The notes under the pieces: model-generated | What the model was told of the DNA's origin: nothing | What the model saw: the letters and a program-made list of their open reading frames with translations, nothing else | Databases searched by the model: none | Sequence record: MN445185.1 | Reading direction: 5' to 3' (one strand) | Length of the DNA stretch: 64,000 nt | Source of the DNA: Escherichia phage vB_EcoM_EC001 | Program-made: the position numbers and the translations under genes | Shown here: in pieces, positions 1 through 64,000 of the stretch | How positions within the stretch are numbered: the first letter of the stretch is position 1 | Layout: the number at the start of each line of letters is the position of its first letter

Positions 1-228
1 CTTCATCCATTTTGCAGTGATGGCATTACCTTGCTTTACAGTAAGGTTGTCAGCACCACTTAAACTGTTGTGTTGCTTCTCTACAGGTGTCTCTGTTGCA
101 TCGACAGCTGTAGGATTAATAAAGTTAACTTCGATAGGGATGACTTTAACTCGAGTGGCACCACGAGGTTTATCTTCCGCGACGATACCTATCGAGAAGA
201 TGTGCAACCCTGACTTAGATTTATTCAT
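1..228 (-). CDS. hypothetical protein, 5' part only (gene continues past window start)
   Basis: Minus-strand frame open from ATG at 226-228 to the window edge (76 codons, no stop); GAGGAGG 5 nt upstream. Absent from ORF track because truncated. Overlapping plus ORF 17..370 has no RBS. Confidence 0.45.
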   Translation of the reverse strand, partial: MNKSKSGLHIFSIGIVAEDKPRGATRVKVIPIEVNFINPTAVDATETPVEKQHNSLSGADNLTVKQGNAITAKWMK

Positions 229-408
229 ACCACCCTCCTCTCATACTACACTTTTTTACGTTTCGATCTCATCGTTTGACAATCGAGGAGTGTACGGGGG
301 TAAGGGGGTTTATGTATTGGATGCGAACATAAACGGAGGTATCCGTAGGATACCGACATCCTTTTTGTAGTTGACCTTGACTTTTAACCTAACGAGGAGT
401 GCAGTACC

Positions 409-726
409 ATGTCTTTATTTCAAACCATTAAAAGTGCATTAGAGCGTAATGATGCAGACAGTGCCTTTACTGCGTTACAGAAAGCCAGTAACGGGAAGCT
501 AGATAGCGTCTTTGCTAACAATCAAAGAATGCGCTTTTACAAAGTCGGGGAAGTAGACCAGTTCTACAACGAACTGTTTACAGGGGTAGTGCAAAGCGCG
601 GTATACGCCATGCCGACTGAACAACTAAGTCAGTTTGAAAAAGGGATGCGTTACCAGCGGTTAAGTAACGACTACTCATTACTGAATCTGGCTATCGATG
701 ACTGCGTCGTACTGGTTGTATACTAA
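409..726 (+). CDS. hypothetical protein (105 aa)
   Basis: ORF with GAGGAG 9 nt upstream of ATG; first gene after a divergent intergenic region. Confidence 0.6.
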   Translation: MSLFQTIKSALERNDADSAFTALQKASNGKLDSVFANNQRMRFYKVGEVDQFYNELFTGVVQSAVYAMPTEQLSQFEKGMRYQRLSNDYSLLNLAIDDCVVLVVY

Positions 727-846
727 GTTTTTACAGATAGATGTCATCTTAGTGAGCAATGTGTATAAACCCACAGTCGCTTAAACACCAACTGTTCTTT
801 AGTAACAGTTTTTGGTCACTTTAGTGTACTTTAAAGGAAATACCAA

Positions 847-2085
847 ATGTATAACGAATACGAATTAGTTTACCAGACACCGAAAGAAGCATTCTTTAAT
901 GCAGTAATTACTAACTCAATTGTACTGTTGGGAATGCAGTTCAATATTCGGAGTATGGCTTACAGCGACGTAACGTGGCAGGATTGTGCGTGCCTGCCAC
1001 AAAAGCTCTCAACCGTTGTCGAAAAGCGGCTGCTTGACAAAGGGGAAGTAAAGTGCCGTTTAGGCCACCACGTCTCTGACTTAGCGCCGTGGGTTGAATT
1101 AACCATGACATTCGAAGGGGATTCGCGGGTAGCTTACCTATCGGGTAATCAAAACATCGGACGCGCCATTGCTGAGGGTAACACAATGTGGGTGCACTAC
1201 ATTCTTACTCTGCTGATCGATAAACCGGTGTTCGAGTTAACACCAGACATGCCTACACTAAGCGATAGCAACTGGTGGATTGGCGGAGAGCTGAATACAG
1301 GGTTTAATGAGAAATTACAAAACTTTAATTCAGAGCGACTCGATGTTGATGCGGAAGTGTTGGTGCAGCAGTTCCCCGAATTCACTGCGTACCAAATTAC
1401 TACCGTATGGAATAGAGCGGTAAGCAAGCGCAGATTCTACACGAAAAACGCACCGCGTGAAGCAGCCAAACCTGTGGAAATTGACGAAGACACCAAGGAA
1501 GCACTGCGTGATCTAGTCACCATAGCCAATGATAGCAATATGATGTTCTGGACATCTGATGAAAACGCTAACCATTATTTCGGTGAGATGTTAGACGCCG
1601 ATGTTTGGTCAGTAATGCCGATAACAGAGCCAGGAAACCTTAAAGATTACTATAAGGTCGAAAAGGATGAGGTGGTTAATGAGAAAGTCCTCACTCTTCT
1701 TGCTGTTTTCCGCGAAGTTATCCAGTCAGAAATACTGTTAAGCATCTATAAACGTAAGACCCCGGCCAGTGAAAATGACACGGCGTGGGTATTTGACTGT
1801 CGACCGACAAATACAATATCGCCTGCGTTCTGGATACAGGTGACAGGAAAGCTGCAGCGTGTGAACAGTTATGTTGTTTCTCGCCTGCCAGATTCTGAAA
1901 TGCGCTCCGTTGCCGAACCTGCTTATTTGATGTCGGCGAAGGCGGTACAGGATGCGTGGCGTACCAACGAACTGAAACAATGGCATTACGACGCTATCAT
2001 CAAATGGGGTGTTAACAATGGCTGGAAAGAAGTGACTAAGTACGGCCGTCAACTGTTGTTTGTCGCTGATTTGCGTTTACTGTAA
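847..2085 (+). CDS. hypothetical protein (412 aa)
   Basis: Long ORF, AAAGGA upstream of ATG, followed by an intrinsic terminator; no motif recognised. Confidence 0.7.
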   Translation: MYNEYELVYQTPKEAFFNAVITNSIVLLGMQFNIRSMAYSDVTWQDCACLPQKLSTVVEKRLLDKGEVKCRLGHHVSDLAPWVELTMTFEGDSRVAYLSGNQNIGRAIAEGNTMWVHYILTLLIDKPVFELTPDMPTLSDSNWWIGGELNTGFNEKLQNFNSERLDVDAEVLVQQFPEFTAYQITTVWNRAVSKRRFYTKNAPREAAKPVEIDEDTKEALRDLVTIANDSNMMFWTSDENANHYFGEMLDADVWSVMPITEPGNLKDYYKVEKDEVVNEKVLTLLAVFREVIQSEILLSIYKRKTPASENDTAWVFDCRPTNTISPAFWIQVTGKLQRVNSYVVSRLPDSEMRSVAEPAYLMSAKAVQDAWRTNELKQWHYDAIIKWGVNNGWKEVTKYGRQLLFVADLRLL

Positions 2086-2094
2086 TCTCGTCAT

Positions 2095-2124
2095 CGGGGG
2101 TCTTGTACCCCCTTCTTATTTTTT
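2095..2124 (+). terminator. intrinsic terminator
   Basis: GGGGG-tcttgta-CCCCC then TTCTTATTTTTT, 10 nt after stop of 847..2085. Confidence 0.7.
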
Positions 2125-2145
2125 AACCGTAAAGAGTATTTAACC

Positions 2146-2727
2146 ATGCCACAACCAATTATTGAACAACATGAAATGAACTACGAAGAACTGACCCGCC
2201 GCTATCGCGTGAAAGCCCCACGGGTAGTAGAAGGTTGCGAGAAATACAAAGAAGCAGACTTCGTGGTATTCCAACGCGAAGGTGTTCCGATGATGGTGTT
2301 CGTAAAACACGTCAGCAGCGATAACGACGACCGCCTAGTGATGCTGTATAACTTGATGGCTACCGTACTAGATACCGATATTGGACTGTTACGTCGTTAT
2401 AAATCATCCTACGAACAGAAAGCGAAGGTGGTTGCTTTTGACTTACCACGCACGGTACTAGTAGATGGTTCCCGTCCGGCTATTCTTCGTTTTACGAAAA
2501 GCGAAAGCGACAGTAACCCAGCGCATATCGTTCAGCCACTAACGCTGTCGCAAGATACGTTACAGCAGAACGGCGGGATGGATTGGCTAAACGTCATGTT
2601 ACCGGGCCTAGCTGAAGGTCAGGAACTGCATCTGGTTTGCTACACCCCATCCGTTGAGCACACCTATGCGCGTTACCTTACCGAAGAACACGGTTTCCGT
2701 AACCACCGTGGTATTTACATTGCGTAA
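2146..2727 (+). CDS. hypothetical protein (193 aa)
   Basis: ORF starting 20 nt after a terminator; tightly packed with next gene. Confidence 0.65.
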   Translation: MPQPIIEQHEMNYEELTRRYRVKAPRVVEGCEKYKEADFVVFQREGVPMMVFVKHVSSDNDDRLVMLYNLMATVLDTDIGLLRRYKSSYEQKAKVVAFDLPRTVLVDGSRPAILRFTKSESDSNPAHIVQPLTLSQDTLQQNGGMDWLNVMLPGLAEGQELHLVCYTPSVEHTYARYLTEEHGFRNHRGIYIA

Positions 2728-2736
2728 GGTGAGTGT

Positions 2737-3300
2737 ATGTCCCGTTTACTAGAAATTCGAAACGATATCTGGCAAGAGCAGATCCACAACGATCCAGAGT
2801 GGGAAGGAGTTGAAAGTGATTTACCGGATAACCCCGACCAGCTGTTGGTGTTCCTTTATAGCGATAAAGCCAAACAGATCAAGGGGATATTTGAACGCAA
2901 AACGACAAGCTTGTCGACCTTACTGAGCTGCATTTGCTGTGGCATCAGTGAGCTTGATCCCAATCTATTCACCAACTATCTTGCGCGTAAAGTCCGTACA
3001 CCACTACTAGAAGTTACACTCCCGCCAGATATTCGTATCAGTAAAACTGTACCGACTGTTTTGCGTTTACAGGATGTGTCTGGTAGTAGCGACGATGGGG
3101 AAACAACGATTACTCTTTCCTCGTCAGAGAGTGAACTCGCAACCAAATCGTTTCTTAGCGAAGTCGAGGCCGGATTAAAGCAGGACGTAATCGTCTATAA
3201 TCTCGGCAGTGTGCCCATTGAGCCCATTTTACACTTCTTTGAAAGCCAAACCTGCCATCTTGTAGAAAGCTTAACATACCACTTTAAAGGAGCTTTATGA
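2737..3300 (+). CDS. hypothetical protein (187 aa)
   Basis: ORF with AAGGTGAG SD; 9-nt spacer from upstream gene. Confidence 0.65.
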   Translation: MSRLLEIRNDIWQEQIHNDPEWEGVESDLPDNPDQLLVFLYSDKAKQIKGIFERKTTSLSTLLSCICCGISELDPNLFTNYLARKVRTPLLEVTLPPDIRISKTVPTVLRLQDVSGSSDDGETTITLSSSESELATKSFLSEVEAGLKQDVIVYNLGSVPIEPILHFFESQTCHLVESLTYHFKGAL

Positions 3301-3584
3301 TGAAACTCGAAGGCTACGTTGTTACTGATAAACCTTTTGCTGAAGCCAACCTGTCGCGTTCACAGGTTGTTTATAAAGACATCGATGTGCCTGCCGAAAT
3401 CGTTAAAGCGAATCCCAGCTGGCTAATCAACCACGTTTCTTTGGAAATCACCAATCCGTTTATCAACGATCCAACCGACCCATTTGTCGACATGGGTAAT
3501 TTCCGCGATATTCTTTCCCCGCATCAATACCAGACAGTGGCACAGAAGAAAGGGAAGCTGCTCATCGAAACGTTGAGTGTGTAG
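3297..3584 (+). CDS. hypothetical protein (95 aa)
   Basis: ATGA start/stop overlap with upstream gene; AAAGGAG SD; followed by a strong terminator. Confidence 0.55.
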   Translation: MMKLEGYVVTDKPFAEANLSRSQVVYKDIDVPAEIVKANPSWLINHVSLEITNPFINDPTDPFVDMGNFRDILSPHQYQTVAQKKGKLLIETLSV

Positions 3585-3589
3585 TTTAT

Positions 3590-3630
3590 CTCCAGTAACC
3601 ACGAGGGTTACTGGAGTCCTCTTATTTTTT
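3590..3630 (+). terminator. intrinsic terminator
   Basis: 11-bp stem CTCCAGTAACC/GGTTACTGGAG, loop ACGAG, then TCCTCTTATTTTTT. Confidence 0.8.
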
Positions 3631-3663
3631 ACACTTAACTCAAATTAATTTGAGGTGTGGTAT

Positions 3664-4251
3664 ATGACAGAACGTATTTTACGACTGCAAGAGAACAGGT
3701 TAGAAGACCTGCACGTAATGCGTAGTCGCGGCTTGTTCCCAGTGGGGCTTGATGTAAGTGGGTTAATAACTTCTGCGCAGCACGGGGACAGGGTCATTAC
3801 AATGCATTCGCGTGGGAACGAAGTGGTCTCTGCGATTTTCATCGATAAGGTTATTCCGGACTCGGAAAGTGGTAAGGTAGCGGGACACATCATTTACGAA
3901 TACTTTCGCAGCATTCTATACGAGGAAAAGATAAACGTCAAAACTTTTATGGAGTACGCTAAGCGAAATAACTACATCGATGCGCGACTGATGGTCACGG
4001 AAGGCACCCCAACTATAAACGGTAAAGTCCACCATCGTTTACTTGGGGCGCAGTTGCCGAGACTGGGTGAGTTACCGACGACGATAGAGCTACACCAAAA
4101 AACAGATTGGCGACACAAAATCGAAGTGCTTCACAAGCTTTACGATTTATCGATCGTTCAAATCAAACTGGTGGACTTCACGCCTGCAAATATGCAAATC
4201 GCTAAGCGCGCATTGGGTTTTCGTATTCTTAACACAACGTTCACATTGTAA
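3664..4251 (+). CDS. hypothetical protein (195 aa)
   Basis: Track ORF 3655..4251 begins at GTG; start moved to ATG 3664 with GAGGTG SD. Confidence 0.65.
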   Translation: MTERILRLQENRLEDLHVMRSRGLFPVGLDVSGLITSAQHGDRVITMHSRGNEVVSAIFIDKVIPDSESGKVAGHIIYEYFRSILYEEKINVKTFMEYAKRNNYIDARLMVTEGTPTINGKVHHRLLGAQLPRLGELPTTIELHQKTDWRHKIEVLHKLYDLSIVQIKLVDFTPANMQIAKRALGFRILNTTFTL

Positions 4252-4282
4252 AATATCTCAGATATATATTACTTAGGTGAGA
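4252..4282 (+). promoter_or_regulatory. conserved promoter-like element, TATATTAC class
   Basis: …CTCAGATATATATTACTTAGGTGAG… right after stop of 3664..4251; near-identical copy at 62806; core matches phiKZ early-promoter element as I recall it. Confidence 0.45.
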
Positions 4283-4302
4283 GTTAAGAGATTAACTCAA
4301 CT

Positions 4303-4331
4303 GGCTACCCTCGGGTAGCCTATTCTTTTTT
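4303..4331 (+). terminator. hairpin + T-run between promoter-like motif and gene 4357 (terminator or attenuator)
   Basis: GGCTACC-ctcg-GGTAGCC then TATTCTTTTTT. Confidence 0.6.
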
Positions 4332-4356
4332 AAACCAATCGACTGTAGAGCAAAAC

Positions 4357-4758
4357 ATGACTATCAAGAAGTTCTTACAAACAGTAGTAGTTCTGGCCGC
4401 ATGTGGTATCGCAGCAACTTATGCTTTCGATAAGCCAGACGTGACTGAATACGTATCAGCGGATTCCGATTACGGTATTGCACCGAATGAAAAACCGGAA
4501 CTGATGCGTGAGGTCGAACAGTTACAAATCTACAAACTGACGGATGGTAAGAACTGCACAGGGCTGGTTATCGCTGATAAGAAACTGAAAATGTATCAGC
4601 GGTTAATCGACATATCGTGCGATCAACCAAAAGTCACCTCGGTCAGTGTATCGCCGTTGGAATTGCCAGATCTGGTTGCTGTGAGTTTTTATCACAACGA
4701 TGTGCTCGTTGGTCGCATCACCCTCAATCGTGGAGATATCAAAAATGAAATGCAATAA
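4357..4758 (+). CDS. putative lipoprotein (133 aa)
   Basis: N-terminal signal peptide with lipobox-like VLAAC-G. Confidence 0.6.
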   Translation: MTIKKFLQTVVVLAACGIAATYAFDKPDVTEYVSADSDYGIAPNEKPELMREVEQLQIYKLTDGKNCTGLVIADKKLKMYQRLIDISCDQPKVTSVSVSPLELPDLVAVSFYHNDVLVGRITLNRGDIKNEMQ

Positions 4759-5236
4759 CGTTAATCGCCACTTGGCCAAAGTGGTGCTTTTTACTGTGCT
4801 GTTGATGGCACTTGTTGTTGGGCTACGGATTTCTAAGGCACACGCTGACGAATTCAGCGGGTTCCAGGGCAGTATTAACGGCAGCATTCCAGCATATACC
4901 CGCACCATCAATCTTAATGATAAGCCGTTCTGGTGCAATGCGCGTAAGCTGCTTAAGAAACAGTGTCGTGTAGTTGACATATCCTTCAACGGTCGTGTCG
5001 CTATCGTACACCGTCCGGGCGATAAAGATTGCCCAGGTGGTTGGTGGGGTGCAGTCGACCGTCACAACGGTGACGCGTTATGGCTTATCCCTAATCGTGA
5101 TGAACTATCAGTGGAGAAAATTTGCAGCAAAGATTTCAGGGCCGGTTTTGTACAGCGACCGGATACCAAAACTCTGGCCTCCATCGCTATGTACTACGGT
5201 ATGGAAACCATCAAAACAATCGACTATTCAGAATAA
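4745..5236 (+). CDS. putative secreted protein (163 aa)
   Basis: Start moved from track ORF 4700 to ATG 4745 (GGAGA SD); predicted signal peptide ending ...SKAHA; several Cys; overlaps upstream gene by 14 nt. Confidence 0.6.
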   Translation: MKCNNVNRHLAKVVLFTVLLMALVVGLRISKAHADEFSGFQGSINGSIPAYTRTINLNDKPFWCNARKLLKKQCRVVDISFNGRVAIVHRPGDKDCPGGWWGAVDRHNGDALWLIPNRDELSVEKICSKDFRAGFVQRPDTKTLASIAMYYGMETIKTIDYSE

Positions 5237-5258
5237 CTCAAAAAATTGAGGTGCTATT

Positions 5259-5669
5259 ATGAAACATTTTTTATTACCAGTTTTACTTGCTACTCTGGCC
5301 ATTAGCTTCTTCGCTCGCGCTGGAAGTATCGAGTTACCAAAAGTTGTTAACGATCACGAATACGGCGGACAGTTCTGGTGCCAGAACTCTGACGTACAAG
5401 GCGGTAGCTGCCAGATCGTTGCGATGTCCGATAACAACCGTTACCTGTTAGTGAAAACGATGGGCGGTGTCGCATGTGGCGACCCTGAATACGGGGTTAT
5501 TAACATGGCAACCGGGCAAGCCGAATCCATGAACTACAATGATAACCAAGCCTGTAGCGGTGAAGCCGTTGCTGAGTTTACACGCGACCCAGGCGACAAT
5601 GCCCTGACGGTTATCATGTACGACCCTACGATTAAGAAAAACGTAGGCATCAATAAACTCGACTTTTAA
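5259..5669 (+). CDS. putative secreted protein (136 aa)
   Basis: GAGGTG SD; N-terminal signal peptide (MKHFLLPVLLATLAISFFARA); Cys-containing mature part. Confidence 0.65.
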   Translation: MKHFLLPVLLATLAISFFARAGSIELPKVVNDHEYGGQFWCQNSDVQGGSCQIVAMSDNNRYLLVKTMGGVACGDPEYGVINMATGQAESMNYNDNQACSGEAVAEFTRDPGDNALTVIMYDPTIKKNVGINKLDF

Positions 5670-5682
5670 GTAAGGAAACAAC

Positions 5683-6066
5683 ATGCGTGGATTTATGGGT
5701 ATTATCGCGGCGGTGTTCTTGACCGCTTCCGCTTCAGCTACAACCAGCGTAGAAGATTTACTGCCAGGCACACCGTATCAGTACAACCCGCCTTCATTCG
5801 AAGTCTGTACTGGCGACGATGGCAGATGTGAAGAAGTCAGCCGTCACGACGAGTATATCCTGGTCCACGCAAAGGGCGAAGAAACTTGTCCTGCAGGTTA
5901 CTACTTTCTGTTGAACTCAAAGGCACAAGAGATTGTGCCGGTAGAGACAATAACGTGCGACCCGACGCTTCGCGCGTCGCTCGCTTACAATACGAAAACC
6001 AAACAGCGCCTCCTGGTTATTGAACAACAAGGCGAAGTGCGTGGTTCAATAGCGCTCGACCAGTAA
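5683..6066 (+). CDS. putative secreted protein (127 aa)
   Basis: AAGGA SD; signal peptide (…AAVFLTASASA); Cys-rich mature part. Confidence 0.65.
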   Translation: MRGFMGIIAAVFLTASASATTSVEDLLPGTPYQYNPPSFEVCTGDDGRCEEVSRHDEYILVHAKGEETCPAGYYFLLNSKAQEIVPVETITCDPTLRASLAYNTKTKQRLLVIEQQGEVRGSIALDQ

Positions 6067-6095
6067 CCGAAAAGTTTTCAGACAGATGTTATAAC

Positions 6096-6168
6096 GTGAG
6101 ATGACGACCCATCTCACTTTGGCCCTGCGGTGATTTCCCCAACACTTAGCCGCAGGGTCCTTTTTAAT
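6096..6168 (+). terminator. tandem hairpins, second followed by T-run
   Basis: GTGAGAT…ATCTCAC, then CCCTGCGG-(19-nt loop)-CCGCAGGG followed by TCCTTTTT, which runs into the TTAATCGAC motif. Confidence 0.55.
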
Positions 6169-6181
6169 CGACTATTACTCG
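6164..6181 (+). promoter_or_regulatory. conserved 5'-leader motif TTAATCGAC(C/T)ATTA
   Basis: TTAATCGACTATTACTCG ending ~19 nt before ATG 6196. Confidence 0.35.
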
Positions 6182-6195
6182 TAAGGATTAAGCAA

Positions 6196-6696
6196 ATGAA
6201 CATGAACATTCTCGACGATACCCGTTCTTCTTTCTTTACTCAGATGAACGTTAACCCTGAACGTACCCGTGCTATTCTTTCTACTGGTTGGAAGTTGAAG
6301 TTGTTAGGCGAGTTAACCCTCAATCGCACCGACTGGCCAGCAGAAGCAACCGTACTGATTAACAGCATCCACAGCGAATGGTTAGATGCTGCGTTGAATG
6401 CCCCACAGCTACGTCCGTACTACCGGATGCTTCACGCGGGATATGAAGTATACCGCAAAGGTTGGTACGATGCAGCCACTTATTGCAAAACCCCTGAAGG
6501 TCGTGAAGACAACACTGTCGACCACGTATTAGTGAATAACTTCTGGGGAGACCAAATTGAGGTCTTACAACTCTCTACCGGTGACCGTATTCCGGCCTGT
6601 GAGTTATTCGAAACTAACGCACAAATGTACGAACCGTATGCAATGATTCGTGGCCATAAGGTCCCAATCATTTCCCTTATGCATATGGGGCTGTAA
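6196..6696 (+). CDS. hypothetical protein (166 aa)
   Basis: Track ORF 6130..6696 starts inside a terminator hairpin; start moved to ATG 6196 (AAGGA SD), preceded by the TTAATCGACTATTA motif. Confidence 0.65.
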   Translation: MNMNILDDTRSSFFTQMNVNPERTRAILSTGWKLKLLGELTLNRTDWPAEATVLINSIHSEWLDAALNAPQLRPYYRMLHAGYEVYRKGWYDAATYCKTPEGREDNTVDHVLVNNFWGDQIEVLQLSTGDRIPACELFETNAQMYEPYAMIRGHKVPIISLMHMGL

Positions 6697-6702
6697 ATAC
6701 GA

Positions 6703-6732
6703 GAGGTAGCCTACGGGCTACCTTCTTTTTTT
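6703..6732 (+). terminator. intrinsic terminator
   Basis: AGGTAGCC-tacg-GGCTACCT then TCTTTTTTT. Confidence 0.75.
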
Positions 6733-6750
6733 GTTGAAGAAGGATTAAAC

Positions 6751-7377
6751 ATGAACGAGATTACCCTGATTCGTTTCATCGACGATATGGTGACGTGTCA
6801 GAAAGCGAATCGTCAGGATACCAAACTGCGTATCAATCTGATGGAAGAAGAGGTAGAAGGGTTTCTGGAATACCCGCGATTGGTGAAGTGGTTTAAAGAA
6901 GCACTGCCGCGTAGCTGGGAACAGCTAGAAGCGTGGTTTGCTCTACCTATTGCAGAACGTAATCCCAATAATACGATCTTCACCGGAACTACTGCATTAG
7001 ATTTGGCTGGTTCGGTGGAGCAACCTAAACGTTTAGTTTTCTTCTACGTCAATGGCGATTCAATAATGGCTGATACAGTTAACTGGATTTCTGATGAGTT
7101 AACTGTAAACACCACATTGGTCGGTAGCGCTGCTGATGCCTGGGTTGTTGGTCAGCACCAATCGCAGCCGTACGAAGAAATCAAAACCGGTTATTTAATC
7201 CCGATATATCTCGACGGCGTGGCACCGGGTCGTAGTGCCGAACTGTTCAAATTCCTGCTTACTGAAACGTTAAAGGTTGTCGATTCTGATGCTGGTCGGG
7301 CGTGGTATGAATTAACCAAAGAGCGCACCGACAGTTTCTGGGAATCACTCGGCCACCGTAAGTTTACTCCGCAATAA
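6751..7377 (+). CDS. hypothetical protein (208 aa)
   Basis: ORF between two intrinsic terminators; GAAGGA SD. Confidence 0.65.
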   Translation: MNEITLIRFIDDMVTCQKANRQDTKLRINLMEEEVEGFLEYPRLVKWFKEALPRSWEQLEAWFALPIAERNPNNTIFTGTTALDLAGSVEQPKRLVFFYVNGDSIMADTVNWISDELTVNTTLVGSAADAWVVGQHQSQPYEEIKTGYLIPIYLDGVAPGRSAELFKFLLTETLKVVDSDAGRAWYELTKERTDSFWESLGHRKFTPQ

Positions 7378-7388
7378 CTCTCCTCTCT

Positions 7389-7420
7389 GGAACCCTTCGG
7401 GGTTCCATTTCTTCTTTTTT
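7389..7420 (+). terminator. intrinsic terminator
   Basis: GGAACCC-ttcg-GGGTTCC then ATTTCTTCTTTTTT. Confidence 0.75.
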
Positions 7421-7440
7421 ACGCATGACCTTTTGGATAT

Positions 7441-7454
7441 GAACGACTAATACT
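7441..7454 (+). promoter_or_regulatory. conserved 5'-leader motif (variant GAACGACTAATACT)
   Basis: Same spacing (~19 nt) to ATG 7474 as other copies. Confidence 0.3.
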
Positions 7455-7473
7455 TTCTCATTAGAAGGCAAAC

Positions 7474-9984
7474 ATGCTCAAGGTCGAACGTATCATTTTG
7501 AAAGGATTTACCGGCATGGGGTTACATGAAATCGAAACGTTTGATTTCACCCTCAAGTCCACCGTTACCATCATCCTCGGCGGTAACGGCTGCGGTAAAA
7601 CAAGCCTCCTATCTGTTTTTCTCCCCATAGCTCCAGCAAAATCTGAATTCCGTGAAGGTGGTTCTTACACTAACTACGCGTTAGTCGGGGACGACCGTCT
7701 TAAGTTTGAAGTCCTGCGTCGTGGGTCTTCTCTGTCTTGTAGTATCTTCAACATCACTAAAGGTGTTTCCGTCGTAGACTCGGTAAACGCCAAAGTTTAC
7801 AACTCCATGGTGGAGCAATTAACCGGAATCACCAAAGAAATCAAAGAGTTAATTAATGGTGAGACCTTATTAACTGACGCCACTACCGAAGTTCGTCGTA
7901 AATGGTTTACGTTAATGTCAGAATCTGATCTGACGTACGTTGTTGGTTGTTATCGTCGTCTGCGTAAACTCGCTTCCAGTTTAAGTGGGGCCATTGAGCA
8001 CACCGGCCGTAAAATCGGTGAGGCAAAAATGCGCGTGGTGGACGATGAAGAAGATCGTGCACGTTTGGAAGTTCGTTTGAAAGAACTGGACGTTGAGCTT
8101 CAGGAACTAAACCGCACCATTGAAGCGAGACCCGGTTTAGATAACGCCGTTTCGGTTGATAGTATCCGGAAACGCATTGCTTCGTTGCAACCGGCTGTAA
8201 AACTCATTATGGAGCGTTATGGTGTTCTGCCTTCTGACGAACTGATTAACGAGTTTCAAAGTCGTGTAGTTGCCTGGCGTGAGCAAGCTGCCTCTGCTGA
8301 AACTGAATGCAACATGTACAATAAAGAGTTGTCACAGCTACTGGATGAGGAGTCGCGTCAAGCGTATCTGATGCGCAACCATACCGGTCTAAAACAAACA
8401 ATCGACAGCTTAAAACAGGAACTGGCAACGTTCCAACAGAACTGGATGTTCCCGGCTCTGTTTGAAGGTACCCGCATCGATGTGGATAGCATTCAGAACG
8501 CGTTAAACGATGCCTGTAACTGGAATTTACCGTTGTCCATGCATCTGGACCAGTTAAAGACAACAGAGCGCCTGGGAGCGTTAGAGAAGCGTTTACAGGG
8601 TATGGATTTAACCTCTGCGGGTCTATCTGAAAAGCTGCAACGTTGTGAGAATGTGCTACACGGTTTATACCACGACCGTCAACACTTCTTAGAAACTGCA
8701 GAAGTTGATTGTCCACAGTGTAACCACCGTTTCCGTCCTGGGATTCGTAAGTCGTTACCTGAAATTGAAAAGGCCATCAACGATAATGAAGGTTGGAAGA
8801 AGCAGCTGAAAGACGAAATGGATAGTCTTTTGCGTGACCGCAAAGAGATTGAAGAGGACGTCCGTAGCTTACGTACGATTCGCGAAATCGTCATGTCGTA
8901 TTCCAATCATCCCGTTGTCGGTTTGTTTTTCCGTAAACTGCAGGAGCTGGATATCTTCACCACGGCGCGGGATCGTTACGGTGCCATTGCACGTGCCTTT
9001 ACTGAAGAGTTAGATTCGGCCATGATGTATCTGCGTCAATCGGCGAAGCTTGCAACAGCGGAACGGGAATGGCAAGAGGCTGTTGCCGCAGTAGGTAACG
9101 TTGATGGTGCGCTGAGCCAGAAAATTGAACATATCCGTTCACAACTGGATGGGGCTAACCGTCGACTGATAGAATACCGCAGACAAGCCAATGAGCTGGA
9201 ACGCGAAACCACCCAACTGCAACAAACCAAAGAAGCAATCGAACGTTTCCAAAAGGGCTACGAACATCTGGTATCGGAAATGAACATCTCCGTTAACAAC
9301 GTCGTGGTTCGCGAGTTGTTAAACCGACGCGAAGCGAAGCTCGATGCGTATACTTCCGCTCGTGAACGGTTTCGTCAAATGGAAGGGGCTATTGCACGTT
9401 TAGCGGAACTGGAAAAAGAGCAAGCTGAATTGCTTAAAGAGCATCACCATGCCAGATTGATTATCAATGCCGTCTCACCCGAAAAAGGATTATTGCGTCG
9501 TTACTTTTATGCTGCGATTACCCGCATCATGGATTTAATGAATCGGTATATCGAAATGGTGTGGGCATATCCGATGCAGGTTATTCCATGCGATCTAACC
9601 GACGGGGATTTGGATTATACTTTCCCGGTACGATTAAAAGACCATGAAGAACTGGTGCCGGATGTGAAGAAAGGTTCGAAGGCACAGCGTATTATCTTTA
9701 ACATGATGTTTCGTTTAACGGCGTATAAAGCGCTTGGTTTACAAAACTATCCTTTGTTATTGGATGAACCCTCTGAAGGCATGGATGAGGAACACAAAAA
9801 TCGACTGGTCAACTTCATTAAATCGTTGGCGTTGTCGGGAGAGTTTTCTCAATTGCTGGTCGTTTCGCATGAAGCGGAAGTTCATTCTAAACTTAACGAA
9901 GCCACCTACTGTGTCGTGGAGCCAGAAGGTGTAACGCTTCCACCGGTTTATAACGAAGGGGTAATAATCAAATATGCATCATAA
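7474..9984 (+). CDS. Rad50/SbcC-like SMC-family ATPase (836 aa)
   Basis: N-terminal Walker A GGNGCGKTS; long predicted coiled-coil; central CPQC (zinc-hook-like); C-terminal Walker B/D-loop LLLDEPSEGMD and VVSHE. Assigned by motif architecture only. Confidence 0.75.
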   Translation: MLKVERIILKGFTGMGLHEIETFDFTLKSTVTIILGGNGCGKTSLLSVFLPIAPAKSEFREGGSYTNYALVGDDRLKFEVLRRGSSLSCSIFNITKGVSVVDSVNAKVYNSMVEQLTGITKEIKELINGETLLTDATTEVRRKWFTLMSESDLTYVVGCYRRLRKLASSLSGAIEHTGRKIGEAKMRVVDDEEDRARLEVRLKELDVELQELNRTIEARPGLDNAVSVDSIRKRIASLQPAVKLIMERYGVLPSDELINEFQSRVVAWREQAASAETECNMYNKELSQLLDEESRQAYLMRNHTGLKQTIDSLKQELATFQQNWMFPALFEGTRIDVDSIQNALNDACNWNLPLSMHLDQLKTTERLGALEKRLQGMDLTSAGLSEKLQRCENVLHGLYHDRQHFLETAEVDCPQCNHRFRPGIRKSLPEIEKAINDNEGWKKQLKDEMDSLLRDRKEIEEDVRSLRTIREIVMSYSNHPVVGLFFRKLQELDIFTTARDRYGAIARAFTEELDSAMMYLRQSAKLATAEREWQEAVAAVGNVDGALSQKIEHIRSQLDGANRRLIEYRRQANELERETTQLQQTKEAIERFQKGYEHLVSEMNISVNNVVVRELLNRREAKLDAYTSARERFRQMEGAIARLAELEKEQAELLKEHHHARLIINAVSPEKGLLRRYFYAAITRIMDLMNRYIEMVWAYPMQVIPCDLTDGDLDYTFPVRLKDHEELVPDVKKGSKAQRIIFNMMFRLTAYKALGLQNYPLLLDEPSEGMDEEHKNRLVNFIKSLALSGEFSQLLVVSHEAEVHSKLNEATYCVVEPEGVTLPPVYNEGVIIKYAS

Positions 9985-10165
9985 AGGTTGGCGCTTATGG
10001 GCTTGGTGGGGTTTTCAGTTCCTTCAGTTTGTTGTGATGGTACTGTACCTCTCCTTTTGTGCAACCGTAGTGGTTATCGCTGCGGTCGTTTATTTAGCTG
10101 CTGCTCTTAAAGAACGTCTGTTCGACACGCGTTGTGAGTGGCGAGATATAGGAGAACGGACATGA
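9974..10165 (+). CDS. small membrane protein (63 aa)
   Basis: Overlaps end of upstream gene; strongly hydrophobic core with charged C-terminus; weak SD. Confidence 0.4.
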   Translation: MHHKGWRLWAWWGFQFLQFVVMVLYLSFCATVVVIAAVVYLAAALKERLFDTRCEWRDIGERT

Positions 10166-10266
10166 TTGAAGGTATCGTATTAACCGGTATTGCACTGTGG
10201 TTGATTCGTGGTGCCTGGGGTTGGATTATCCGCACGAAAGGATGGGCATTCCATGGCAAGACGTAA
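10162..10266 (+). CDS. small membrane peptide (34 aa)
   Basis: ATGA overlap with upstream ORF; AGGAG 7 nt upstream; hydrophobic MIEGIVLTGIALWLIRGAWGWII…; below ORF-track size cutoff. Confidence 0.4.
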   Translation: MIEGIVLTGIALWLIRGAWGWIIRTKGWAFHGKT

Positions 10267-10444
10267 ACCTGGTCGTTTAAAGTTTTGGGCAGTTGTGGTA
10301 ATGCACACTGTGGTGCTACTCGGTATTTTCATGTCTCGCGCTACGCCTGCCTTTTGGGGCTTAGTTGTTTTGGTGTTCTTAGAAGGGGTTTACTTCGGTA
10401 ATCTGTGGAGCAAGCCCCCCGCGTTTAAGGGACCCGGCTTATGA
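10253..10444 (+). CDS. small membrane protein (63 aa)
   Basis: ATG inside track ORF 10208..10444; basic N-terminus then two hydrophobic stretches; overlaps previous peptide by 14 nt. Confidence 0.4.
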   Translation: MARRKPGRLKFWAVVVMHTVVLLGIFMSRATPAFWGLVVLVFLEGVYFGNLWSKPPAFKGPGL

Positions 10445-10572
10445 CAGTCGTGAATAGTGTCAACGCAGCCATGATTGCAACAGGTGCGTATGATGGTGCC
10501 ACCTGGACAGACCTTGGCATTACGATTATCATCTGTGCAATCGGAGCATTTCTGGCATCATGGTTATTTTAG
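10441..10572 (+). CDS. small membrane peptide (43 aa)
   Basis: ATGA overlap with upstream ORF; hydrophobic C-terminal half. Confidence 0.4.
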   Translation: MTVVNSVNAAMIATGAYDGATWTDLGITIIICAIGAFLASWLF

Positions 10573-10667
10573 TGAAGTGGGTTGGGTGTATCATCTGTAG
10601 CCTGGTACTAGGAGCAGGCGCATACGCCCTAGGCGCAATCCTTGCATTGACGCAAGGTTGGTTTTAA
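10572..10667 (+). CDS. possible small membrane peptide (31 aa, GTG start)
   Basis: GTG overlapping upstream stop (TAGTG); hydrophobic throughout; no SD, so weak. Confidence 0.25.
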   Translation: MKWVGCIICSLVLGAGAYALGAILALTQGWF

Positions 10668-11004
10668 CAGGAGGGTAATTACGAAGTGGGAGAAGTATCA
10701 TGTAACAGTGAAACAGTCTCTGATCCCGTGGTCGTGGGTTCAGGGGCGGCCGTGCCAACCCGGCGTATCGTTCTTTCGAGCGCGGGGATGGCTATAGGGT
10801 CTTCAAAGAACCTTCTAGCAGACATCGCGGAAGTCTGCGGGCCGGATGATTTTGCAGTTTCACGTACAGTCGGGGAAGACTGGCGTGGTAATCAGAAGCG
10901 CCATGAGCGAATGTGGCGACGGAAGGTTACCTCAGCATCGCAGCGTTTTCAACGACGTTGTTGATCAAAGACACGGTTCCGATAGAGAACTGGTCTTTAC
11001 CTGC

Positions 11005-11042
11005 AGCGGTATACACCGCTTAAGTTTACCGGTAAACTTAAG
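11005..11042. repeat. 16-bp inverted repeat abutting a perfect 24-bp palindrome
   Basis: AGCGGT-atac-ACCGCT (11005-11020) overlapping by 2 nt CTTAAGTTTACC|GGTAAACTTAAG (11019-11042); no T/A-run on either side; ~70 nt upstream of ATG 11111. Confidence 0.6.
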
Positions 11043-11110
11043 AAAACACAAACGCAATTCTTCGTTACTCGCTTTCATCGCAGGTGAAAGCTCACTTAGG
11101 AATTCAGCTC

Positions 11111-11599
11111 ATGGCCGAAATTGTCATTCTTTCCTCATCCTCAGATTTAACGGAAGCACAAAATAAACAGCTGTTGGGGCTGCATTATAAATTTCTGAAC
11201 CACCAACGTACCATACTCCATATCGAAAAAGGTGAGATTCCGAACCTCACTCTGGAGAAACTGTTGGCGGGGAACCGTGCTTGTGTTGCTCTGGAAGGGG
11301 GTACCCCTGTTGGTTACTGTTTGTATCGCGTAATCGCTGGGGTTCTGAAGATTCGTACGATGTTCGTGTCTGAAATGGCACGCCGTCGTAAAACGATGAC
11401 GCAGATTTTTGATGCGCTTGATGTGAATGAACGGTTCACCAGTGCGCATGGGGGAATATACGCTTGCCAGGAAGCTGGTATTGCGTTCTTTACCGCTCGC
11501 GGTTTTGACAAGACCGTCTCTACAGACGGACAATGGCTTGAATTTAAGAAGCAGGTTCCTGCGGAAGCAGATGAACCTTTAAGGACTGCGGTAGCGTAG
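11111..11599 (+). CDS. hypothetical protein, possibly GNAT-like acetyltransferase (162 aa)
   Basis: Start moved from track ORF 11084 (GTG) to ATG 11111; C-terminal ...AGIAFFTARGFDK resembles GNAT motif B; assignment weak. Confidence 0.5.
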   Translation: MAEIVILSSSSDLTEAQNKQLLGLHYKFLNHQRTILHIEKGEIPNLTLEKLLAGNRACVALEGGTPVGYCLYRVIAGVLKIRTMFVSEMARRRKTMTQIFDALDVNERFTSAHGGIYACQEAGIAFFTARGFDKTVSTDGQWLEFKKQVPAEADEPLRTAVA

Positions 11600-11627
11600 T
11601 CCTGTTTTAGCACTCCTTACGATTATG

Positions 11628-11653
11628 CCTCACTATGAGTGGGGTATTTTTTA
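11628..11653 (+). terminator. probable intrinsic terminator
   Basis: CCTCACT-atg-AGTGGGG (one G-U) then TATTTTTTA; a second weaker hairpin spans the upstream stop codon. Confidence 0.45.
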
Positions 11654-11670
11654 CGCGAGGAGTGCTATTT

Positions 11671-11880
11671 ATGTTTCACCGTCCTGGGTTTTCAGCTTTA
11701 AACACCGATGTCTGTTGGGCTGAGTACGAACGGGCGAAGGAGTTCTTACCCGTAAATCCAAAACACATCAACGTGGGTACTATCGGGCGTGTTGCGTTTG
11801 ATGATACTCCGCTGAGTACGTGTATTAAAGCAGCGCTTGGTACGCTGCCGGCGTCTATAGTTATTGAGGAATTAAAATGA
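11671..11880 (+). CDS. hypothetical protein (69 aa)
   Basis: Start moved to ATG 11671 with GAGGAG SD 10 nt upstream. Confidence 0.5.
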   Translation: MFHRPGFSALNTDVCWAEYERAKEFLPVNPKHINVGTIGRVAFDDTPLSTCIKAALGTLPASIVIEELK

Positions 11881-12395
11881 CGGACATTCGTGTTGACATA
11901 TATGGGGAAATTCATACCACGGCCGATCGTAATCGTGTTGAATGGGCGATCATCGATAACCATCGGAAAAAACCATACGATTTTTTACTGTGTGAAGAAC
12001 TGGGGCCGTATGAATATCACACTGCAAAAGCGCAAGATAAGGCATTAAAGGAGAAGATGTACTCTATTGGGCCCATGGGGCTGGAGTTGGCTAAGAAACT
12101 CGGCATCCCTGCTATTGGGATCGATGACTGGAGCGATGCAACCTACGCTAAAGATATCAAGGATAAAAAGGGAAGGGCTGTAAACTTTAGCCGTTCTTTT
12201 TATATTCGTGAAGCTAAAATGGTTGAAAAAATTAAAAAGTATATGGCAAAAGGACGTTGTGCTGTTATGCTCGGCGACTCACACTTGCGCACCACGAAAA
12301 CCAAAGAGCTTGGTGGTGCGTCCCTTATCTGGGAAACATTTAAGGATAATCCTGAAGTGAAGTTTCACAGGAGCCCTAAACGCGAGATTGATTAA
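11877..12395 (+). CDS. hypothetical protein (172 aa)
   Basis: ATGA overlap with upstream gene; GAGGA SD. Confidence 0.6.
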   Translation: MTDIRVDIYGEIHTTADRNRVEWAIIDNHRKKPYDFLLCEELGPYEYHTAKAQDKALKEKMYSIGPMGLELAKKLGIPAIGIDDWSDATYAKDIKDKKGRAVNFSRSFYIREAKMVEKIKKYMAKGRCAVMLGDSHLRTTKTKELGGASLIWETFKDNPEVKFHRSPKREID

Positions 12396-12413
12396 ATCTA
12401 AAGGAGCATTAAA

Positions 12414-12836
12414 ATGGTTACCGCTATTCGCGAAACAAAATCACTATACGATCATTTATCAGAAGAAGAAACAGCCTTATTCTACGACCTGTTACCTGAA
12501 ACCAAAGCAAACGTTCAGTGGTGGTTACGTTTAGCGTTACGTGATAAAGTTGGGGAAACGCCGGTTAGTATTCTCGCGCACACGTTGGACATGACGCCCA
12601 TGATTGAAATCGCGATTACCCGCCCTAAATTCTGGCGGCCTGGTATGGTGCGTGAGGCGTATCTACTCCAACGCTTAGGTGTTGACCCGGAGAAGTGTTG
12701 GCGTAAGATGGACGACCATCGCTACCGTGAAGAAATTACGAATAGCCTCAACACTATGTTGGCAATGAAACGACTCGGTATCGAACACGAAGGTTTCGAG
12801 TCAGCGGTACAAACCTGGGTGAAAAGGAATAGCTAA
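12414..12836 (+). CDS. hypothetical protein (140 aa)
   Basis: AAAGGAG SD 8 nt upstream. Confidence 0.6.
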   Translation: MVTAIRETKSLYDHLSEEETALFYDLLPETKANVQWWLRLALRDKVGETPVSILAHTLDMTPMIEIAITRPKFWRPGMVREAYLLQRLGVDPEKCWRKMDDHRYREEITNSLNTMLAMKRLGIEHEGFESAVQTWVKRNS

Positions 12837-13085
12837 ATGCAAAAAACAATCATCGGAATAACAGTTAGTTCTTTCTGTGGCTTCCCTACCCCACAAACAG
12901 AACCCCAATATTTAGGCGCAGGTAAACCCGATCCGGAAGTCCGTAAGTTGCGCGAAGAAGCAAAAGCCAGAGTTCTTACTGAGCTGGAATCGTTGCTTCA
13001 GTCTCCGGTTATTTCACAATGGGGTATGGCAATAGATGTCACTAGAACTGATCGACGAGGCCGTTATCTCCCACGACCTGTTTAA
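12837..13085 (+). CDS. hypothetical protein (82 aa)
   Basis: ATG immediately after upstream stop; AAAGGA SD; 3' end overlaps the macro-domain gene by 50 nt in another frame. Confidence 0.45.
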   Translation: MQKTIIGITVSSFCGFPTPQTEPQYLGAGKPDPEVRKLREEAKARVLTELESLLQSPVISQWGMAIDVTRTDRRGRYLPRPV

Positions 13086-13536
13086 CGCGCCTGAGCGCTT
13101 CAAGGTCGTTACAGTTAACTGTGTTGGTGCAATGGGAAGGGGCATTGCTTTGGCGTGCCGAGAACGCTTCCCATCGCTTTATAATGACTATCGCCAGAAA
13201 TGTCGTAAAGAGCAAATCGTTATCGGTGAGGTCTATTGTTATCCTGAGGAAGGGGTAATACTCCTTCCTACTAAAACCCATTTTCGCTATAAATCGCAGA
13301 TTTACTATGTCACGTCCGGCATTGATGCGCTGGCGCGACTAGGGGAAGACTTAGAAGGAGGGATTGCGATACCGCCCCTAGGGATGGCTAACGGTTGGTT
13401 ACGTTACCATGAGCGATTGGAAATCTTTATACACTTACAGAAACGACTACAGCACACGGAGCAGACTTATCGATTCTATTTACCGGACACATTGCTAAGG
13501 GAAGCAGAGAAAATCATCCCAAAAAGTTTCAAATAG
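13036..13536 (+). CDS. macro-domain protein, TARG1/DarG-like (166 aa)
   Basis: Motifs in order: HDLF…VNCVGAMGRGIALACRERFP, QIYYVTSG, GIAIPPLGMANGW, resembling the TARG1/OARD1/DarG macro subfamily as I recall it. Confidence 0.6.
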   Translation: MSLELIDEAVISHDLFNAPERFKVVTVNCVGAMGRGIALACRERFPSLYNDYRQKCRKEQIVIGEVYCYPEEGVILLPTKTHFRYKSQIYYVTSGIDALARLGEDLEGGIAIPPLGMANGWLRYHERLEIFIHLQKRLQHTEQTYRFYLPDTLLREAEKIIPKSFK

Positions 13537-13551
13537 ATATTATCATCAGGG
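13520..13551 (+). promoter_or_regulatory. conserved promoter-like element (ATATTATC variant)
   Basis: CAAAAAGTTTCAAATAGATATTATCATCAGGG; shares A-tract + AGATAgATATTAyC pattern. Confidence 0.4.
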
Positions 13552-13635
13552 CACATTACAAAGGAGCACAATGCCGTCCGCGCCGTCTTCCCGGATTGGG
13601 AACGGAAAAGTATAAATCCGTTTGGAGATACATCC

Positions 13636-14358
13636 ATGTTTCGCACCATTTTATTTCTTCTGGTAGCAGTGACCACATTCAACAGCAACGCTTCTTACCA
13701 GTCCACCAGTAACAAACATCAAAAAGAATTTGTCCTTATCCAGGACCAGTTCAATGAGATTAAACCTCTCATCGTCTCTGCATCTCGAAAACAAGGCGTA
13801 CATGCCGGGATGCTTGCGACCACCATTTACCGCGAATCCCGTTTTAATAAAAACGTGGGTAAGAATAAATCGAGCAGTGCTAGTAGTGTTGTCCAAATGA
13901 CGACAGGTACTAAACGCTCCATGATACGTCTGTATGGGAAACAACTTAACATCCCAAAGAACGCAGACCTTAATAAACCGAAATATGCTGTACAGCTTGC
14001 TGCTGTTTACATGAAACACATCGAGGATCATCTGACAAAACAACTCAAACGCAAGCCGAGCACAGCCGAAATTGCATTAGGCTACCGCTTCGGTGAGAGC
14101 GCTGCTGTTGCGATGATTAAAAAGAAATCATCGGTCGGGAAACGCTGGATGGACAGCTACCGAAAAGACGCAGCATTCTACGGTGCGAAAATGACGCCAC
14201 CGAAAGCTGAAACACGTCAGCTTGCTTTTGCGAAGGAAGACCGCGACCAACGCGTCGCTGAGCTTCAGAAAATCTGGGATACGCTGTACACCAAAATATC
14301 ACCTGCGGCCGGTACACTACTGGCAAATAACACTATCATGAAAGGAGCATTGCTTTGA
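13636..14358 (+). CDS. secreted protein, possible lysozyme-like/lytic transglycosylase (240 aa)
   Basis: Signal peptide; loose SLT-like segment YRESRFNKNVG…SVVQMTTGT; preceded by a 14-codon upstream ORF. Confidence 0.55.
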   Translation: MFRTILFLLVAVTTFNSNASYQSTSNKHQKEFVLIQDQFNEIKPLIVSASRKQGVHAGMLATTIYRESRFNKNVGKNKSSSASSVVQMTTGTKRSMIRLYGKQLNIPKNADLNKPKYAVQLAAVYMKHIEDHLTKQLKRKPSTAEIALGYRFGESAAVAMIKKKSSVGKRWMDSYRKDAAFYGAKMTPPKAETRQLAFAKEDRDQRVAELQKIWDTLYTKISPAAGTLLANNTIMKGALL

Positions 14359-14948
14359 CACTCGTAACACGCCCCTGGTATCCAGGTCTTAAAACAGCCG
14401 CACAAATCACCGCCAAAGATGTCTACGAATTAATTCGCGCGGGTGCGGAACACGTTCAAACCAACCCGAACTATGTAGAGCGTCCTATCGGTGAAGTCGA
14501 TGGGGAAGCTGTCGAAGCACCGGTCTACGTTGAGTACGGCGAATGGTTCGCAGAGAACCACGGTTTCTACGACGCGTTAAACGCGGCGTTTGGTGATGAC
14601 GAAGACGAAGGTATCGAATTCGACTGGAACGTTAATCTGGCGCTGATGTGGATTTGTGGTTTACGTCCAGCAATTAACGAAACCGAAGCAGGTTTCGTGC
14701 TGACCTGGCGACAGTCGGCAGGTTACGATAAAGGTCTCGACTTCAAACAGGCGTATATGGATGTGTCGATTGCACTGCAGAAACTGTTCTTCGGCGACCG
14801 TGCTTTCTGCCAGCTCAGCTGGTTGACCATCCTGGAAAAACTGGCAACGTGTCACAAACTGTGGCGAGCAGAAGATGCCCCAGAACATCTGTTCGTGCTC
14901 GAATACGCAGTGGTACCAAACCAGCCGTTCTTTGAGGCCGAAGCGTAA
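14355..14948 (+). CDS. hypothetical protein (197 aa, TTG start)
   Basis: TTG start overlapping upstream stop (TTGA) with AAGGAG 7 nt upstream; no in-frame ATG for ~97 codons; terminator follows. Confidence 0.6.
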   Translation: MTLVTRPWYPGLKTAAQITAKDVYELIRAGAEHVQTNPNYVERPIGEVDGEAVEAPVYVEYGEWFAENHGFYDALNAAFGDDEDEGIEFDWNVNLALMWICGLRPAINETEAGFVLTWRQSAGYDKGLDFKQAYMDVSIALQKLFFGDRAFCQLSWLTILEKLATCHKLWRAEDAPEHLFVLEYAVVPNQPFFEAEA

Positions 14949-14953
14949 TTAAC

Positions 14954-14986
14954 GGTCAGACCTTCGGGTCTGACCACCTTTTATTT
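14954..14986 (+). terminator. intrinsic terminator
   Basis: GGTCAGACC-ttcg-GGTCTGACC then ACCTTTTATTT. Confidence 0.8.
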
Positions 14987-14999
14987 AATTCTTGGATGT

Positions 15000-15266
15000 G
15001 TGTTCGTGAAACGTTTAATAAATTTTCTCTACTGGATGGAGAAACGCTATAGCCACAACATTCCGATGATGTATAGTTTGTTATTCTCCACGGTAATGTT
15101 GGTAATCGGTGCGATAGTCGCGCATTTGATGGAACTCACCACTCCATGGGCGCAGCTTTTTCTCACCATCTGGATGTTGTTCTCAGGCTACCACATACGT
15201 GGTTTCATAACCCGATTCTTTCGCTGGCGTAGTACCTGGCATGTCTTTAATTCCGACCGTAACTAG
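15000..15266 (+). CDS. small membrane protein (88 aa; start uncertain)
   Basis: Hydrophobic ORF with two predicted TM segments; GTG 15000 or ATG 15036. Confidence 0.45.
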   Translation: MFVKRLINFLYWMEKRYSHNIPMMYSLLFSTVMLVIGAIVAHLMELTTPWAQLFLTIWMLFSGYHIRGFITRFFRWRSTWHVFNSDRN

Positions 15267-15326
15267 TTTTTTACAGCAGTAACTAATCATCTGAAAATAC
15301 CATTGACTTTTATAAGGACTATTAAC

Positions 15327-16460
15327 ATGAAATTTCCAATTTCCGTAATCGAAGATATGGCTCGTGTAGTACGTGACCGTGCGTATGTGCTTAGCTACGA
15401 AGGTATTCGTGCATATTCAGAAGCTCTGATTGCACAACACGTCACTGGCACCGGTGTTATCAACCCGGATCTTTACAATGCGCTGGTCGATAACAATGTG
15501 GAGGCTTATCTGCCGCTGCCGCACCTGCGTAATAAGTTGTGCCTTTCTTCTCAAACTCTTCAGTTTGATAACCTGCCACCACTGAAATATTCGCCAGATG
15601 ACCGTTGGGGAAGTATGCTGGGCATGGCTTTCCAAAATTGCCACGCGCCTTATAACTGGTCTATTCTCGTTGAAGGTGTTGATGGTGTCTGGTATGCCAT
15701 TGCACATTCTGACGAATTCTTCTTCGAGCCAGGTGAACTGATTAAACCCGTAAGTGCTCCACATGGTCGTGTTAAGGTTGGGCATTGTTACATTGAATTG
15801 ACTCATGTCCAGTGGACTATCGAAGACTGGCGTGCTGCCTCCGTTATCTTCGGTGACGGTAAACCACACTCAGTTACTTTCGAGCGTTGCGAAGCAGTGC
15901 ATGTTGAAGAGCCTGACAATGACGAAGTGGGAGATCGTTACGCGCCGCTGGAAGAGTGTCGTAACATCGCGAACATCGACTGGGTGAAAGTCTTTACGGC
16001 CAACCCCGGTTTCCGTGGTCAGACTATCAACCCCGGCGAAGTAACCTGGGAAGGTTTCGTACAACTCGCAGATAAACTCGGTTATGACGTGTGGGATTAC
16101 ACCTACAAACGTCCATACCCGAATGCGTCAGAAGATGAAGACCACGATGAAATCATTCTGGAAAACTTGGCTGATATCGAAAATGTGTTTATTGACGACG
16201 AAATCTTTGTTACCCTCGGTATCGAACGTCCAAAATCAACAGCTTATCCGGTATCGGTTGCCAGTGTGATTCAGGAACTGGGCAAAATGCAGGAGCAGAC
16301 TGTCGAAGTGAAAATCGACGAAGAGCAAATGCAGATTGTTGCGCAGGTACAGAAAACTCTGAACCTGGATAAACTGTACGCTGAAATCCGCAAGCTGCCG
16401 AAAAAGAAACGTACTGCTGCCACAATCAAAGCAATGGTCCGCGACATCATCGGCAAATAA
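15327..16460 (+). CDS. hypothetical protein (377 aa)
   Basis: Start moved from track ORF 15303 (TTG) to ATG 15327 (AAGGA SD); acidic C-terminal region; ends at a bidirectional terminator. Confidence 0.7.
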   Translation: MKFPISVIEDMARVVRDRAYVLSYEGIRAYSEALIAQHVTGTGVINPDLYNALVDNNVEAYLPLPHLRNKLCLSSQTLQFDNLPPLKYSPDDRWGSMLGMAFQNCHAPYNWSILVEGVDGVWYAIAHSDEFFFEPGELIKPVSAPHGRVKVGHCYIELTHVQWTIEDWRAASVIFGDGKPHSVTFERCEAVHVEEPDNDEVGDRYAPLEECRNIANIDWVKVFTANPGFRGQTINPGEVTWEGFVQLADKLGYDVWDYTYKRPYPNASEDEDHDEIILENLADIENVFIDDEIFVTLGIERPKSTAYPVSVASVIQELGKMQEQTVEVKIDEEQMQIVAQVQKTLNLDKLYAEIRKLPKKKRTAATIKAMVRDIIGK

Positions 16461-16479
16461 TGCGATAAAAAATAAAAGC

Positions 16480-16516
16480 CTACCTACTCCCTTGGGAGTA
16501 GGTAGTTCTTTTTTTC
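16480..16516. terminator. bidirectional intrinsic terminator between convergent genes
   Basis: 11-bp stem CTACCTACTCC/GGAGTAGGTAG, loop CTTG; T-run downstream and A-run (AAAAAATAAAAG) upstream. Confidence 0.8.
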
Positions 16517-16517
16517 T

Positions 16518-17141
16518 TTAATTTGTTAACCCGTTATCTTTCAGGATTTTCAACATCGCATCATTCAACGCCTGCAGTTCTTGATTCTGCTTAGTGAGTG
16601 TTGCAACTTGTTCTGTCAGAGGAACCTGCTCACGGATTTTGGCTTTACGCACCGCTTCCATTTGCAAGTGTTCTTCTTCCGTCACCGTCCCTTCGTAATC
16701 CATCGATGTGATGTCCACACGTGCATCGATTCCTAAACCGCGTTCTAAGATGCTTTTCAGGTCGTTCGTTAGCAGTGTGACATCGACGTATTCGGGTATT
16801 AATGCCAGGTCAATAACCACCACATTGCGTCTATAATTTAACCCGTTCAGTCCAGGATACGTCTCAATGTACGTATCAGGCAACTCGTAGACTTGACCGT
16901 CCCTCGACTTTAATGTTACAATCGAGGCTTCGACATTAGCGTCGCTGATATAGTCGTCACGAGTTAGGCCGACAGGTTTATAATACTTGTTATAAACGTC
17001 AATATTATTACGTTGGAGTTTCGGAAAGTTCTGTACCGCGTCAACACGGTAAATCACTTTATCTGGCAACGTATAAGGTGCCTTAACCTTGAACAACCCC
17101 TCAAGGTTAACCTGAGGCGTGTTAGGCAACAGTTGTGCCAT
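16518..17141 (-). CDS. hypothetical protein (207 aa)
   Basis: Minus-strand ORF with AAGGAGGG SD directly after the upstream gene's stop; ends at the bidirectional terminator. Confidence 0.65.
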   Translation of the reverse strand: MAQLLPNTPQVNLEGLFKVKAPYTLPDKVIYRVDAVQNFPKLQRNNIDVYNKYYKPVGLTRDDYISDANVEASIVTLKSRDGQVYELPDTYIETYPGLNGLNYRRNVVVIDLALIPEYVDVTLLTNDLKSILERGLGIDARVDITSMDYEGTVTEEEHLQMEAVRKAKIREQVPLTEQVATLTKQNQELQALNDAMLKILKDNGLTN

Positions 17142-17151
17142 TTAACCCTCC

Positions 17152-18531
17152 TTAGGCTTTTGGCTCTGCCGCAGGAACATCCCAAATGGCCTTACGGGCC
17201 AAGACACGATATTCCACGTTATCGAATTCGAAGACGTAGAAGTAAACGTTAGGATCAACGTCGTCTACGAGCTTCACGATATCCAACGGGGTGGAGTGCG
17301 GATGGTACTCTTCGGCTGCAATTAACGCCTGGAAGAACAGATCCAACCACTCGGTGGTTTTCTTCGACATTCTCGCAATATCCGCATTATTAGTGCCGAT
17401 TAATGCGTAGTCAGGAATTGTGTCATGCAGGGTCGTTTTGCGTGAATCGTTTTCAGGGCCAGCGATAACCACGGCGTTCAACGATTTATAGATGGACGGT
17501 AAATCCGTTACATCGGTAGTTGGAATCGAGATCGCTCCACTATTTTTTTCCGTAATGGTTTGAACAGTCCACTCCCCAAATCGGGAGATTGCTTTGACCC
17601 AGAAATCATATGGGAGAATCGGCGAGTATAATGCCGCAACATCTTCCTCATTTGGAATCCCACGAATTGACCAACCGGGAACAATTGTGAACTTGGTGGT
17701 CGTAAAGATTTCTGGGAACACTTTGACACCCAACGCCACAGTAAAACTGGAGTTTGCCAAAATGTAATCACGTAACGCTTGTTTAATCCTGCTCGGGTTA
17801 CGACCCGCGCGTCCGTAGATGATAGCCGACATCGGTATCGGTAAGGTGGAGTCAAAGTCTTCCTGGTCGTGCCAAGTATAGATGTTAGTAATCAGGCTAG
17901 TGTACGGATAACCGTCAGCTAATTCGTTAATCTTATTATGGTGATCCGGAAGGTTGAACCCTTCCATTGCCTTTTCGACTACAGATTTCACAGCCAAGAA
18001 AGTATCAACCGGTAATATCGGCATTTGGACTTCAATTTCAAATCCAGTATAGTCCTGATTGAAATCTTCATCAGCAAACCAGAGAATAATCTGGTTATTT
18101 ACATCAGACGGGTCTTCGACTTTATCTGCTGTGGTTTCAAGTTTCCAACTGACCCAACGTGGGAACCAGTTACTGTTAGTCTGAATCATCGCGCCAGACT
18201 GAACACCGCTGATGACACTATTAAATTGCCCCAACAGCAAACGCTGGAATTCAACTTCGTCGTTTCTTAAGTTGCCCAGGATAGACTGTTGGTAGATCCA
18301 TTGGGAAACAGTAAGAACGTGGTCGCTAAAGACGGCCGGGGTCTTAATAGGCAACTCGTCACGTTTAGAAGTAAAAGCAACCAGTTCCACCTGCAGATTT
18401 TCTTTAGTAAAATACTGCTTGCTTTTAGCGAACGAATATGACAGCTCAGACAACTCACCTACCGGAGCGGTGTTGCCAGGGCCATTATCAATCAGAGCCG
18501 CTATTTGAATAAAGCCTTGTAAATCATACAT
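17152..18531 (-). CDS. hypothetical protein (459 aa)
   Basis: Long minus-strand ORF; GGAGAG SD 9 nt upstream; first gene of a two-gene minus operon. Confidence 0.7.
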   Translation of the reverse strand: MYDLQGFIQIAALIDNGPGNTAPVGELSELSYSFAKSKQYFTKENLQVELVAFTSKRDELPIKTPAVFSDHVLTVSQWIYQQSILGNLRNDEVEFQRLLLGQFNSVISGVQSGAMIQTNSNWFPRWVSWKLETTADKVEDPSDVNNQIILWFADEDFNQDYTGFEIEVQMPILPVDTFLAVKSVVEKAMEGFNLPDHHNKINELADGYPYTSLITNIYTWHDQEDFDSTLPIPMSAIIYGRAGRNPSRIKQALRDYILANSSFTVALGVKVFPEIFTTTKFTIVPGWSIRGIPNEEDVAALYSPILPYDFWVKAISRFGEWTVQTITEKNSGAISIPTTDVTDLPSIYKSLNAVVIAGPENDSRKTTLHDTIPDYALIGTNNADIARMSKKTTEWLDLFFQALIAAEEYHPHSTPLDIVKLVDDVDPNVYFYVFEFDNVEYRVLARKAIWDVPAAEPKA

Positions 18532-18555
18532 AATTAAAAACTCTCCGAGGTGAGC

Positions 18556-19065
18556 ATGATAGCATCAGTTTTCAAACTGCTTCCATTCTTACAGATGCTG
18601 TGGGAAGCATTTAAACCGGGCGAGGGGGAGAAAGTAACACGAGCCGGGAAGATAGTGACACTAGTGATAGTGGCACTGGTCGCGTTCTCTGCATTTGTCT
18701 CATATGCCTATATTGTTCAATACCACACACTGGTTAGCGTCCAATCGCGTACTCAGTATCTGGAGATATCCTATAAGGAGCTAAAAGAGAAGTCCGATCA
18801 TGGCGAAGTGGAGAACAATAAGCTGTACGATCGTCTCTTCACATGCCTGGGTTCTCGATCGCCATATGATGGTACCAAATCTCCAACAGGGACAGGCACT
18901 GGGGCCGCGGTTCCGCCTGAAGAACTCAAGCCGGTAACACCACAGGCACCGTTAAATCCGTCTAGCCCGCCTGCCAAGAAACACCAGGCGGCTTCTCGCC
19001 CAGTGGGGTCGCAGGCGGCAAACGATTTCCGACAGGAGATTATCAAGACGCTTAATAATCCATGA
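18556..19065 (+). CDS. membrane-anchored protein, possible i-spanin-like (170 aa)
   Basis: Start moved to ATG 18556 (GAGGTG SD); one N-proximal TM helix, then charged/coiled segment and Pro-rich C-terminus. Confidence 0.55.
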   Translation: MIASVFKLLPFLQMLWEAFKPGEGEKVTRAGKIVTLVIVALVAFSAFVSYAYIVQYHTLVSVQSRTQYLEISYKELKEKSDHGEVENNKLYDRLFTCLGSRSPYDGTKSPTGTGTGAAVPPEELKPVTPQAPLNPSSPPAKKHQAASRPVGSQAANDFRQEIIKTLNNP

Positions 19066-19074
19066 GGAGCATAC

Positions 19075-19554
19075 ATGAAGTTATTTTTGGTGGCGATACT
19101 GGTGCTATTGTTGACAGGATGCCCTGGGGTCATCCGTCACGTAGACCCAGATTACTCCTCAACCGGAGATTGGCCTTTTCGTCCTTTAGAACACCCACCA
19201 GTATATAACGGTGGGAACAGTCCTGAGGCGAAAAAGCTGGCAGGGAAAATGTTTGTTGCGGATGTGAACGCTTATGCTTATTACGTTTATCTGTACGCTA
19301 AGTCAGTAAACAACTATGCAGAAGCTAAAGGGTGGCACACCCCGATGACCGCACCGCTTTGTGAAGAGTTTATTCGCCCCACTCTTCATGGTATACCCTC
19401 CGGGATATATCTCGACCCTGGTTCTCGTAGCCCTCAAGACATTAGTCGTGATTTGTCACGACAGATTAAGTCTCTCATTCGCAGCTATCGCGAAGACAGA
19501 GAGTCTTTTAATCGTGCCTACGAACGGCACAAAAGTAGTTGCCTTGTGCAATGA
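19075..19554 (+). CDS. putative lipoprotein, possible o-spanin-like (159 aa)
   Basis: Signal peptide with lipobox LLTGC; GAGGAG SD; terminator follows. Confidence 0.6.
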   Translation: MKLFLVAILVLLLTGCPGVIRHVDPDYSSTGDWPFRPLEHPPVYNGGNSPEAKKLAGKMFVADVNAYAYYVYLYAKSVNNYAEAKGWHTPMTAPLCEEFIRPTLHGIPSGIYLDPGSRSPQDISRDLSRQIKSLIRSYREDRESFNRAYERHKSSCLVQ

Positions 19555-19559
19555 AAACT

Positions 19560-19597
19560 CCCTCTTACCTTCGGGTAAGAGGGGATTTCCTTTTTTA
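19560..19597 (+). terminator. intrinsic terminator
   Basis: CCCTCTTACC-ttcg-GGTAAGAGGG then GATTTCCTTTTTTAC. Confidence 0.8.
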
Positions 19598-19642
19598 CGT
19601 TAATAGTCAATAGTGTGATATATAATCTCGTGGAGAGTTGAA

Positions 19643-20362
19643 ATGACCTATCCTAAAATTCTGCCTGTTTTAACGCCCACCGTTGTTGTTGGGACGGACT
19701 TAGAGACCCTGGCTTTACGTCCAGATGCCTACATCTTAACGTTGGCAAACGTGGCATTCGATGTTCCGACAATGAAAATGATCGGTTCATGTTACCACAA
19801 AATCGACCCCAATGATGCAAAAGCAAAAGAAATCTTCTACATCGATCCACAAACGGTCGGTTATTGGGAAGGTAAAGGCGACCCCGAATACGCACCGAGC
19901 GAGAAAGCACGTATTGAAGCGTTTTCTGGGACCACACCACTGCCAGAAGCACTGTGGGCGGCCAAAAAATGGTTGGATGATCTGGGCAACGTGAAAATGG
20001 TTATCACCATGCGCGGTCCCGATTTCGATGCTCCAATTCTGATGAACGCATTTGCACAGTGCGATATCCCGCCGGGCAAGTACCGCAAGTTTTCTATTTT
20101 GGACTCTGACCGGACTGCAGAACGTATTGCATATGCGTTTGGCTTGGAACCTAACTGGCACGCAGAAGCCCACCACTGGACCCGTGGCAAAGAAGCGTAC
20201 GAGCATAACGCTAACTTTGATGCTGCGAAGGAAGCGTATTCTACGGCACGCATCTATCATTTGGCCCTGGTCGCGCGTACGTACGGCTTCGAACGCATGT
20301 TAGAAGCCCACCGCGAAATGTGCACAGGTGAATACATTCCACCGCAGTTGCGAGGAGAATAA
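19643..20362 (+). CDS. DEDDh-family 3'-5' exonuclease (239 aa)
   Basis: Exo I-like VVGTDLET (D-x-E), Exo II-like GPDFDAPILMNAF, Exo III-like HNANFDAAKEAY (H-x4-D). Confidence 0.65.
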   Translation: MTYPKILPVLTPTVVVGTDLETLALRPDAYILTLANVAFDVPTMKMIGSCYHKIDPNDAKAKEIFYIDPQTVGYWEGKGDPEYAPSEKARIEAFSGTTPLPEALWAAKKWLDDLGNVKMVITMRGPDFDAPILMNAFAQCDIPPGKYRKFSILDSDRTAERIAYAFGLEPNWHAEAHHWTRGKEAYEHNANFDAAKEAYSTARIYHLALVARTYGFERMLEAHREMCTGEYIPPQLRGE

Positions 20363-21876
20363 TGAAAGACGTCGACGTAGCGGTTATTTATACCGATGGT
20401 AGTCATACTGAGTCCCCGAAAGGTTCGGGGGCTGGTATTCATGGTTATTTATTCAACAACGGAGATTTGGAAGACAGTCAGGCTTATAGCCATCCGGGTG
20501 TTTCAGAACGGATTACCACTGTTGGATACAAAAAAGTGCCGCAGGATGTGAAGTGTCCGGAGTTGCCGGACACCGTTCAATTTGTCGACGCCGTTATTCC
20601 CGTTCCGAAAGAGTTCTACTCAGATGTGGGCGAGTTAATCGCCTTCATCACGTTGTTTGAGAACGCACCCTTCCGCGCGAAGAACTATATTATCTACGTG
20701 GATGCCAGTTATGTTGTAAACACTTTTAACGAGTGGATAGACGGCTGGCATAAACGTGGTTGGGTTCGTGCTGACGGTACTCCGCTGGCGAACAAAGAAC
20801 TTATTGTTCGTATCTGGGAAATCAAACAGCAGATGAAAAAAGAAGGACGGGGTGTTAAGGTTATCAAAATCAAAGGACACTCCGGCCACTACGGTAACGA
20901 CCGGGCGGACGAATTGGCTAGAAAAGGTTCAGCTATCACAGCGACCAACGACGGCGTTCCATATCAGCCGTACTGGTCGAAGGATGAGTTGCCTGCATCC
21001 GCGGAACCCGAGCCCATCGCCGCTGGGATGAACCTTGCGGCATATCCGCCGATTTGTACGGTTAAATATTGCTATCCGTTGGTGAACGAGGACCATCCTA
21101 CTGTAAAAGTGAAAGATGAAACTTTCTATTACATGTTTGGTGGCAACCATGCAAAGAACAAGGACGACTTGGTGTTTATTGGGAAAATGATTCCTGATGC
21201 ACACTTTTCCGTAATGTTCACTAAACAACCGTGGGATAACATCTACACGATTGTAAACAACCACGCCGCCCTGGCATGGAAAGATACACCGAAGATGCGG
21301 CAGTATGATCCAATCGGCGTTGTTAACAATGAGTTCGTTAAACGTAAGAAGTTCGTTGACGTGGCAGGTGATGGATTACCAGCAGACAAGATGCATTTCA
21401 GTGGAGAAGATTCCAACGTCTGGTTCTTTGAAGACCTGGCCATCTCCAGAATGCTTCGCCCACCCTTATTGTCGTACCGTGCGCTGGATATTCGTGACGA
21501 ACTCGCTACAACGTTGCGTGATGTTCTGCATCAGGAAAAGGGTTATGTCTTAAACGATATTACCGACTTGCTATTCGACGACAAAGGTAAACCTGTCAAG
21601 GAATACTACCGCAGCGTCGATAAGTCAATAACGTTAAAGATTGACTTTCCGATGGGTAAACGACCTGTCTCGGTTATTTTGACGCGTGGTATCGATATTC
21701 CATCGCGTACGGAAATCAACCGTATTAAAGAACCGGAAGGCCGTTATTACATCGCGGTGTGTCGTCCTGAAAAATACTACATCCGTTACTTCTTAATCTA
21801 TATCGGTAAAGAGTATCATGGGTTGTGGTGTGCGTATTACGCAAACCGTCGCATACTGCGAGAAGAAGAGGTGTAA
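20362..21876 (+). CDS. RNase H (type 1) domain fused to ~310-aa C-terminal domain of unknown function (504 aa)
   Basis: N-terminal ~190 aa align by eye to E. coli RNase HI catalytic motifs: VIYTDGS, ELIAF (Glu), IIYVDASYV (Asp), WHKRGW, KIKGHSGHYGNDRADELARKG. Confidence 0.85.
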   Translation: MKDVDVAVIYTDGSHTESPKGSGAGIHGYLFNNGDLEDSQAYSHPGVSERITTVGYKKVPQDVKCPELPDTVQFVDAVIPVPKEFYSDVGELIAFITLFENAPFRAKNYIIYVDASYVVNTFNEWIDGWHKRGWVRADGTPLANKELIVRIWEIKQQMKKEGRGVKVIKIKGHSGHYGNDRADELARKGSAITATNDGVPYQPYWSKDELPASAEPEPIAAGMNLAAYPPICTVKYCYPLVNEDHPTVKVKDETFYYMFGGNHAKNKDDLVFIGKMIPDAHFSVMFTKQPWDNIYTIVNNHAALAWKDTPKMRQYDPIGVVNNEFVKRKKFVDVAGDGLPADKMHFSGEDSNVWFFEDLAISRMLRPPLLSYRALDIRDELATTLRDVLHQEKGYVLNDITDLLFDDKGKPVKEYYRSVDKSITLKIDFPMGKRPVSVILTRGIDIPSRTEINRIKEPEGRYYIAVCRPEKYYIRYFLIYIGKEYHGLWCAYYANRRILREEEV

Positions 21877-21877
21877 C

Positions 21878-22618
21878 ATGTTGCGAGTCGTGAGTGAATC
21901 GCTCACGCTCCACACACAAAGTCTGATTAACTGTGTGGAGCAATACGGATGGATGTCATGGATGGCAACGAACCGTGAGTTCGGTGCTGCGCCCATGGAA
22001 GATTACGACGTGTTGTACAAGTGGGGATTTGAAGCGGCTTGTGATGTTGTGGCAGAGCTGGTTACTGAAACAATTGCGCGTTACAATGCAAGATGTGATG
22101 AACCGATGCCTAAACAAGTCCCGCCGCAAATACCTCCGCTACCGACAATCGATCGTGAGCAGTGTCGAATCTGGACAATGGAAGAGTTGTACGACGAACA
22201 CGTTAGAATGCTGAAACCGAACGAGCTAATAACCGGTGCGTTGAACTGGTTCTTACATCGTTTCTGGACAGAGTTGGTCGATGTGGCGGGTGACGAAGAT
22301 AATTGTTCTCAGGTTATTTGGTACGATCGAGCGATGTTTCATCGCAGTCTTAAAGATCGCAGTCTCTGCAACCTGTATATTGTTGACCCGTGTGAAGACA
22401 TTGTAAGGGTGGCAGAAGGTAACTCTTATTCGGACTTGGTGATGCCTGTGGTAGAAAAACCGATGGGTATTTTCCTGCAGGGAGACGCTTGGGTTTTAAC
22501 GGATGATATCTCGGGCTACCTGCTGGACCCGGATGACATTCACTCGGACGAACCTGACACCATCGAGTATTTTCACTTTACAGAACAGGCAGCACGCTTC
22601 TTGCATCTCTTAAAGTAA
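21878..22618 (+). CDS. hypothetical protein (246 aa)
   Basis: Start moved to ATG 21878 (GAGGTG SD, 1 nt after upstream stop). Confidence 0.6.
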   Translation: MLRVVSESLTLHTQSLINCVEQYGWMSWMATNREFGAAPMEDYDVLYKWGFEAACDVVAELVTETIARYNARCDEPMPKQVPPQIPPLPTIDREQCRIWTMEELYDEHVRMLKPNELITGALNWFLHRFWTELVDVAGDEDNCSQVIWYDRAMFHRSLKDRSLCNLYIVDPCEDIVRVAEGNSYSDLVMPVVEKPMGIFLQGDAWVLTDDISGYLLDPDDIHSDEPDTIEYFHFTEQAARFLHLLK

Positions 22619-22643
22619 TCTGAGATAGATATTATCTACAGGG
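22616..22643 (+). promoter_or_regulatory. conserved promoter-like element (ATATTATC variant)
   Basis: TAATCTGAGATAGATATTATCTACAGGG, ~30 nt upstream of SD of gene 22672. Confidence 0.4.
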
Positions 22644-22671
22644 ACGTAACCTTAAGGAGAATTTATTCACG

Positions 22672-23406
22672 ATGCTTAAAGTCGAAGTGCCAGTGCTTTT
22701 AAACCTCACGCCCCAGTTCTTTGAAGCGTTGTTCGAAAAGCATTGGCCCGCGTTCGCGAAGAACGAACTAAAGGATAACCCACAGTGGTATCCTCTGCGC
22801 GATGAATTCAAGTATACAGCCATCAACGTCTGTATAGAAGTCTTCACTGCGTGGTTACAAGAGATGTACGACTGCATCAACACCGAACGGCTGTTCACGC
22901 TAGAACATGTAGAGATTAATGTTGTTGACGTCTACGAAGGTTACTCCTACGAAGAAGGCATTACTGCCACGGGGTTAAGCCAGCAAGACGTTGAAGAACA
23001 AATCTTTGCGTGGATCGAGTGGTTCACGGAAAAGTTGATGCTGGCTGATTTTGTCACGCAGGTGGAAGATGTATTCATCCCAATGTACGAGCGGTTAGCT
23101 GAGATACGTCGTAACCATCGACTGCTCGGTTACTGGTATGACACTTATACCACCTCCTCAACACTGTGGTCTTCCGCTACTGCCGCTTTTGGCATAACTG
23201 AAGGCGATTACGATGTCGTTCATTCTGGCCCTTGGCAGTACGGTTTCGGCACACTGTGGCACGAACTGACCGATGTCATGTGTCTGGACTTTTATCTCTG
23301 TGAAGGTAAGTTTTACACGGATAACTGCGTGAGCCAAATTCCGAATGGTGCGACGGTGGTGATGTGTCGCATCCGTAAAGAAGTCTCTAAGAAACTAAAC
23401 TACTGA
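22672..23406 (+). CDS. hypothetical protein (244 aa)
   Basis: TTAAGGAGA SD; preceded by an ATATTATC promoter-like motif. Confidence 0.65.
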   Translation: MLKVEVPVLLNLTPQFFEALFEKHWPAFAKNELKDNPQWYPLRDEFKYTAINVCIEVFTAWLQEMYDCINTERLFTLEHVEINVVDVYEGYSYEEGITATGLSQQDVEEQIFAWIEWFTEKLMLADFVTQVEDVFIPMYERLAEIRRNHRLLGYWYDTYTTSSTLWSSATAAFGITEGDYDVVHSGPWQYGFGTLWHELTDVMCLDFYLCEGKFYTDNCVSQIPNGATVVMCRIRKEVSKKLNY

Positions 23407-23419
23407 AGGAGTATTTAAC

Positions 23420-23791
23420 ATGACGCAAGACGAATTTGAAACACTGGTTAAACAATACTTTAAAGAAGGGACTATTCTGTACATAGTCGCACCCGAGAGC
23501 GAAAACTGGTTGACGTTATCGTCGCGGGTAACCACCCTACGCGGCCCAGTTTCTCAAGAAATAAGACAGATGGCTCGTATAGTTCGAGATACCGCCATCC
23601 AGGGCGGTAAAGTCGTCAGCTTCTCCCACCTCTCTCCGATCGGCCACTCTAACTTAGAAACCGAAGTTGATGTGGTTGCAACCGTCGGTTTCGATTTAGA
23701 CGGCTCCCCAGGCACTAGCCTTGTTGCCATTAAGAAATGGCGTGGATACGATGCGATTCCATCGCCGGGGGTTTGGCCAGCTACCAGCTAA
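23420..23791 (+). CDS. hypothetical protein (123 aa)
   Basis: GAAGGAG SD. Confidence 0.55.
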   Translation: MTQDEFETLVKQYFKEGTILYIVAPESENWLTLSSRVTTLRGPVSQEIRQMARIVRDTAIQGGKVVSFSHLSPIGHSNLETEVDVVATVGFDLDGSPGTSLVAIKKWRGYDAIPSPGVWPATS

Positions 23792-23801
23792 TGGGGGCGG
23801 T

Positions 23802-24209
23802 ATGTTAAAGGTGTATAGCGAGTCATTGATGGACTTGCAAGAGTATCTAAAGCATGTGGAAATTAACGGCAACCGAGGAATGATATACTCCATGGTTGTC
23901 GAGATTTTAATTAAAATCGTGCTTGTTTCATTCCACGTGGCAGAAAATGGCACTGCTGTACCAGGCGATGTTTATAAAGGTGTTATTAAACATCTTAGCG
24001 ACCGCTACAGTTGTTTACGTGAACCGGATATCTTTAATGAGGTGCAACGTGTTGTGTTGCTTATCCTCGACAACCGTGGAGACTTGGCGTTCAAGCTTGC
24101 GCGTGAATTGGCAGACACGTCACAGCACGGTGGACAACTGAAATATAACGTTGTGGATCTCGTAGCGTGCAGATACTGGTATACGCAGCCCGAGTTAAGT
24201 AACTTTTAA
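23802..24209 (+). CDS. hypothetical protein (135 aa)
   Basis: Start moved from track ORF 23721 to ATG 23802, just after upstream stop, G-rich SD. Confidence 0.55.
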   Translation: MLKVYSESLMDLQEYLKHVEINGNRGMIYSMVVEILIKIVLVSFHVAENGTAVPGDVYKGVIKHLSDRYSCLREPDIFNEVQRVVLLILDNRGDLAFKLARELADTSQHGGQLKYNVVDLVACRYWYTQPELSNF

Positions 24210-24219
24210 GGAGCATTAG

Positions 24220-24759
24220 ATGCAAATCGTAATTGACTTCGCTCTGTCGGAGTCGAGACGTCAGCTAGATGAAATTCTGTTAGGATTAAAACGTGACGTG
24301 GAATTTGAACTTCACGATGCGTTGGCCGTCCACGAAAATCGTTTGTCTGACGAAATAGGTTCGGGTGTAGATGTGACTATCTGTGACACTGGGGATATGG
24401 TAAATCAGCTTATTGAACGTATGTTCACGCGGCTGCGTAACATTCTGAACTATCCCCATCGTTTTGAACTGGTAGAAGGGACGGACCAAATCACCGACTT
24501 ATTGAGTGAAGCCTTTGATAAGGTCGGTGAGTCTCTGGCGGGGTTACATCAAGAGAACCTGGGCGAGACATACGTTGCTGTGGTCATTAACGGGCAATCA
24601 TCGAACGTCACGGACACGGTAACATGGTCTGATATCGTTGACCAGCCAATCATTGACAAAATCACCAAGTTGTATCGTGATGCGGAAATGAAGGTGCTGG
24701 CTATCTGTCGTCGTGAACTACTGTATCTCGGCGAGAAATATGGGAAACCTGCTGAATGA
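24220..24759 (+). CDS. hypothetical protein (179 aa)
   Basis: TTAAGGAGCA SD. Confidence 0.6.
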   Translation: MQIVIDFALSESRRQLDEILLGLKRDVEFELHDALAVHENRLSDEIGSGVDVTICDTGDMVNQLIERMFTRLRNILNYPHRFELVEGTDQITDLLSEAFDKVGESLAGLHQENLGETYVAVVINGQSSNVTDTVTWSDIVDQPIIDKITKLYRDAEMKVLAICRRELLYLGEKYGKPAE

Positions 24760-25298
24760 AAATATTCATTGATTTACTCGATGACGAATTTCGCGAAATA
24801 TTTCCAGCGGCGTTGTTCGAGTTTAAACGCAAGTGTGAAGACTATCTAATACCGAAGAATATCGATCGTCAGCACCTCGCCGGGCTTATCTCTGCGGCGT
24901 ACGTCAACATCGCGGTAAATGAAGTTCATCAACTCGCCCAGCGTATTGCGTGTTTCGAATACAACGACGAAGACATTGAAGACGGCTTCCTGCAGTCTAA
25001 GATGGGTCGCTTCTCACTCGAACTCAAGACCGATGAAGTTATTGATAAGGTCGGTAAAGCGTTTGATGAAATGAAAGACATCGAAATGATGATTAAAATG
25101 TCTGGACCGGAAGCTGGGCCGTTGAAAGAAGCGTGGGAAAATCTCAACCGCGAAGGGTATAAAAAGATGTATATGGAGGAGTTCACCACTATGCTACGTC
25201 ATCTCGAAGCGCAGATCTGGGAGCATATCGTTTCACGTCTGAAAGAAATACTGATTGTGGTCGAACCAATGCAGCCCATCACTATTGGCAATTTCTAG
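24756..25298 (+). CDS. hypothetical protein (180 aa)
   Basis: ATGA overlap with upstream gene; terminator follows. Confidence 0.6.
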   Translation: MKIFIDLLDDEFREIFPAALFEFKRKCEDYLIPKNIDRQHLAGLISAAYVNIAVNEVHQLAQRIACFEYNDEDIEDGFLQSKMGRFSLELKTDEVIDKVGKAFDEMKDIEMMIKMSGPEAGPLKEAWENLNREGYKKMYMEEFTTMLRHLEAQIWEHIVSRLKEILIVVEPMQPITIGNF

Positions 25299-25302
25299 TT
25301 AA

Positions 25303-25337
25303 ACGGACACTCTTCGGGGTGTCCGTAGTTTTATTTT
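25303..25337 (+). terminator. intrinsic terminator
   Basis: ACGGACAC-(tcttcggg)-GTGTCCGT then AGTTTTATTTT, running into the TTAATCGACCATTA motif. Confidence 0.7.
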
Positions 25338-25349
25338 AATCGACCATTA
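25336..25349 (+). promoter_or_regulatory. conserved 5'-leader motif TTAATCGACCATTA
   Basis: Directly after terminator T-run; ends 18 nt before ATG 25367. Confidence 0.35.
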
Positions 25350-25366
25350 ATCTAAAGGAGTATTAA

Positions 25367-26290
25367 ATGGACAGCTTTCTTTTTGATTTGGCAGAATCGG
25401 TAAATGTAGATGTAATCGGTATGCGCGAATCCCCGAGTAATTTCTTAAACGGTCTTACTAAAATCGACGAACGTGTGAAATCCAGAAGTGGAGATCCCGC
25501 CATCATCGAGCAATACGCAATAGCCCATTGTGGCGAGATAGGCCAGCACTTTATACCGATTGAGGCGTTCCTAAAGAACTGCTTCGCCGAAGAATGCACC
25601 GCAGACTTCCTGTCTCTTGCCTACGGCTGGCGATACGGGGGTATCCAAATGGAATTTGATCTTAATATTTTTGAACAAGTTCTACTTGGCGACGTTCTCA
25701 CTGAGATACCACGCAGCTGGATAGACAAGATTCCCGGTTGGGCCGTCTCCTTTTCAGTGTGCTATCGCGCTAAAGATATCGGTATCCAAGAAAAGACTTA
25801 CGTTTTCGGTCGGCGAATGTTTAAAGGGAAAGATTGTTTAACAATGATGATTTTTGGAAAACGTATCGAGGGGGAAACCTTTGAAATCGTGGACGTGGGT
25901 GACGGCTTTGTATCCTTGCGTGTGGCGGAAACTGGTACGCCGGCCAATGAGAAAACGTTACGCATTGTCGGCGCTACCATGTTTACATTCTCACTGATCC
26001 CGCACAACCCTACACCCGTCAAACTGAGACAATTAACTGGAAAGAAACGTATCGCCAATTACCACATTGAACCAAAATCTAAACCGACTGTCCTCTCCAC
26101 CGTAAAAGCACAAAGCGAGTATCTTGAAGAATTTGATACTGATACGGAGAAAAGAACACAAGGTAGCAGATGTGCGCATATGCGTCGTGCACACTGGTGT
26201 ACTTACTGGCTCGGTCCACGTGACGGGAATCGGACAAAGATTTTGAAATGGATACCGCCGACATTTGTCAACGGTTCTAAATGCAAATAA
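25367..26290 (+). CDS. hypothetical protein (307 aa), Cys/His-rich C-terminus
   Basis: AAAGGAG SD preceded by TTAATCGACCATTA motif; C-terminal RCAHMRRAHWC…SKCK could bind metal (speculative). Confidence 0.65.
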   Translation: MDSFLFDLAESVNVDVIGMRESPSNFLNGLTKIDERVKSRSGDPAIIEQYAIAHCGEIGQHFIPIEAFLKNCFAEECTADFLSLAYGWRYGGIQMEFDLNIFEQVLLGDVLTEIPRSWIDKIPGWAVSFSVCYRAKDIGIQEKTYVFGRRMFKGKDCLTMMIFGKRIEGETFEIVDVGDGFVSLRVAETGTPANEKTLRIVGATMFTFSLIPHNPTPVKLRQLTGKKRIANYHIEPKSKPTVLSTVKAQSEYLEEFDTDTEKRTQGSRCAHMRRAHWCTYWLGPRDGNRTKILKWIPPTFVNGSKCK

Positions 26291-26301
26291 AATAAAGCCT
26301 A

Positions 26302-26345
26302 CCCACTCCCCTTATGGGAGTGGGTAATGCTTATTTTTTTTTTAT
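26302..26345. terminator. bidirectional intrinsic terminator between convergent genes
   Basis: CCCACTCCC-cttat-GGGAGTGGG; long T-run downstream, A-run upstream; flanks nearly identical to the terminator at 16480. Confidence 0.8.
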
Positions 26346-27097
26346 TTTTTGTTTGCTTTCAGGGTCTTGAGGCGATCACCGGTTACGTTCAGGCATTCTG
26401 TCAGTTCATTAATCTGTTTCATAAACAGTCCGAACAGCTCAACCCAGTCAGCACCCATGTCAGCCATTTTCACTAACTCTGCCGCCACATTAGGATGGAC
26501 TTGTGAATTAGAGATAATGTCTACAGAGACGTTGATGCTTTCAACTGTACGGTCAATACTTTTCTGAAGTTTCTTAGTCACTTCCAGGTTCAGCGCTTTG
26601 GCACGATTAAATGCAACATCGATCTCGCCCGCGCTGTGGTAGGTCTTTTCAATCGGACGCTGGTCAATGACGTTGTTGGTATACGACTTCGCCAGTTTCT
26701 CAACCAGATCTTTTGGATTGATATTTTTCAGCGGGTAGTTCAGGTCTTTGAACTTAAACCCAATCGGCAGAGTTAACATGCCCAGGTCATGGGTCATCGC
26801 ACCGAAACGTTTATCGATGGGTGTTAAAACCCCTTCCTGAATCTTCTGGAGCACAGCCCATACAGATTCCAACCGTTCTATGTGGTCCATCACATACGTG
26901 TTGAAGCCCGGAGGTACGGGTACAAGCATTCCGGTAAAGTTTAAAAACTTCTCTTGCTGCATCCACTTGGACACATCAGACATGTCGTCATAGGTGGTCA
27001 GCGCGAGTTCCTGTTGAGAGCCGCTAAAGGCTTTAGGCAGAATCGTGGATGCTTTGGCAACAAAGCCCGACAACGCTGCAAGTGGATTAACATTCAT
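26342..27097 (-). CDS. hypothetical protein (251 aa)
   Basis: Minus-strand ORF with GAGGT SD; ends at a bidirectional terminator shared with the upstream plus gene. Confidence 0.65.
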   Translation of the reverse strand: MNVNPLAALSGFVAKASTILPKAFSGSQQELALTTYDDMSDVSKWMQQEKFLNFTGMLVPVPPGFNTYVMDHIERLESVWAVLQKIQEGVLTPIDKRFGAMTHDLGMLTLPIGFKFKDLNYPLKNINPKDLVEKLAKSYTNNVIDQRPIEKTYHSAGEIDVAFNRAKALNLEVTKKLQKSIDRTVESINVSVDIISNSQVHPNVAAELVKMADMGADWVELFGLFMKQINELTECLNVTGDRLKTLKANKK

Positions 27098-27195
27098 TCT
27101 ATCAACCTCGAATATATAAGGGATTGGGCTACATAGTAAGTCTTTTACGTATCACCCAAACCTTATGTACGAGAACTGCATAAAGGTAACATCTG

Positions 27196-27495
27196 ATGAG
27201 AATCAAATTACTGACTCGCGCTTTAACCTCTCGTATCGAACCTGAGATTTACACCACCCCGACGAAGAAGAATACCGATGGTAGTCCGATCGTGGTTGGT
27301 AAAATCCTGAACGTGACCACTCGTGCTGATGGTCAGCGCGTTCTTGAAATCGAAATCGACGAACGTAACCGTAACCGCTTCAAAAGCATTTCTAACATCA
27401 ATCCTAAGGATGACAACCAAGTCACCGAGTGGGCAGAAGTGCATTTCGAAGTTTGGCATAAACGTCGTCTGTTACTCCCACTGAAAAAACGCTAA
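27196..27495 (+). CDS. hypothetical protein (99 aa)
   Basis: ORF directly upstream of the recombinase-like gene; weak SD. Confidence 0.5.
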   Translation: MRIKLLTRALTSRIEPEIYTTPTKKNTDGSPIVVGKILNVTTRADGQRVLEIEIDERNRNRFKSISNINPKDDNQVTEWAEVHFEVWHKRRLLLPLKKR

Positions 27496-27510
27496 TTGAC
27501 GGAGCGCTAA

Positions 27511-29004
27511 ATGGCAGGTCCAGCTAAACAAGTCATGGGTGAAGTGATTCGCCCTCGTTTTAACGTATATACCATCATGGACCACGCTCTCGGTAACTAC
27601 GAGCGCGGGGAAGATGGTTTGTACTACCTCAACGGTGGTTTTGCCCACATCATGGGCTTCGCAGGTCGTGGGAACACCTTTAAGTCTACCTTATTAGACT
27701 TCTGCATTTTCATGATTCTGCAACGTTATAATGCGGCCTGGGGATCGAAATACGATACCGAAGTTACGGCAGCATTAAGTCGTCTGGAAACGGGGTATAT
27801 CTCCGCTGCGAAAGCAAACGGATTAGAAGTATCACCAACAGGCGGCGTGCTGGACCTGATCCACGAAGGTCGTTACAACATGGTTGGCTCGGATATCATG
27901 GCGGGTGAGGAGTATTACTCTGCTTATATCCGTGACGAAGTCGAAAAACGTTTCAAAGAGTACATGGCTGGTAAGGCACGCGAAACACCGTTCCCGGACC
28001 CAATCCGTCGCTCTGCGAAAAAGATTCTCGACCCGTGGTTGTACTCGATTGACTCCCTGTCCGAATGGCACACCTCTTCTCTGGAAGAGAAACATGCCAA
28101 ATCAGAAGTCGGTGATTCTGAACAGAACATCCTGAACGCCCACGATGCGTTGCAGAAATCGAACATGATGAGCCGTTGGCCGTCTGCGTTTGCGCGTGGT
28201 GGTTTCTATATGGGCTTCGTTGCTCAGTTGGCCGACGATGCGGGTAAAGCAATGGCGGCAGGTGGCCGTGGTGGACCGAAGGCGAACGGTAAACTGTTGG
28301 ACGATGCAGGCGATGATCTGAAGTTTGCGGGTATCCCGCGCCGTCAGTTGTCGTTCTTAACTAACTCCCTGCTGGTTGCAACCAAGTCTGGTGAGTTGAA
28401 GCAGGATCAGACTTACAACGCGAAGACCGGTGTAAACGAAGAGAAATACCCGACTGCGCGTTCGAAAGCAATGAATGCTTCGGTGAACGACCTGAAAGAA
28501 ATTGTTTTCACGCAGTACCGTGCGAAGGGTGGTCACACAGGCGTTAAGTTCAAAATGGTCTTCTCGCAGGAGATGGGTCTGCTTTATCACCTCTCTCTGT
28601 GGCATTACCTGAGCGACACACTGAAAGATGAATGGGGCTACAAACGTAGTGGTGCTAACTATACCCTCGATTTGCTACCTGGTACATCTTTCATGCGTAC
28701 CACGATTCGCGACATGTGTGACAGCAACCCGCGTTTGCGCCGTGCGTTGGAAATCACCGCCGCATTAGCGTACATGCAGAATAACTACCACCGACTGGAA
28801 ATGAAATACCATCTCTCACCGGCGGAGCTTTATAAAGTTATCGACGAAAAGTGGGACTGGAATGAAATTCTGGACAATACAGTGGAATACTGGATGTTCA
28901 AGGATCAGGAAGTCAAAGGTGGTAAGCGTTGCTTAACAGCAATGTCATTACTGGCGATGGCCGTGGATGGTCTGGAACCTAAGTTCTTGACTAAGAAGAA
29001 ATAA
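27511..29004 (+). CDS. UvsX/RecA-like recombinase (497 aa)
   Basis: …AHIMGFAGRGNTFKSTLLDF… parallels T4 UvsX degenerate P-loop (…ILAGPSKSFKSNFGL…) and downstream KYDTEV ~ UvsX FYDSEF; from memory of the UvsX sequence. Confidence 0.65.
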   Translation: MAGPAKQVMGEVIRPRFNVYTIMDHALGNYERGEDGLYYLNGGFAHIMGFAGRGNTFKSTLLDFCIFMILQRYNAAWGSKYDTEVTAALSRLETGYISAAKANGLEVSPTGGVLDLIHEGRYNMVGSDIMAGEEYYSAYIRDEVEKRFKEYMAGKARETPFPDPIRRSAKKILDPWLYSIDSLSEWHTSSLEEKHAKSEVGDSEQNILNAHDALQKSNMMSRWPSAFARGGFYMGFVAQLADDAGKAMAAGGRGGPKANGKLLDDAGDDLKFAGIPRRQLSFLTNSLLVATKSGELKQDQTYNAKTGVNEEKYPTARSKAMNASVNDLKEIVFTQYRAKGGHTGVKFKMVFSQEMGLLYHLSLWHYLSDTLKDEWGYKRSGANYTLDLLPGTSFMRTTIRDMCDSNPRLRRALEITAALAYMQNNYHRLEMKYHLSPAELYKVIDEKWDWNEILDNTVEYWMFKDQEVKGGKRCLTAMSLLAMAVDGLEPKFLTKKK

Positions 29005-29008
29005 GCAT

Positions 29009-29034
29009 GGGCGGGGCAACCCGCCTGTTTTTTC
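29009..29034 (+). terminator. intrinsic terminator
   Basis: GGGCGGG-gcaa-CCCGCCT then GTTTTTTCC. Confidence 0.7.
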
Positions 29035-29049
29035 CCCTGAGGATTAGCG

Positions 29050-29325
29050 ATGCGTTATCAGAAAGATATTGTAGAGCGTCTGTGTCTGGGTCTCGCTGGT
29101 ATTAGCCAGGAACTTAGCACCGCGTTCCATAACGAGTTCTCAGCACCGCGACATGCACTGTCTGAATTTAGTCATCAGGTAAATGCCCATTACGGCAACC
29201 TGATTAATGATAAACCGAAGGTTGATGCGGTCGGTGTGCCTGAACACAATGAAGATATCCCGTACTGGATTGAAGACCTGGAACGTGTGGTTCTTCCAGT
29301 GCTCCGTGAGAGGATGAAAAAATGA
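29050..29325 (+). CDS. hypothetical protein (91 aa)
   Basis: GAGGA SD; follows a terminator. Confidence 0.5.
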   Translation: MRYQKDIVERLCLGLAGISQELSTAFHNEFSAPRHALSEFSHQVNAHYGNLINDKPKVDAVGVPEHNEDIPYWIEDLERVVLPVLRERMKK

Positions 29326-29990
29326 GATTAGACCCGGCACGGCGAAAAAAAGCAGAAGCTTATGCTTTACAGTTACTGAACTTAGTTGACCCGACCGGGA
29401 TTAACGCGGAAGCTGCCAAGCGCGCTTTCTCACGAATGTCTGACGAAGAGTTCAATCGTCTGCGCGAAGGGTTGCCTGTTTACAACCCAACTGGCGGCAA
29501 GGTCAAAATTGACCATATGCGCAATATTAAAATTTGCGAAGCGATGGGACTGAGCTTGTGTCAGCGCCTGTGGCTCACGGAACCGAAAACCGGTATCCTA
29601 CAACGTACCCGTTACCCCCATTTAGTCTTCCGCCTGCCTGCACGTCGCCAGACGCAGATGCAAGAGAAGAAAATGGCGGTGGCGAAGAACGATAAAGTCC
29701 GCGATAAACTCTCAGGTCAGGTAGTAGGTCCTTCCAAAGCTTCGGGTGTTTCGTTTCCAGAAGCCTACATCATGTACTCGGATGGACACGACTCAACGCT
29801 CCAGGAGTTCCTGTGGGCGCGTGGTGGTAACGATACGTTACAACGTGCGTTCTATCAATCGCTACGGCAAACCGGTAAAGGTCGCATCAACCTGGAAGGG
29901 GCTGAGCGTACCAGTTCAAAAGCGCCGCGTACATGGTCTTCGTACTTTAAAGCAATGCACATCGGTAACAACTTAGGACGCCCGGAATGA
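29322..29990 (+). CDS. hypothetical protein (222 aa)
   Basis: ATGA overlap with upstream gene. Confidence 0.6.
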   Translation: MRLDPARRKKAEAYALQLLNLVDPTGINAEAAKRAFSRMSDEEFNRLREGLPVYNPTGGKVKIDHMRNIKICEAMGLSLCQRLWLTEPKTGILQRTRYPHLVFRLPARRQTQMQEKKMAVAKNDKVRDKLSGQVVGPSKASGVSFPEAYIMYSDGHDSTLQEFLWARGGNDTLQRAFYQSLRQTGKGRINLEGAERTSSKAPRTWSSYFKAMHIGNNLGRPE

Positions 29991-30715
29991 GATTAGGACG
30001 CCGTTTCTTAGTCGATATCGACACAATCTTCGATACACGAATTGGTTGGGCGAAAGTGTTGCAGCCTGATGTATTAGAGAAGCTTGATTTAGAAGTGTAT
30101 CGGATGCGGTTCACAGATGCGTGGGCCGAAGTGGTAGGAATTCAGGACTGGAATAAAAAGTTCGCGGAGCGTGATAAACGCGCGTTGCAGAACGCGCAGC
30201 CAACAGAAATGTTGCTTACGCTAAAGAACGAAGTACAGGCAATGTTAATGACGATACAGATGCACGCTCCTATCGAGCGACCTGTCTTAACGTTTAACCT
30301 GTGGCCATACGCTGATCTCGATGATGAAGAACGTCATGCGTTTTTGGAAGAACTGCGTTACTACTATAACGAAGTGCAAGTAGACGTCGTTGTTATTCCT
30401 CACAGCGATCTTACACCAGGGCGACTTGCTTCGGCGTGGGACGGTTGGATAATGTACGATTGGTATCCGTGGATAGAACAACACGCGAACCATTTCCAGA
30501 AACCGATTCCGGATTTTACGATTACCCGACCGAGTATGCTGACCAGCGAATTAACGGAAGAAGCAATCGCGCAAATAAAAAGAGATAAGGTGAACCCCTT
30601 TAAGGAGTCCACCCGTTTTCTTGCTCAATACGTCGGTACTGACGTAAAGGACACTGCGCTGTTTAGTCTTCGTCGTCATCAGCAGGACGACGACTCGCAA
30701 ACGCAGACGCCATGA
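29987..30715 (+). CDS. hypothetical protein (242 aa)
   Basis: ATGA overlap with upstream gene; 3' end overlaps a convergent minus ORF. Confidence 0.6.
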   Translation: MRLGRRFLVDIDTIFDTRIGWAKVLQPDVLEKLDLEVYRMRFTDAWAEVVGIQDWNKKFAERDKRALQNAQPTEMLLTLKNEVQAMLMTIQMHAPIERPVLTFNLWPYADLDDEERHAFLEELRYYYNEVQVDVVVIPHSDLTPGRLASAWDGWIMYDWYPWIEQHANHFQKPIPDFTITRPSMLTSELTEEAIAQIKRDKVNPFKESTRFLAQYVGTDVKDTALFSLRRHQQDDDSQTQTP

Positions 30716-31133
30716 TCTGGTCAACGTCAATCTTTTCGCCTACTGGTGCCAACTCACCTTCTTTCGGAGGCCGTACTGCGGCAATCTGTGGGACGGTGGG
30801 TTGGTATCCGTTATTTAAATCTTCTTCATCGTCGTGACGTTTGATACCAACGCCTGCACGAGTCATTAAGAAGCCGTTTAAACTGTTGGCCAAATCTTGA
30901 GTCGCCTCAGCGCCTTTCTCAGCAGCTTTAATTTTCCGCTTCGTCATGACCTGTTTGTCGATGCCGTTGATTAGGCGTTCGATTCGGTCGACGGCTTTTA
31001 AGTCTTTGTGTACTTCACCGTCGTTCACCATATCTGTGACGAGCTTAACGCGTAGCTGTTGTGTTTGGCGGAGAAGCGAATCTTCGTTGTCCACATCTCC
31101 GTCGAACGCTTGGTATTTCACTTCTTCGCTCAT
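30663..31133 (-). CDS. hypothetical acidic protein (156 aa)
   Basis: Minus-strand ORF with GAGGT SD; 53-nt convergent overlap with the plus gene, so one of the two 3' ends may be wrong. Confidence 0.45.
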   Translation of the reverse strand: MSEEVKYQAFDGDVDNEDSLLRQTQQLRVKLVTDMVNDGEVHKDLKAVDRIERLINGIDKQVMTKRKIKAAEKGAEATQDLANSLNGFLMTRAGVGIKRHDDEEDLNNGYQPTVPQIAAVRPPKEGELAPVGEKIDVDQIMASAFASRRPADDDED

Positions 31134-31147
31134 GGGATAACCTCATC

Positions 31148-31183
31148 TCAAAAAGAACTCAGACAGATATTATCTATCCGAGA
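31148..31183 (+). promoter_or_regulatory. conserved promoter-like element (ATATTATC variant)
   Basis: TCAAAAAGAACTCAGACAGATATTATCTATCCGAG in a divergent intergenic region; shares AAAAAGAACT with 62806 copy. Confidence 0.4.
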
Positions 31184-31209
31184 CAACATCTCATAATAGG
31201 ATAACACCT

Positions 31210-31740
31210 ATGCTTTTTAAATGGCTTTCAACACTCCTGCGTCGTAAGGCTGTAGAAGCTCGCAGACGCTCTTTGGAGGCTGAGTTTCATAAGAATACCC
31301 ATAACACCCTGCACAGAGTGATGGTGGGCTTAGAACTCATTACAGAGCCTCTGGAATATAATGGGAAAGAATACCTTCCTTTTTCATTACGTGGACAACT
31401 CGAATTACGTATTCGAGATTTTGACACGTTGGTGGAGCGATTGGAATTCTTCATTTCTGAGTATAACCGTGTATCCAGTAGCAACATTCCCAATCAACGT
31501 TGGTTAGAGTTGCCTGAGGCAATCGATAGAAAAGGAGAGAGTTCAGAACCACGATGGCTTGATCATTATTTCGGTGCATCCGATCCTGAAGTCGCGCGCG
31601 ATAAACTGCGCACAGTCTTCGCTATGTTAGAACTGTATCAGCGTGCATTTGATAAACAAACACCCGAACAGGATACGCTGTTTAATCAAACCGCACATAT
31701 CTTCCGCGAGTTAGAAGTGATAGTGGAACACTATCTCTAA
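31210..31740 (+). CDS. hypothetical protein (176 aa)
   Basis: AGGA SD; preceded by promoter-like motif AAAAAGAACTCAGACAGATATTATC. Confidence 0.6.
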   Translation: MLFKWLSTLLRRKAVEARRRSLEAEFHKNTHNTLHRVMVGLELITEPLEYNGKEYLPFSLRGQLELRIRDFDTLVERLEFFISEYNRVSSSNIPNQRWLELPEAIDRKGESSEPRWLDHYFGASDPEVARDKLRTVFAMLELYQRAFDKQTPEQDTLFNQTAHIFRELEVIVEHYL

Positions 31741-31773
31741 CTTTTAATCTATTCCCTTGTAACAAGGTGATGT

Positions 31774-32652
31774 ATGGATGATGAGAAAAAGCCGCCGCTG
31801 AATAGCACACGCGAGCAAATTTGGCACGGTACGCCACCGGCGTCAGATTCCAGCTACCCGTTAAGGAAAGCTTATTGGAATCTGGTTAAGTTGATGGGTA
31901 TTAGCGACGGGATATGGAAAGACCTTATCCGTCAACATGTCAACGACCCGGAGTATCTGAAACAGTTTCGTGACAGCAAACTGACCACGATGACCGACCG
32001 CGTTAACCGGCTGAACACCTCACTTACGGGTGGTTCGGTACGTAACCTGACAGTCGATTTTACGTGGAAACGTTTCATCGAGGGATTAGTTATCCTGGAG
32101 ATGCAAACGCTAACAGTCACCCTGCTGACTAAGCGGGGAAGCTTTGACACGAAGTGTTTTGTATTCGACAGTACGTTTGTGCGTGAGGACTTCATTAAGA
32201 ACTTACGTAATGAGAACAGGAAGAAGCGTAAAGAGCGTTTCGAGCATCCCGCATCTTACGACGTTAACGAGTATGTCGCGAACATCGACCACACTATCGA
32301 ACATGTGATGAAGCACATTCTCCTGCGTTTAATCTACAAAGTTATTCGTGGGTATAAAATCGATGGTGATAAACTGGAACGGTGGACGACGAACTACGTC
32401 AACAACCCTAAGTTGTGCCCAGGCACATCATCCAAACGTGGGGACAGACGAAACAACATGAAACAGGCGATGCGTCACACCGAGGCAATCACCTGGCGTT
32501 GGTTTCTAATAATCTTACAAGCGCTGGACGTACGTGAGTTCGAAATCACTTTCAAAGTTCGCCATCGTAGTGGTAGAGAATATGAGGTCAGCGACAACGT
32601 TCCGTTAGCGACGTATAGATTCTGGAGTTCCAATGAAACTGAACAACCTTGA
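31774..32652 (+). CDS. hypothetical protein (292 aa)
   Basis: AAGGTG SD partly inside a small hairpin (CCTTGT-AA-CAAGG). Confidence 0.6.
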   Translation: MDDEKKPPLNSTREQIWHGTPPASDSSYPLRKAYWNLVKLMGISDGIWKDLIRQHVNDPEYLKQFRDSKLTTMTDRVNRLNTSLTGGSVRNLTVDFTWKRFIEGLVILEMQTLTVTLLTKRGSFDTKCFVFDSTFVREDFIKNLRNENRKKRKERFEHPASYDVNEYVANIDHTIEHVMKHILLRLIYKVIRGYKIDGDKLERWTTNYVNNPKLCPGTSSKRGDRRNNMKQAMRHTEAITWRWFLIILQALDVREFEITFKVRHRSGREYEVSDNVPLATYRFWSSNETEQP

Positions 32653-33907
32653 TGGGATTACCAACCAGATAAGCAACACAACGGGCGCAATAGAGAACAA
32701 AGTTAACGATGTTCAAAACCGTGTCCAGTCAACGATTGGTAATGCCGAGCGCGGTATTGAAAGTGCTCAAAATTTGTACAATAACGTAACCGCCAAAGCA
32801 GGGGAAACTTTCGACAAGATCTCCAACATTGGCAACACGATAAGTGAGAAATTTGGTAACGTGTTCGGGGGTGGCGACCAAGTCACGGTAGGTGGTAAAA
32901 AGGCAGCAGGTTCAGCGGCTTCCGGAGTATCGCCGCCACAACGTGTGCCTACTTTTGCTTCCAACACGAAAGAAGCGCTGCCAGTTATCGATCCACAGAA
33001 GCGCGATGTGTCCGAACCCTTTCAGAAGGTAAACCAGGAAGGGAAAACTGCACTGAGCTATCTCTCACCGGGCGGCGCAGGTAGTCTGTTAAGTAAGGGA
33101 TGGGATACACTGACTGATCTTCGCGATAGCGCTTTAAGCGCGGTCGGGACAGATTATGCGTCAGTGAAAGCTCGCCTGGAGTCCACGATGAACATCGCGG
33201 GACAGCTTGCCAAACTGCCGGGTGAGGTACAGCGTGAAATCGGTAACTACGTCGATATGGCCAATAGCGCCAAGTGGCAAGTCACCGCACTGATTGACGA
33301 TGTTACGCACACGTTTGATAGCTTTAAGGACCTGGACGACTTCTTGTCTATCGACGGGATCATTGATAGCTTTACGGGCGGGAGTGGGAATTTCTCCTCG
33401 CTGGATATCAACACCTCGTCTGCATTGATATACGGTATGTCCACAAAGCTCAATCAATACGGTCTGCCGAATCGCATCGATCCGATGATTCAGGCTATCA
33501 CCGATCCTATTGCACAACAAGCGTTGTACGGCGAACTGATGATACAGGCTGCGGCGTCGGGTAATCTCAATTCTGTTGAGTATTACTTGCCTAAACTACA
33601 GCCAGGCCAAGGTGCTGAGATTGCAGATACTGTTATTCAGAATCTTCTGATGAACCTTAACGTTGAGCCGGGGGTGGGTTACAGCACCTACGGTCAGCGA
33701 CTGCTGACGTTGTTTAAAGCGCTTAATCCAAACTGGGATATCTCTAAAACGAATCCTGGAATGGTTGAGCTTAAGCTTTACACATACGCCAACAGTAATG
33801 CGATTCAAGCACTCCTGACCACCGAGAAACGTCCGTACGTTATCGCCGGTGGTAGTGTCCAATATCAGTCTGCCAGTACGCTGGTGCAGAGCTATTTCGC
33901 CTTGTAA
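32633..33907 (+). CDS. hypothetical protein (424 aa), Ser/Thr/Gly/Asn-rich (virion-protein-like composition)
   Basis: 20-nt overlap with upstream gene; GGAG SD; composition only, no motif. Confidence 0.65.
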   Translation: MKLNNLDGITNQISNTTGAIENKVNDVQNRVQSTIGNAERGIESAQNLYNNVTAKAGETFDKISNIGNTISEKFGNVFGGGDQVTVGGKKAAGSAASGVSPPQRVPTFASNTKEALPVIDPQKRDVSEPFQKVNQEGKTALSYLSPGGAGSLLSKGWDTLTDLRDSALSAVGTDYASVKARLESTMNIAGQLAKLPGEVQREIGNYVDMANSAKWQVTALIDDVTHTFDSFKDLDDFLSIDGIIDSFTGGSGNFSSLDINTSSALIYGMSTKLNQYGLPNRIDPMIQAITDPIAQQALYGELMIQAAASGNLNSVEYYLPKLQPGQGAEIADTVIQNLLMNLNVEPGVGYSTYGQRLLTLFKALNPNWDISKTNPGMVELKLYTYANSNAIQALLTTEKRPYVIAGGSVQYQSASTLVQSYFAL

Positions 33908-33916
33908 GGTACCTCT

Positions 33917-34768
33917 ATGTCGAAAGATGAAGGTAAGTTTTTGCGTAGTGCGTTGGAACGTCTACGTGTCGATGGTGCATCGGTGGATGCTTTGGCGGCT
34001 GCTTTTGGGTTTACGTTGCCCGCCTCGGTAGAAGCCACATATCCTGTTTTACGTCCCATCCTACCACCAGAAGAAAAGGAAGCCTTTGTACGCTATTTAC
34101 TGCGTATGGGTTACCAGAGTACCTTGGTGGATATCACGCCGTCTACAGACGGTCTGAATCACTTCAACATCTATTCGCAGGGGCGAACTGAGATAGGTCG
34201 GATGGCGAGTAACTTCTATGCTCGCCCTGGTGAGTATTTTGTTACCCCCCACGGACCTTTCCGGACGCTCGAAGGTTATTATCATTACCTGCGTATTCTG
34301 GATTACTTAATGCGTGAAATTGATAACCGCACTTTGGTGATGGAATTTGATATCATGCGACAGGCAGTGAACACCTGGCCTGATATTGAGAAGTTGCGTG
34401 CACTAGATGGCACCGACTGTATCCGGCTAGGTCGTAATCTGAAAGCGGAAATCTACGGAGGAACCAGTTATAAGCCCGGTTCATTTACCCCGGTTACAGA
34501 AAGCCGTTTTATCCATGCGCTGGTAAATAAACTCTTTATACTGTCGGTCGACGGGACATCGTTAGGTAATGTATTTGCAGAGATTCTGCGAGCACGTATC
34601 CCGCTTAAGCATTATTACATGATGCAAGGGCGTAAGATATTCCCAGCACACTGGGACTGGCTACCAAATCTGATTGAGATGATAGCTGAACATATCGATC
34701 CTGAGGACAGTACGTTTGATCGAACCGAACTTTTGAAGAAACTAGGAATCGATGATGGGACTATTTGA
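33917..34768 (+). CDS. hypothetical protein (283 aa)
   Basis: AAGG SD. Confidence 0.65.
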   Translation: MSKDEGKFLRSALERLRVDGASVDALAAAFGFTLPASVEATYPVLRPILPPEEKEAFVRYLLRMGYQSTLVDITPSTDGLNHFNIYSQGRTEIGRMASNFYARPGEYFVTPHGPFRTLEGYYHYLRILDYLMREIDNRTLVMEFDIMRQAVNTWPDIEKLRALDGTDCIRLGRNLKAEIYGGTSYKPGSFTPVTESRFIHALVNKLFILSVDGTSLGNVFAEILRARIPLKHYYMMQGRKIFPAHWDWLPNLIEMIAEHIDPEDSTFDRTELLKKLGIDDGTI

Positions 34769-35414
34769 TATTCTCAAAAACTTAGACGAGCAGCAGGAAA
34801 AAGAAGTCATTACTGTTGCGCGTGAGTCCATCTCTACGGAGAAGGAACGTGAGTATTGCATGTGGGTTAAGCCCACTGAAGAAGGTTGGCAATGGCTGTT
34901 TGGTCAGACAGGCGAAACCTTCCTGGATGTCATTATGCCGGTCCTTAACGGCAAACGTCGTGTGCGGTTGTCCACCGATAAAACTGCGGTCTTAACGTTA
35001 AAACGACAAGCATCTGATGGTCGTATCGAAGAGAACTCGGATATCGGGTTTGCCTCGGGTCTGACCTTCTACGAAGATGGCAATCTTGCACATCTCGTGC
35101 GTCGTATCAAACTCGAACCAGGTGAACTGGCAGAGCAAGGTGCGAAGCATTGGGATATCGACTTGTTCTTTAAACTGGCAGGTCACCCAGTTATCGAATC
35201 GCAGGCAGGTTTCGAAGACCTTGTCAACGAACTGCGCGACTCCACGACATTCGGCGAGTGGGTAAAAGTCGAACTGGAAGTTGAGCGATTTGAGCTGACG
35301 TCTATCAAGGACGTATTGCCGTTTGCAGTAGAAGACGCTATTCCAGGCAACCCGTCGGATGCGGAGTCCCAGTTAGTTATTTCGAACTACTGGGATAATG
35401 AAACCCGCATCTAA
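34752..35414 (+). CDS. hypothetical protein (220 aa)
   Basis: 17-nt overlap with upstream gene; terminator follows. Confidence 0.6.
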   Translation: MMGLFDILKNLDEQQEKEVITVARESISTEKEREYCMWVKPTEEGWQWLFGQTGETFLDVIMPVLNGKRRVRLSTDKTAVLTLKRQASDGRIEENSDIGFASGLTFYEDGNLAHLVRRIKLEPGELAEQGAKHWDIDLFFKLAGHPVIESQAGFEDLVNELRDSTTFGEWVKVELEVERFELTSIKDVLPFAVEDAIPGNPSDAESQLVISNYWDNETRI

Positions 35415-35420
35415 GTCGTG

Positions 35421-35455
35421 CCCTCTCCTTCGGGAGAGGGTATCTTTATTTTTTA
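35421..35455 (+). terminator. intrinsic terminator
   Basis: CCCTCTCC-ttcg-GGAGAGGG then TATCTTTATTTTTT. Confidence 0.8.
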
Positions 35456-35472
35456 TCTTAAGGAGTATGTAA

Positions 35473-35835
35473 ATGCAAATCGGCTTCTTCTTTAATCGTC
35501 ACGGAATCGTGTTTGTTTGTGGTGTTCCGGATAGTGACGGGAGACGTGTACGCACGTTAGAACTCGACGAAACATCTATGGTCGAGTGGAAAGAGAAACT
35601 TGCTCCCTTCGCAGAAGGTAAGTTTCAACTGCTGCAGCTCTACACGCAAGCTGCATCACCACGCGTTGCTTTCTCCCGACTTGGAGACGGCGAAGACACC
35701 ACACATCTGGTTATCTTCAGTGGGCAGCCTGGTCGTGTATTGAGCGAATTATTGATGGGATTCAATCCGCCTAGCAAGCCCAGGATGAATACGTACAATG
35801 TGCACGACAGTAGCCAAATTCTTATTCTTCGATAA
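35473..35835 (+). CDS. hypothetical protein (120 aa)
   Basis: TTAAGGAG SD. Confidence 0.55.
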   Translation: MQIGFFFNRHGIVFVCGVPDSDGRRVRTLELDETSMVEWKEKLAPFAEGKFQLLQLYTQAASPRVAFSRLGDGEDTTHLVIFSGQPGRVLSELLMGFNPPSKPRMNTYNVHDSSQILILR

Positions 35836-35883
35836 TTTACGGCCACGGCTGTACGTATGTAAAAGACCTCAAGGAGAACTATA

Positions 35884-36303
35884 ATGAACAATATCGCGTT
35901 TGAAAAAGGCGTTGGGTTACTTCTGAACAACACCATCGTCGCTGGCACTAATAACGCTAACTGGGAAGCGTTAGCGCAACGTCTCAAAGACAAGCCTGTG
36001 AAGATTGTGGTAACGAGCGAGCTGCCGTTAAACGGCACGATGGCGGACTGTGGTCCAATGTTTGCGGCGTTTAACATCGACTATGATTGCGGTTCCGCTT
36101 TCTTACAAAACGCCGCGTTACGTAGCCGTCTGTACAGCTGGCGTTTGCTGGGTCCGGTAAGTAAAGCCGCAGGTCAAATGGTTAACCAGGGCACACCGAT
36201 GTCGGGTGTAGAAGACCAGACTATCGCCGTTGTCGTTTCTCGCGCAACCGGCCAGCTTAACTTTGCAATCTGCTACGCGTATCAGGAGGAAGAGTATGCT
36301 TAG
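35884..36303 (+). CDS. hypothetical protein (139 aa)
   Basis: CAAGGAGA SD. Confidence 0.55.
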   Translation: MNNIAFEKGVGLLLNNTIVAGTNNANWEALAQRLKDKPVKIVVTSELPLNGTMADCGPMFAAFNIDYDCGSAFLQNAALRSRLYSWRLLGPVSKAAGQMVNQGTPMSGVEDQTIAVVVSRATGQLNFAICYAYQEEEYA

Positions 36304-37156
36304 TATTATTCAGCAGACTCAGGCGGTTGATGATTGGTACCGGCAAGCGAAGATTTACCAATACGGGACACGCGAGCAGCAGCTAGCCAAGTTCTATCGC
36401 ACATTAGGCGACGTCGCTGAAGGTGTGCAGAAGATGGACAACTTGAAAGTGGCGGCGGCCATGGGTCGCTCTCTTTGGGCGTTCGTTGGTCTGTTGCACT
36501 TCGGCAAGCACACGAACGTGGGAGATTTCGTTATTCCACTGGATGCAGCTATAAAAGACCGCACCACGGGAAACACCAAAGAGTTCCGTCTTCATAACCT
36601 TTTTGTTGTTGCCACCGAAGTGGTTGGACTCATATTGCAAGATGAGCACGAGCCCCACAGCTACGTTACCGAGCTGCATAGTTTGGCGCGACAATACCGA
36701 ATGTTGGCGCGTATCTGCGGCCTGGAATTCGGCCGTGTAATATACAACGGACATCGTGTGCTAATCAACACGAAAGGTGAAATGAACGGCATCGGGTTGT
36801 TTGTTCCCGCGTCTGATGATTTTACTGGCGATAAATTGCCTGGTTCTAGACAGATGTCTGGGCCAGCCATCTGTCTGATGTTCCAGACTGTCCTGGACAG
36901 TTGTGTCGCTACGCACCTTGCGCCCTATTGCCACCGGCCGTTTAAACGCGACGAGTTGCCGACAATCAATGCTGCACTCGCAACTACGTTAAACGAACTG
37001 CTGGACAAATATGTTCGTGACTCAGTGCGCTGGAATCGTATCCTGTTCGAACGTGTACCTGAAATAACCGCAGCCTACACAGATGGCGGTGTGAATGTGG
37101 TGATGAATGATGATCTACTTTACTTATTTGAAAGCTTAAAGAGGGATAGTATCTAA
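36296..37156 (+). CDS. hypothetical protein (286 aa)
   Basis: Start moved from track ORF 36230 to ATG 36296 (CAGGAGGA SD); stop overlaps thyA start. Confidence 0.6.
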
Positions 37157-38187
37157 TGAAGCAATACCTTGAAACGATGCAGAATATTCTGGATGAAGGG
37201 CATGTTAAAGGCGACCGTACTGGAACAGGGACGCTCTCCGTCTTTGGTCGCCAAATGCGTTTTGATTTGCGCAAAGGTTTCCCGCTAGTCACGACTAAAA
37301 AACTCCACCTGCGTTCTATTATTCACGAACTGCTGTGGTTCCTTAGTGGCGATACCAACACCAAATATCTGGAAGATAACGGCGTTACCATTTGGCGGGA
37401 GTGGCAAGATGAAAATGGGAACCTTGGCCCCCTGTATGGGGAACAGTGGAGACGTTGGAAAGATGTGAAACTGGTGCCTAAGAAAAATGCAGCTTTACTC
37501 GAGAAACTGCAAGATGCAGGATACGTGGATTATGGCGACGCGGACGACGGTTCACAAATGTTCGATGCGCGTGTACTTCTGAAAGAGCACGACCAAATCT
37601 CTAAGGTGATTGACCAACTGCGTAACGATCCTGACAGTCGCCGTATTATTGTCAGCGCATGGAATGTGGGTGAGTTGGATCAAATGGCGTTAGCTCCGTG
37701 TCATGCGTTCTTTCAGTTCTACACTCGTGAGCTGTCTATCGACGAGCGGGTGAATTGGGCAGAAGATAACGATAACGAACTCTGGTCTGATTATGTCCAC
37801 AGCACGTACGTACCCGCACCTAAGCGATTAGAGTGGTTGGATAAAGCCAACGTGCCAACCCGTATGTTGTCTTGTCAGCTGTATGCACGTTCCCAAGACT
37901 TCTTCCTGGGAACACCGTTCAACATCGCGTCTTACGCATTACTCGTGCACATGGTAGCTCAACAAGTTAACATGGTGCCAGGCGATTTCGTTTGGAGCGG
38001 CGGTGACGTGCATCTGTACTCCAACCATCTGGAGCAGGCCAAGCTGCAGCTGACGCGTGAACCTTTACCTTTGCCGAAACTGGTCATCAAACGTAAACCG
38101 GAATCTATCTTCGGTTATAAGTTCGATGATTTTGAGATCCAGGATTACGTATCACACGACCCAATTAAAGCGCCTGTCGCTATCTAA
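37156..38187 (+). CDS. thyA: thymidylate synthase (343 aa) with two insertions relative to E. coli ThyA
   Basis: Near-identical to E. coli ThyA in conserved blocks ([39 protein letters not shown] with catalytic Cys, [19 protein letters not shown]-terminal …IKAPVAI); two ~35-40 aa insertions. Confidence 0.95.
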
Positions 38188-38199
38188 ATAGGAGCGTTT

Positions 38200-38736
38200 A
38201 TGGTTGACAACGTCGTTCCATTCAAACCTAAAGTGGTGGTTGCTACGGACGAACCGCCGTTTATTCCTGTCAATGGACAGAAGATCATCGAGTTTCCAGA
38301 CGAGCATCGTGGGCAATTGCACGTTCCACAACCGGACGGGACGATGAAAGCTATCGGTTTCCCGATAGCTGAACAAGAATGGTGGACGCTTCTGGCCATC
38401 CAGATGATGTCGCGTGGTCTGGGTGTGTCTACGGAACCTGTCGTTCGCATTAATACCGACCCGTATATCCACGAACAAGGCAGTTGGATGGAACGACGTC
38501 GGACAATGGAGATGCAGATTAGCAAAGAAACGCTTTTGCAAATCGCCGAGTCCACGCCCTTTATCCTGACCTCATCTTTTAACGGGGATATGGATGAAGA
38601 CCTCTACATGCACCTTTCAGGCTTAGCAGCTGAACACCGCATTGCAGAAGAAGAGCCTATCTATACCGAAGCGATGATTATCCATCCGACTGGCTTAGAA
38701 GGTGATACCTTTAAACTGATTTGGGTGGAGCTATGA
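38200..38736 (+). CDS. hypothetical protein (178 aa)
   Basis: AGGAG SD. Confidence 0.6.
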   Translation: MVDNVVPFKPKVVVATDEPPFIPVNGQKIIEFPDEHRGQLHVPQPDGTMKAIGFPIAEQEWWTLLAIQMMSRGLGVSTEPVVRINTDPYIHEQGSWMERRRTMEMQISKETLLQIAESTPFILTSSFNGDMDEDLYMHLSGLAAEHRIAEEEPIYTEAMIIHPTGLEGDTFKLIWVEL

Positions 38737-38984
38737 CTGACCGACTCAGTAAAACAATTCGACTACCACAACAGCGTAATGTTCGCAAAGGCGATGTTTT
38801 CACGGCGGAAGAATGGGTTGCATTAAAGGCCCTGTTCCCGGACGAAACCGATTCACATGTCGTCCAAATGGCATTGAAAGAGTTTGCAAAGAACGCTCCT
38901 GAAATGCTGCTGCGTAAGAAAGAAGAAGAACTGAATATGCTCCGTAACAGCGTAGACGTTCTCTTTAAAACAATGGAGAAATAA
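38733..38984 (+). CDS. hypothetical protein (83 aa)
   Basis: Start moved from track ORF 38721 (TTG) to ATG 38733 overlapping upstream stop; GGTGGAG SD. Confidence 0.5.
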   Translation: MTDRLSKTIRLPQQRNVRKGDVFTAEEWVALKALFPDETDSHVVQMALKEFAKNAPEMLLRKKEEELNMLRNSVDVLFKTMEK

Positions 38985-38985
38985 G

Positions 38986-39753
38986 ATGATGAAACTCTTT
39001 GCGTTCTCCGATGAATTCTACACAGTGGAATTCGACGACTACGAATACGGGTTATTAGGGGCCGTCGACATGGAGGACGCTAAACGGCAGCTTCCTACTA
39101 GCGAAATAGAAATCATTGAGATTGGGGAAACTAATCTTAGTGAGATTTTGATGCTGGGGCGGCGACCACGACCTGCGGAACCTGAGCAGGAAAGAGAGCA
39201 AGCGCAAGCGATTTGTCTGGTTTATGAGCCGATAGACCCTGCAGCGATAGCGAAGGTAGTCGATACGTTACGGCCACAGATTGGCGTCGCGATTGAAAAT
39301 TATCGCTGGGCTCGTTTCTCGGGCGACACGCCGATATTTTCGAATAAGCACTGGTTGTTATGTATCAACGACGACACGATAATGGTACCGTTAACAGGGG
39401 AGAAGAATTTTGAAGATAACTTCGTCCCTGGCGAAGAGTCTGTTATCTTCGAGTATAGCCATGTCATCGGAAAGCCGAGCTTCTACCAAGTTCTGATTGA
39501 TGTCTTGACTCACGTCGGTCGAACCATCGAATACCACTACTGGGCACGCCAGGCGCGTTCTAAATGGTTCTCGTTGACGTACGTCGAAGGTTGGGAACGT
39601 GTTGTTGAAAAGATTGACGGGCGCTATGAGCAGATATGGTTCCTGAACCCGGCATTCCGTGAAGAATTACCCGCATGGGTAAAAGAAGAGGCGAGCAAGC
39701 TGACGGTTGGCTTTACTAAGCAGGGCGCGCCGTATATGGTTAACTACAAATAA
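38986..39753 (+). CDS. hypothetical protein (255 aa)
   Basis: ATG 1 nt after upstream stop; GGAG SD. Confidence 0.6.
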   Translation: MMKLFAFSDEFYTVEFDDYEYGLLGAVDMEDAKRQLPTSEIEIIEIGETNLSEILMLGRRPRPAEPEQEREQAQAICLVYEPIDPAAIAKVVDTLRPQIGVAIENYRWARFSGDTPIFSNKHWLLCINDDTIMVPLTGEKNFEDNFVPGEESVIFEYSHVIGKPSFYQVLIDVLTHVGRTIEYHYWARQARSKWFSLTYVEGWERVVEKIDGRYEQIWFLNPAFREELPAWVKEEASKLTVGFTKQGAPYMVNYK

Positions 39754-39764
39754 GGTGAAAACAG

Positions 39765-40244
39765 ATGTCTATAACTCGGATCGATTATCGTGCCGTGGTA
39801 AAAGAACTGTCCAAAGGTCTTATCGAACTGGACTCCGATGAAGCCCGTAGCTGTGGCTTTTTACCGCATATTGCACTGAGTGAGTTCCGCACTATCCGCT
39901 ATGGAGCTGGTCGTCAGAAAGGCGTTACAACACACGCTGTTGATATGTCAGCAAAGTTCCACGGCAGCGTTCTGTATCTGGTTCACAACGAAGCATTACG
40001 GAGCGAAGTGGTGGAGAAATTCCATGAAAAAGCCGCTGGGAACGGTTGGTTGACCGTACACTGTAACTACTTGCCCGAGGGTTGGAAACGCGCGACGGGT
40101 GCTGGTATATCCGGCTACGAGAAATTCGGCTTGGTTATTGTCGACGAAGCGGGTTTCTTCTTCAACAAGTTCAGTTACGATAAAATCTATCGCAGTCTGG
40201 TCGACGTAGTAACGCCAGACGTTGTGATACACCTGATTAATTAA
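39765..40244 (+). CDS. hypothetical protein, possible P-loop NTPase/nucleotide kinase (159 aa)
   Basis: AAGGTG SD; Walker-B-like LVIVDEAGFFF (resembles thymidine-kinase [VI]DE[AG]QFF) and a loose P-loop GAGRQKGVTT; tentative. Confidence 0.55.
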   Translation: MSITRIDYRAVVKELSKGLIELDSDEARSCGFLPHIALSEFRTIRYGAGRQKGVTTHAVDMSAKFHGSVLYLVHNEALRSEVVEKFHEKAAGNGWLTVHCNYLPEGWKRATGAGISGYEKFGLVIVDEAGFFFNKFSYDKIYRSLVDVVTPDVVIHLIN

Positions 40245-40256
40245 GTAGAGGAAAAT

Positions 40257-40445
40257 ATGGCTGGAGAACTCGGTCGTGGGCAAGCCACAACGTTCATGTA
40301 TCGTGATGGGTTAGGTGCGGATGTAAACATGTCTCCGGATGACGAGATGGTTATCCCTGGACTTGACCCGGACGCAGGTGTGGAAGGTGGCGTCGACCCG
40401 TCGAAAGACGACGACAACTGCACCGGTGGTGCGTGCAAGATTTAA
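40257..40445 (+). CDS. small acidic protein (62 aa)
   Basis: GAGGAAAA SD; strong terminator follows. Confidence 0.5.
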   Translation: MAGELGRGQATTFMYRDGLGADVNMSPDDEMVIPGLDPDAGVEGGVDPSKDDDNCTGGACKI

Positions 40446-40455
40446 AATACGTATT

Positions 40456-40489
40456 AGGGTGTCCATATGGACACCCTACTTATTTTTTT
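40456..40489 (+). terminator. intrinsic terminator
   Basis: AGGGTGTCC-atat-GGACACCCT then ACTTATTTTTTT. Confidence 0.8.
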
Positions 40490-40507
40490 GTTTAAGGAGC
40501 TATCAAA

Positions 40508-41449
40508 ATGGGCGAACGTTTCATTATCCAGATTCCGTATAACGTTATTGTTGAACCTAACCAGTACCTGGCACAGATTAATGAGCTTCTGGCTGGATTC
40601 TGCCAACGTCAGTTTGTTAAACCGTGGTCCTTTGAGAAACTGTACACCCTGTGCGTGAACAGTGAAACCGGTCACACTTACGTCGAAGGTAAAGTCTTCA
40701 CAGGCGACCAGCGTTTGGAAATAAATGATTTCGAAATGCCGTGGACGTTGGAAGGTGTCGAGTATCGTGGTACGGTTGATCGTCCGCGTTACGTACCTTT
40801 GTACACCATCCCACAATGTATTACTAACGTTATGGGTTGGTCTAAAGCGCGTGGTATTCTGGATAACGGCGTCTGGTATAGCCAAGCCACCAAACTCTAC
40901 GAAGAAGACGGTGAAGCGGCAACCGGTATCAGTAAAAACAAACGCCGTTACATCATGGACGGTATCGGTGATGCTCTGGTCGTGCTGGTTAACTTGATGG
41001 AACTCATTAAGTTTGACTCAACCGATATCACCACATACGTCAACGACGCACGTTCAAAGAAACCACACGCCGGGAACAGTCATTACCTGTTCCACAAAAT
41101 GCGTTTCCATCTTACTTGTGCAGTTGATTATATCTGGGATCAGGCAGGCATCGACTCAGCTAAGCAACTCGAATATAAACACTTCGAGAACAGCGACGCG
41201 GTAATGATCGAATGTCACTTCGCGCAGATGGTCGAATACGCCAATGCGCTGGCTAATGCGTACGATATGACTCTGGAACAGTGCTTCTCCTTGGCGTGGG
41301 ATGAAATCAAAGACCGTAAGGGTTTCCTGAATGCGGACGGTATCTTCGTTAAAGAAGCAGACATGACTGCTGCTGAAATCGAAGTAAACGGTTCCCTTAC
41401 TGTAAAAGATGAGGCGTTTACCGATGGCGAAGAAACTGTTCACGGTTGA
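40508..41449 (+). CDS. hypothetical protein, possible MazG-like NTP pyrophosphohydrolase domain (313 aa)
   Basis: TTAAGGAG SD; segment MDGIGDALVVLVNLMELIKFD resembles the all-alpha MazG helix pattern; tentative. Confidence 0.6.
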   Translation: MGERFIIQIPYNVIVEPNQYLAQINELLAGFCQRQFVKPWSFEKLYTLCVNSETGHTYVEGKVFTGDQRLEINDFEMPWTLEGVEYRGTVDRPRYVPLYTIPQCITNVMGWSKARGILDNGVWYSQATKLYEEDGEAATGISKNKRRYIMDGIGDALVVLVNLMELIKFDSTDITTYVNDARSKKPHAGNSHYLFHKMRFHLTCAVDYIWDQAGIDSAKQLEYKHFENSDAVMIECHFAQMVEYANALANAYDMTLEQCFSLAWDEIKDRKGFLNADGIFVKEADMTAAEIEVNGSLTVKDEAFTDGEETVHG

Positions 41450-41846
41450 TTACGATGAATACGCTGATCGTTTACTGGTCAACAATATCGTCTGGGAAGA
41501 CCACGGTCTAATGCCATGGCATCTGAAATTCCTAGCGGAGCGTTCAGAACAATGCGGTGGTTTGGAGTTCGTACTTACCGACACACCAATTCCGGTACCT
41601 CACATTGCGCCGGTAGAAAATTTGTACTTCTTCGATGCTAATGTGAAGTTATTACAGCAGGTACTCTATACGCATGATTGGCGTGGCGGTTGTCAGTTCC
41701 CAGAGAACGTTTTAAAGCTCTCTGAACGCTTCGGCACCGACATTGCGTACTGTCAAACGTTCCCAAAAGACTTGGGACGAAACAGCGTGGTGCTGTGGTA
41801 TTACCCTCCGGTAGAAGATATCGTAAAAGTGATTATCGAACGCTAA
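41424..41846 (+). CDS. hypothetical protein (140 aa)
   Basis: Start moved from track ORF 41409 to ATG 41424 (GAGGCG SD); ends at a bidirectional terminator. Confidence 0.55.
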   Translation: MAKKLFTVDYDEYADRLLVNNIVWEDHGLMPWHLKFLAERSEQCGGLEFVLTDTPIPVPHIAPVENLYFFDANVKLLQQVLYTHDWRGGCQFPENVLKLSERFGTDIAYCQTFPKDLGRNSVVLWYYPPVEDIVKVIIER

Positions 41847-41860
41847 AAAATAAAAGCAAA

Positions 41861-41900
41861 CGAGTACCCCGTTAGGGGTACTCGCATTACTTATTTTTTT
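41861..41900. terminator. bidirectional intrinsic terminator between convergent genes
   Basis: CGAGTACCCC-gtta-GGGGTACTCG; T-run downstream, AAAAAATAAAAGC upstream. Confidence 0.8.
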
Positions 41901-41902
41901 TG

Positions 41903-42454
41903 TTACGCTTGAGCCATGTCGGAAATGTCATAAACCAGACCATTCAACTCAGTAACGGTAATCAGTTTACTGATATCGACACCATCGCTCGGAACTTCGG
42001 TCAAATAAACCTCAACCGTACCTGTCCACGCCAGCGACTTTCCATTGAAACGCAGATTGTGTTTCGTGGAGGAAGTCATTGATTCTGTCGCGTAAATCTC
42101 GGTTGCGTCGATTAACCAATTGTATTTGGTTCGCAGCAAGGGAACAAGATCGGCAGCAGTCGACACGCCGGTGCCATCGACAGACAACACGACGTTCTCA
42201 AACAAATGAGCTACGTCCAATCGACGATAAGTAAGACCCATCTTACCGAACGTACCCTTCTCAATGATACCAGAAACATCAAGGTTGGTGTTCAGTCTGG
42301 TGTATTGCTCTGGGTCAGGATCGGCTGCGGTGATGTGTGCCGGGTTACCGAACGACAATTTATCGATGGTCACGCCCTTACCAGTCAGTCCAGGATTCTG
42401 AGACATGATGAGATCGTAAACCAACTCTTTTGCGGTTTTTCCAAATAAACTCAT
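41903..42454 (-). CDS. hypothetical protein (183 aa), possibly virion-associated
   Basis: Last gene of a minus-strand three-gene block; GAGGTAG SD; ends at the bidirectional terminator. Confidence 0.6.
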   Translation of the reverse strand: MSLFGKTAKELVYDLIMSQNPGLTGKGVTIDKLSFGNPAHITAADPDPEQYTRLNTNLDVSGIIEKGTFGKMGLTYRRLDVAHLFENVVLSVDGTGVSTAADLVPLLRTKYNWLIDATEIYATESMTSSTKHNLRFNGKSLAWTGTVEVYLTEVPSDGVDISKLITVTELNGLVYDISDMAQA

Positions 42455-42476
42455 AATGCGCTACCTCTGTGGTGTA

Positions 42477-44738
42477 CTATCGCGCTTGTGGTAGGAAAAT
42501 GTTCGCGATTTGTCGTGCTGGTATGATATCTAACGCGGCGTTGACGATGCTGCCCTGTGACCAGGCACTTGCCCAGTTCTGCGCCCAGATAGACGCGTTG
42601 ATTTTAGCCTGCGCGATGCCGTTGGTACGCTCGTAAAGCGTGGCAGCGCCCAACACAGACATAAATTCACTGAACTTGTTATCATCATCAAACACACCAA
42701 TATCAGTTACAATCGGCATGTACATAACACGCGACAGGTCACGAATAGTTACCTGTATATCACACGACAACGGCAGACCGTCAGCACGCCAACCTAAACC
42801 ACCTGTACCGAACTGGAGACTCAGGTTAGTTACCATGGCGTTACGCATGGAATAACGACCGCGAGAATAGCACTCCAGATAGAACGGGTGTGTAAACGAT
42901 TGTTTACCGGTTGCTAACGGACAAACTGCCGCTAACCAGAACGACAACGGGACAATCAGATCCTGGAACACATCTAAGTCGTTACCCGACCAACAGCGAA
43001 GGGGAATGCTTAGCGAGATATCGTCACCTGAGGTGTCTGAGGAGTCCCACACTTCCGGGAAGTCAATCACTGACGAGTTGTACAGCGACATAATCCCTGA
43101 TAAATGCAAGAAATCGAGTGCGCCTGTAAAGGCGGACTTCAACCCAGTAATGAGACCATCGACTGCGTCGAAACCAGTCTTACCACCAGAGAGGTTTACT
43201 TCCAAAGAACGTGCTTTCTGTGTGGCGGAGTTAACCGTGCCAGAGATTTCAGGTTCTTTGGTGGTGTTGGAGAACGAACGCCCTACGGTATCACGTCCAT
43301 CAACACGCCAAGTAATCCACTGCGAACCATTGCGTATCTCCGAAGCGATGTTCGAAGTTAACCCATCCATAGCGCCTTCTAAAATATCGATATAGTCTTT
43401 GAAGACGCTACCGACAGATTCTTTCTGGCCTTGGTCCATCCAGTTTTCAATCTTCCCAATGTCGAGATTATTCTCATCCATTGAGTTTGCTTCGGTCTGA
43501 CTTTTAGCAACCTGAGCCTGGTTCTTTTCAACCTGTGCCATACGCTCGGCAAGCTTTTTACGTTGCGCATCACCTTCGTTTTCGAAGTTTTCAGCCTTAC
43601 CCCCTTGTGACTGAGCATCCTGAATGCTGCCGTTCATCCCTGCTACCAGTTCGTCTTCTTTGTTGTCGACGTTTTCAAAACCAGCATCGTACCCTTTACC
43701 GGCTTTGGCTACGTATTCAAGGTTACGTAAAGAAACCTCGTACTGCGCAGCTTTCTCCAAATGGGTTGTTGAGTACGTCGCTTCCAGATAGAAGTTTCGC
43801 AAACGACGAGCCATGTCCTCTTCGTTACTCGACTCTTTACGAATTTTATCGATGGTTTTCGCCTGGTAGTTGGCTAATGTTTGGTAGCGGTTAATCATTC
43901 GATAGATATCGAACTCACCATCAGCTGTCCAGATTTCTGGCAGCATGGAGTACCACTCTTTGCGGTCGCCGTTGTACTTATTAGCAGTACCGCCTTTCTC
44001 AGACCCATCTACAGCATTAGCAAGCTGGAAAGTCCCTAACACACCCGTTGGCACCAATCGGCGATAAACTAACTGGGTGTTGACCATATTCTGCACAGCG
44101 CGCAGATACAAGTGCATTGTCGGTTTCACGTAGTAGTAGCGAGAAGTCTGCTTGTTCAGCACCATCTTCAACATACGTGGTGTAATTAGAATAACCGCAA
44201 AGGCAACCGTACCTACTGCGGCCCATATTGCTGCGGCGGCAACATACGTCCCCATCGCACGTAACATACCTGGGTAGTCACCTGTGCGTGCCAGATACGC
44301 TAGGTTGGAATCGTACATATTCGCGAAGAATGCAGCTACCCCGATATATCGAGGTTTACCGAAACGACAATGAAGATAAAAACTGTTTTGGTTAATAGCT
44401 TCGTAATAGAAAGTCCCTAGACGATAGGAACCACGTTGGTCTTGACCTTTAACGTACTTTGAGTACGAGCCACGACCTGCATCGGGTTGTGCAAAAGCAC
44501 CTGTTGAACTCGGATCAGCAAACATCGTAAACTGCGGCGGCGCATTTAACGCTTGCGAACCACCCATCGTGGTATCTTCAAACGAGAGCATCGCGTTAGA
44601 GTAACGACGCAAACCCAGGAAGCGCTCATCGCGCTGTGCGGTTGTACCGCCAAACAGGCCGGTTACCCATCCTGAATCTTTTAGTTGTCTTGCTTCCACG
44701 TAAAACCTCTCTGTAAGATGATTAGGGGGTGTTGCCAC
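42477..44738 (-). CDS. hypothetical protein (753 aa; GTG start, uncertain), possibly virion-associated
   Basis: Long minus ORF directly downstream of the giant gene; alternative GTG at 44699 with better-spaced GAGAGG SD; hydrophobic stretch near aa 150-185. Confidence 0.75.
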   Translation of the reverse strand: MATPPNHLTERFYVEARQLKDSGWVTGLFGGTTAQRDERFLGLRRYSNAMLSFEDTTMGGSQALNAPPQFTMFADPSSTGAFAQPDAGRGSYSKYVKGQDQRGSYRLGTFYYEAINQNSFYLHCRFGKPRYIGVAAFFANMYDSNLAYLARTGDYPGMLRAMGTYVAAAAIWAAVGTVAFAVILITPRMLKMVLNKQTSRYYYVKPTMHLYLRAVQNMVNTQLVYRRLVPTGVLGTFQLANAVDGSEKGGTANKYNGDRKEWYSMLPEIWTADGEFDIYRMINRYQTLANYQAKTIDKIRKESSNEEDMARRLRNFYLEATYSTTHLEKAAQYEVSLRNLEYVAKAGKGYDAGFENVDNKEDELVAGMNGSIQDAQSQGGKAENFENEGDAQRKKLAERMAQVEKNQAQVAKSQTEANSMDENNLDIGKIENWMDQGQKESVGSVFKDYIDILEGAMDGLTSNIASEIRNGSQWITWRVDGRDTVGRSFSNTTKEPEISGTVNSATQKARSLEVNLSGGKTGFDAVDGLITGLKSAFTGALDFLHLSGIMSLYNSSVIDFPEVWDSSDTSGDDISLSIPLRCWSGNDLDVFQDLIVPLSFWLAAVCPLATGKQSFTHPFYLECYSRGRYSMRNAMVTNLSLQFGTGGLGWRADGLPLSCDIQVTIRDLSRVMYMPIVTDIGVFDDDNKFSEFMSVLGAATLYERTNGIAQAKINASIWAQNWASAWSQGSIVNAALDIIPARQIANIFLPQAR

Positions 44739-44747
44739 CCCCTACGA

Positions 44748-47700
44748 TTAGCTTGCTTTCCGACTTACGTTTAACGACGGTGTCGGTTGGGTTATTTCCT
44801 GCCTGCGTGCAGCTGAGCCCGGAGGAGCCACATTTGCCGCTTGCTGGATACTACCACCCCGTGTGTCGTTTGCCGCTCTCGGATTTGATTTCAAAATATC
44901 ACGAATCTCTTTCAAGTAATCGCGAGACTGAATCAGTACCTTGAGCTGCTGAACATCTATCGGGTCACCATTCAGCGTTGGCGTCGATGCTGTAGCATCA
45001 GAAGTTGGGGCGGCAACTGGACGAGCTGCTGCGTTAACCTGCGCTTCCGCGCCTGCTTTCACTTTAGCAACATCCGTTGCAGACAATCCTTCTGCTGCAG
45101 CTTGCGACGCTACGGTTTCGGCTGTTGTTGAGGCATCGGATGTTCCGGAACCACCTGTAGTTGGTGTAGGTGCTGCTGGTCCTACATTACCTGCGGCGGT
45201 AGCCATTGCATCTTGTGCCGCCATGGCCCCTTTCTGCGTCAATGCGTCATCACGACGATTAGCATTATCTGCCGGCAGGTTATCTGCTGGCGACAGACTC
45301 GGATCATTAGCGGCCGGTGCACCCATTGCTGCTGCCGGGTTGGTTGGTGAATTAGGCGACAAGCCTGCAACCATATCCTTCGTCTTACTCGGATCGGCAG
45401 CGACTTCGTTGGCAGAAATTGCGCCCATACGGCGGTTCAGTTCCTGAATAACCCCATCCACGCTACGTATACGACCGTTGCTGTAGAAGACGTTGGCATT
45501 CCCTCTCAATATTGCGGATGTAATCCCAGGAGCACTCGATGCCGCCATATTCGGATTACGCTTCCATGCTTCCAGGAATTTCTTACCGCCGCCCGCACCC
45601 AGGAAGTGATACAGATAAGCCACGGCTGGAGGTGGTGCTTTACCACCCAGGTCACGCTGTGCTTGTTGGATGTTGTCACGAATGAACTGTACACCCAATA
45701 TAGCATTCGCCCACGGGTCCATCTGGTTAACACGCGGAATACCGAACTTCCGCGAATACCCCTTCATCATCCCGTCCCACGTACCGTCAATAAACTGGAA
45801 CAACCCAGACGCCGAAGCATACGGGTTTTTAGCGGTGTAGTTAAATCCGGACTCCGCCTTAGCCATTGCTAACGCCACTGCAGGTGGCACGCCCATCATG
45901 TTCGCCGCATCGGTAATCAATGCTTTGATATTCGGAACGTTCAACGCACCCTTTCTACCCAACATTTCTATCGGGTATTTTTCAGCCAGTGACTTATAAT
46001 CACCGTCTTTCACATCACTCAGGTTAATCGAAGACGAACCAGTGGTCATTGCAGCGTAGTTCCGCACACCACCAACCGCATCGACGACTTGACCCAAGTT
46101 ACCCGGCACACCACCACTCGTACCCGATGGAATGTAGCCTGAGGCGCGAGCACCGTCAGATGACAAAGAATCTCCCGAACTGATGTTCGAGTCTTCTTCA
46201 TCTTCATCGGTGACTTCCAGAGAACTGCGGTTCTTGTTACGATCCTTCCAGCGCGCACGCTTGCCATTATTTCTAATGGCTTTAATCATGTTACGCACGG
46301 CAAGGTCAGCTTCTTTTGACAACAGCTTCAGCGTTTCCAGCTCGGCTTTAATAGACGATGGGTTCGTGTTAGCCTCACCCCCTAATGGGTTGATATTCAC
46401 TTCCCACACCGACTGTCTTATACCACCTTTCAAGCTGTAGGCTGTTGACATCATCAAGCTGATTTCGTACAGGTAACCACCAGTCAGCTTCAAGTTCAGC
46501 GGATCGGCTGTTGGCAGGTAACGCTTCACCCCAACCAAATACGTCATGAATACCGGTAAGAAACGGTCAAAGAACCACCGCTTCAAACGATCTTCTTTCG
46601 GTGTACCGATAGCGTCTGGAACCATCGAGGCGATTGCTTTCTTCCAATCTCCTTTGTAGCTTGCGGTTTTCACGTCAATGTCTTTGATGACGTTCTTCTC
46701 GAATACCGTGATCAACGTGCGGGTGGCGTTATCGATGGTGGTAAAGCCGTAAGTCTTCCAACGCACCGATTCCATCGCATTCATGTCTTTCTGGTCGAGC
46801 ACCGCATTCCAGTCTACCTGAATCTGAACCTGCTCTGTTCCGTCTTCCCAACCCTCTACCTTCGCCAGATTTTTATTACGTTCGTTATCCAACTGTCCAA
46901 GTTTGTTGATAGCTTCATCAACGCCCGCGGACTTAATCCCCTCCACGGCCGGTGCCATTCCGTACTTACGTGCTTTCTTATCGTCCATTCTGGACTTGAT
47001 TGCACGCTCGACTTCATTCTGCACTTCCATAACCTCTTCACCGCTCAAGAACTCCTTCGGTGTAAAGGTTACAACGTCCCAAGCTTTCGAGAAGAAACCT
47101 TGGTTGACTTTGCGTGGGTCTGTTAACGAAGAGAACGCTTTTGCATCCTTAGTCATCTTCATTTTGTTGAAGAGAGTCAGCATGTCCTCTTTCGATACTT
47201 TCTTCGCATCGCCGACGTCAGCCAACTGGATACTGTTCGGCATTGACTTCAGTGCCGTAATCCAGCGGAGATAAATCGGAATAAAGCGCTGAAGCATAAA
47301 CGCTTGGAAGGCCAACATCTCGCCTTTTTCCTCAACGTTAATACCGAACCCTTCAGCTAGCTTCTGAACGTCTTTTCCACTTAGCCCGCGGAGACTGGCT
47401 TGGCCATCTTCCGCGTAAGACACATACTCACGCAATGCGTCTTCTAAGTAACGCGCTTTCGCCCCGTCGTCCGACGACCACTTATCGTAATCACGGAAAC
47501 CGTACTGAGCTAAACGCATCTTATCCAGGTACTGGGTATAGGTAGTCGTTGCAATCCTGTACGCGGCGTAACCAGCCGCAGCGATCGCACCACCGATAAG
47601 AATTGCCGGCCAACCCACCGCAGTCACGACGGCAGATGCCGCAGTTGCCACAGCGGACACCGCGGGTGCCGCCAAACGGGTTACTGCGAACTTACCGACA

Positions 47701-50700
47701 TTCCACGCAGCCTTACCTAAAAGACCTACTGGTTTTAACACGCCCCATTTCGTGATAGAACCGAGTATATTACCCACAGTTCCCAAGATACTGACGATGG
47801 GACCGATGATAGGTAAGCTTTTCACCATATCCCACAGACCGCCAGATTTCCCTTTGGAGCCCTGCGCTTTCTCTTTCTTCTCCTTACGTTTCTCACGCCA
47901 ACGTTTGAAGAAGTTAAGGTAATCGCGTTTTTCATCACCTTCAGGCGGCTTGTTACGTTTACCGAACTTCGCAAACATGGTGCGAATAATGCCATCGTCA
48001 CCACCTGCACGGGATACTGATTCGCGCATGGTGTTAAACCATGACATCTCTTGCAAGCCAATCATTCGGTCCAAGCGTTCGAATAACCTTGCGCCTGCAG
48101 ACTTGGCGGCATTCTTCCCTTTGTTAATAACCCTCCCTGCTGCATCACGGGCGGTCTCAAGGTCTTCCTTCGCATCGCCGTAGACTTTACGGCCAGAAAG
48201 GCCACCTTTCGCGTTCAAATGGCTGCGATAAAACTCAGCAACATCATCGTCGCGTCCAGCCAACCGACGTTCAACTTCGTAACGTGTAGCAATGTCGTGT
48301 CGTGCTCCACGATATCCATCGAGCATATCCCCAGCCCGGCCTCGGAAACCACTGAACCAACCACGCAGGCGGTCACGTCCACGACCAAAGAACGCTTTTG
48401 TTCTTGACCAACGTCCACCAAAACGTTCAGACAGTGACGCTTTCGCGCGATCATACGCCCCGCGTACTGCACGACCGATCGTACTACCGCCACCCCCGAC
48501 GCCCTTCTCCATTTCCTCTGTCCAACTTTCGTCTTCCGGATCTCCCGGTAAACGTTGGTTCAACAGTTTATAGATACGGATAAGGATGTGGTTGGTTTTC
48601 TTGCCGGTTGATGAGAAGAGACTGAAACCACCGCCCCCACCATCTTTACGGCCTTTCCACCAACGCGTCAGTGGGTTGTCGGTAATCATGTCTTTCAGAC
48701 GATCGACACCACGTTTCGCAAAACCGAGCACTTTACCCGGTAAGCTCGTTACACGGTTGAACGCTTTCTGGAGACGTGTCTTTTCTTCGCCTTCCGGAAT
48801 CTCGTTCAGCCAGTCCTTAATCTTACCAACGATGCTGCCCGCTTTCGGTGACAGGAAATCCAGGAACCTTTTCGGTAGCTTAGCCACCTTATTAAAGCCT
48901 AAGCCAATCTTACTGGCCAGACCTTGGGTCAGTGCTTGGATTTTCCCGCCTTTATAGTAGCGGAGTTTACCCGCAGCGGCTAAGTCAGCGGCTGCTAATA
49001 TCAGATTACCTGCGGAGTCAACAATATCACTCCCCAGCTTGATGTCGTCCAGCGTTTTCAGCTGAACCATTTTACCATCAATGACCTGATAGTATTCTCC
49101 AGCTTCCAGACGTGCACCTTGCAGAACAACATTACCGTGGTCATCGTAAACGTCACGGATACCCAGTAGTCCTTTACCGAAAGAGCTTACCGCTTCAAAG
49201 CCACCACGGACACTACCGCTGATAAGGCCACGCATCCGGGTTAAGAAACCAGGACCTTCTCCGCCACCCATTCCTGCGACTTTACCGCGTGCCCAGCCAC
49301 CGAACTGGTTCAGTTTATTCCAGGCACCCTTAACACCACGTTTCGCAAAGCCACCGATTCCTGCTGCGGTGTCGAACAACACACCACCCCAACGACGAAT
49401 AAGCCCATCTTCACCGATGATAATACGACGGCGTTTACCGCCACCGCTACCACCACCAGGACGAGGTGGTCCCATCTCTTCGTCACCAGAACCAGCACCC
49501 CCTGCTAACGAAGCCAGGAGAACCCCTTCTTCGTCCATACTTCTGACGTGTTCCAGAATTTTCTGGAGGGTGTCACTGTTGTTATTACCCCGAATCGCTT
49601 CGATGATGCCGTCAAAGTTATTCCGTGGCGCTTCTTCGCCGCGGTTACGTTGACTCAACAATTCAACAAAGTTAGTCGAGGTTTCACCGTAGAGAACTGC
49701 GGCTAACTGCCGAGGCGACATTCCGCGGCCTTTACCACCGCCACGTAAAGCCGGCGGCAACGACGTGTCATCGGCACCACCATTTACCCCTTGGTTCATT
49801 CGGCGCAGATAGTCGCCTAACGCCGAACCGTTTTGCAGCTTACGTTGAATCTCCTGCTCACGAGTCAACGCACGACCGCTGCGTGTCTTACCCATTGCCA
49901 AGTCATTAAACAAGGTATAGGGATCGGACAGGTCTTTATCCACGCCGAAAGTGTCACTCTTCGCGTCGTAGTTAAAGATACCCGCATCGCGCAATGCTCG
50001 CTCACCGTAAATATTCACCGCCTCGTCGATAATTGCCTGACGTTGGGTGATAGATGACTGCACTGTGGAGATTTTGCGGGCCAGCTCGTTACTTAATTCG
50101 TTGCTACCGCCGACCAAGCTATCAGAATGCCCCTGTAACGCTTCCTTAATGCGTTCTGCGGCGTTTCCTGGCATATACCGATGAAGATGCATCGGGTCTT
50201 TCAGAATCGCTTCTACGTCGAATGCGCGGCCCTGCGAGGCTCGCGACTCGATATAGTCGGCGAGATGCTGTCGATCCTTCTGCGAGAGCGTTTTGCCGCG
50301 GTCAACAAAATCCACAGTGCTGTTAATGGAATTTTGGAGACGCAGGCGTTGTTCATCGTTTGCAACCGCCTTGCGTACGCGGTTACCGACCACTTTGCGG
50401 TCTACGAAACCACGGCTGGTGATGTCATATTCCAGGTCGGCATGTTCGCCATAGCCACGACGGACAGATTTGTTAATCTCTGCCAGCCAGGCAGGAATAA
50501 CTTCAACCAGGCTAAGATATGCTTTACGGTCAAACTTCGCCGAACGGCTTAACGTTTCGCCATTACGCTCGTCAAGGAAGGCTTTCTCGCGGTTTAGCGG
50601 TTGGACAATACCGAGTTCATTCAATACCCGGAACAAATCCGCCAACGGCCCTTGCGTTTCGCCTGCGATAGCTGAGTTCGAGATAGAGGAAAGATTACCA

Positions 50701-51869
50701 AAGGTGAACGCGCCTTTCTGCAGGCGTTTCATGACCTCTGGATTTTTCTCCATCTCCTCACGAGTCCATTTCTGGAGTTTCTCGATTTGTGGGCCGAGTA
50801 GTTTCTTCGCAAGGAATCCGCTACCCCACGCAGTTGCTTTATCACGAGCATTTGTTTTGCGACGTTCAGCAGTCAACGAAGAGCTGTCGCTCATGCCGAA
50901 ATCGTCTTCAACACCCATGCCGAGAACAGACTCTAACAAACCACGACCTTCGCCAAATATACCAGAAATCTTCTTCTTGGTATTTTCGCGAATCATGTCC
51001 ATAAACCCGTCAGCATAACGCAACGGGTTCATCCATTCCGCAGCCTGGCGTTTAACGTTCGCCCAACGGACTTCTGAGAAATCTTCCTTCGCGTAATCCG
51101 GCAATGCCGTGTTCTTCACGATGGCTTCTAAAGCAGGCGTATTACGATCGAACTCCGACTGCTTCATCTTCACGATGTCTTGGATGGCAAACAGGGTACG
51201 GTATTGCAGTTCGAGTTTCTTACGCTCGATGTTTAAGAATACCCCACGGCTTAACCCGGTTAGCAGGTTAATGTCTTTCGCCATCCCAATCATGGTTTGG
51301 TGCATTGCATCCGCACGCATCTCTTTGATGCTGTCGCGGAGCTTATCCTCTACCATGCGGTCCTGCAGCTGACGTTGTTCATCGGCATCCTTTGGCACAC
51401 CTGAGAATACGTCGCCCAGTTCACGATCCATCAATGCCTGATTCGGATCGTAGTTCTGGTAATCTAACTGGTCAGATTTTGACCACTTGTCGATGCGCTT
51501 AGTAACTGCATCCGGCAAGTATTTCTTCATCGTCGGACCGAGTTGGCGCGCTTGCATCTTCAGCGTGCGCTCGGTCTTCACAAGCTCCCCTTTCGTATGG
51601 GCGTAAATGTCCTTTGCTGCAGCTGCCGCTGACTGATAGCCCTCGTATGCATCAGCTGCCGGCTTAGGCATCCCCTTGAGGATAACTTGGTCGCGTTTCC
51701 CTTCTGGCCAGATAGTTGACAACGCCGACTTCCTGGCAACATTCAGGGTACTGAGTATCGGGCTTCGTTTTTTCTCGTCTTTGGGACGGGGTGGTTCACC
51801 GAAATCATCCCAGTCGTCGAGTCTATCTAAATCGATATCATCGAAACCGTCTTTGCCTCTTTTTGCCAT
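44748..51869 (-). CDS. giant protein (2373 aa) with lytic-transglycosylase (SLT) domain; candidate virion/ejection protein
   Basis: 7.1-kb ORF; SLT active-site motif …AMAKAESGFNYTAKNPYASASGLFQF… ~375 aa from C-terminus (nt ~45500-45960); Gly/Arg-rich segments; long hydrophobic segment (…AVATAASAVVTAVGWPAILIGGAIAAAGYAAY…); Ala/Pro/Thr-rich C-terminus. Confidence 0.9.
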   Translation of the reverse strand: MAKRGKDGFDDIDLDRLDDWDDFGEPPRPKDEKKRSPILSTLNVARKSALSTIWPEGKRDQVILKGMPKPAADAYEGYQSAAAAAKDIYAHTKGELVKTERTLKMQARQLGPTMKKYLPDAVTKRIDKWSKSDQLDYQNYDPNQALMDRELGDVFSGVPKDADEQRQLQDRMVEDKLRDSIKEMRADAMHQTMIGMAKDINLLTGLSRGVFLNIERKKLELQYRTLFAIQDIVKMKQSEFDRNTPALEAIVKNTALPDYAKEDFSEVRWANVKRQAAEWMNPLRYADGFMDMIRENTKKKISGIFGEGRGLLESVLGMGVEDDFGMSDSSSLTAERRKTNARDKATAWGSGFLAKKLLGPQIEKLQKWTREEMEKNPEVMKRLQKGAFTFGNLSSISNSAIAGETQGPLADLFRVLNELGIVQPLNREKAFLDERNGETLSRSAKFDRKAYLSLVEVIPAWLAEINKSVRRGYGEHADLEYDITSRGFVDRKVVGNRVRKAVANDEQRLRLQNSINSTVDFVDRGKTLSQKDRQHLADYIESRASQGRAFDVEAILKDPMHLHRYMPGNAAERIKEALQGHSDSLVGGSNELSNELARKISTVQSSITQRQAIIDEAVNIYGERALRDAGIFNYDAKSDTFGVDKDLSDPYTLFNDLAMGKTRSGRALTREQEIQRKLQNGSALGDYLRRMNQGVNGGADDTSLPPALRGGGKGRGMSPRQLAAVLYGETSTNFVELLSQRNRGEEAPRNNFDGIIEAIRGNNNSDTLQKILEHVRSMDEEGVLLASLAGGAGSGDEEMGPPRPGGGSGGGKRRRIIIGEDGLIRRWGGVLFDTAAGIGGFAKRGVKGAWNKLNQFGGWARGKVAGMGGGEGPGFLTRMRGLISGSVRGGFEAVSSFGKGLLGIRDVYDDHGNVVLQGARLEAGEYYQVIDGKMVQLKTLDDIKLGSDIVDSAGNLILAAADLAAAGKLRYYKGGKIQALTQGLASKIGLGFNKVAKLPKRFLDFLSPKAGSIVGKIKDWLNEIPEGEEKTRLQKAFNRVTSLPGKVLGFAKRGVDRLKDMITDNPLTRWWKGRKDGGGGGFSLFSSTGKKTNHILIRIYKLLNQRLPGDPEDESWTEEMEKGVGGGGSTIGRAVRGAYDRAKASLSERFGGRWSRTKAFFGRGRDRLRGWFSGFRGRAGDMLDGYRGARHDIATRYEVERRLAGRDDDVAEFYRSHLNAKGGLSGRKVYGDAKEDLETARDAAGRVINKGKNAAKSAGARLFERLDRMIGLQEMSWFNTMRESVSRAGGDDGIIRTMFAKFGKRNKPPEGDEKRDYLNFFKRWREKRKEKKEKAQGSKGKSGGLWDMVKSLPIIGPIVSILGTVGNILGSITKWGVLKPVGLLGKAAWNVGKFAVTRLAAPAVSAVATAASAVVTAVGWPAILIGGAIAAAGYAAYRIATTTYTQYLDKMRLAQYGFRDYDKWSSDDGAKARYLEDALREYVSYAEDGQASLRGLSGKDVQKLAEGFGINVEEKGEMLAFQAFMLQRFIPIYLRWITALKSMPNSIQLADVGDAKKVSKEDMLTLFNKMKMTKDAKAFSSLTDPRKVNQGFFSKAWDVVTFTPKEFLSGEEVMEVQNEVERAIKSRMDDKKARKYGMAPAVEGIKSAGVDEAINKLGQLDNERNKNLAKVEGWEDGTEQVQIQVDWNAVLDQKDMNAMESVRWKTYGFTTIDNATRTLITVFEKNVIKDIDVKTASYKGDWKKAIASMVPDAIGTPKEDRLKRWFFDRFLPVFMTYLVGVKRYLPTADPLNLKLTGGYLYEISLMMSTAYSLKGGIRQSVWEVNINPLGGEANTNPSSIKAELETLKLLSKEADLAVRNMIKAIRNNGKRARWKDRNKNRSSLEVTDEDEEDSNISSGDSLSSDGARASGYIPSGTSGGVPGNLGQVVDAVGGVRNYAAMTTGSSSINLSDVKDGDYKSLAEKYPIEMLGRKGALNVPNIKALITDAANMMGVPPAVALAMAKAESGFNYTAKNPYASASGLFQFIDGTWDGMMKGYSRKFGIPRVNQMDPWANAILGVQFIRDNIQQAQRDLGGKAPPPAVAYLYHFLGAGGGKKFLEAWKRNPNMAASSAPGITSAILRGNANVFYSNGRIRSVDGVIQELNRRMGAISANEVAADPSKTKDMVAGLSPNSPTNPAAAMGAPAANDPSLSPADNLPADNANRRDDALTQKGAMAAQDAMATAAGNVGPAAPTPTTGGSGTSDASTTAETVASQAAAEGLSATDVAKVKAGAEAQVNAAARPVAAPTSDATASTPTLNGDPIDVQQLKVLIQSRDYLKEIRDILKSNPRAANDTRGGSIQQAANVAPPGSAARRQEITQPTPSLNVSRKAS

Positions 51870-51898
51870 AATGTTTCTTCCAATTCAGGAGCTTAAAA

Positions 51899-53512
51899 GT
51901 GAGAAAGCTAAACTGGGTTGACTTTTACTTGTTAAACGTCAACAAGTCCCTGGTGTCGCATTTAAAACCAGTTACAACAACAGACACCTTTCAGGGACTG
52001 ACGAAAAACTTTCACCCTGAAGGACTGTATTCAACCGAAATTTTTGGCCTCACAGGGAGCGAAGCACGAGACTCAACGTTCTCGTACATTGATATCAAAC
52101 TGGATATCATTTCGCCGACCGTTTGTTTGGCATTGTTCCAGCTGAAACAGCTGTACGAAGAAATCTGTTCCGGGAAGCGATTCGCTATCTGGAATGAGAA
52201 AGAAAAAGATTTCGAGCCGGCTCTGCCCAGTGATAAAGGTGCAGACACCGGCTTCAACTTCTTCCTACGCTACTACGAACAACTGACGCCAGGACGCAAC
52301 GAATCAATGCGTCGCGACGAGACAGTCGATTTCTTCAATAAGTTCCGTCCGGTCAGTCTCAGCCGCTATGTGCTGGTTCTACCTGCGGGATTACGTGATT
52401 TGGTCATTCGTCAGGATGGCCGCGACCAAGAAGAAGAGATTGGCGGACTCTACCGCCGTCTGATTTCTCTGGCACGTGCAGTCCCCGACCGCAGTACGCG
52501 AACGGAACTGACTGACCCGGTTCGCTGGAAGCTCCAACAAACCTTTAATGACATCTGGATGTACTTCTTCAACATCCAAGACGGTAAAGGTGGTTTTGCG
52601 CGTCGTAAAGTGACGTCACGTAAGTTAATGAACGGTACGCGTAACGTACTGTCTTCATTCTCAACCGGTTCCAAGGTCATGGGTCGCGAAGATGCGATTC
52701 GTCCAACGGATACCCGTATCGGTTTGTACCAAACCCTGAAGGCGTTACTGCCTGTGGCTCAATACCACATCCGTGAACGTTACCTCAGTAACATCCGGGC
52801 AGGGGATGGCAACTTATACGGCGTTAACACCAAAACACTCAAGCGTGAGTTCCTGGAAGTCTCCGGGCGGGTGTATGACCTTTTCACTACCGACGATGGC
52901 ATCGAAACACTCATCAACAGAATGGAAGCGCGCGAGCTTCGACATAAACCGCTGATGATTGATCCGGACCATTACGTGGCATTAATCTACCAAGACAAAC
53001 GCAGCTTCAAAATCTTTTACGATATTGAAGACCTGCCGGAAGGACGTGACCGTAAGCTTGTCCGCGGACTGAGCTTAGCGGAACTCCTCTATTTGTCAGG
53101 TTACGATATTTGGAATGACTACTTCTCGTTCATCACGCGTTATCCGGTTACGGGACGCGGTTCGACTTACTCCTCGACCATAAGATTGGAGACCACCACT
53201 TCTTCCCTCTATTTGCATGAACTGGAAGACGATTGGGTCACGTTAAAAGAGAAGGGTGCAATTAGCTTCCCTGATCGTACCGTGAAAACCTTTGTGGAAT
53301 CCATGGCACCACATCCATCCCGATTAGGTGGATTGGGTGGTGACTACGATGGTGACACCGGCTCAGCAAACTGCCCGATGTCAACCGAAGCGCTCGAGGA
53401 AAATCGGAAGTGGGTCAGTTCGAAAAACTACTGGTTTGCAACAGACGGCAGTTTCAAAATCAATCCGGTTAACAACGTGATTAAAAGAACGACTGCTGCG
53501 CTGTTGAAATGA
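51899..53512 (+). CDS. RNA polymerase beta-prime-like subunit, N-terminal-half type (537 aa, GTG start)
   Basis: AGGAG SD 7-8 nt before GTG. In canonical order: SYIDIKLDIISP (~GHIELAAPVAH), RRKVTSRKLMNGTRNVL (~LLGKRVDYSGRSVI), TRYPVTGRGS (~NRAPTLHRLG), GDYDGDTGSANCPMSTEAL (~NADFDGDQMAVHVPLSLEA) ~50 aa before the stop. Confidence 0.65.
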   Translation: MRKLNWVDFYLLNVNKSLVSHLKPVTTTDTFQGLTKNFHPEGLYSTEIFGLTGSEARDSTFSYIDIKLDIISPTVCLALFQLKQLYEEICSGKRFAIWNEKEKDFEPALPSDKGADTGFNFFLRYYEQLTPGRNESMRRDETVDFFNKFRPVSLSRYVLVLPAGLRDLVIRQDGRDQEEEIGGLYRRLISLARAVPDRSTRTELTDPVRWKLQQTFNDIWMYFFNIQDGKGGFARRKVTSRKLMNGTRNVLSSFSTGSKVMGREDAIRPTDTRIGLYQTLKALLPVAQYHIRERYLSNIRAGDGNLYGVNTKTLKREFLEVSGRVYDLFTTDDGIETLINRMEARELRHKPLMIDPDHYVALIYQDKRSFKIFYDIEDLPEGRDRKLVRGLSLAELLYLSGYDIWNDYFSFITRYPVTGRGSTYSSTIRLETTTSSLYLHELEDDWVTLKEKGAISFPDRTVKTFVESMAPHPSRLGGLGGDYDGDTGSANCPMSTEALEENRKWVSSKNYWFATDGSFKINPVNNVIKRTTAALLK

Positions 53513-53530
53513 TACCCATAAGGCACATGT

Positions 53531-56500
53531 ATGATTTTTCTGAAACAGTTTAACCAGCGCTTTACCGTGCGCAAGACCGATGAGTTCGGTCGTCCGCGTA
53601 TTATCCCGCTGGAGAAGCTCCAGCTCCCACGTGGTTCTATCTACCACACCATCGATTTAGACCAGGTGGTTTTAGCGCCGCCGTTAACCACACCGTGTTT
53701 TGGCCAGCTGGAAAAACCGGCGATGATTCGCCACCACTTCCAGCTGCCTGAAGACGGCATTATTGGCCACCCGCGTAAGAAACCGGTTGTTGGCCAAGAA
53801 CGTCAAATCTTCCAGTACCATCGTAACAACCGTCGTATTCGTCGCATGATTGAAGACGGCGTGGTACGTTCAGATCCGAAAGTGCTGCTCATCGAAAACT
53901 ACACCCCGATGCTGCCGCATTATTTCTACCCTGATACTCTGATGTCCTGGTACGAACGTCTGCACAACATTCAGCTGCTGATAACTAACCAGATGAAAAC
54001 TGACTCACGTGAGTACATGCGTCAGAACTACTACATCATCGAACTGGGTAACGTACTGCCTTCTTTCGATCGTTTTAAAATGACGTATAACGATCGTGTT
54101 AAAACCAAACTGGAGCGCTTTAAGGACTTTAATCTCCTGTGGTTACTGGAACTGTTCGGTTGGGCTTACGGCGATCAGCAAGCAACACTGTTTGACGGCA
54201 TGGACATGAACCAGCTGTCACGTGTGAACTTTATCTTCACGCACAACGGTGGTTTTACATCCATGAACATGGGTGTAATTGAAAGAATGCGTAAGTCTGC
54301 CGGCGGTCGTTTGACTGACGTGCAGATGGGCAGAATGTTCTACCGTACACTGACTACGGTGATGACCACACCGCCGTCTACCGACTACGAAGATGACGAG
54401 TTCGTTACACCGGAAGGGGACGAACGCGTACATCTGGGAGAGGACGACGATGTTGTTGAAGCCGTTGCCAGTAAACCGGAAGAAACCCTCGATATCGTCG
54501 ACGATGAAGCAACACAAAGCGACAACGTTGACGATATATTGAACGATCATGAGTTCGATGAGAAAGAAGATCTGGTCATCGAAGCGCCGAAAGAAGATGT
54601 CAAACCAACCACCATCGTCGTAGAACGCACCATCCCACACGATGCTGTGATTAAACAGGAAGTTGAGCGCCTGGCAGAAGCGGGCCGCGTCACCGCCAAA
54701 GCGTATCAGTTCCTGAACGAATCTTCTAAACGTTTCGTAAACTTACCCAACCCGTACAATCCTAAAGAGACGTACGGCGAAGGTCTGACCATCGATCCGA
54801 AGAAACTCGAAGTTAAAGCCGAGCCTAAGAAGATTGAACGCTTAGTTACGGATGAAGCCTGGGCGGAAAATACCACCGACCAAATCATTCGTCAGTACAA
54901 CCAGGAAATCTTCCCGAAAGATATTCTGGGGGCAGTAGCGTCATCTCAGCGTCTCGGTTTGGCGATTCACAATCACACTGTTGAGAAAGAGATTTCCGTT
55001 ACCGGGAATATCGAACACCACACGTTGCGTATTCAGCCGATTGGCGGAGAACCAACCACGGTACGTTTCTCAATTCCTGCATTAACCGAAGACGGTACTT
55101 GGGTTGCAAATGGTGTGGAATATACAATGCGTCGTCAGCGTGTTGATCTTCCTATCCGTAAAGTGTCCCACGATACTGTAGCGTTAACCACTGCCTACGG
55201 GAAGAACTTTGTCCGTCGCAGTGATAAAGTCGTCAATGATTACGGACGTTGGCTCACTAACGCGATTATTACTCGCGCGGTCGATCCAAAGAACACCGAA
55301 ATCACTGATGCAAAACTGGCGAATGTGTTCGATCCGCTGTCTAAACTGCCGCGTCAATATACCGAAGTGGCGCGTCGTGTAGCAGCGTTCAACGCAATTG
55401 GGTACCAATGGAGCTTTGACATTAAACAGAAAGCGGCATTCTTTAACGAAGGGCAACTGGCAGACGCGGACCGTGTCGAGCTGGTACCTGTGGCGAAGAA
55501 ACCGCGGAGTCATGTCATCGTCGGTATGGATAAAAACTCCCAGCTTTATCGAGTGGATAAGGATAAGACCGAACCACTGGGTACACTCGCCGAGGTCTTT
55601 GGCGTGGACACCTCTAAGGCTCCACGAGAAATGACCGAACTGTCACTGATGGGCAAATCAATCTCGCTGGGCTTTGTGTTTTCGTACTATCTCGGGTTAA
55701 CCGGGATGTTGAAACACTTTGGTATCAGTTACGAGGTTCTCTCTGTCGGACAACGTATCGATAAAGGTCAGTTCGACTCCATCATTCGTCTCCAGGATGC
55801 GAAAATTGCAATTGTCTGCGAGAACGATCAACAGAGGATGATTGTCAACGGCTTAGACCGTTACATCAAACACTTTACCACGTATACCGAGTCGGAAGTT
55901 GACCGGGAAGACATTTATCTGAACCTGTTACGCGATGCAGATGGGCTAACACCACGCTACATCAAAGAGCTGAAACTGATGCGAACCGCATTTGTTGATG
56001 ACATGCACGCGCGTATCCTCAGGAAAATGGGCGAGCCGGAAACCTTTATCGGCTTACTGGAGCGTTCTAACGAACTGCTGCAGACGGACCACACGTTACC
56101 GGAAATTAACGGTGACGAAATGATGTTCATCGGGAACCAACGTATTTCGTATCACATCTACACCGCGATGGTGCGGGCGATGCGTAACTACAACAACGCG
56201 CCTAACTCGAATCGTAAGTTTGAGTTGACGCAGGACATGGTGTGGGGTGCGATTAACTCCGACCCGTCTGTTCTGCTGGCTCCTGGCGCAAACCCGGTAC
56301 AGAACATCAAAGAAAAAGATGTTGTTACCATGGGCGGTACAGGCGGTCGTAACCGCAAAACCATGGTATACAGTACCCGTGAATTCCAACCGAGCGACCT
56401 GGGGATTATCTCCGGTAACACGGTCGATAACGGCGACGTAGGTATCACCGCCTTTGCAACAAACAATCCGCGTTACGACACCGTGGACGGCACGACCTTT

Positions 56501-57736
56501 AAAAAGGACCTCGATAAACTGAAGCCAGGTGAGGCACTGTCATTTATTGATGGCTTGGTGCCGGATACCCTGATGGACGATGCTAAGCGTCAGAACTTCG
56601 TTGGGATTCAATTCGGTTCTGCGACCAGTTGTGTTGGCGCAACCACCACACCGTATCGTACCGAGCAAGAAAAGTTCGTGGCACACCGTACTTCTGTGAA
56701 GCACGCACGCGTAATCGATAAACCAGGCAAGATTGTGGAGGTTCTTAACGACCACGTTAAAATCAAATACGACGACGGAGAGGAAGAAGCTTTCCCACTG
56801 GGCCGTTGGTTCGGTCCACACGAAGGGACTTACTACCCACACACCCTGGTAACGAAATGGAAGCGCGGAGATAAACTCCCTGCCGGTGCCGTTATCACGT
56901 ACAACGAACAACACTTTGAACCAGACATCTACGATCCAACGCAGGTCAGCTTTAAAAACGGGATACTGGCAACTGTCGCTTTGATTGAAGGGGAAGAAGT
57001 AATTGAGGACTCCAACGCCATTAGTGAGCGGTTCGCTGCTAAGGCTGAAGCCGATGTTACCAAACTCAAAGAAGTCACAATGACGTTTACCCAGAACCTG
57101 TTGGAGATGGTAAAAGAAGGGGACCACGTAGACGTGGATTCAATTCTATGCACCTTCACCGACAACCTGACCGGCGATATGAGCGGGTTCAGTAAAGAAG
57201 CAGCGGAAACGCTGCGTGAGTTAAGCTCCTTTGCACCACGCTCTGGTGTTCGTGGGTTTATCGACAAAATCGAAGTGGTTTACCACGGCGAGGTGGAAGA
57301 TATGACCCCGTCTTTGGCGGAGATGGTTCGTAAATACGACCGTATACGTCGGAAGACTGCGCTGGCTCTCAAACGTGACGAGCCGAAGGACGGTCGAGTC
57401 AACGGTGATTTTCGTGTTGAGGGGGTGCCGTTAGCGTACAATAGCCTGTGTGTCCGATTCTACATCACACACCGGGTAGAGATGGCAGCAGCGGATAAGA
57501 TGGTTATTGCTAACCAGCTGAAAACGACGGTTCAGGAAGTGATGTATGGAACCAACAAAACGGAAGACGGGCAGGAACTCGACATTATCTTTGGTCGTGA
57601 TTCCGTCGACGCACGTATCGTGGGTTCTATCATGCGCATCGGAACCACCAACGCTGTCGGGTATCGTGGTGGGGAGAATATCGGACGCATCTTAGATGGT
57701 GAAGACGTCCCAGCCTTGCCGGCTAAAATCAACTAA
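53531..57736 (+). CDS. large protein (1401 aa), possible RNA polymerase subunit partner; function unverified
   Basis: 4.2-kb ORF immediately downstream of the beta-prime-like gene; only weak resemblances (…PSDLGIISGNTVDNGDVGI…); acidic insert region. Confidence 0.8.
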   Translation: MIFLKQFNQRFTVRKTDEFGRPRIIPLEKLQLPRGSIYHTIDLDQVVLAPPLTTPCFGQLEKPAMIRHHFQLPEDGIIGHPRKKPVVGQERQIFQYHRNNRRIRRMIEDGVVRSDPKVLLIENYTPMLPHYFYPDTLMSWYERLHNIQLLITNQMKTDSREYMRQNYYIIELGNVLPSFDRFKMTYNDRVKTKLERFKDFNLLWLLELFGWAYGDQQATLFDGMDMNQLSRVNFIFTHNGGFTSMNMGVIERMRKSAGGRLTDVQMGRMFYRTLTTVMTTPPSTDYEDDEFVTPEGDERVHLGEDDDVVEAVASKPEETLDIVDDEATQSDNVDDILNDHEFDEKEDLVIEAPKEDVKPTTIVVERTIPHDAVIKQEVERLAEAGRVTAKAYQFLNESSKRFVNLPNPYNPKETYGEGLTIDPKKLEVKAEPKKIERLVTDEAWAENTTDQIIRQYNQEIFPKDILGAVASSQRLGLAIHNHTVEKEISVTGNIEHHTLRIQPIGGEPTTVRFSIPALTEDGTWVANGVEYTMRRQRVDLPIRKVSHDTVALTTAYGKNFVRRSDKVVNDYGRWLTNAIITRAVDPKNTEITDAKLANVFDPLSKLPRQYTEVARRVAAFNAIGYQWSFDIKQKAAFFNEGQLADADRVELVPVAKKPRSHVIVGMDKNSQLYRVDKDKTEPLGTLAEVFGVDTSKAPREMTELSLMGKSISLGFVFSYYLGLTGMLKHFGISYEVLSVGQRIDKGQFDSIIRLQDAKIAIVCENDQQRMIVNGLDRYIKHFTTYTESEVDREDIYLNLLRDADGLTPRYIKELKLMRTAFVDDMHARILRKMGEPETFIGLLERSNELLQTDHTLPEINGDEMMFIGNQRISYHIYTAMVRAMRNYNNAPNSNRKFELTQDMVWGAINSDPSVLLAPGANPVQNIKEKDVVTMGGTGGRNRKTMVYSTREFQPSDLGIISGNTVDNGDVGITAFATNNPRYDTVDGTTFKKDLDKLKPGEALSFIDGLVPDTLMDDAKRQNFVGIQFGSATSCVGATTTPYRTEQEKFVAHRTSVKHARVIDKPGKIVEVLNDHVKIKYDDGEEEAFPLGRWFGPHEGTYYPHTLVTKWKRGDKLPAGAVITYNEQHFEPDIYDPTQVSFKNGILATVALIEGEEVIEDSNAISERFAAKAEADVTKLKEVTMTFTQNLLEMVKEGDHVDVDSILCTFTDNLTGDMSGFSKEAAETLRELSSFAPRSGVRGFIDKIEVVYHGEVEDMTPSLAEMVRKYDRIRRKTALALKRDEPKDGRVNGDFRVEGVPLAYNSLCVRFYITHRVEMAAADKMVIANQLKTTVQEVMYGTNKTEDGQELDIIFGRDSVDARIVGSIMRIGTTNAVGYRGGENIGRILDGEDVPALPAKIN

Positions 57737-57783
57737 TGTAGGGCGGGTCGCTCCCGCCCGGTAAATAAACTCCGGAGTTAATA

Positions 57784-58077
57784 ATGGGAATTTTAGATAC
57801 GCTCAAGCAGCAGCATGGGATTCCGGTGGGCCGTAATAGCACGAATCCGGAAACGGAAGGTTATTCCCCACAGCAACGCATGAACTTTGTTGTTCTGGGC
57901 AATGCGGTTGAATTGGCCACCGAAATTATTCACGGACTGCTGAAGGGCAGCAATGGCCTGTCTGACCGCATGGGCGATCAGCGTTTGCTGAAACGAGACA
58001 TCGCTGATATGGTGGGTGCGCGCATTACTGGTCGCATCCAGGATTCCATCAGCACCAAAAACGGGGGTCAGGCATGA
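57784..58077 (+). CDS. hypothetical protein (97 aa)
   Basis: GGAG SD; preceded by a GC hairpin without T-run. Confidence 0.5.
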   Translation: MGILDTLKQQHGIPVGRNSTNPETEGYSPQQRMNFVVLGNAVELATEIIHGLLKGSNGLSDRMGDQRLLKRDIADMVGARITGRIQDSISTKNGGQA

Positions 58078-59549
58078 TCAACTTATATTCACTTAATGCT
58101 GTCACCAACGCAATGAAACTGGCGAAACAACACCAGATTCGTTTGGATGCTGACGTTGACAGTCCTGTTGGTCTACTGACAAAAGCGACTACGCAGCAGA
58201 GCGTTTTCGATACACAGATAACTGACGAAGAGTTCTTCCAGTCTCTGCCGGATATCACTGCACTGAAAACGCCGCAGTCCGGAACAGGCGAAGCGTCTGT
58301 AATCGCAGACACCGCAGCGGGTCCAGAAACGCTGAACGTCGAAGACCACGAACCAACGCTGTTTGAACTGAAGCGTATGGCTATCCAGCGTTGTCAGGGT
58401 ATGCTTGACTTTGCCCGTAACGTTATTCAGCCGTTTGTTCAACTGGTTATCCAAAACAACCAGGGTATTGAAAACCAGGCAGTTAGCGAAGAGTGGGCAC
58501 TCGTACCTGCAGGTATGGACCCGGCGCTGAACTCCCCGGTGGTACAGGCGTTAATTGATTCGGTAGAAAACCCGCTGGGTAATGGTACTACGCATCCCGC
58601 AGTTAAAGCCAACGTCCCTGCCGATATCGAACTGCCAGAAACTGGCAGCAAAGCATACGACGATCTGGTTAAAGAACTGTTGAATGCGCTGGGTTGGAAT
58701 ATCAACGAAGCCGTTCGCAACATGCTCGAAGGGAACATGCTCTCTCCGGTAAGCGACCAGGCACCACACAACCTGAAACGCAACATTCTGTTTATGCTGC
58801 TTTCTGGCTACTACCTGGAAATGCCGTGGAAAGACTCTGGTCTGAATAGCGGGCAGTGGAAAGCACAGATGCTGCCATTGCATTACAGCTATATCGGGTG
58901 GGTTTACGCCTACACCCAGAACATCGTTACCCGCATCAAGACCGGTAACATTGTCTTCGGATACGACAACGTTGAGAAGAAAGTGTATATCTGCCAGGAA
59001 GTTATGGATGACTATCTGGAAAAAGGCGGTAGCGTTGAAGCGTTACTGGGCGCTATTTACCAACTGGACGAAGGTGACACCAATGTCTCCACGCGTGTAG
59101 CTTCACTGTTGGAAAAACAGAAAGACTACATCGCTGCCTGGAGCCACCGTTCCGCGATTCAGCGTGCTAAGCTCGATAGCAATTGGGTAACACGCAATCG
59201 CCAGTCACTGAAACAAGCGTTTAACGTGGCTATCGATGCGACCGATCCTGAACTGTTCTGGCGTGGACAGGACGGTCAGGTAGCAACGCCGGAGTTCGTT
59301 AAGAAATCAACGGCAAGCTTCATCGATTCGTTCTTCACAACCGACACCACAGACATCACTGAGTTCGTTATCAAGGTCTCCGCGACTGAGGTCTTCGGTG
59401 AATACGAACTGTCCAAGCTGATGCTGGATATTCATCGTGGTATGATTGCTAACCGTCAGCCTGACGAGGTGGCGACCGACTGGATGATTAACTACGTCCT
59501 GGATTGGATTTGTGGCGGTGTGGTTATTTCTGTACCGAGCAAAGTTTAA
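58074..59549 (+). CDS. hypothetical protein (491 aa)
   Basis: ATGA overlap with upstream gene; GGGGG SD. Confidence 0.7.
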   Translation: MINLYSLNAVTNAMKLAKQHQIRLDADVDSPVGLLTKATTQQSVFDTQITDEEFFQSLPDITALKTPQSGTGEASVIADTAAGPETLNVEDHEPTLFELKRMAIQRCQGMLDFARNVIQPFVQLVIQNNQGIENQAVSEEWALVPAGMDPALNSPVVQALIDSVENPLGNGTTHPAVKANVPADIELPETGSKAYDDLVKELLNALGWNINEAVRNMLEGNMLSPVSDQAPHNLKRNILFMLLSGYYLEMPWKDSGLNSGQWKAQMLPLHYSYIGWVYAYTQNIVTRIKTGNIVFGYDNVEKKVYICQEVMDDYLEKGGSVEALLGAIYQLDEGDTNVSTRVASLLEKQKDYIAAWSHRSAIQRAKLDSNWVTRNRQSLKQAFNVAIDATDPELFWRGQDGQVATPEFVKKSTASFIDSFFTTDTTDITEFVIKVSATEVFGEYELSKLMLDIHRGMIANRQPDEVATDWMINYVLDWICGGVVISVPSKV

Positions 59550-59564
59550 TAAAGAGAGGTGGTC

Positions 59565-60287
59565 GTGAGCGCCATTGAAACAGCACGTCGTGACGCGACG
59601 AAAATTCATGCAGATTTAGTGGACCAAGGCACGGCCACCATCACCAAAGGGGGATGTTACATTTACATCCCTGTTGGCTTCGTGGCTAAAGAGCTGGCGG
59701 TAATTTCTTCGCAAGTCGAAATCGTCGGCATTTTCGCTATCTCCACTGACCGCAAAACCTACGGGGTATCGAACGTCACGACGTTCATTGAAATTACCCC
59801 GTCGGCGTTTGAGGAAATTGATGTTCAGGGTGTGCCGTATTACGAGTTCCGTTTTGACCCCGGCACGGTGGTGTTCCCCAACCGAATGCTGCAAGTGCTC
59901 TCCTCGCCAGTCTACAACATCGCTTCGTACATCTACGACTTCGGAAACCGGCCTTTCTGGTACACCGCAGTAGATGACGCTGAGCTATTGTCTGACACTA
60001 AGACGTGGAACGGCTTTACGGTCTTTAACGACCAGATCACCGCTGACTGTTATGCTGCCCACACACAGCGTAAGGTTGGCGACCCGCGGACGTATTTCCG
60101 CTACACCCTGAAAAAAGACAGCGATTTGATGAATCGGGTGCAGTTTATTCCGCTGCGTTCAGGTTCATTGAACAAAACTTCCCGGTTGGCCAAGATTGCA
60201 GATGTGGAACTGAAACAGGGTATCCGTTCTGCACTCCAGGTCGATCCGGTACGTGCAGAGCCACTCGAGGATTTGTATATGAGGTAA
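59565..60287 (+). CDS. hypothetical protein (240 aa, GTG start; alt GTG 59559)
   Basis: No in-frame ATG near 5' end; GTG 59565 has better-spaced GAGAGG SD. Confidence 0.6.
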   Translation: MSAIETARRDATKIHADLVDQGTATITKGGCYIYIPVGFVAKELAVISSQVEIVGIFAISTDRKTYGVSNVTTFIEITPSAFEEIDVQGVPYYEFRFDPGTVVFPNRMLQVLSSPVYNIASYIYDFGNRPFWYTAVDDAELLSDTKTWNGFTVFNDQITADCYAAHTQRKVGDPRTYFRYTLKKDSDLMNRVQFIPLRSGSLNKTSRLAKIADVELKQGIRSALQVDPVRAEPLEDLYMR

Positions 60288-60349
60288 CTGAGGTAGGGTT
60301 ATTGTACGTCCCCAATAACCCGCTTCGGTAATAACAACTGGGGAAACCA

Positions 60350-61153
60350 ATGGAAAACTTGTCACTACGTTATAACTGCGTGGCACTCGCTGGGGTCAAT
60401 AAAGGGGCAACGCTAAAGAAAGATGCGGACGGATATTACTACGTCCTGTTAGGTGCATTGAATATTTTCAACTCTGAGAATATTTACTACGCCTATAACG
60501 AGTCAAAACATGTCTTCGAGCGCTCTAACGTTTTCATGCGTAAAGTTTTAGCGGGGAATCTCTTCGGTGAAGAAGACCATCCGCAATACGAACAAGGCAT
60601 GAGCGAAGCCCAGTGGATCGAACGTAACGAATGGATCGAAACGCGTAACGTGTGTATGCACATTCGCGAAGTAGAAGTGAAGCCGACTGACCAGATGTGT
60701 AACGGTCTGCCGGTGATGGAAATCTGGGGTTGGATTAAACCTAACCGTGAACGTGGTCCGCTTCTGGCGGAAGCACTAGAGAACCCACATCAGAACGTGT
60801 GTTTCTCACTGCGTGCTATCGTTCGTGAAGGTCGTCTGGGTACGACAATCGTACGCCGCATCGATAAACTGGTCACCTTTGACTGGGTTATTGAAGATGG
60901 CCTGCAAATCTGTAACAAATACTCTGCGATTCAACGCGGTAGTAAAGTGGCACAGGAATCTACTCGCACTTACGTCGACCGCCCTATCAGTCGTCAAGTG
61001 TTGGAAGACATCCTGTACAATCCGACAACGACCAGCGCTGTTGCCACTGAGTCCCGTCGTGGCGCTCTCCAGCAACTCGCGCAGGAATACCTGCAGCTGG
61101 CTCCGAAAGTGTCCAATCTGCGGGTAATGGGCATGGGTGTAAGGAGCTGGTAA
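60350..61153 (+). CDS. hypothetical protein (267 aa)
   Basis: GGGGA SD. Confidence 0.65.
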   Translation: MENLSLRYNCVALAGVNKGATLKKDADGYYYVLLGALNIFNSENIYYAYNESKHVFERSNVFMRKVLAGNLFGEEDHPQYEQGMSEAQWIERNEWIETRNVCMHIREVEVKPTDQMCNGLPVMEIWGWIKPNRERGPLLAEALENPHQNVCFSLRAIVREGRLGTTIVRRIDKLVTFDWVIEDGLQICNKYSAIQRGSKVAQESTRTYVDRPISRQVLEDILYNPTTTSAVATESRRGALQQLAQEYLQLAPKVSNLRVMGMGVRSW

Positions 61154-61156
61154 AAA

Positions 61157-61786
61157 ATGGCAGAACATATCGACCCGTCATTAGAGCGGTGGTGTGAACG
61201 CCAGATGCCGCACGTCGCCAAAAAGTTGACGTTACGTAAACTGACTGAACAGCCGCTGCATTTAAGCAAGTGTAAGATACCGACGTTTTCGCCGCGTATC
61301 CCACTTTCGTGCGCGCCAGATGAAGACAAGACCGTGCCCAGAATTTGCTGCTCGGTAGATTTAGAGCGAGCGATTAAGGGTGCACGTCACAACTTCTCTG
61401 CAATCGAAATACCCACACGATTGTATCTTTACGGTTTTGATGAGCGTGATGTAGCGCAGCCTTCGGTCAACCTGACGCAGGAACCGAATCGGGCGGGTGA
61501 AGTATGGATTGTACCACACCGCATGTCGAACTGGGATATCAAACCGACTTACCTGGGCGAGATGCGGTTGTCAGAACTTCGCAACGGCGGCCATGTTTTT
61601 GTCTATCACTTAAGTTTCGGACAAGATGTGCGCCTGTCTACCAGTCAACTGCTGAAAGCCGGCGAATTTTATCGACTGATTATCAGCGTCAACTGGGAGC
61701 GCGGTGAAGTTAAGGTCTCGGAGGCGGTCGCCACTGCGCGTACTGCTTTTGATAACGCACTGAACGAATACGTCGTTTCACCGTAG
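61157..61786 (+). CDS. hypothetical protein (209 aa)
   Basis: AAGGAG upstream; 3-nt spacer from previous gene. Confidence 0.6.
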   Translation: MAEHIDPSLERWCERQMPHVAKKLTLRKLTEQPLHLSKCKIPTFSPRIPLSCAPDEDKTVPRICCSVDLERAIKGARHNFSAIEIPTRLYLYGFDERDVAQPSVNLTQEPNRAGEVWIVPHRMSNWDIKPTYLGEMRLSELRNGGHVFVYHLSFGQDVRLSTSQLLKAGEFYRLIISVNWERGEVKVSEAVATARTAFDNALNEYVVSP

Positions 61787-61841
61787 TGCTTAGTTCGTGG
61801 TCTGCAAATCACAACTAAAAACCACTACAGTAGGGGGACGC

Positions 61842-62141
61842 ATGAAGGTCGTTAACATCGCAATACCTCCGACCCTTCGTTGTTTGACGCCGGAAGAACT
61901 GAAAGCGTTAGCGATCTACGCTATCCAAGGAAAGGCTGGTAAAGAAGTGCTTGCCGAAATCTTATCGGAACGTTTTGATACAAAACGCAAGATTAATAAC
62001 ATCATCTCCGGAATCGCGTCGCTAGATATCATGGCACTCTATTGCGACATTAAAGAGGCTGGAGTGACAATCGACTATCGCCGTACTTACTTTCTACTCA
62101 CTGAGCCGTATCGTTCGAATATGGCAATAAAGCAGATGTAA
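61842..62141 (+). CDS. hypothetical protein (99 aa)
   Basis: Start moved from track ORF 61797 (GTG) to ATG 61842 with GGGGGA SD. Confidence 0.55.
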   Translation: MKVVNIAIPPTLRCLTPEELKALAIYAIQGKAGKEVLAEILSERFDTKRKINNIISGIASLDIMALYCDIKEAGVTIDYRRTYFLLTEPYRSNMAIKQM

Positions 62142-62194
62142 TTTTTTACATGACGTTGGTTTCATGTGTTGGGGAACAAAATAAGGACAAGAAG

Positions 62195-62743
62195 ATGTTT
62201 TATCTGGATAGCGATGGCGTTTTTGCACGCTGGCGTAAATACGTTTTATCCACACATTTTCCCGGAATGACGATTAAAGAGTTTAACGCACTACCTGAAC
62301 TCCGTCGCCGTAGTTTGGTTCGTTCGATGTATCAGAACGATCCTGACTTGTTTTACAAACTCGAACCAATTGAGGGTGTAGAGCGAATCCTGGAAACGGT
62401 AGATAGACTTTGCGACAGTTGGGCAATACTCACCTCTGGGTCAGAAGATCACTACGACCACCAATTGGTCGTGGATTCAAAACAACGGTGGTTCATGAAG
62501 CACTTTGGGGTACCAGCTGACAAAGTCATCGTCACCGAAAGTTCAGGGCAGAAGAAAGCTTACGCCTCGCGAGGTAATTTGCTTGTCGACGATTATGGTC
62601 GTAACTGTCGAGAATGGATTTTGCAAGGTGGCGCGGCGATATGGTCGCGAACTGAAGAACCGAACATTGATGGCATTTGCCTCCAGTGTGAAGCGTTCTA
62701 CAATGACCCGATTAGTCACTCGGGGACACTACTGCAAGTCTAA
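62195..62743 (+). CDS. HAD-superfamily phosphatase, possible 5'(3')-nucleotidase (182 aa)
   Basis: Start moved from track ORF 62150 to ATG 62195 (AAGGA SD); HAD motif I YLDSDGVF (DxDG) at N-terminus and C-terminal GNLLVDDYG. Confidence 0.6.
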   Translation: MFYLDSDGVFARWRKYVLSTHFPGMTIKEFNALPELRRRSLVRSMYQNDPDLFYKLEPIEGVERILETVDRLCDSWAILTSGSEDHYDHQLVVDSKQRWFMKHFGVPADKVIVTESSGQKKAYASRGNLLVDDYGRNCREWILQGGAAIWSRTEEPNIDGICLQCEAFYNDPISHSGTLLQV

Positions 62744-62754
62744 GCTCCACTAGG

Positions 62755-62796
62755 CTCATCCTATCTTCGGATACGGGTGAGTCTTTTTATTTTATT
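62755..62796 (+). terminator. probable intrinsic terminator
   Basis: Imperfect hairpin CTCATCCTATC-ttcg-GATACGGGTGAG then TCTTTTTATTTTATT. Confidence 0.55.
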
Positions 62797-62805
62797 AATT
62801 GCATT

Positions 62806-62839
62806 CAAAAAGAACTGAGATATATATTACTTAGGTGAG
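62806..62839 (+). promoter_or_regulatory. conserved promoter-like element, TATATTAC class
   Basis: CAAAAAGAACTGAGATATATATTACTTAGGTGAG, downstream of a terminator and ~50 nt upstream of gene 62890. Confidence 0.45.
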
Positions 62840-62856
62840 CGTTACACGTTAACGCT

Positions 62857-62870
62857 TTAATCGACCATTA
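62857..62870 (+). promoter_or_regulatory. conserved 5'-leader motif TTAATCGACCATTA
   Basis: Ends 19-20 nt before ATG 62890; ~18 nt downstream of TATATTAC element. Confidence 0.35.
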
Positions 62871-62889
62871 CCCAGAAGGAGTATTTACA

Positions 62890-63288
62890 ATGACTAACCA
62901 ACTACGCCAAGACCCGTTTGTTGCCATGATGCTTTGTGCTAAAGCCGAGAGCAACGAAGCCGATTTAATTCGTCTGTTGACTGATGACGAATACCTTATC
63001 GCTGAGCGCGATAAACGTTTAAAAGAACTCTACAAGCCAGAAACCGGTGAATCGCTCGACAATCAAGACGCCTGGAAGTTTCTTATTCTCATTGCTGATG
63101 AAAAGTGGCGAGCAGAAAATCCCATCGTCTGTGATATTACAGACCTACCGTACAAATACGGCGGACTCATCACCAGCGACCTGCATCTTAAAGCGTACTT
63201 TGATGGCGAAGCAATACAAGAGCTGCAAGATGTTCTTATTACAGCAACGAACACTTTGAGACGTTTGCGCGCTGAGCAGCTGATCTGA
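62890..63288 (+). CDS. hypothetical protein (132 aa)
   Basis: Preceded by terminator, TATATTAC motif, TTAATCGACCATTA motif and AAGGAG SD. Confidence 0.55.
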   Translation: MTNQLRQDPFVAMMLCAKAESNEADLIRLLTDDEYLIAERDKRLKELYKPETGESLDNQDAWKFLILIADEKWRAENPIVCDITDLPYKYGGLITSDLHLKAYFDGEAIQELQDVLITATNTLRRLRAEQLI

Positions 63289-63342
63289 TCTCTCAAAAAT
63301 AACGAATCGTACAAATCCTTTGACTGTGTAGGAAGGAATAAA

Positions 63343-63732
63343 ATGAAAATCGCAGAGGGGTTAGTAGATGCGTGCAGAGATCCATTTACGCTATGGGTTC
63401 TTTGTGGCTTGCGCCGAGACGATCGTTTCGGTGAGTTTGTTCGAAATCCAGATGCTTTACTAAGCTTCGTAGAAAGCGAGGAGAAGCGTTTAGAGGAGAT
63501 TAAGGAGGAAAGTAGTACCCTTACACCAGATATGGTGGTTTATAGCCGTATGACGTCACACAGGTGGCGTACGACCCATCGGCTGAAGGGAACCTCAATG
63601 AAGGAATTGATTGAAGGGTTATCAAAGGCGCTTTCGTCTGATAACATTATCTGGCCGGTGATGTATACCAACGAAGACCACTCTGATAACGTGAAGGTTA
63701 CACTGACACGTTGTTATCACACATTCTCGTAG
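63343..63732 (+). CDS. hypothetical protein (129 aa)
   Basis: AGGAAGGA SD. Confidence 0.55.
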   Translation: MKIAEGLVDACRDPFTLWVLCGLRRDDRFGEFVRNPDALLSFVESEEKRLEEIKEESSTLTPDMVVYSRMTSHRWRTTHRLKGTSMKELIEGLSKALSSDNIIWPVMYTNEDHSDNVKVTLTRCYHTFS

Positions 63733-63735
63733 TAG

Positions 63736-63749
63736 TTAATCGACCATTA
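63736..63749 (+). promoter_or_regulatory. conserved 5'-leader motif TTAATCGACCATTA
   Basis: Starts 4 nt after upstream stop; ends 18 nt before ATG 63767. Confidence 0.35.
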
Positions 63750-63766
63750 TCGTAAGGAATATTTAC

Positions 63767-64000
63767 ATGCAGGGCACTGAACTCAACAAACTTTGGGAAA
63801 AACTGGTTCGTCAATTCCGCGACTTCTATCGTTATACCGATAGTGCGCATCGCATGGATCACATCAACTCAGTTAAATCAAATGCAATTCGTATCGCGTA
63901 TATGCTTGGGCAAACCGAACACCTGAAGCTGATACTGATTGCGGTGGCAGCTCATGATATCTTCTCTACCAAAGAAGACCGTGCGTCTCACCACATCAAA
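63767..64000 (+). CDS. HD-domain phosphohydrolase, N-terminal part (gene runs past window end)
   Basis: TTAATCGACCATTA motif + AAGGA SD upstream; HD signature His (…SAHRMDH…) and …AVAAHDIFS…; truncated by window end. Confidence 0.6.
   Translation, partial: MQGTELNKLWEKLVRQFRDFYRYTDSAHRMDHINSVKSNAIRIAYMLGQTEHLKLILIAVAAHDIFSTKEDRASHHIK

Follow-up and report, generated by a model that had tools for sequence, protein, structure and literature searches.

Five conserved, overlapping genes for small membrane peptides lie directly downstream of the SbcC-like gene in an SPN3US-like jumbo phage

Five short open reading frames (ORF1–5) occupy positions 9974..10667 on the + strand of the window, the stretch of 64,000 nucleotides of an SPN3US-like jumbo phage that was analyzed. 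They lie directly 3' of an essential gene encoding an SbcC-like protein, and very probably encode real, translated membrane peptides. The five frames had been predicted from the letters of the DNA; their coordinates and strand, and all their junctions, were recovered as described. A working model is put forward, at somewhat less than an even chance, in which the peptides would be co-translated and form an accessory complex that would sit in the inner membrane and target the cell envelope. The exact sequence of each of the five peptides is already public under the label of hypothetical protein. The three ORFs that were missing from the ORF list behind the original prediction are not thereby new, since their exact peptides have also been deposited. 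Annotated homologues comprise SPN3US gp187–gp189, SEGD1_191-194, SPAsTU MLDJOKPK_00249-00253 and vB_EcoM_EC001 ACEC001_1880/1895. The analysis confirms hypothetical genes that were already known and describes them more neatly; it does not reveal a system of a new kind.

The five ORFs belong to a co-directional run that consists of the SbcC-like gene, ORF1–5, ORF6 and a GNAT acetyltransferase gene, with strong terminator-like hairpins at both ends in this window. The unit that precedes the run is closed by an intrinsic terminator hairpin at 7388..7407 (+), where TGGAACCCTTCGGGGTTCCA precedes a T-run; this hairpin likely marks the 5' boundary of the SbcC-to-acetyltransferase transcription unit. 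The first gene (7474..9984, +) encodes an SbcC/Rad50-like SMC ATPase of 836 aa, corresponding to SPN3US gp186, which is essential (Thomas et al. 2016, PMC5105663). It is followed on the same strand by ORF1 (9974..10165, 63 aa, SPN3US gp187), ORF2 (10162..10266, 34 aa), ORF3 (10253..10444, SPN3US gp188), ORF4 (10441..10572, 43 aa, SPN3US gp189) and ORF5 (10572..10667). ORF6 (10686..10964, +, 92 aa) begins with a GTG located 10 nt after AGGAGG. It encodes a hydrophilic product in which the C-terminal half is conserved (EDWRGNQxRHER..RFQRRC), and the gene itself is conserved as the next one downstream of the cassette. ORF6 is not annotated in SPN3US, where a 41-aa gp190 in a different frame was annotated instead; this gp190 call is probably spurious. 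The acetyltransferase gene (11111..11599, +) is the last of the unit, and a second intrinsic terminator hairpin followed by TTTTTTAC (11625..11647, +) is likely the 3' boundary. Only weak terminator-like matches were found between the two hairpins, and the cassette of phiEaH2 contains no internal terminator. The search for an early-promoter motif for the unit returned none; the enriched k-mers, TTATTTTTT and TTTTTTAC, are the T-runs that follow terminator hairpins.

The coding character of the cassette was examined by comparing the window with SPAsTU and pEa_SNUABM_29. For all five ORFs, pN/pS was 0.14–0.55 in the named frames versus about 0.9–2.5 in the shifted frames, and mismatches were concentrated at third codon positions. 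This substitution pattern indicates that ORF1–5 are under frame-specific purifying selection. The original prediction named coding constraint and synteny as its tests, and both were borne out: the frames are conserved, with low pN/pS in the named frames only, and at least four further named genera of SPN3US-like phages have homologues at this position. It could be argued that ORF1–5 are untranslated chance frames, or the shadow of an antisense gene or of a structured RNA, as some genome annotations leave out three of the five, and open antisense frames of 50–86 aa lie opposite ORF1/ORF2 in several relatives. This explanation is extremely improbable and already contradicted by the frame-specific selection in all five ORFs, by the conservation of start contexts and by the survival of amino-acid motifs through synonymous changes. 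The C-terminus ALTQGWF of ORF5, for instance, is kept through synonymous codon changes. A local terminator hairpin was considered as the cause of this C-terminal conservation and rejected, since it is the amino acids that are conserved, not the hairpin itself. An antisense gene opposite ORF2 was likewise rejected as a shadow frame: although it shares third positions with ORF2, it scores worse, with a pN/pS of 0.28–0.47 versus 0.14–0.20 in the sense frame. No known RNA family from Rfam was matched in 7300..11800, which argues against a structured RNA.

All junctions in the run consist of an overlap, or of a short gap with a Shine-Dalgarno motif before it. The SbcC-like gene and ORF1 share 11 nt (9974–9984), which hold the stop of the former and the start of the latter. 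ORF1 and ORF2 are joined by ATGA at 10162–10165, with AGGAG 7 nt 5' of the ORF2 ATG, and ORF2 and ORF3 overlap by 14 nt (10253–10266). ORF3 and ORF4 are joined in this genome by ATGA at 10441–10444, and ORF4 and ORF5 by TAGTG at 10570–10574. ORF5 starts either at the GTG that overlaps the TAG of ORF4, yielding 31 aa, or at the ATG at 10560, yielding 35 aa as annotated in EC001 and Lh1B. Each start has an overlap or a Shine-Dalgarno-like G-rich motif 6–12 nt upstream, and these features are conserved in relatives, the overlaps and G-rich motifs being also present in SPAsTU, pEa29, phiEaH2, Asesino, Huxley, Kwan and ChrisDB. The translational coupling that had been read from the overlaps is thus plausible.

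The ATGA junction between ORF3 and ORF4 results from a frameshift peculiar to this genome. ORF3 contains a C6 homopolymer at 10415..10420 (+), where SPN3US, SEGD1 and SaP7 have C5, and the extra C shifts the frame of the ORF3 tail. ORF3 is consequently 63 aa long here instead of the 67 aa found in most relatives, in which it ends with ..PPRLRDPAYDSRE and overlaps ORF4 by 17 nt. The stop in the ancestral frame would fall at 10455..10457. SPN3US gp187, gp188 and gp189 and their homologues are the same genes as those described here; the differences are the annotation coverage and the frameshifted tail of ORF3 in this genome.

One or two transmembrane (TM) stretches had been predicted for each peptide. 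A hydrophobic segment is indeed present in all five, that of ORF2 being marginal (+1.5 kcal/mol, with Arg16 within it). In each peptide, the Hessa insertion energy summed over one 19-residue stretch is ≤2 kcal/mol, a value reached by only 2.5% of the 439 ORFs of 30–70 aa in the window, the five included. The N-terminus of ORF1 is basic and rich in Trp; it is followed by a long hydrophobic core, with the strongest segment at residues 19–37, and by a conserved charged tail (RLFDxRCEWR). ORF2 consists of a hydrophobic N-terminal half followed by a Trp-rich basic tail, W.WII(R/K).KGWAF.GKT. ORF3, which is named '2TM domain-containing protein' in UniRef, begins with a basic N-terminus, continues with two hydrophobic segments and ends in a charged tail that reads KPPRLRDPAYDSRE in relatives. 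ORF4 is devoid of Lys and Arg; its N-terminal half is acidic and its C-terminal TM segment, in a peptide where Gly35/Ala36 are invariant, ends with an invariant WLF-COOH. ORF5 is single-pass with an N-terminal Lys/Arg that predicts an N-in/C-out orientation, and its Gly25 and Gly33 are invariant. Its C-terminus ALTQGWF-COOH is the same in all homologues examined except those of ChrisDB (CLTQGWF) and Huxley (SLCMGLF). Paralogy inside the cassette was considered and rejected, profile–profile comparison giving probabilities of 2.5% for ORF4 versus ORF5 and 1% for ORF1 versus ORF3. ORF1–5 were therefore treated as five separate families.

A holin/antiholin-like module had been listed among the candidate roles. 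It was not retained as the leading idea, the endolysin lying 3 kb downstream beyond a terminator and no holin family being matched. According to this proposal, one or several of the ORFs would act as holin, antiholin or pinholin, and would release or activate the signal-anchored SLT endolysin (13636..14358). In its two TM segments, basic N-terminus and charged C-terminal tail, ORF3 resembles a class II holin, and ORF1 also has a charged tail. The SLT endolysin carries its own N-terminal hydrophobic signal/anchor that would suit a pinholin partner, and the order of the cassette and the SLT gene is unchanged in ChrisDB and in the metagenomic contig L023. The resemblance to class II holins and pinholins that accompany SAR endolysins, such as S21 of phage 21, thus lies in the two TM segments and charged ends of ORF3 and in the presence of a signal/anchor SLT endolysin in the same gene run. 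However, ORF3 is not adjacent to the endolysin gene, from which the cassette is separated by seven ORFs and the strong terminator at 11625–11647, and it is dispensable in one relative, being missing in pEa_SNUABM_29. The cassette also appears to be co-transcribed with a recombination gene, not with late genes, and a separate candidate, an 88-aa protein with two TM segments (15000..15266), is encoded near the endolysin. No match to holin families was found for ORF1–5 in Pfam, PHROGs or NCBIfam. A lysis function of this kind is judged quite unlikely, and less likely than an accessory role in the envelope. Spanins were rejected as well, as the Cys of ORF5 (WVGC) is not conserved in relatives and no peptide has a periplasmic domain of more than about 20 residues.

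The size and composition of the smaller peptides (31–43 aa, a single TM segment, an end that is basic or aromatic) resemble those of small hydrophobic toxins, and the hydrophobic N-terminal half and basic tail of ORF2 fit this description. Such type I toxin-like or host shut-off peptides would depolarize or permeabilize the inner membrane and so arrest the metabolism of the host. Such an activity is nevertheless improbable. The peptides match no such family, and no antitoxin RNA was found with Rfam in 7300..11800. The run includes an essential gene of the replication phase, when the phage still needs an energized host. The specific conserved termini ALTQGWF, KGWAF.GKT and RCEWR suggest specific partners over general membrane damage.

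ORF1–5 have no match in Pfam and NCBIfam. Full-length matches to PHROG families of unknown function were obtained for ORF1 (phrog_16515, 2.6e-29), ORF2 (phrog_13448, 5.8e-9), ORF3 (phrog_18173, 1.2e-31) and ORF4 (phrog_29196, 7.7e-33); no PHROG was matched by ORF5 (best E value 0.11). None of the six proteins was matched by a PADLOC model for defence or counter-defence, even with E values up to 1 allowed. Database searches returned SPN3US-like jumbo phages only, apart from two longer proteins outside this clade (163 and 543 aa), which were matched over short repeated stretches only. No mention of SPN3US gp188 or gp189 was found in the literature searched. A presence/absence matrix was built from 18 SPN3US-like loci. 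ORF2 is the most widespread (15 of the 18 loci), followed by ORF1 and ORF5. ORF3 is absent from a single phage, pEa_SNUABM_29. Clear copies of ORF4 are confined to Seoulvirus; one metagenomic lineage yields weak matches (E about 1e-5), and ORF4 is absent from Erskinevirus. All five families are absent from Derbicusvirus-type loci. The Kwan cassette contains extra TM ORFs and an insert encoding a 128-aa HExxH protein with no informative Pfam match.

The position of ORF1, which starts within the last 11 nt of the SbcC gene, raises the possibility that the SbcCD (Rad50/Mre11-like) nuclease is regulated or tethered at the membrane by the peptides, ORF1 holding SbcC at the inner membrane with or without the other peptides. 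The tight SbcC–ORF1 linkage is kept in Seoulvirus, Erskinevirus, Machinavirus, Wellingtonvirus and ChrisDB. SPN3US gp187 has been raised as a possible membrane anchor of SbcCD (Thomas et al. 2016, PMC5105663), and the SbcD gene (gp27) is parted from that of SbcC, to which the small TM genes are still attached (PMC5105663). T4 gp47.1, a predicted TM protein of 46 aa, has been proposed to be a membrane anchor for gp46/gp47 (cited in PMC5105663). It too is a small TM protein beside phage Rad50/Mre11-type nuclease genes, as ORF1 overlaps that of SbcC, but the two have no known sequence relation, and here there are five peptides and an SbcD gene located elsewhere in the genome. Small TM proteins are also encoded right after the SbcC gene of the nucleus-forming PhiPA3-like jumbo phages; gp191 and gp192 of PhiPA3 (70 and 97 aa, both with a TM segment at the N-terminus) are however unrelated in sequence, number two instead of five, and have longer soluble tails. 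When the SbcC proteins of 80 jumbo-phage loci were clustered at 60% identity, a TM ORF was found close downstream of SbcC in just three of ten clades, phiKZ-type and Goslar-type phages being without one. Across these 80 loci, an association of SbcC with small TM genes does not hold in general. The Derbicusvirus-type loci, which have none of the five families, also argue against a tether, and five different peptides exceed what an anchor would need. SPN3US-like phages belong to the nucleus-forming group, in which a protein shell encloses DNA metabolism and keeps it apart from the membrane. Tethering of SbcCD is thus considered unlikely.

The model of an accessory inner-membrane complex starts from the junctions. 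Ribosomes would pass from the SbcC-like gene to ORF1 and on to ORF5 by Shine-Dalgarno-assisted coupling, with termination–reinitiation at the TAGTG of ORF4/ORF5. If so, the peptides would be made together, when the recombination genes are expressed. They would insert in the host inner membrane with complementary predicted topologies: an N-in/C-in hairpin for ORF3, N-out/C-in for ORF2 and N-in/C-out for ORF5. Conserved small-xxx-small helix-packing motifs, suggested by the invariant Gly35/Ala36 of ORF4 and Gly25 and Gly33 of ORF5, may then allow the assembly of a hetero-oligomeric micro-protein complex, with ORF1, ORF2 and ORF5 as its putative core, and ORF3, ORF4 and the lineage-specific extra TM proteins as exchangeable parts. 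That the five peptides act as one complex is a proposal with about equal chances of being right or wrong, drawn solely from coupling and co-occurrence. In a phage clade that is largely collinear, conserved synteny is a weak argument for joint function.

Among the roles considered, the complex would most likely act on the host envelope as a host-interaction function, for example in superinfection exclusion or in blocking a membrane-based defence. Such an envelope-directed accessory role is possible but doubtful. As the peptides have no homology to a characterized protein, this functional step is drawn from gene context and from analogy with small phage membrane proteins. The closest in mode may be T4 Imm and Sp, which are also small phage inner-membrane proteins acting on the envelope; they are nevertheless single proteins of 83 and 97 aa instead of five coupled ones, and share no homology with the cassette. 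No superinfection exclusion family of the Imm/Sp type was matched by the cassette in Pfam or PHROGs. Host takeover and inhibition of a membrane defence system, the other roles first suggested, are possible. Selection is purifying throughout ORF1–5, and the positive selection typical of an arms race is not among the signals shown.

A more specific idea concerns the C-termini. The ..ALTQGWF of ORF5 and the ..WLF of ORF4 could be periplasm-facing mimics of the C-terminal signal of outer-membrane proteins. It is presumed that both ends resemble these host signals; the WLF-COOH of ORF4 fits the aromatic-x-Phe-COOH pattern, and the C-terminal end of ORF5 would face the periplasm, since the positive-inside rule predicts an N-in/C-out orientation. 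This mimicry is a very long shot. If it were true, the phage could engage a PDZ protease (DegS, DegP, Prc) or the BAM machinery, so that the envelope stress response or outer-membrane biogenesis would be reprogrammed during infection, and the remaining peptides would hold the ligands in a membrane complex.

The reference annotation of SPN3US is incomplete, as it lacks ORF2, ORF5 and the conserved 92-aa gene. In the genetic model SPN3US, the cassette provides four or five conserved and putatively co-translated micro-proteins whose genes are tied to an essential gene, and is a well-defined experimental target. Its role, once found, would account for some of the many jumbo-phage genes that still lack annotation, and would show whether these phages build multi-subunit membrane complexes from peptides of ~35 aa.

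The region is 95–98% identical in nucleotide sequence to SPN3US-like jumbo phages (genus Seoulvirus). The cassette consists of ORF1 (9974..10165, 63 aa, SPN3US gp187), ORF2 (10162..10266, 34 aa), ORF3 (10253..10444, 63 aa, gp188), ORF4 (10441..10572, 43 aa, gp189) and ORF5 (10572..10667, 31 aa from a GTG, or 35 aa from the ATG at 10560), all on the (+) strand. Re-examination of the window confirmed these five short hydrophobic frames and their junctions as originally described. The 5' neighbour is an SbcC/Rad50-like gene (7474..9984, 836 aa), the stop codon of which lies 11 nt beyond the start of ORF1; a GNAT acetyltransferase gene (11111..11599) bounds the region on the 3' side. The SbcC-like protein is gp186 of SPN3US, found to be essential with amber mutants (PMC5105663). 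The cassette members are already known as hypothetical proteins in databases, without a characterised relative. Each of the five has at least one public entry (for ORF5, the 35-aa form is ACEC001_1895 of Escherichia phage vB_EcoM_EC001), and four of the five fall into PHROGs of unknown function. Thomas et al. (2016) described gp187 as a 63-aa protein with a predicted transmembrane (TM) domain, encoded just 3' of SbcC (PMC5105663). No discussion of gp188 or gp189 was found in a literature search.

Homologues of the ORFs were located across SPAsTU (69% nucleotide identity to the window), pEa_SNUABM_29, phiEaH2 and Asesino (Erskinevirus), Huxley (Machinavirus), Kwan (Wellingtonvirus), ChrisDB and two metagenomic contigs. 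In codon alignments with SPAsTU and pEa_SNUABM_29, dN/dS was 0.06–0.35 where dS could be estimated, and most mismatches fell in third codon positions. The uncorrected pN/pS was 0.14–0.55 in the named frames versus about 0.9–2.5 in the two shifted frames. A lack of coding constraint would have refuted the original prediction, but the purifying pattern found is specific to the named frames. Open antisense frames of 50–86 aa lie opposite ORF1 and ORF2, at 10107..10259 (−) in the window and at equivalent positions in the related loci L003, L004, L007 and L008. An antisense gene opposite ORF2 was rejected: its frame shares third codon positions with the sense frame and is under weaker constraint (0.28–0.47 versus 0.14–0.20), and is therefore regarded as a shadow of it. 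At the C-terminus of ORF5 (ALTQGWF), synonymous codons vary between homologues and a local hairpin present in the window is not kept in relatives; the constraint therefore acts on the protein. No Rfam family matched the region.

The ATGA form of the ORF3/ORF4 junction arises because the C homopolymer at 10415–10420 is one C longer than usual, which shifts the frame of the ORF3 tail. The tract is C6 in the window versus C5 in SPN3US, SEGD1 and SaP7, and C6 is shared only with the low-quality record Lh1B. The usual ORF3 has 67 aa, ends in ..KPPRLRDPAYDSRE, a tail kept out to Erskinevirus, and overlaps ORF4 by 17 nt. A single 67-aa sequence occurs on 429 contigs, and all other listed cluster members are likewise of 67 aa, while the 63-aa form was found on one contig and in one public record (ACEC001_1880, vB_EcoM_EC001). 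The extra C may be an error of sequencing, a mutation of this strain or the mark of a slippage-prone tract. In many isolate assemblies of Salmonella enterica, peptides of ORF1–ORF4 were also encountered, on contigs about 240 kb long and under accessions named as Salmonella proteins. Assemblies of clinical or surveillance isolates therefore seem often to include SPN3US-like genomes, perhaps through a carrier state or through contamination.

In each of the five peptides, the Hessa insertion energy summed over one 19-residue window falls between −2.1 and +1.8 kcal/mol. Values of +2 kcal/mol or lower are reached by just 2.5% of the window's 439 ORFs of 30–70 aa, and ORF1–ORF5 belong to that fraction. 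ORF1 has one strong segment within a 38-residue hydrophobic stretch, followed by a charged tail; ORF2 has one marginal segment, with Arg16 inside, and a Trp-rich basic tail. ORF3 has two segments and a basic N-terminus, ORF4 one C-terminal segment and neither Lys nor Arg, and ORF5 one segment with Lys and Arg confined to the N-terminus. No mutual relatedness was detectable among the five families.

In the relatives examined, each cassette gene starts inside the end of the preceding gene or a few bases from the stop of that gene, and a G-rich Shine-Dalgarno-like motif is found 6–12 nt 5' of most starts. Only the ORF5 start of Seoulvirus lacks such a motif; it shares one base with the ORF4 stop (TAATG or TAGTG), an arrangement that suggests termination-reinitiation. 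Strong hairpin and T-run terminators at 7388–7407 and 11625–11647 flank the run of genes from SbcC to the acetyltransferase. Between them only weak terminator-like matches occur, one being the non-conserved ORF5 hairpin. From this layout we infer that SbcC and the cassette would be co-transcribed. Throughout the window, a TTATTTTTT(A) or TTTTTTAC motif recurs after terminator hairpins (2116, 3622, 7415, 11647, 16475(−), 19591, 26331, 35446, 40480, 41853(−) and 41891); it may be a mere terminator T-run or a combined terminator-promoter element.

A possible role in anchoring SbcCD to the membrane was also weighed. Thomas et al. (2016) cited an earlier proposal that T4 gp47.1 anchors gp46/gp47 at the membrane (PMC5105663). 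Anchoring of SbcCD by the cassette peptides would account for a tight linkage to SbcC that persists though the SbcD gene sits elsewhere in these genomes, but a TM ORF is found just 3' of SbcC in only three of ten SbcC clades. Moreover, nucleus-forming phages keep their DNA metabolism within a proteinaceous shell, apart from the membrane, which argues against such anchoring. A parallel arrangement exists in PhiPA3 (L014 2372..2870), where the small proteins gp191 and gp192, each with an N-terminal TM segment, are encoded directly 3' of SbcC; although their position resembles that of the cassette, they are unrelated proteins.

ORF1, ORF3 and ORF4 were compared as profiles with 5.8 billion protein clusters, and ORF5 with 1.8 billion representatives in a full HMMER scan; both approaches yielded SPN3US-like jumbo-phage proteins and short contigs. 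With ORF5, two longer proteins, of 163 and 543 aa, were listed as well, matching through short repeated stretches alone. Presence was recorded across 18 SPN3US-like loci. Together these loci make up one of ten SbcC clades among 80 loci found via the SbcC C-terminal domain. ORF2 is present at 15 of the 18 loci, ORF1 at 12 and ORF5 at 10. ORF3 occurs in Seoulvirus, Erskinevirus and Machinavirus and has been lost from pEa_SNUABM_29; ORF4 is clear in Seoulvirus only. The Derbicusvirus-type loci contain none of the families and encode other hydrophobic proteins at the cassette position. The Kwan cassette includes two additional TM ORFs, of 46 and 101 aa, and a 128-aa soluble protein with a HEAVH (HExxH) motif, gp209 (L010 3016..3402), is encoded between its ORF1-like and ORF2-like genes; gp209 had no informative Pfam match.

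Downstream of the cassette, ORF6 (10686..10964 (+), 92 aa) starts with a GTG after AGGAGG and is present at 11 of the 18 loci. Its C-terminal half is conserved (EDWRGNQxRHER..RFQRRC), and a pN/pS of 0.40–0.65 in frame versus 1.2–1.5 out of frame indicates coding constraint. SPFM13, Huxley (gp201) and Kwan (gp214) have an annotation for it; SPN3US has none, but instead a 41-aa gp190 in another frame (10913..11023 in the window). ORF6 had no match in Pfam, NCBIfam or PADLOC.

Judged from sequence, the cassette is a real, conserved set of predicted membrane micro-proteins, which are probably co-translated. The original observation stands, and the interpretation offered with it is supported in part, as to conserved coding genes with a layout that makes coupling plausible. 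ORF3 does have the shape of a class II holin, but it is dispensable in one relative, and no holin family was matched by the cassette peptides. The SLT-domain endolysin (13636..14358 (+)), with a hydrophobic N-terminal signal or anchor (MFRTILFLLVAVTTF..), lies 3 kb 3' of the cassette, beyond seven ORFs and one terminator. An 88-aa two-TM protein is encoded nearer to it, at 15000..15266 (+), about 640 nt 3' of the endolysin and past a terminator at 14954–14975. With its hydrophobic segments, basic tail and weak DUF4231 match, it is a candidate for the holin or pinholin of this phage, and the evidence is mostly against a holin or antiholin role for the cassette.

Among the readings weighed, the best fit is a proposal in which the cassette peptides would form an accessory complex directed at the envelope. 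It is preferred because stoichiometric gene coupling fits such a complex, because a core of ORF1, ORF2 and ORF5 co-occurs while extra members are exchangeable, and because small-xxx-small helix-packing motifs and the specific peptide termini are conserved. For experiments with the SPN3US genetic system the cassette is a sensible choice, though as a find it is unsurprising.

Follow-up and report, generated by a model that had tools for sequence, protein, structure and literature searches.

What the segment that separates a small-membrane-peptide cluster from an acetyltransferase gene does in Escherichia phage vB_EcoM_EC001, and whether the perfect 24-bp palindrome that it harbors has any part in this, are the questions raised by positions 10668-11110 of the window (the whole stretch of 64,000 nucleotides of record MN445185.1 that was analysed). 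A preliminary description had regarded the segment as poor in open reading frames (ORFs) and proposed that the palindrome might serve as the operator of a dimeric regulator, as a site for a nuclease or for recombination, or as a portion of a structured RNA. The comparisons presented here argue for a two-part composition, which we consider fairly likely: a real small gene is followed by a structured RNA spacer that tunes the acetyltransferase gene, and the palindrome arose incidentally, by a template switch.

By sequence, the window phage is a Seoulvirus, an SPN3US-like jumbo phage of the SPN3US-type giant Salmonella phages, with which it shares 96-99% identity. In both Seoulvirus and Machinavirus, an SMC-like gene is followed by small peptides, a small ORF and a GNAT gene, in this conserved order. 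Fourteen SPN3US-type sequences were compared, namely those of the window phage, JN03, Lh1B, eight further genomes from GenBank and three contigs from metagenomes, with Erwinia phage pEa_SNUABM_29 as the outgroup for the polarity of the palindrome. The three contigs came from a metagenome scan, and every one of them has the imperfect form of the repeat; scans of IMG/VR yielded SPN3US itself and a few distant loci reached via the acetyltransferase. The near-identical genomes, among which an indel is present, were aligned and their distances obtained with MAFFT. The literature on SPN3US-type phages, or on any Seoulvirus, yielded no transcriptome, promoter map or terminator map. The features of the locus are as follows.

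7474..9984, upstream of the segment: SMC/SbcC-like gene
10669..10675, + strand: Shine-Dalgarno sequence AGGAGGG of the small gene, 10-11 nt 5' of GTG 10686
10686..10964, + strand: conserved small protein gene, 92 aa, GTG start, as judged from codon changes, PHROG 15402 and synteny
10967..10998, + strand: hairpin 1, AAAGAC-a-CGGTTC / loop CGATAGA / GAACTG-GTCTTT, -13.5 kcal/mol, z=-3.9
11005..11020, + strand: hairpin 2, AGCGGT-ATAC-ACCGCT, the 16-bp inverted repeat of the preliminary description, -8.2 kcal/mol, z=-3.5
11019..11042, no strand: perfect 24-bp palindrome, a derived allele, with a variable left arm (11019-11030) and a conserved right arm (11031-11042)
11028..11068, + strand: conserved, mostly unpaired block ACCGGTAAACTTAAGAAAACACAAACGCAATTCTTCGTTAC, in all Seoulvirus lineages
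11071..11091, + strand: hairpin 3, GCTTTCA(TC)-GCA-(GG)TGAAAGC, -10.7 kcal/mol, z=-3.9, ending 6 nt before the Shine-Dalgarno sequence
11098..11102, + strand: Shine-Dalgarno sequence AGGAA of the acetyltransferase gene, in a context, CACTyAGGAA, conserved across genera
11111..11599, + strand: GNAT acetyltransferase gene, ATG 11111, Pfam Acetyltransf_1/7, PHROG 3810 (E=9e-42), annotated in SPN3US as gp075
11625..11657, + strand: terminator-like canonical hairpin and T-run just 3' of the acetyltransferase gene, probably the end of the transcription unit

The small gene and its family

The coding status of ORF 10686..10964 is apparent from its comparison with pEa_SNUABM_29, in which 13 codon changes are synonymous and 3 non-synonymous, and third codon positions hold 14 of the 19 differences; the remaining two frames have 0-2 synonymous to 13-15 non-synonymous changes. 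The GTG start with its Shine-Dalgarno sequence and both termini of the protein are conserved, AGGAGG or GGGAGG being retained before the GTG in pEa_SNUABM_29 and SPAsTU. The ORF matches the PHROG 15402 profile (E=8.6e-12), a membership also borne out by protein-level conservation and gene neighbourhood, and tblastn with the small protein detected homologues in 53 phage records, with annotated syntenic homologues in Machinavirus phages. On these comparative grounds, ORF 10686..10964 is a genuine conserved protein-coding gene, and therefore 279 of the 443 bases of the segment are coding, which is at odds with the ORF-poor character ascribed to it earlier. As judged from the codon changes, the profile match and synteny, the coding signal that the preliminary description had named as counting against its own reading is essentially there. 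The other ORF of the segment, 10846..11166, was considered and rejected as spurious, with in-frame stops in SPN3US, pEa_SNUABM_29 and SPAsTU.

PHROG 15402 is a family of unknown function to which Erwinia phage Caitlin gp200 and Huxley gp201 belong. Its members share with the Seoulvirus proteins the GEDWRG motif, a basic tail with an arginine-rich C-terminal helix, and the neighbourhood, the gene always lying between the cluster of small membrane peptides and the GNAT acetyltransferase gene, whereas the Seoulvirus proteins are set apart by their GTG start and by a longer, divergent N-terminal half. Peptides found within the 92-aa product include NLLADIAEVCGPDDFAVSR and TVGEDWR. A profile search with the family among 1.84 billion proteins returned just 10 cluster representatives, and a word-indexed protein search with the small protein returned near-identical proteins only; as far as such searches reach, the family is tiny and confined to Seoulvirus, Machinavirus and jumbo phages related to them.

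The protein is modeled by AlphaFold with low confidence (pLDDT 55), and it is predicted to be mostly disordered, with an arginine-rich C-terminal helix. The Ser/Gly/Arg-rich composition of the ORF, which had been called atypical, would be explained by these properties of a small protein. Pfam searches with all family members revealed no consistent domain and no DNA-binding domain. A resemblance by eye of the Machinavirus N-termini to helix 1 of acyl carrier proteins was rejected, as Pfam gave no PP-binding match.

The small gene is unannotated or mis-annotated in most SPN3US-type records. Thus, RefSeq SPN3US gp076 and SEGD1_195 correspond to a 40-aa ORF annotated in another frame, and the Lh1B record has the spurious 106-aa frame in its place, so that a conserved 92-aa gene is absent or in the wrong frame in most records of this type, the reference genome included.

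Distribution and origin of the palindrome

The palindrome CTTAAGTTTACCGGTAAACTTAAG at 11019-11042 is perfect and without a following T-run, as had been described, and it overlaps by 2 nt the inverted repeat 11005-11020, which has a 6-bp stem. The view that it is improbable by chance also holds, since 12-bp arms occurred in none of 200 first-order Markov simulations of the window, in which the longest arm was 11, reached once. The only other palindrome with 12-bp arms in the window, at 40455-40478, is a T-tailed terminator.

Its conservation is another matter. Among the 14 SPN3US-type sequences, the palindrome is perfect only in the window phage, JN03 and Lh1B; in the 11 others (eight GenBank genomes and the three metagenome contigs), the left arm reads CTAAGC, as it does in pEa_SNUABM_29, and since the outgroup also carries it, the imperfect state is ancestral. 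This corresponds, in essence, to the lack of conservation that the preliminary description had set against its own reading. In the other Seoulvirus lineages the palindrome is degenerate, with 6-9 of 12 pairs (6-7 in pEa_SNUABM_29 and SPAsTU, where the left half-site is unrecognisable), and Machinavirus phages lack the left arm entirely. The right arm, which forms the first 12 nt of the conserved block, is invariant across all Seoulvirus lineages.

The differences that make the palindrome perfect, at 11021, 11023 and 11024, are completely linked in the 14 sequences, none of which is an intermediate with one or two of the three changes. The ancestral imperfect inverted repeat is made up of CTAAGCTTTACC and GGTAAACTTAAG as its successive halves. 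In one sub-lineage, a single concerted event would thus have turned the left arm into the exact complement of the right one; the change may be written as three fully linked differences or, equally, as a +T/-C pair. An ancestral imperfect repeat, clustered and linked changes that raise complementarity, and an unchanged donor arm form the signature of quasipalindrome template-switch mutation, and the pattern suggests that this mechanism was at work. Quasipalindrome correction via template switching is an established mutational mechanism (PMC7202029), and the cases of the thyA and lacZ QP reporters of E. coli and of T4 rII (‘Ripley’) similarly display a prior imperfect repeat, clustered differences that complement one arm, an intact donor arm and no intermediates. 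Unlike those reporter cases, the present one is a natural polymorphism among jumbo-phage isolates, whose mechanism is read from the pattern alone, and its spread to a second haplotype requires recombination or recurrence. In Lh1B, indeed, the perfect allele sits on a different flanking haplotype, the switch of which maps between 11005 and 11021. The three genomes now have the allele in common through descent, recombination or recurrence, and recurrence of the palindrome or selection for it may be what Lh1B reflects. On the sequence evidence, the palindrome itself is not a conserved functional element, and a palindrome that is both perfect and improbable by chance can result neutrally from quasipalindrome correction without being a binding site, an issue that near-identical genomes settle quickly.

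These distributions bear on the roles proposed for the palindrome as DNA. An operator function, with a dimeric DNA-binding protein as the regulator (the small basic protein encoded next to it being a candidate), would agree with a perfect dyad symmetry beyond chance located some 70-90 bp upstream of a gene start and adjoining the gene for a small arginine-rich protein, and with the weak residual symmetry retained in relatives (70% of cells paired, against at most 44% with slid partners). As in the symmetric operators of the lambda, 434 and P22 type, some 24 bp of perfect dyad symmetry lie upstream of a gene. However, in contrast with those operators, the site has a single copy and just one conserved half, and a cognate helix-turn-helix protein is not identifiable. 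In 11 of 14 near-identical genomes the left half-site is different, and beyond them it is lost or unrecognisable, so that relatives keeping the gene do not conserve both half-sites; searches for the right arm or the block with up to three mismatches in the window and the whole SPN3US genome found no second locus; and the small protein offers neither a Pfam DNA-binding domain nor a confident fold. An operator is thus very improbable.

Very improbable, too, is the prospect that the palindrome is a DNA-processing site, whether as a nuclease target, a hotspot of recombination, or a signal for packaging or replication. The SMC/SbcC-like gene just upstream and the SbcD-like gene present in SPN3US might be taken in its favor, as might the uniqueness of the right arm and block in the genome, expected of a packaging site or an origin, the Lh1B haplotype switch, and the two AflII sites and one AgeI site included in the 24-mer. 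Nevertheless, most relatives have no palindrome or an imperfect one, the 1-kb alignment has many mosaic breakpoints along its whole length and not just at this site, and there are no iterons, AT-rich unwinding region or GC-skew switch. The known substrates of SbcCD far exceed 12-bp arms in length. There are 10 copies of CTTAAG for 12.8 expected, so that the motif is neither avoided nor enriched; avoidance of CTTAAG as a restriction site was rejected on the same count. The operator and nuclease-site readings are accordingly not supported, nor is the terminator reading considered below, and of the three roles first proposed for the palindrome, only that of structured RNA stands, and for its neighbours only.

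Hairpins and a conserved block in the spacer

The truly non-coding part of the segment is a spacer of 146 bp, 10965-11110, that comprises, from 5' to 3', two hairpins past the stop codon, the conserved and largely single-stranded block, and a third hairpin. Covariation in related phages, a check that the preliminary description had advised, is found in hairpins 1 and 2 (10967-10998 and 11005-11020), which keep their pairing by compensatory change. Both are predicted by RNAalifold, with compensatory change in 10 of 17 pairs; in a separate covariation test, 10 of 18 pairs have double changes, 79% of cells are paired, against at most 50% with slid partners, and their covariation score was reached by none of 500 shuffles. 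Compensatory substitutions across lineages are what characterizes a conserved cis-acting RNA structure. In hairpin 1 they occur in pEa_SNUABM_29, SPAsTU and the L013/L014 lineage, the loop retaining CxxxAGA. The stem of hairpin 2 becomes AGCAGT/ACTGCT in pEa_SNUABM_29 and GGCAGT/ACTGCC in SPAsTU, with G.U pairs in SPN3US, and its loop is ATCGT in several lineages. Machinavirus phages have no hairpin 1, and at the position of hairpin 2 they have a hairpin with a similar loop. As the hairpin alignment has G.U pairs and A.C mismatches in about equal numbers, the substitution pattern alone does not prove which strand acts. Pair-breaking changes also occur in the stems among near-identical genomes (A10968T in Lh1B, C11016G in JN03, and T10998C).

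The palindrome behaves differently as RNA. Its hairpin is worth -8.4 kcal/mol in the window phage and -0.8 kcal/mol in SPN3US, the latter no better than shuffles, and support from compensatory change is limited to the conserved center of the helix.

Hairpin 3 has an equivalent of 6-10 bp in 13 of the 13 sequences examined, representing about nine distinct stems. The equivalents end 3-7 nt, mostly 6, upstream of AGGA, and the stem sequences are wholly different between lineages. The case for this hairpin rests on per-sequence folding, as the cross-genus MAFFT alignment from the block to the ATG is too noisy, and a hairpin as stable is found upstream of about 20% of the genes in the window.

The block between these structures is conserved in sequence. 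Among SPN3US-type phages, 11027-11110 has 3 variable sites in 84 nt, against 17 in the 62 nt just upstream, and the block is recognisable in Machinavirus as GGTAAAGAAGATACATACACGCAAT...ACTTCGTTCAC. The window has a single copy of it, as does the entire 240-kb SPN3US genome. L017-L019 have the block and hairpin 3 but neither hairpin 1 nor hairpin 2; there, the block and hairpin 3 stay with the second acetyltransferase copy, even within the upstream reading frame.

One may ask whether transcription ends within the spacer, the palindrome, the neighbouring hairpins or both being terminators between the two genes. Stable hairpins do lie right after the stop codon, and the palindrome at 40455-40478, which is followed by CTTATTTTTTT, similarly combines perfect 24-bp symmetry with an RNA hairpin and is a terminator stem. 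Unlike that one, the palindrome at 11019 is A/T-rich, with a stem made mainly of A.U pairs, it has no T-run, and it is missing from most relatives. The spacer hairpins likewise lack the U-tract that follows the G+C-rich stem-loop of an intrinsic terminator, their tails being TTAAGT, AAAACACA and TCACTT, whereas a GC-rich hairpin precedes the tail in each of the five CTTATTTTTT-tailed terminators that were checked in the window. Moreover, a consensus scan for sigma-70 promoters and terminators reported nothing within 10965-11110. Termination in the spacer can thus be given almost no credence.

A broader role as RNA would be that the 146-nt spacer as a whole is a discrete ligand- or protein-sensing regulatory element, riboswitch-like or similar to the lambda N/boxB system. 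Such an element would account for three covarying hairpins accompanied by the conserved CxxxAGA loop, ATCGT loop and block, and for the fold of the whole spacer (z=-3.8). Furthermore, the adjacent gene encodes an arginine-rich helix. By analogy with the reading of boxB by lambda N, the upstream-encoded C-terminal helix would read the spacer and control the acetyltransferase, and the spacer might then be an undescribed cis-regulatory RNA of the SPN3US-like and Machinavirus nucleus-forming jumbo phages; should this long shot prove true, the palindrome allele would, as a naturally occurring variant in regulation, hide part of the sequence that is recognised. A discrete sensing element is nevertheless unlikely, given the lack of hairpin 1 in Machinavirus and the presence of the block and hairpin 3 on their own in L017-L019. 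Nor did the spacer reveal an alternative (switching) structure that is conserved. An anti-Shine-Dalgarno pairing, of CUUAAG with CUUAGG, is present in the SPN3US fold but was rejected, as other lineages do not keep it, and a 5-bp pairing of the block with the start of the acetyltransferase coding sequence, seemingly covariant between the window phage and Caitlin, fails by eye in the pEa_SNUABM_9, ChrisDB and L013 sequences. Finally, cmscan of 9500-12500 at E<=10, the Rfam check that had been recommended, gave no relevant family and only two chance miRNA hits at 12.1-12.2 kb, and a scan for tRNA and tmRNA found none.

Expression of the acetyltransferase gene

The spacer probably tunes acetyltransferase expression at the RNA level. 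It would be transcribed on the + strand within a multi-gene mRNA and would set expression after transcription, through processing, stability or translation. A position inside a transcription unit agrees with the lack of the promoter-like motifs discussed below, with the uniqueness of the block, and with the canonical hairpin and T-run at 11625-11647, downstream of the acetyltransferase gene. Cleavage or the binding of a factor in the single-stranded block would leave an upstream mRNA that ends in protective 3' hairpins, and the downstream mRNA would then start with a 5' hairpin beside an exposed Shine-Dalgarno sequence. Stem-loops in intergenic regions and 5' leaders are known to set the stability and translation of mRNA segments, as in the Rhodobacter puf operon, in the E. 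coli ompA 5' stem-loop and at processing sites of T4 and T7. The spacer resembles these cases in having hairpins after a stop codon, a hairpin beside the downstream ribosome-binding site and a single-stranded A/U-rich linker between them, with pairing maintained by compensatory change while the sequence drifts. In contrast with them, its linker is far more conserved in sequence than a generic RNase E site needs to be. The stems of the spacer, at 6-12 bp, are too short for RNase III.

Two observations sit less well with this post-transcriptional role. A conserved block of high sequence and low structure conservation resembles a promoter or an operator acting at the DNA level, and the allele of the window phage is viable although it hides the initial 12 nt of the block in an RNA hairpin. 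The viability of that allele fits slightly better with recognition at the DNA level, or with the dispensability of these 12 nt, than with a need for single-stranded RNA.

These considerations lead to the alternative that the block at 11028-11068 is a gene-specific promoter or regulator-binding site from which a separate acetyltransferase transcript starts, the palindrome again being incidental. Hairpins 1 and 2 would then be structures at the 3' end of the upstream transcript, and hairpin 3 would be the 5'-terminal stem-loop of the new mRNA. Conservation of the block in sequence rather than in structure, from Seoulvirus to Machinavirus, is what a DNA site would display; the block ends 2-8 nt before hairpin 3, which places a stabilising stem-loop at the 5' end of the transcript; the right-arm DNA is unchanged in the perfect-palindrome allele; and the block and hairpin 3 accompany the second acetyltransferase copy of L017-L019. 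A promoter that does not recur is conceivable, since an upstream consensus is all but lacking in the late promoters of phiKZ, a related phage (PMC7598289). On the other hand, the uniqueness of the block in the 240-kb SPN3US genome, where recognisable promoter-like motifs recur 6-12 times, indicates that it is not a generic promoter. The block also lacks the TATG or AT-rich -10-like element of phiKZ-type RNA polymerases, no sigma-70-like site was found in the spacer, and hairpins 1 and 2 do not end in the T-rich tail seen in the five CTTATTTTTT-tailed terminators. None of the three promoter-like motifs that recur in this phage group (AGATATATATTAC, GATAGATATTATCT and TTAATCGACYATTA) lies in the spacer. 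Between 4272 and 13531 of the window, there is no copy of the first two and a sole copy of TTAATCGACYATTA, at 6164, and their genome-wide copies in SPN3US lie elsewhere than at this locus. A promoter or regulator site in the block is thus conceivable though rather doubtful, and control at the RNA level remains the preferred account of the spacer.

These findings overturn no current understanding. The spacer is a reasonable target for the study of post-transcriptional control in nucleus-forming phages. It is among the few non-coding stretches conserved across jumbo-phage genera, and it is better conserved than the proteins encoded on either side, whose identity between genera is about 40%.

Gene Context and the Small Gene

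The 1-kb region around the palindrome matched about 30 Salmonella, Escherichia, and Proteus jumbo phages (Seoulvirus) at 94-99.4% identity, with JN03 as the top match and SPN3US at 97.5%. By annotation, these phiKZ-related phages encode their own multisubunit RNA polymerases, a property for which a review is also cited (PMC7598289).

Genes around the segment 10668-11110
7474..9984, + strand, SMC/SbcC-like gene, first in the local gene order
between this gene and the segment, + strand, several tiny membrane peptides
ATG at 11111, + strand, GNAT acetyltransferase gene (Pfam and PHROG 3810 matches), directly after the segment
further downstream of the acetyltransferase gene, macro-domain gene and transglycosylase

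The product of 7474..9984 is an 836-aa SMC/Rad50/SbcC-like protein with a CPQC zinc-hook-like motif. Its gene is followed at 9974-10667 by four or five overlapping genes for hydrophobic peptides of 35-78 aa, an arrangement conserved in Seoulvirus and Machinavirus, and an SbcD-like partner is encoded some 150 kb away (SPN3US gp239; 21020-22168 of its retrieved sequence L032). Relative to 12 other SPN3US-type sequences, the small ORF 10208..10444 lacks a T near 10370 and has an extra C at 10415 in both Lh1B and the window phage; the second indel compensates for the frameshift caused by the first, and about 15 codons of this small membrane-peptide gene are recoded. Mosaicism is clear along the 1-kb alignment of SPN3US-type sequences, and a 10467-10616 haplotype is common to Lh1B, SPFM4, and SaP7.

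The segment had been called ORF-poor in the preliminary description, wrongly, as codon changes, a PHROG match, and syntenic homologues identify ORF 10686..10964 as a conserved coding gene. An alignment of the window, SPN3US, and two lineages that are divergent within Seoulvirus (Erwinia phage pEa_SNUABM_29 and Salmonella phage SPAsTU) showed high DNA identity over about 110 nt (10853-10960). Over the last 43 codons, 14 of the 19 differences from pEa_SNUABM_29 are at third positions, and the frame of the ORF yields 13 synonymous versus 3 non-synonymous codon changes, the two alternative frames giving 0-2 and 13-15, respectively. As judged from these alignments, the substitutions at 10853-10960 fit coding sequence in the frame of the ORF. 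The Seoulvirus lineages compared have kept a GTG start, an upstream AGGAGG or GGGAGG, and an N-terminus of the form MGExxC. The small protein matched PHROG 15402 (E=8.6e-12), and tblastn detected homologues in 53 phage records; they include annotated 76-83-aa genes of Machinavirus Erwinia phages (Caitlin gp200, Huxley gp201, and others), in which the neighbors are the same as in the window. The family alignment features a GEDWRG motif and a basic tail, and just 10 members, each of 69-92 aa, were recovered when 1.84 billion representative proteins were searched with a profile. No Pfam domain was matched by the small protein, and its AlphaFold model is poor (pLDDT 55) except for a predicted arginine-rich C-terminal helix (residues 66-91).

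The segment thus harbors an under-annotated small conserved gene. Public annotations of the locus are inconsistent and probably wrong: most SPN3US-type records have nothing there, RefSeq SPN3US (gp076; 4513-4635 of its retrieved sequence, L001) and SEGD1 (SEGD1_195; 2013-2135 of L002) carry a 40-aa ORF in the third frame, and Lh1B (1947-2267 of L003) carries a spurious 106-aa frame. The 92-aa gene missed in SPN3US lies at 172111-172389, stop codon included. The overlapping ORF 10846..11166 was rejected as spurious because it is interrupted by stop codons in SPN3US, pEa_SNUABM_29, and SPAsTU.

Hairpins of the Spacer

A conserved structured spacer precedes the acetyltransferase gene.

Elements of the non-coding part, 10965-11110, in order
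10967-10998, hairpin 1, -13.5 kcal/mol, z=-3.9
11005-11020, hairpin 2, -8.2 kcal/mol, z=-3.5
11019-11042, palindrome
11028-11068, conserved block
11071-11091, hairpin 3, -10.7 kcal/mol, z=-3.9
after hairpin 3, six nucleotides, AGGAA ribosome-binding site, ATG

Hairpin 2 corresponds to the inverted repeat AGCGGT-ATAC-ACCGCT of the preliminary description, which was confirmed and forms a hairpin. Hairpins 1 and 2 were both recovered by RNAalifold from eight Seoulvirus-type sequences, with double compensatory changes in 10 of 17 pairs, such as AAGAC/GTCTT to AGGAC/GTCCT and AGAAT/ATTCT, or AGCGGT/ACCGCT to AGCAGT/ACTGCT and GGCAGT/ACTGCC. An explicit count found 79% of cells paired, versus 22-50% with the 3' partners slid by 1-3 columns, and 0 of 500 column shuffles attained the observed covariation score. 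Hairpin 1 has a stem that covaries across Seoulvirus-type lineages but a loop with closing nucleotides (10977-10989; TCC-nnn-AGAGrA) that does not vary, which suggests sequence-specific recognition. No second copy of this loop motif is present in the window.

Because its stem differs in every lineage, hairpin 3 is not amenable to sequence alignment. Folding was instead applied to the 46 nt that precede the ribosome-binding site in each of 13 sequences, representing about nine unrelated stems, from Seoulvirus, PhiEaH2-like, metagenomic, four Machinavirus, and duplicated-acetyltransferase lineages. All 13 form a hairpin of 6-10 bp that ends 3-7 nt, mostly 6, before AGGA. Hairpin 3 ranks 11th of 54 in stability among gene starts, and since equally stable upstream hairpins are not rare in the genome, the evidence for it is its fixed position despite sequence turnover.

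The Palindrome and Its Origin

The palindrome CTTAAGTTTACCGGTAAACTTAAG was confirmed at 11019-11042, and it was rightly described as unlikely by chance: 200 first-order Markov simulations of the window gave longest perfect arms of 6-11 bp, and none reached 12 bp. The only other perfect 24-mer palindrome in the window, TAGGGTGTCCATATGGACACCCTA at 40455-40478, is the stem of a canonical intrinsic terminator and is followed by CTTATTTTTTT. The tail CTTATTTTTT is common to five GC-rich hairpins in the window (tails at 2115, 3621, 26330, 40479, and 41890). That the palindrome or the hairpins of the spacer serve as a terminator fares poorly, as they lack the U-tract found on the five tailed terminators checked in the window.

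Eleven SPN3US-type genomes from GenBank were compared together with three metagenome contigs, and the perfect palindrome is confined to the window phage, JN03, and Lh1B; the other 11 sequences have CTAAGCTTTACC and GGTAAACTTAAG as arms, with 9 of 12 positions paired. The equivalents are CTAAGCAACACC and GGTATACTTAAG in pEa_SNUABM_29 (7/12 paired) and CCAAACAACACC and GGTAGACTTAAG in SPAsTU (6/12), and in Machinavirus the left arm is wholly absent. The right arm is never missing, since the conserved block begins with these 12 nt; the left arm sits in a fast-evolving portion of the spacer. The predicted folding energy is -8.4 kcal/mol for the window allele and -0.8 kcal/mol for the SPN3US allele, at best equal to shuffled sequence. 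Although 70% of cells in the helix are paired, its double-change count was matched by 160 of 500 shuffles, and in the alignment the support for pairing is the invariant ACCGGT centre and outer C...G, not covariation. By sequence comparison, the palindrome is not conserved. A functional palindrome, as proposed in the preliminary description, is not borne out, given that the small gene is coding and that the palindrome is unconserved in relatives. An operator fares poorly: one half-site is unconserved, the site is single-copy, and a DNA-binding domain was not found in the adjacent protein. So does a nuclease, recombination, or packaging site; the phage does encode SbcC- and SbcD-like proteins, but most relatives lack the palindrome, and neither site avoidance nor origin-like features were found.

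The outer hexamer CTAAGC is common to most SPN3US-type genomes and the outgroup pEa_SNUABM_29 and is therefore ancestral. In the derived allele, positions 11021, 11023, and 11024 are changed, equivalent to a T inserted and a C deleted. These differences are completely linked, with no intermediate states among the 14 SPN3US-type sequences, and each converts a mismatch into a pair while the right arm is unchanged. By our arithmetic, the odds that three independent substitutions would fall on precisely these mismatches, each with the base needed for pairing, are of the order of 1e-5. Linked, arm-templated changes are the hallmark of quasipalindrome correction by template switching in replication, a well-described mutational mechanism (PMC7202029). 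The perfect palindrome is a lineage-specific perfected quasipalindrome; template switching at the imperfect inverted repeat would have made the left arm the complement of the right arm in one event. In Lh1B, the perfect allele sits in a haplotype that otherwise resembles SPFM4: on the left side the sequence departs from the window up to 11005, and over 11013-11389 the two are identical except at 11054. SPN3US-type genomes show visible mosaicism, and the shared allele would be explained by a recombination tract that begins between 11005 and 11021; alternatively, the allele may have recurred independently in Lh1B at a quasipalindrome hotspot.

The Conserved Block and Acetyltransferase Expression

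The block is predicted to be mostly unpaired and ends with ACGCAATTCTTCGTTAC at 11068. Its sequence ACCGGTAnACTTAAG...ACAnACnCA...TTCGT shows no or almost no variation across all Seoulvirus lineages, and it is recognizable in Machinavirus (GGTAAAGAAGATACATACACGCAAT...ACTTCGTTCAC) despite flanking proteins that are just 35-44% identical between the two genera. Among the 14 SPN3US-type sequences, 3 of 84 positions vary between the palindrome centre and the ATG, versus 17 in the 62 nt before the centre.

K-mer counting over the SPN3US genome revealed three recurrent motifs, all on the + strand, AGATATATATTAC, AGATAGATATTATCT, and TTAATCGACYATTA (about 6, 9, and 9-12 copies genome-wide), which look like the promoters or leaders of SPN3US-type phages. 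One of them, AGATATATATTAC, is similar to the core of phiKZ early promoters, TATATTAC; TTAATCGACYATTA precedes start codons by 19-33 nt and an AAGGA ribosome-binding site by 6-8 nt, and it often follows AGATATATATTAC at a distance of about 40 nt. A literature search found no promoter map for Seoulvirus.

Promoter-like motifs in the window
4260-4272, 62818-62830, + strand, AGATATATATTAC
6164, 25336, 62857, 63736, + strand, TTAATCGACYATTA
22624, 31162, 13532, + strand, GATAGATATTATCT

None of the three recurrent motifs occurs in the spacer. Between 4272 and 13531 the window has no copy of AGATATATATTAC or GATAGATATTATCT and a sole copy of TTAATCGACYATTA, at 6164; a canonical hairpin with a T-run follows the acetyltransferase gene (11625-11647). 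The simplest reading would place the spacer inside a multi-gene + strand mRNA that ends after this gene.

Two hairpins after the stop codon, a putatively single-stranded conserved linker, and a hairpin abutting the next ribosome-binding site form the same architecture as bacterial and phage operon elements for segmental mRNA stability and translation control. A role at the RNA level is therefore favored, and the spacer most likely sets acetyltransferase expression relative to the upstream genes. In the main rival explanation, the block would act in DNA as a promoter or operator specific to this gene, and hairpin 3 would be the 5' stem-loop of the resulting transcript. The block is indeed conserved in sequence, not structure, and the viability of an allele that buries its first 12 nt in an RNA hairpin mildly favors this idea; on the other hand, the window and the complete SPN3US genome each contain the block a single time, and known phiKZ-type promoter features are absent from it.

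One divergent lineage (IMG/VR contigs L017, L018, and L019, ~650-1965) has two tandem copies of the acetyltransferase gene. No spacer precedes the first copy, whose start is overlapped by the small-protein gene, and the reading frame of this first copy continues across the ancestral block and hairpin 3 until the second copy begins.

Follow-up and report, generated by a model that had tools for sequence, protein, structure and literature searches.

The macro gene and its genomic setting

The window, by which we mean the whole 64-kb stretch of DNA analysed here out of a genome of ~240 kb, carries at 13036..13536 on the forward strand an ATG-initiated open reading frame of 166 amino acids, and position 13036 is the earliest start codon downstream of an in-frame stop. 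A preliminary description of the sequence had placed a 166-aa frame at this locus, and our analysis confirms that it is real. The genes and features that surround it are as follows.

11084..11599: GNAT acetyltransferase gene (PHROG 3810, E=1.1e-41; the Pfam Acetyltransf_1 match is marginal, its score of 20.9 bits lying just over the cut-off of 20.7)
11625..11647, + strand: terminator-like hairpin and T-run after the GNAT gene, with a 10-pair stem (consensus scan)
12837..13085, + strand: small upstream gene of 82 aa, homologue of SPN3US gp195 (open frame kept in relatives)
13036..13536, + strand: gene for an AdfM-type stand-alone DarG2-like macrodomain (open reading frame, DarG matches, AlphaFold2 and Foldseek, identity to AdfM)
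13036..13085, + strand: putative dual-coding overlap of the gp195 homologue and the macro gene, 50 nt (nucleotide conservation)
13636..14358, + strand: SLT-domain transglycosylase gene (Pfam SLT E=3e-6, above cut-off; PHROG 4067)
14954..14975, + strand: terminator-like hairpin and T-run after a 197-aa gene, with a 9-pair stem, 6 GC (consensus scan)

In megablast searches the window DNA is 97-98.6% identical over 5 kb to phages JN03, SPN3US and their relatives, which identifies it as the SPN3US-like Salmonella jumbo phage type of the genus Seoulvirus. The macro gene corresponds to SPN3US gp196 (SPN3US_0196; RefSeq ACQ60_gp070), and its product is 100% identical to QNI20886.1 of phage JN03 and 99.4% identical to the SPN3US protein. 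RefSeq labels ACQ60_gp070 a 'macro domain-containing protein', and other records carry the labels 'phosphatase', 'protein-ADP-ribosylation protein' or 'hypothetical protein', or Appr-1-p names. No mention of SPN3US gp196 was found in the literature searched, where matches to 'gp196' refer to Goslar, and no second macro gene was found within the 64-kb window.

The order of an SMC-like gene, the GNAT gene, variable small genes, the macro gene and the SLT transglycosylase gene is kept, and this order or neighbour relationship is found in SPN3US, SPAsTU, pEa_SNUABM_29, Asesino and phiEaH2; the order also recurs in a 226-kb contig of a Salmonella assembly and in a 222-kb Enterobacter 'plasmid'. The stretch from the GNAT gene to the macro gene is variable, with a 172-aa open reading frame at 11877..12395 that is missing in the SPFM and SPLA phages. 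In every relative examined the macro gene is followed by the SLT transglycosylase gene, which is taken here as genomic context. The locus had been described as a block of small unknown genes (11671-14948), a picture that needs amending for 13636..14358, which encodes the SLT transglycosylase; the GNAT gene lies just upstream of the block. The two hairpins plausibly bracket the macro-containing block 11635..14948 as a transcription unit, with its boundaries drawn from the consensus scan. A scan for sigma-70 promoters gave 12 against 8.2 ± 3.2 expected, a number not above chance, as expected because the phage has its own RNA polymerases.

Relationship to DarG2 macrodomains

Sequence, profile and fold searches agree on the TARG1/DarG-like macro domain proposed in the preliminary description, and with matches from phmmer, NCBIfam, PADLOC and PHROG the macro assignment is not due to chance. 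Searched alone with phmmer against every PDB chain, the protein matched DarG of M. tuberculosis (5M3I, E=1.9e-20), DarG of T. aquaticus (5M31/5M3E, E=8.7e-19) and DarTG of Thermosipho africanus (7OMU, E=1.9e-10), with Poa1p next at E=0.05 over residues 21-59 only, and TARG1 was absent from this search at E<=10. The NCBIfam antitoxin_DarG profile matched at E=1e-30 over positions 7-150 of 338, with a score of 107 bits that lies far under the equivalog cut-off of 250 bits, and the PADLOC DarG profile matched at E=4e-32 over positions 7-147 of 329; because the DarG profiles match over these positions only, the protein represents the N-terminal macro half of DarG and lacks the rest. PHROG 335, which bears the label 'phosphatase', matched at E=1.3e-29, and the generic Pfam Macro model scored 21.7 bits, just below its cut-off of 22. 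A family-profile search ranked DarG ahead of TARG1 (1.2e-8), alphavirus nsP3 (~1e-5) and Poa1p (4e-4); the DarG values in this ranking are inflated by two DarG fragments in the underlying alignment, and the order agrees with that of the single-sequence phmmer search, which has no such circularity.

An AlphaFold2 model built from a 37-sequence alignment reached a pLDDT of 92.8 and a pTM of 0.89. Foldseek returned 205 PDB matches to this model at E<=0.001, and among the 50 matches listed almost all are macrodomains, together with serine-hydrolase designs on that scaffold. The top four matches (5M3E, 5M31, 5M3I and 7OMU, E 5.5e-13 to 5e-9) are all DarG; the DarG hits overall have TM scores of 0.80-0.83, rmsd values of 2.2-2.5 Å and 29-32% identity, led by 5M3E (E=5.5e-13, TM 0.83, rmsd 2.2 Å, 32% identity). 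TARG1 (4J5S) is found amid generic viral and cellular macrodomains (E~7e-7, TM ~0.78, 16% identity), and Poa1p stands at rank 27 (E~3e-6). A Foldseek comparison with macro domains had been suggested as a check on the original proposal, and it ranks the DarG macrodomains first on a high-confidence model. The protein is thus placed with DarG2 macrodomains in particular. TARG1, which the family profile and the fold search reach but the single-sequence search does not, is more remotely related.

Active site and ADP-ribose pocket

Residues were compared in an alignment of 37 homologues that includes PhiKZ gp104 and two DarG macrodomains, and its invariant columns are T26, N28, G31, M33, G34, G36, A38, Y52, T79, K80, G116 and G120 of the macro protein. 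The pocket elements lie in the DNA at these positions.

13117..13119, + strand: Asn28 codon (aac), invariant in the alignment; equivalent to N22 of T. aquaticus DarG (TaqDarG) and N23 of PhiKZ AdfM
13273..13275, + strand: Lys80 codon (aaa) in the motif LPTKTHF, invariant in the alignment
13381..13401, + strand: ADP-ribose-gripping loop G116-M-A-N-G-W-L122, placed by the alignment; equivalent to TaqDarG G117-A-G-N-G-G-L123

The asparagine equivalents in TaqDarG and PhiKZ AdfM position ADP-ribose and are mutation-sensitive in both proteins (PMC5179494, PMC13309987). Lys80 is equivalent to the catalytic lysine of DarG (K80), PhiKZ AdfM (K78) and TARG1 (K84), and in TaqDarG the K80A variant is inactive and the N22A, K29E and G119E variants are strongly impaired (PMC5179494). 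TaqDarG forms hydrogen bonds to ADP-ribose through N8, L9, T20, N22, V31, Q34, T79, G117, G119, N120 and G121 (PMC5179494), and seven of these 11 residues are identical in the macro protein, as L15, T26, N28, T79, G116, N119 and G120. Substitutions relative to TaqDarG are V31 to I37, K29 to R35, N8 to D14, Q34 to A40 and G119 to A118, the last being a position at which PhiKZ AdfM likewise has alanine. The aromatic W83 of TaqDarG, a proposed thymine-stacking residue, is replaced by F83, and DarG has a mobile loop that closes over the ADP-ribose (PMC5179494).

Within the ADP-ribose-gripping loop the SPN3US/Erwinia clade carries W121 (GMxNGWL), where DarG and PhiKZ have glycine (G[AVC][GA]NGGL). 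This tryptophan is the one striking clade-specific change, and D14 and A40 too could shift specificity. The adjoining Gly120 occupies what we take to be the position of D125 in TARG1, as it does in DarG, in a manual alignment.

Membership of the AdfM family

PhiKZ gp104, named AdfM (anti-DarT factor macro), is a DarG2-like macrodomain that is imported to the phage nucleus (Morgan et al., Cell Rep 2026, PMC13309987). It strips DarT2-made ADP-ribose from a TNTC oligonucleotide, an activity impaired by N23A, rescues DarT2 toxicity and is required for PhiKZ growth on DarTG2 hosts (PMC13309987). AdfM homologues occur in about half of chimalliviruses and include PhiKZ gp104, PhiPA3 gp108, Goslar gp83 and Asesino gp217; when fused to GFP, the proteins of Asesino, PhiKZ and PhiPA3 are located in the phage nucleus, and the signals for import are described as phage-specific surface features (PMC13309987). 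PicA-dependent nuclear import is among the traits by which the family is defined here. In that work the evidence for Asesino gp217 is its localisation, and enzymatic activity was shown for PhiKZ gp104 only (PMC13309987).

Along its whole length the macro protein shares 69.9% identity with gp217 of Erwinia phage Asesino, and it shares 35% with PhiKZ gp104 (E=3e-25), the latter sequence having been translated from the methods of PMC13309987. SPN3US is unnamed in the main text of that paper, and the text of Prichard et al. 2023 names neither SPN3US nor Asesino. Elsewhere in the literature SPN3US is reported with a diverged chimallin and described as a member of the Chimalliviridae, and the chimallivirus status of the present phage rests on this SPN3US literature together with the 97-98.6% identity of the window DNA to SPN3US and JN03. 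A Pfam scan of the homologues of SPN3US gp243/gp244 for chimallin gave no family and was uninformative.

An upstream gene that overlaps the macro gene

The stop codon of a 140-aa gene and the start of the gp195 homologue meet in the sequence TAAATG, and the gp195 frame, which differs from that of the macro gene, runs 50 nt into it. The overlap of 50 nt with an open reading frame at 12837..13085 was given exactly in the preliminary description, which read it as either coupling or a mis-called upstream frame. The gp195 frame is open, with an identical 50-nt overlap, in SPN3US, SPAsTU, pEa_SNUABM_29, Asesino and phiEaH2. Its protein is 41-45% identical to the Erwinia-phage orthologues, and the 66 non-overlapping residues alone match them at E=5e-7 and 4e-6. 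In comparison with SPAsTU, substitutions are concentrated at third codon positions (9, 7 and 19 by position). The overlap has 2-5 changed positions in its 50 nt, and the adjoining 150 nt of macro-only sequence have 35-52 in the same diverged genomes, which is the signature to be expected of a putative dual-coding constraint. A conserved core, CG[YF]P..TEP[EQ][YF], is found in a protein that matched no Pfam, PHROG, NCBIfam or PADLOC entry; overlapping genes of this type encode 82-118 aa that are largely helical or disordered, and the AlphaFold2 model from 6 orthologues is poor (pLDDT 63.8, pTM 0.34).

Of the two readings offered earlier, the mis-call is contradicted by the conserved open frame and the codon bias, and the 82-aa frame is, judged by these sequence signatures, a real gene. 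Co-transcription of the gp195 homologue with the macro gene is likely, and translational coupling between the two is plausible.

Search for a DarT partner

Six-frame segments of at least 50 aa from the 64-kb window (521 in all) were searched with phmmer --max and tblastn for DarT using the P. aeruginosa DarT2 sequence from PMC13309987, and the best match had E>1. The same query found 80 plasmid DarTs, down to 27% identity, and DarT2 homologues lie on Escherichia, Citrobacter and Klebsiella replicons. PADLOC, whose collection presumably holds a DarT model beside its DarG model, gave no DarT match among ten neighbouring proteins. For the window, the idea of a DarT partner borne by the phage is largely refuted.

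On bacterial plasmids, homologues of the macro protein directly adjoin DUF4433/DarT genes, as in NZ_CP013056.1, where DarT occupies 238965-239582 and the homologue 239609-240043; this adjacency marks the nearest bacterial relatives as true antitoxins of DarTG2 systems. In a literature search for DarTG in Salmonella, the sole candidate paper cites DarTG in passing only. Fold, subfamily, catalytic residues and AdfM orthology are established for the macro protein, and no DarT was detected in the window.

Discussion

The sequence, fold and active-site comparisons presented here provide a framework in which the 166-residue protein probably acts as an orphan antitoxin, an AdfM-type enzyme that would reverse DarT2 ADP-ribosylation of phage DNA. 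The suggestion in the preliminary description that the gene counters ADP-ribosyltransferase-based defence gains support from the placement of the protein with DarG2, from its predicted catalytic asparagine and lysine, and from its orthology to AdfM. In the proposed mechanism, host DarT2 would ADP-ribosylate thymidines in single-stranded phage DNA, and the macro pocket would bind the ADP-ribose on that DNA. Lys80, aided by Asn28, would then cut the bond between thymine and ribose and restore unmodified DNA, allowing phage replication and packaging to proceed. The probable site of action is the phage nucleus, after selective import as for the Asesino orthologue, because SPN3US-like phages belong to the nucleus-forming Chimalliviridae. 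From the work on PhiKZ and Asesino we infer the enzymatic activity, substrate, nuclear import and DarTG2 protection of the macro protein. Features of the sequence that may count against this reading are the 35% identity to the enzymatically tested AdfM, the residues W121, D14 and A40, and a Pfam Macro score just below the gathering score.

The same fold and chemistry could serve another substrate, either RNA bases (U-ADPr) or proteins modified by some ADP-ribosyltransferase of host or phage that is not DarT2, and we regard this as unlikely. Uracil-linked ADP-ribose on ssRNA is a substrate for hydrolysis by T. aquaticus DarG and by TARG1-like macrodomains, TaqDarG being notably less efficient on it than TARG1 (PMC13036486), and TARG1, the nearest eukaryotic relative, de-modifies proteins too (PMC5179494). 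W121, which is specific to the clade, and the substituted residues D14 and A40 sit in the ligand pocket and would fit a change of substrate. The strongest similarity of the protein is nonetheless to DarG2 macrodomains, its closest bacterial relatives adjoin DarT genes, and the orthologous AdfM acts on DarT2-modified DNA and is imported to the site of the phage DNA (PMC13309987). A housekeeping role as ADP-ribose-1''-phosphate phosphatase or O-acetyl-ADP-ribose deacetylase of the Poa1p/MacroD kind, clearing NAD-derived by-products of RNA repair, is suggested by the 'phosphatase' label of PHROG 335, by several GenBank records with Appr-1-p or phosphatase names, by the weak Poa1p match (E=0.05, residues 21-59 only) and by the proposal of such roles for jumbo-phage Macro domains by Iyer et al. 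(PMC7824862). The public labels are, however, inherited names and not tested functions, Poa1p and MacroD fall far below DarG by sequence (0.05 against 1e-20; 4e-4 by profile) and by fold (rank 27), and the protein has, at an invariant position, the catalytic lysine of the TARG1/DarG mechanism, which together leave this role very improbable.

Jumbo-phage Macro domains have also been predicted to degrade soluble signals derived from ADP-ribose (PMC7824862), and the protein might by extension degrade or sequester immune signals such as the cyclic ADPR isomers of Thoeris-type systems; but we found no similarity specific to such enzymes, and the Lys/Asn pair and the DarG-specific profiles point to cleavage of a glycosidic bond on a base, so that we give this possibility even less credence than the phosphatase role. 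Least credible of all is that the phage encodes a DarT-like toxin with the protein as its cognate antitoxin, in a module directed at the host or at competing phages. Bacterial darG follows darT, often closely, and the macro gene here shares its first 50 nt with a small gene, yet no DarT was found in the 64-kb window of the ~240-kb genome (best E>1) or among the neighbours scanned with PADLOC, the overlapping gene encodes only 82-118 aa that are largely helical or disordered, and the macro protein is without the C-terminal domain of DarG.

Returning to the reading as an AdfM-type enzyme, two elaborations may be considered together. The AdfM of Seoulvirus and Erskinevirus may be a two-gene module with gp195, which would serve as an import adaptor, a stabiliser or a DarT-binding partner that replaces the C-terminal half of DarG, and Trp121 may widen specificity or move it, for instance to uracil-linked ADP-ribose on RNA or to other DarT variants; taken jointly, we consider these elaborations quite improbable. 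The preferred reading extends the AdfM counter-defence of PhiKZ, with catalytic residues intact, to SPN3US-like jumbo phages of Salmonella, E. coli and Proteus. SPN3US-like jumbo phages are under consideration for biocontrol, and the reading predicts that they would resist hosts carrying DarTG2. It also corrects the misleading labels 'phosphatase', 'protein-ADP-ribosylation protein' and 'hypothetical protein', and adds as small new details the conserved dual-coding overlap of gp195 with the macro gene and the clade-specific Trp121 loop.

Comparison with known systems

The DarG2 proteins (T. aquaticus 5M31/5M3E and M. tuberculosis 5M3I; Jankevicius et al. 2016, PMC5179494) share with the macro protein the macro fold, the lysine at K80, the asparagine at N28 and most ADP-ribose contacts. 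They differ from it in that the macro protein ends at residue 166 and is without the C-terminal DarT-binding region, no darT lies adjacent to its gene, and the gene is borne by a lytic phage; in TaqDarG the macrodomain alone suffices as antitoxin (PMC5179494). Human TARG1/OARD1 (C6orf130, 4J5S), a terminal ADP-ribose glycohydrolase, belongs to the same macro sub-class and uses the catalytic-lysine mechanism, but is a eukaryotic protein/nucleic-acid hydrolase with 16% identity to the macro protein.

Among phage proteins, T4 Tk.4 has independently been named AdfM and is a macrodomain without which the phage becomes more sensitive to DarTG2 (HIDEN-SEQ preprint, 10.1101/2025.11.20.689424). It follows the same counter-defence logic, but the lysine of PTK has no conserved counterpart in the alignment, and Tk.4 belongs to another macro lineage in a phage without a nucleus. 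Its BLASTP match to the macro protein is 27% over 63 aa (E=0.01) and its hhalign match has E=1.9e-5 with a probability of 78%, and we reject equivalence with this 'AdfM', which is a remote relative only. Two further reports describe AdfN, the orphan NADAR antitoxin-like enzymes that T4-like phages use against DarTG1 (PMC11825919), and an antitoxin mimic of ICP1 that counters Vibrio DarTG (PMC11481870). The likeness lies in a free-standing antitoxin copy or mimic by which a phage neutralises DarT, whereas AdfN has a NADAR fold, not a macro fold, and is directed at guanine-linked ADP-ribose made by DarT1.

The closest correspondence is with the AdfM of PhiKZ and its relatives. The macro protein shares with them the form of a stand-alone DarG2-like macrodomain of ~160 aa in which the catalytic asparagine and lysine are kept, and with Asesino gp217 it shares a downstream SLT endolysin-like neighbour. 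It differs from PhiKZ in features of the SPN3US/Erwinia clade, namely the GMxNGWL loop with Trp121 in place of GCANGGL and a distinct conserved C-terminal YLPxxLxxEA segment. The clade also has the conserved overlapping upstream gene, in a comparison that covers SPN3US, SPAsTU, pEa_SNUABM_29, Asesino and phiEaH2. By sequence, the macro protein is an orthologue of the published AdfM, a family whose counter-defence function is already known (2025-26).

Conservation and annotation of the macro gene

The first 50 nt of the macro gene are shared with the 3' end of the small gene (the SPN3US gp195 homologue), and this overlap (13036..13085) is far more conserved than the sequence that follows it, with 2-5 differences across diverged phages against 35-52 in the next 150 nt of the same comparison. 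At the sequence level, such low divergence is consistent with dual-coding constraint. Both genes appear in 3-6 tblastn fragments at 70-91% identity in the LR5359xx records of SPFM1, 5-10, 12, 14, 15 and 20, whereas sibling SPFM records carry them unbroken at 99.4% identity; assembly or sequencing errors seem a more likely source of the breaks than real decay. The original SPN3US record calls the macro-gene orthologue a 'hypothetical protein', and several GenBank records (e.g. OQ383623.1, MT679221.1, OR413578.1) name it 'protein-ADP-ribosylation protein' or 'phosphatase'; the label 'protein-ADP-ribosylation protein' is the reverse of the activity predicted for the protein.

Two relatives with macro genes 62-63% identical are filed outside phages:

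NZ_CP134650.1 (L014), Enterobacter ludwigii 'plasmid', 222 kb
AAWEAX010000007.1 (L011), 226-kb contig of a Salmonella enterica assembly

The gene order SMC-GNAT-x-macro-SLT is the same in both as in the window, and these records look like jumbo-phage genomes misfiled as a plasmid and a bacterial contig, respectively.

Neighbouring genes and likely transcription-unit limits

Directly downstream of the macro gene, the SLT gene (13636..14358, +) is an invariant neighbour; its product, annotated 'putative endolysin', opens with a hydrophobic segment at the N-terminus, MFRTILFLLVAVTTFNSNA, which resembles a signal peptide or signal-anchor. Upstream, the stretch from the GNAT gene to the macro gene is variable and includes an accessory gene:

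11877..12395, +, 172-aa ORF, PHROG 14325, weak Pfam DUF5694 match (E=0.009)

This ORF also occurs in SPN3US and JN03 but is cleanly missing in the SPFM and SPLA phages, and it might be a further anti-defence candidate.

A consensus scan of 6.2 kb returned 15 terminator-like sites, where 5.6 +/- 2.2 were expected. Three strong hairpins with T-runs fall exactly within the gaps separating genes, and likely mark transcription-unit limits:

11625..11647, +, intergenic gap
14954..14975, +, intergenic gap
16480..16505, +, intergenic gap

Homologues of SPN3US gp243 and gp244

Two further genes lie towards the end of the window:

58074..59549, +, SPN3US gp243 homologue, 491 aa
59559..60287, +, SPN3US gp244 homologue, 242 aa

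A Pfam scan of both products matched no family. Canonical chimallins are roughly 600 aa long. The gp244 homologue falls far below this length, despite the chimallin naming in the literature, where SPN3US gp244 is described as a very diverged chimallin with 10% identity to 201phi2-1.
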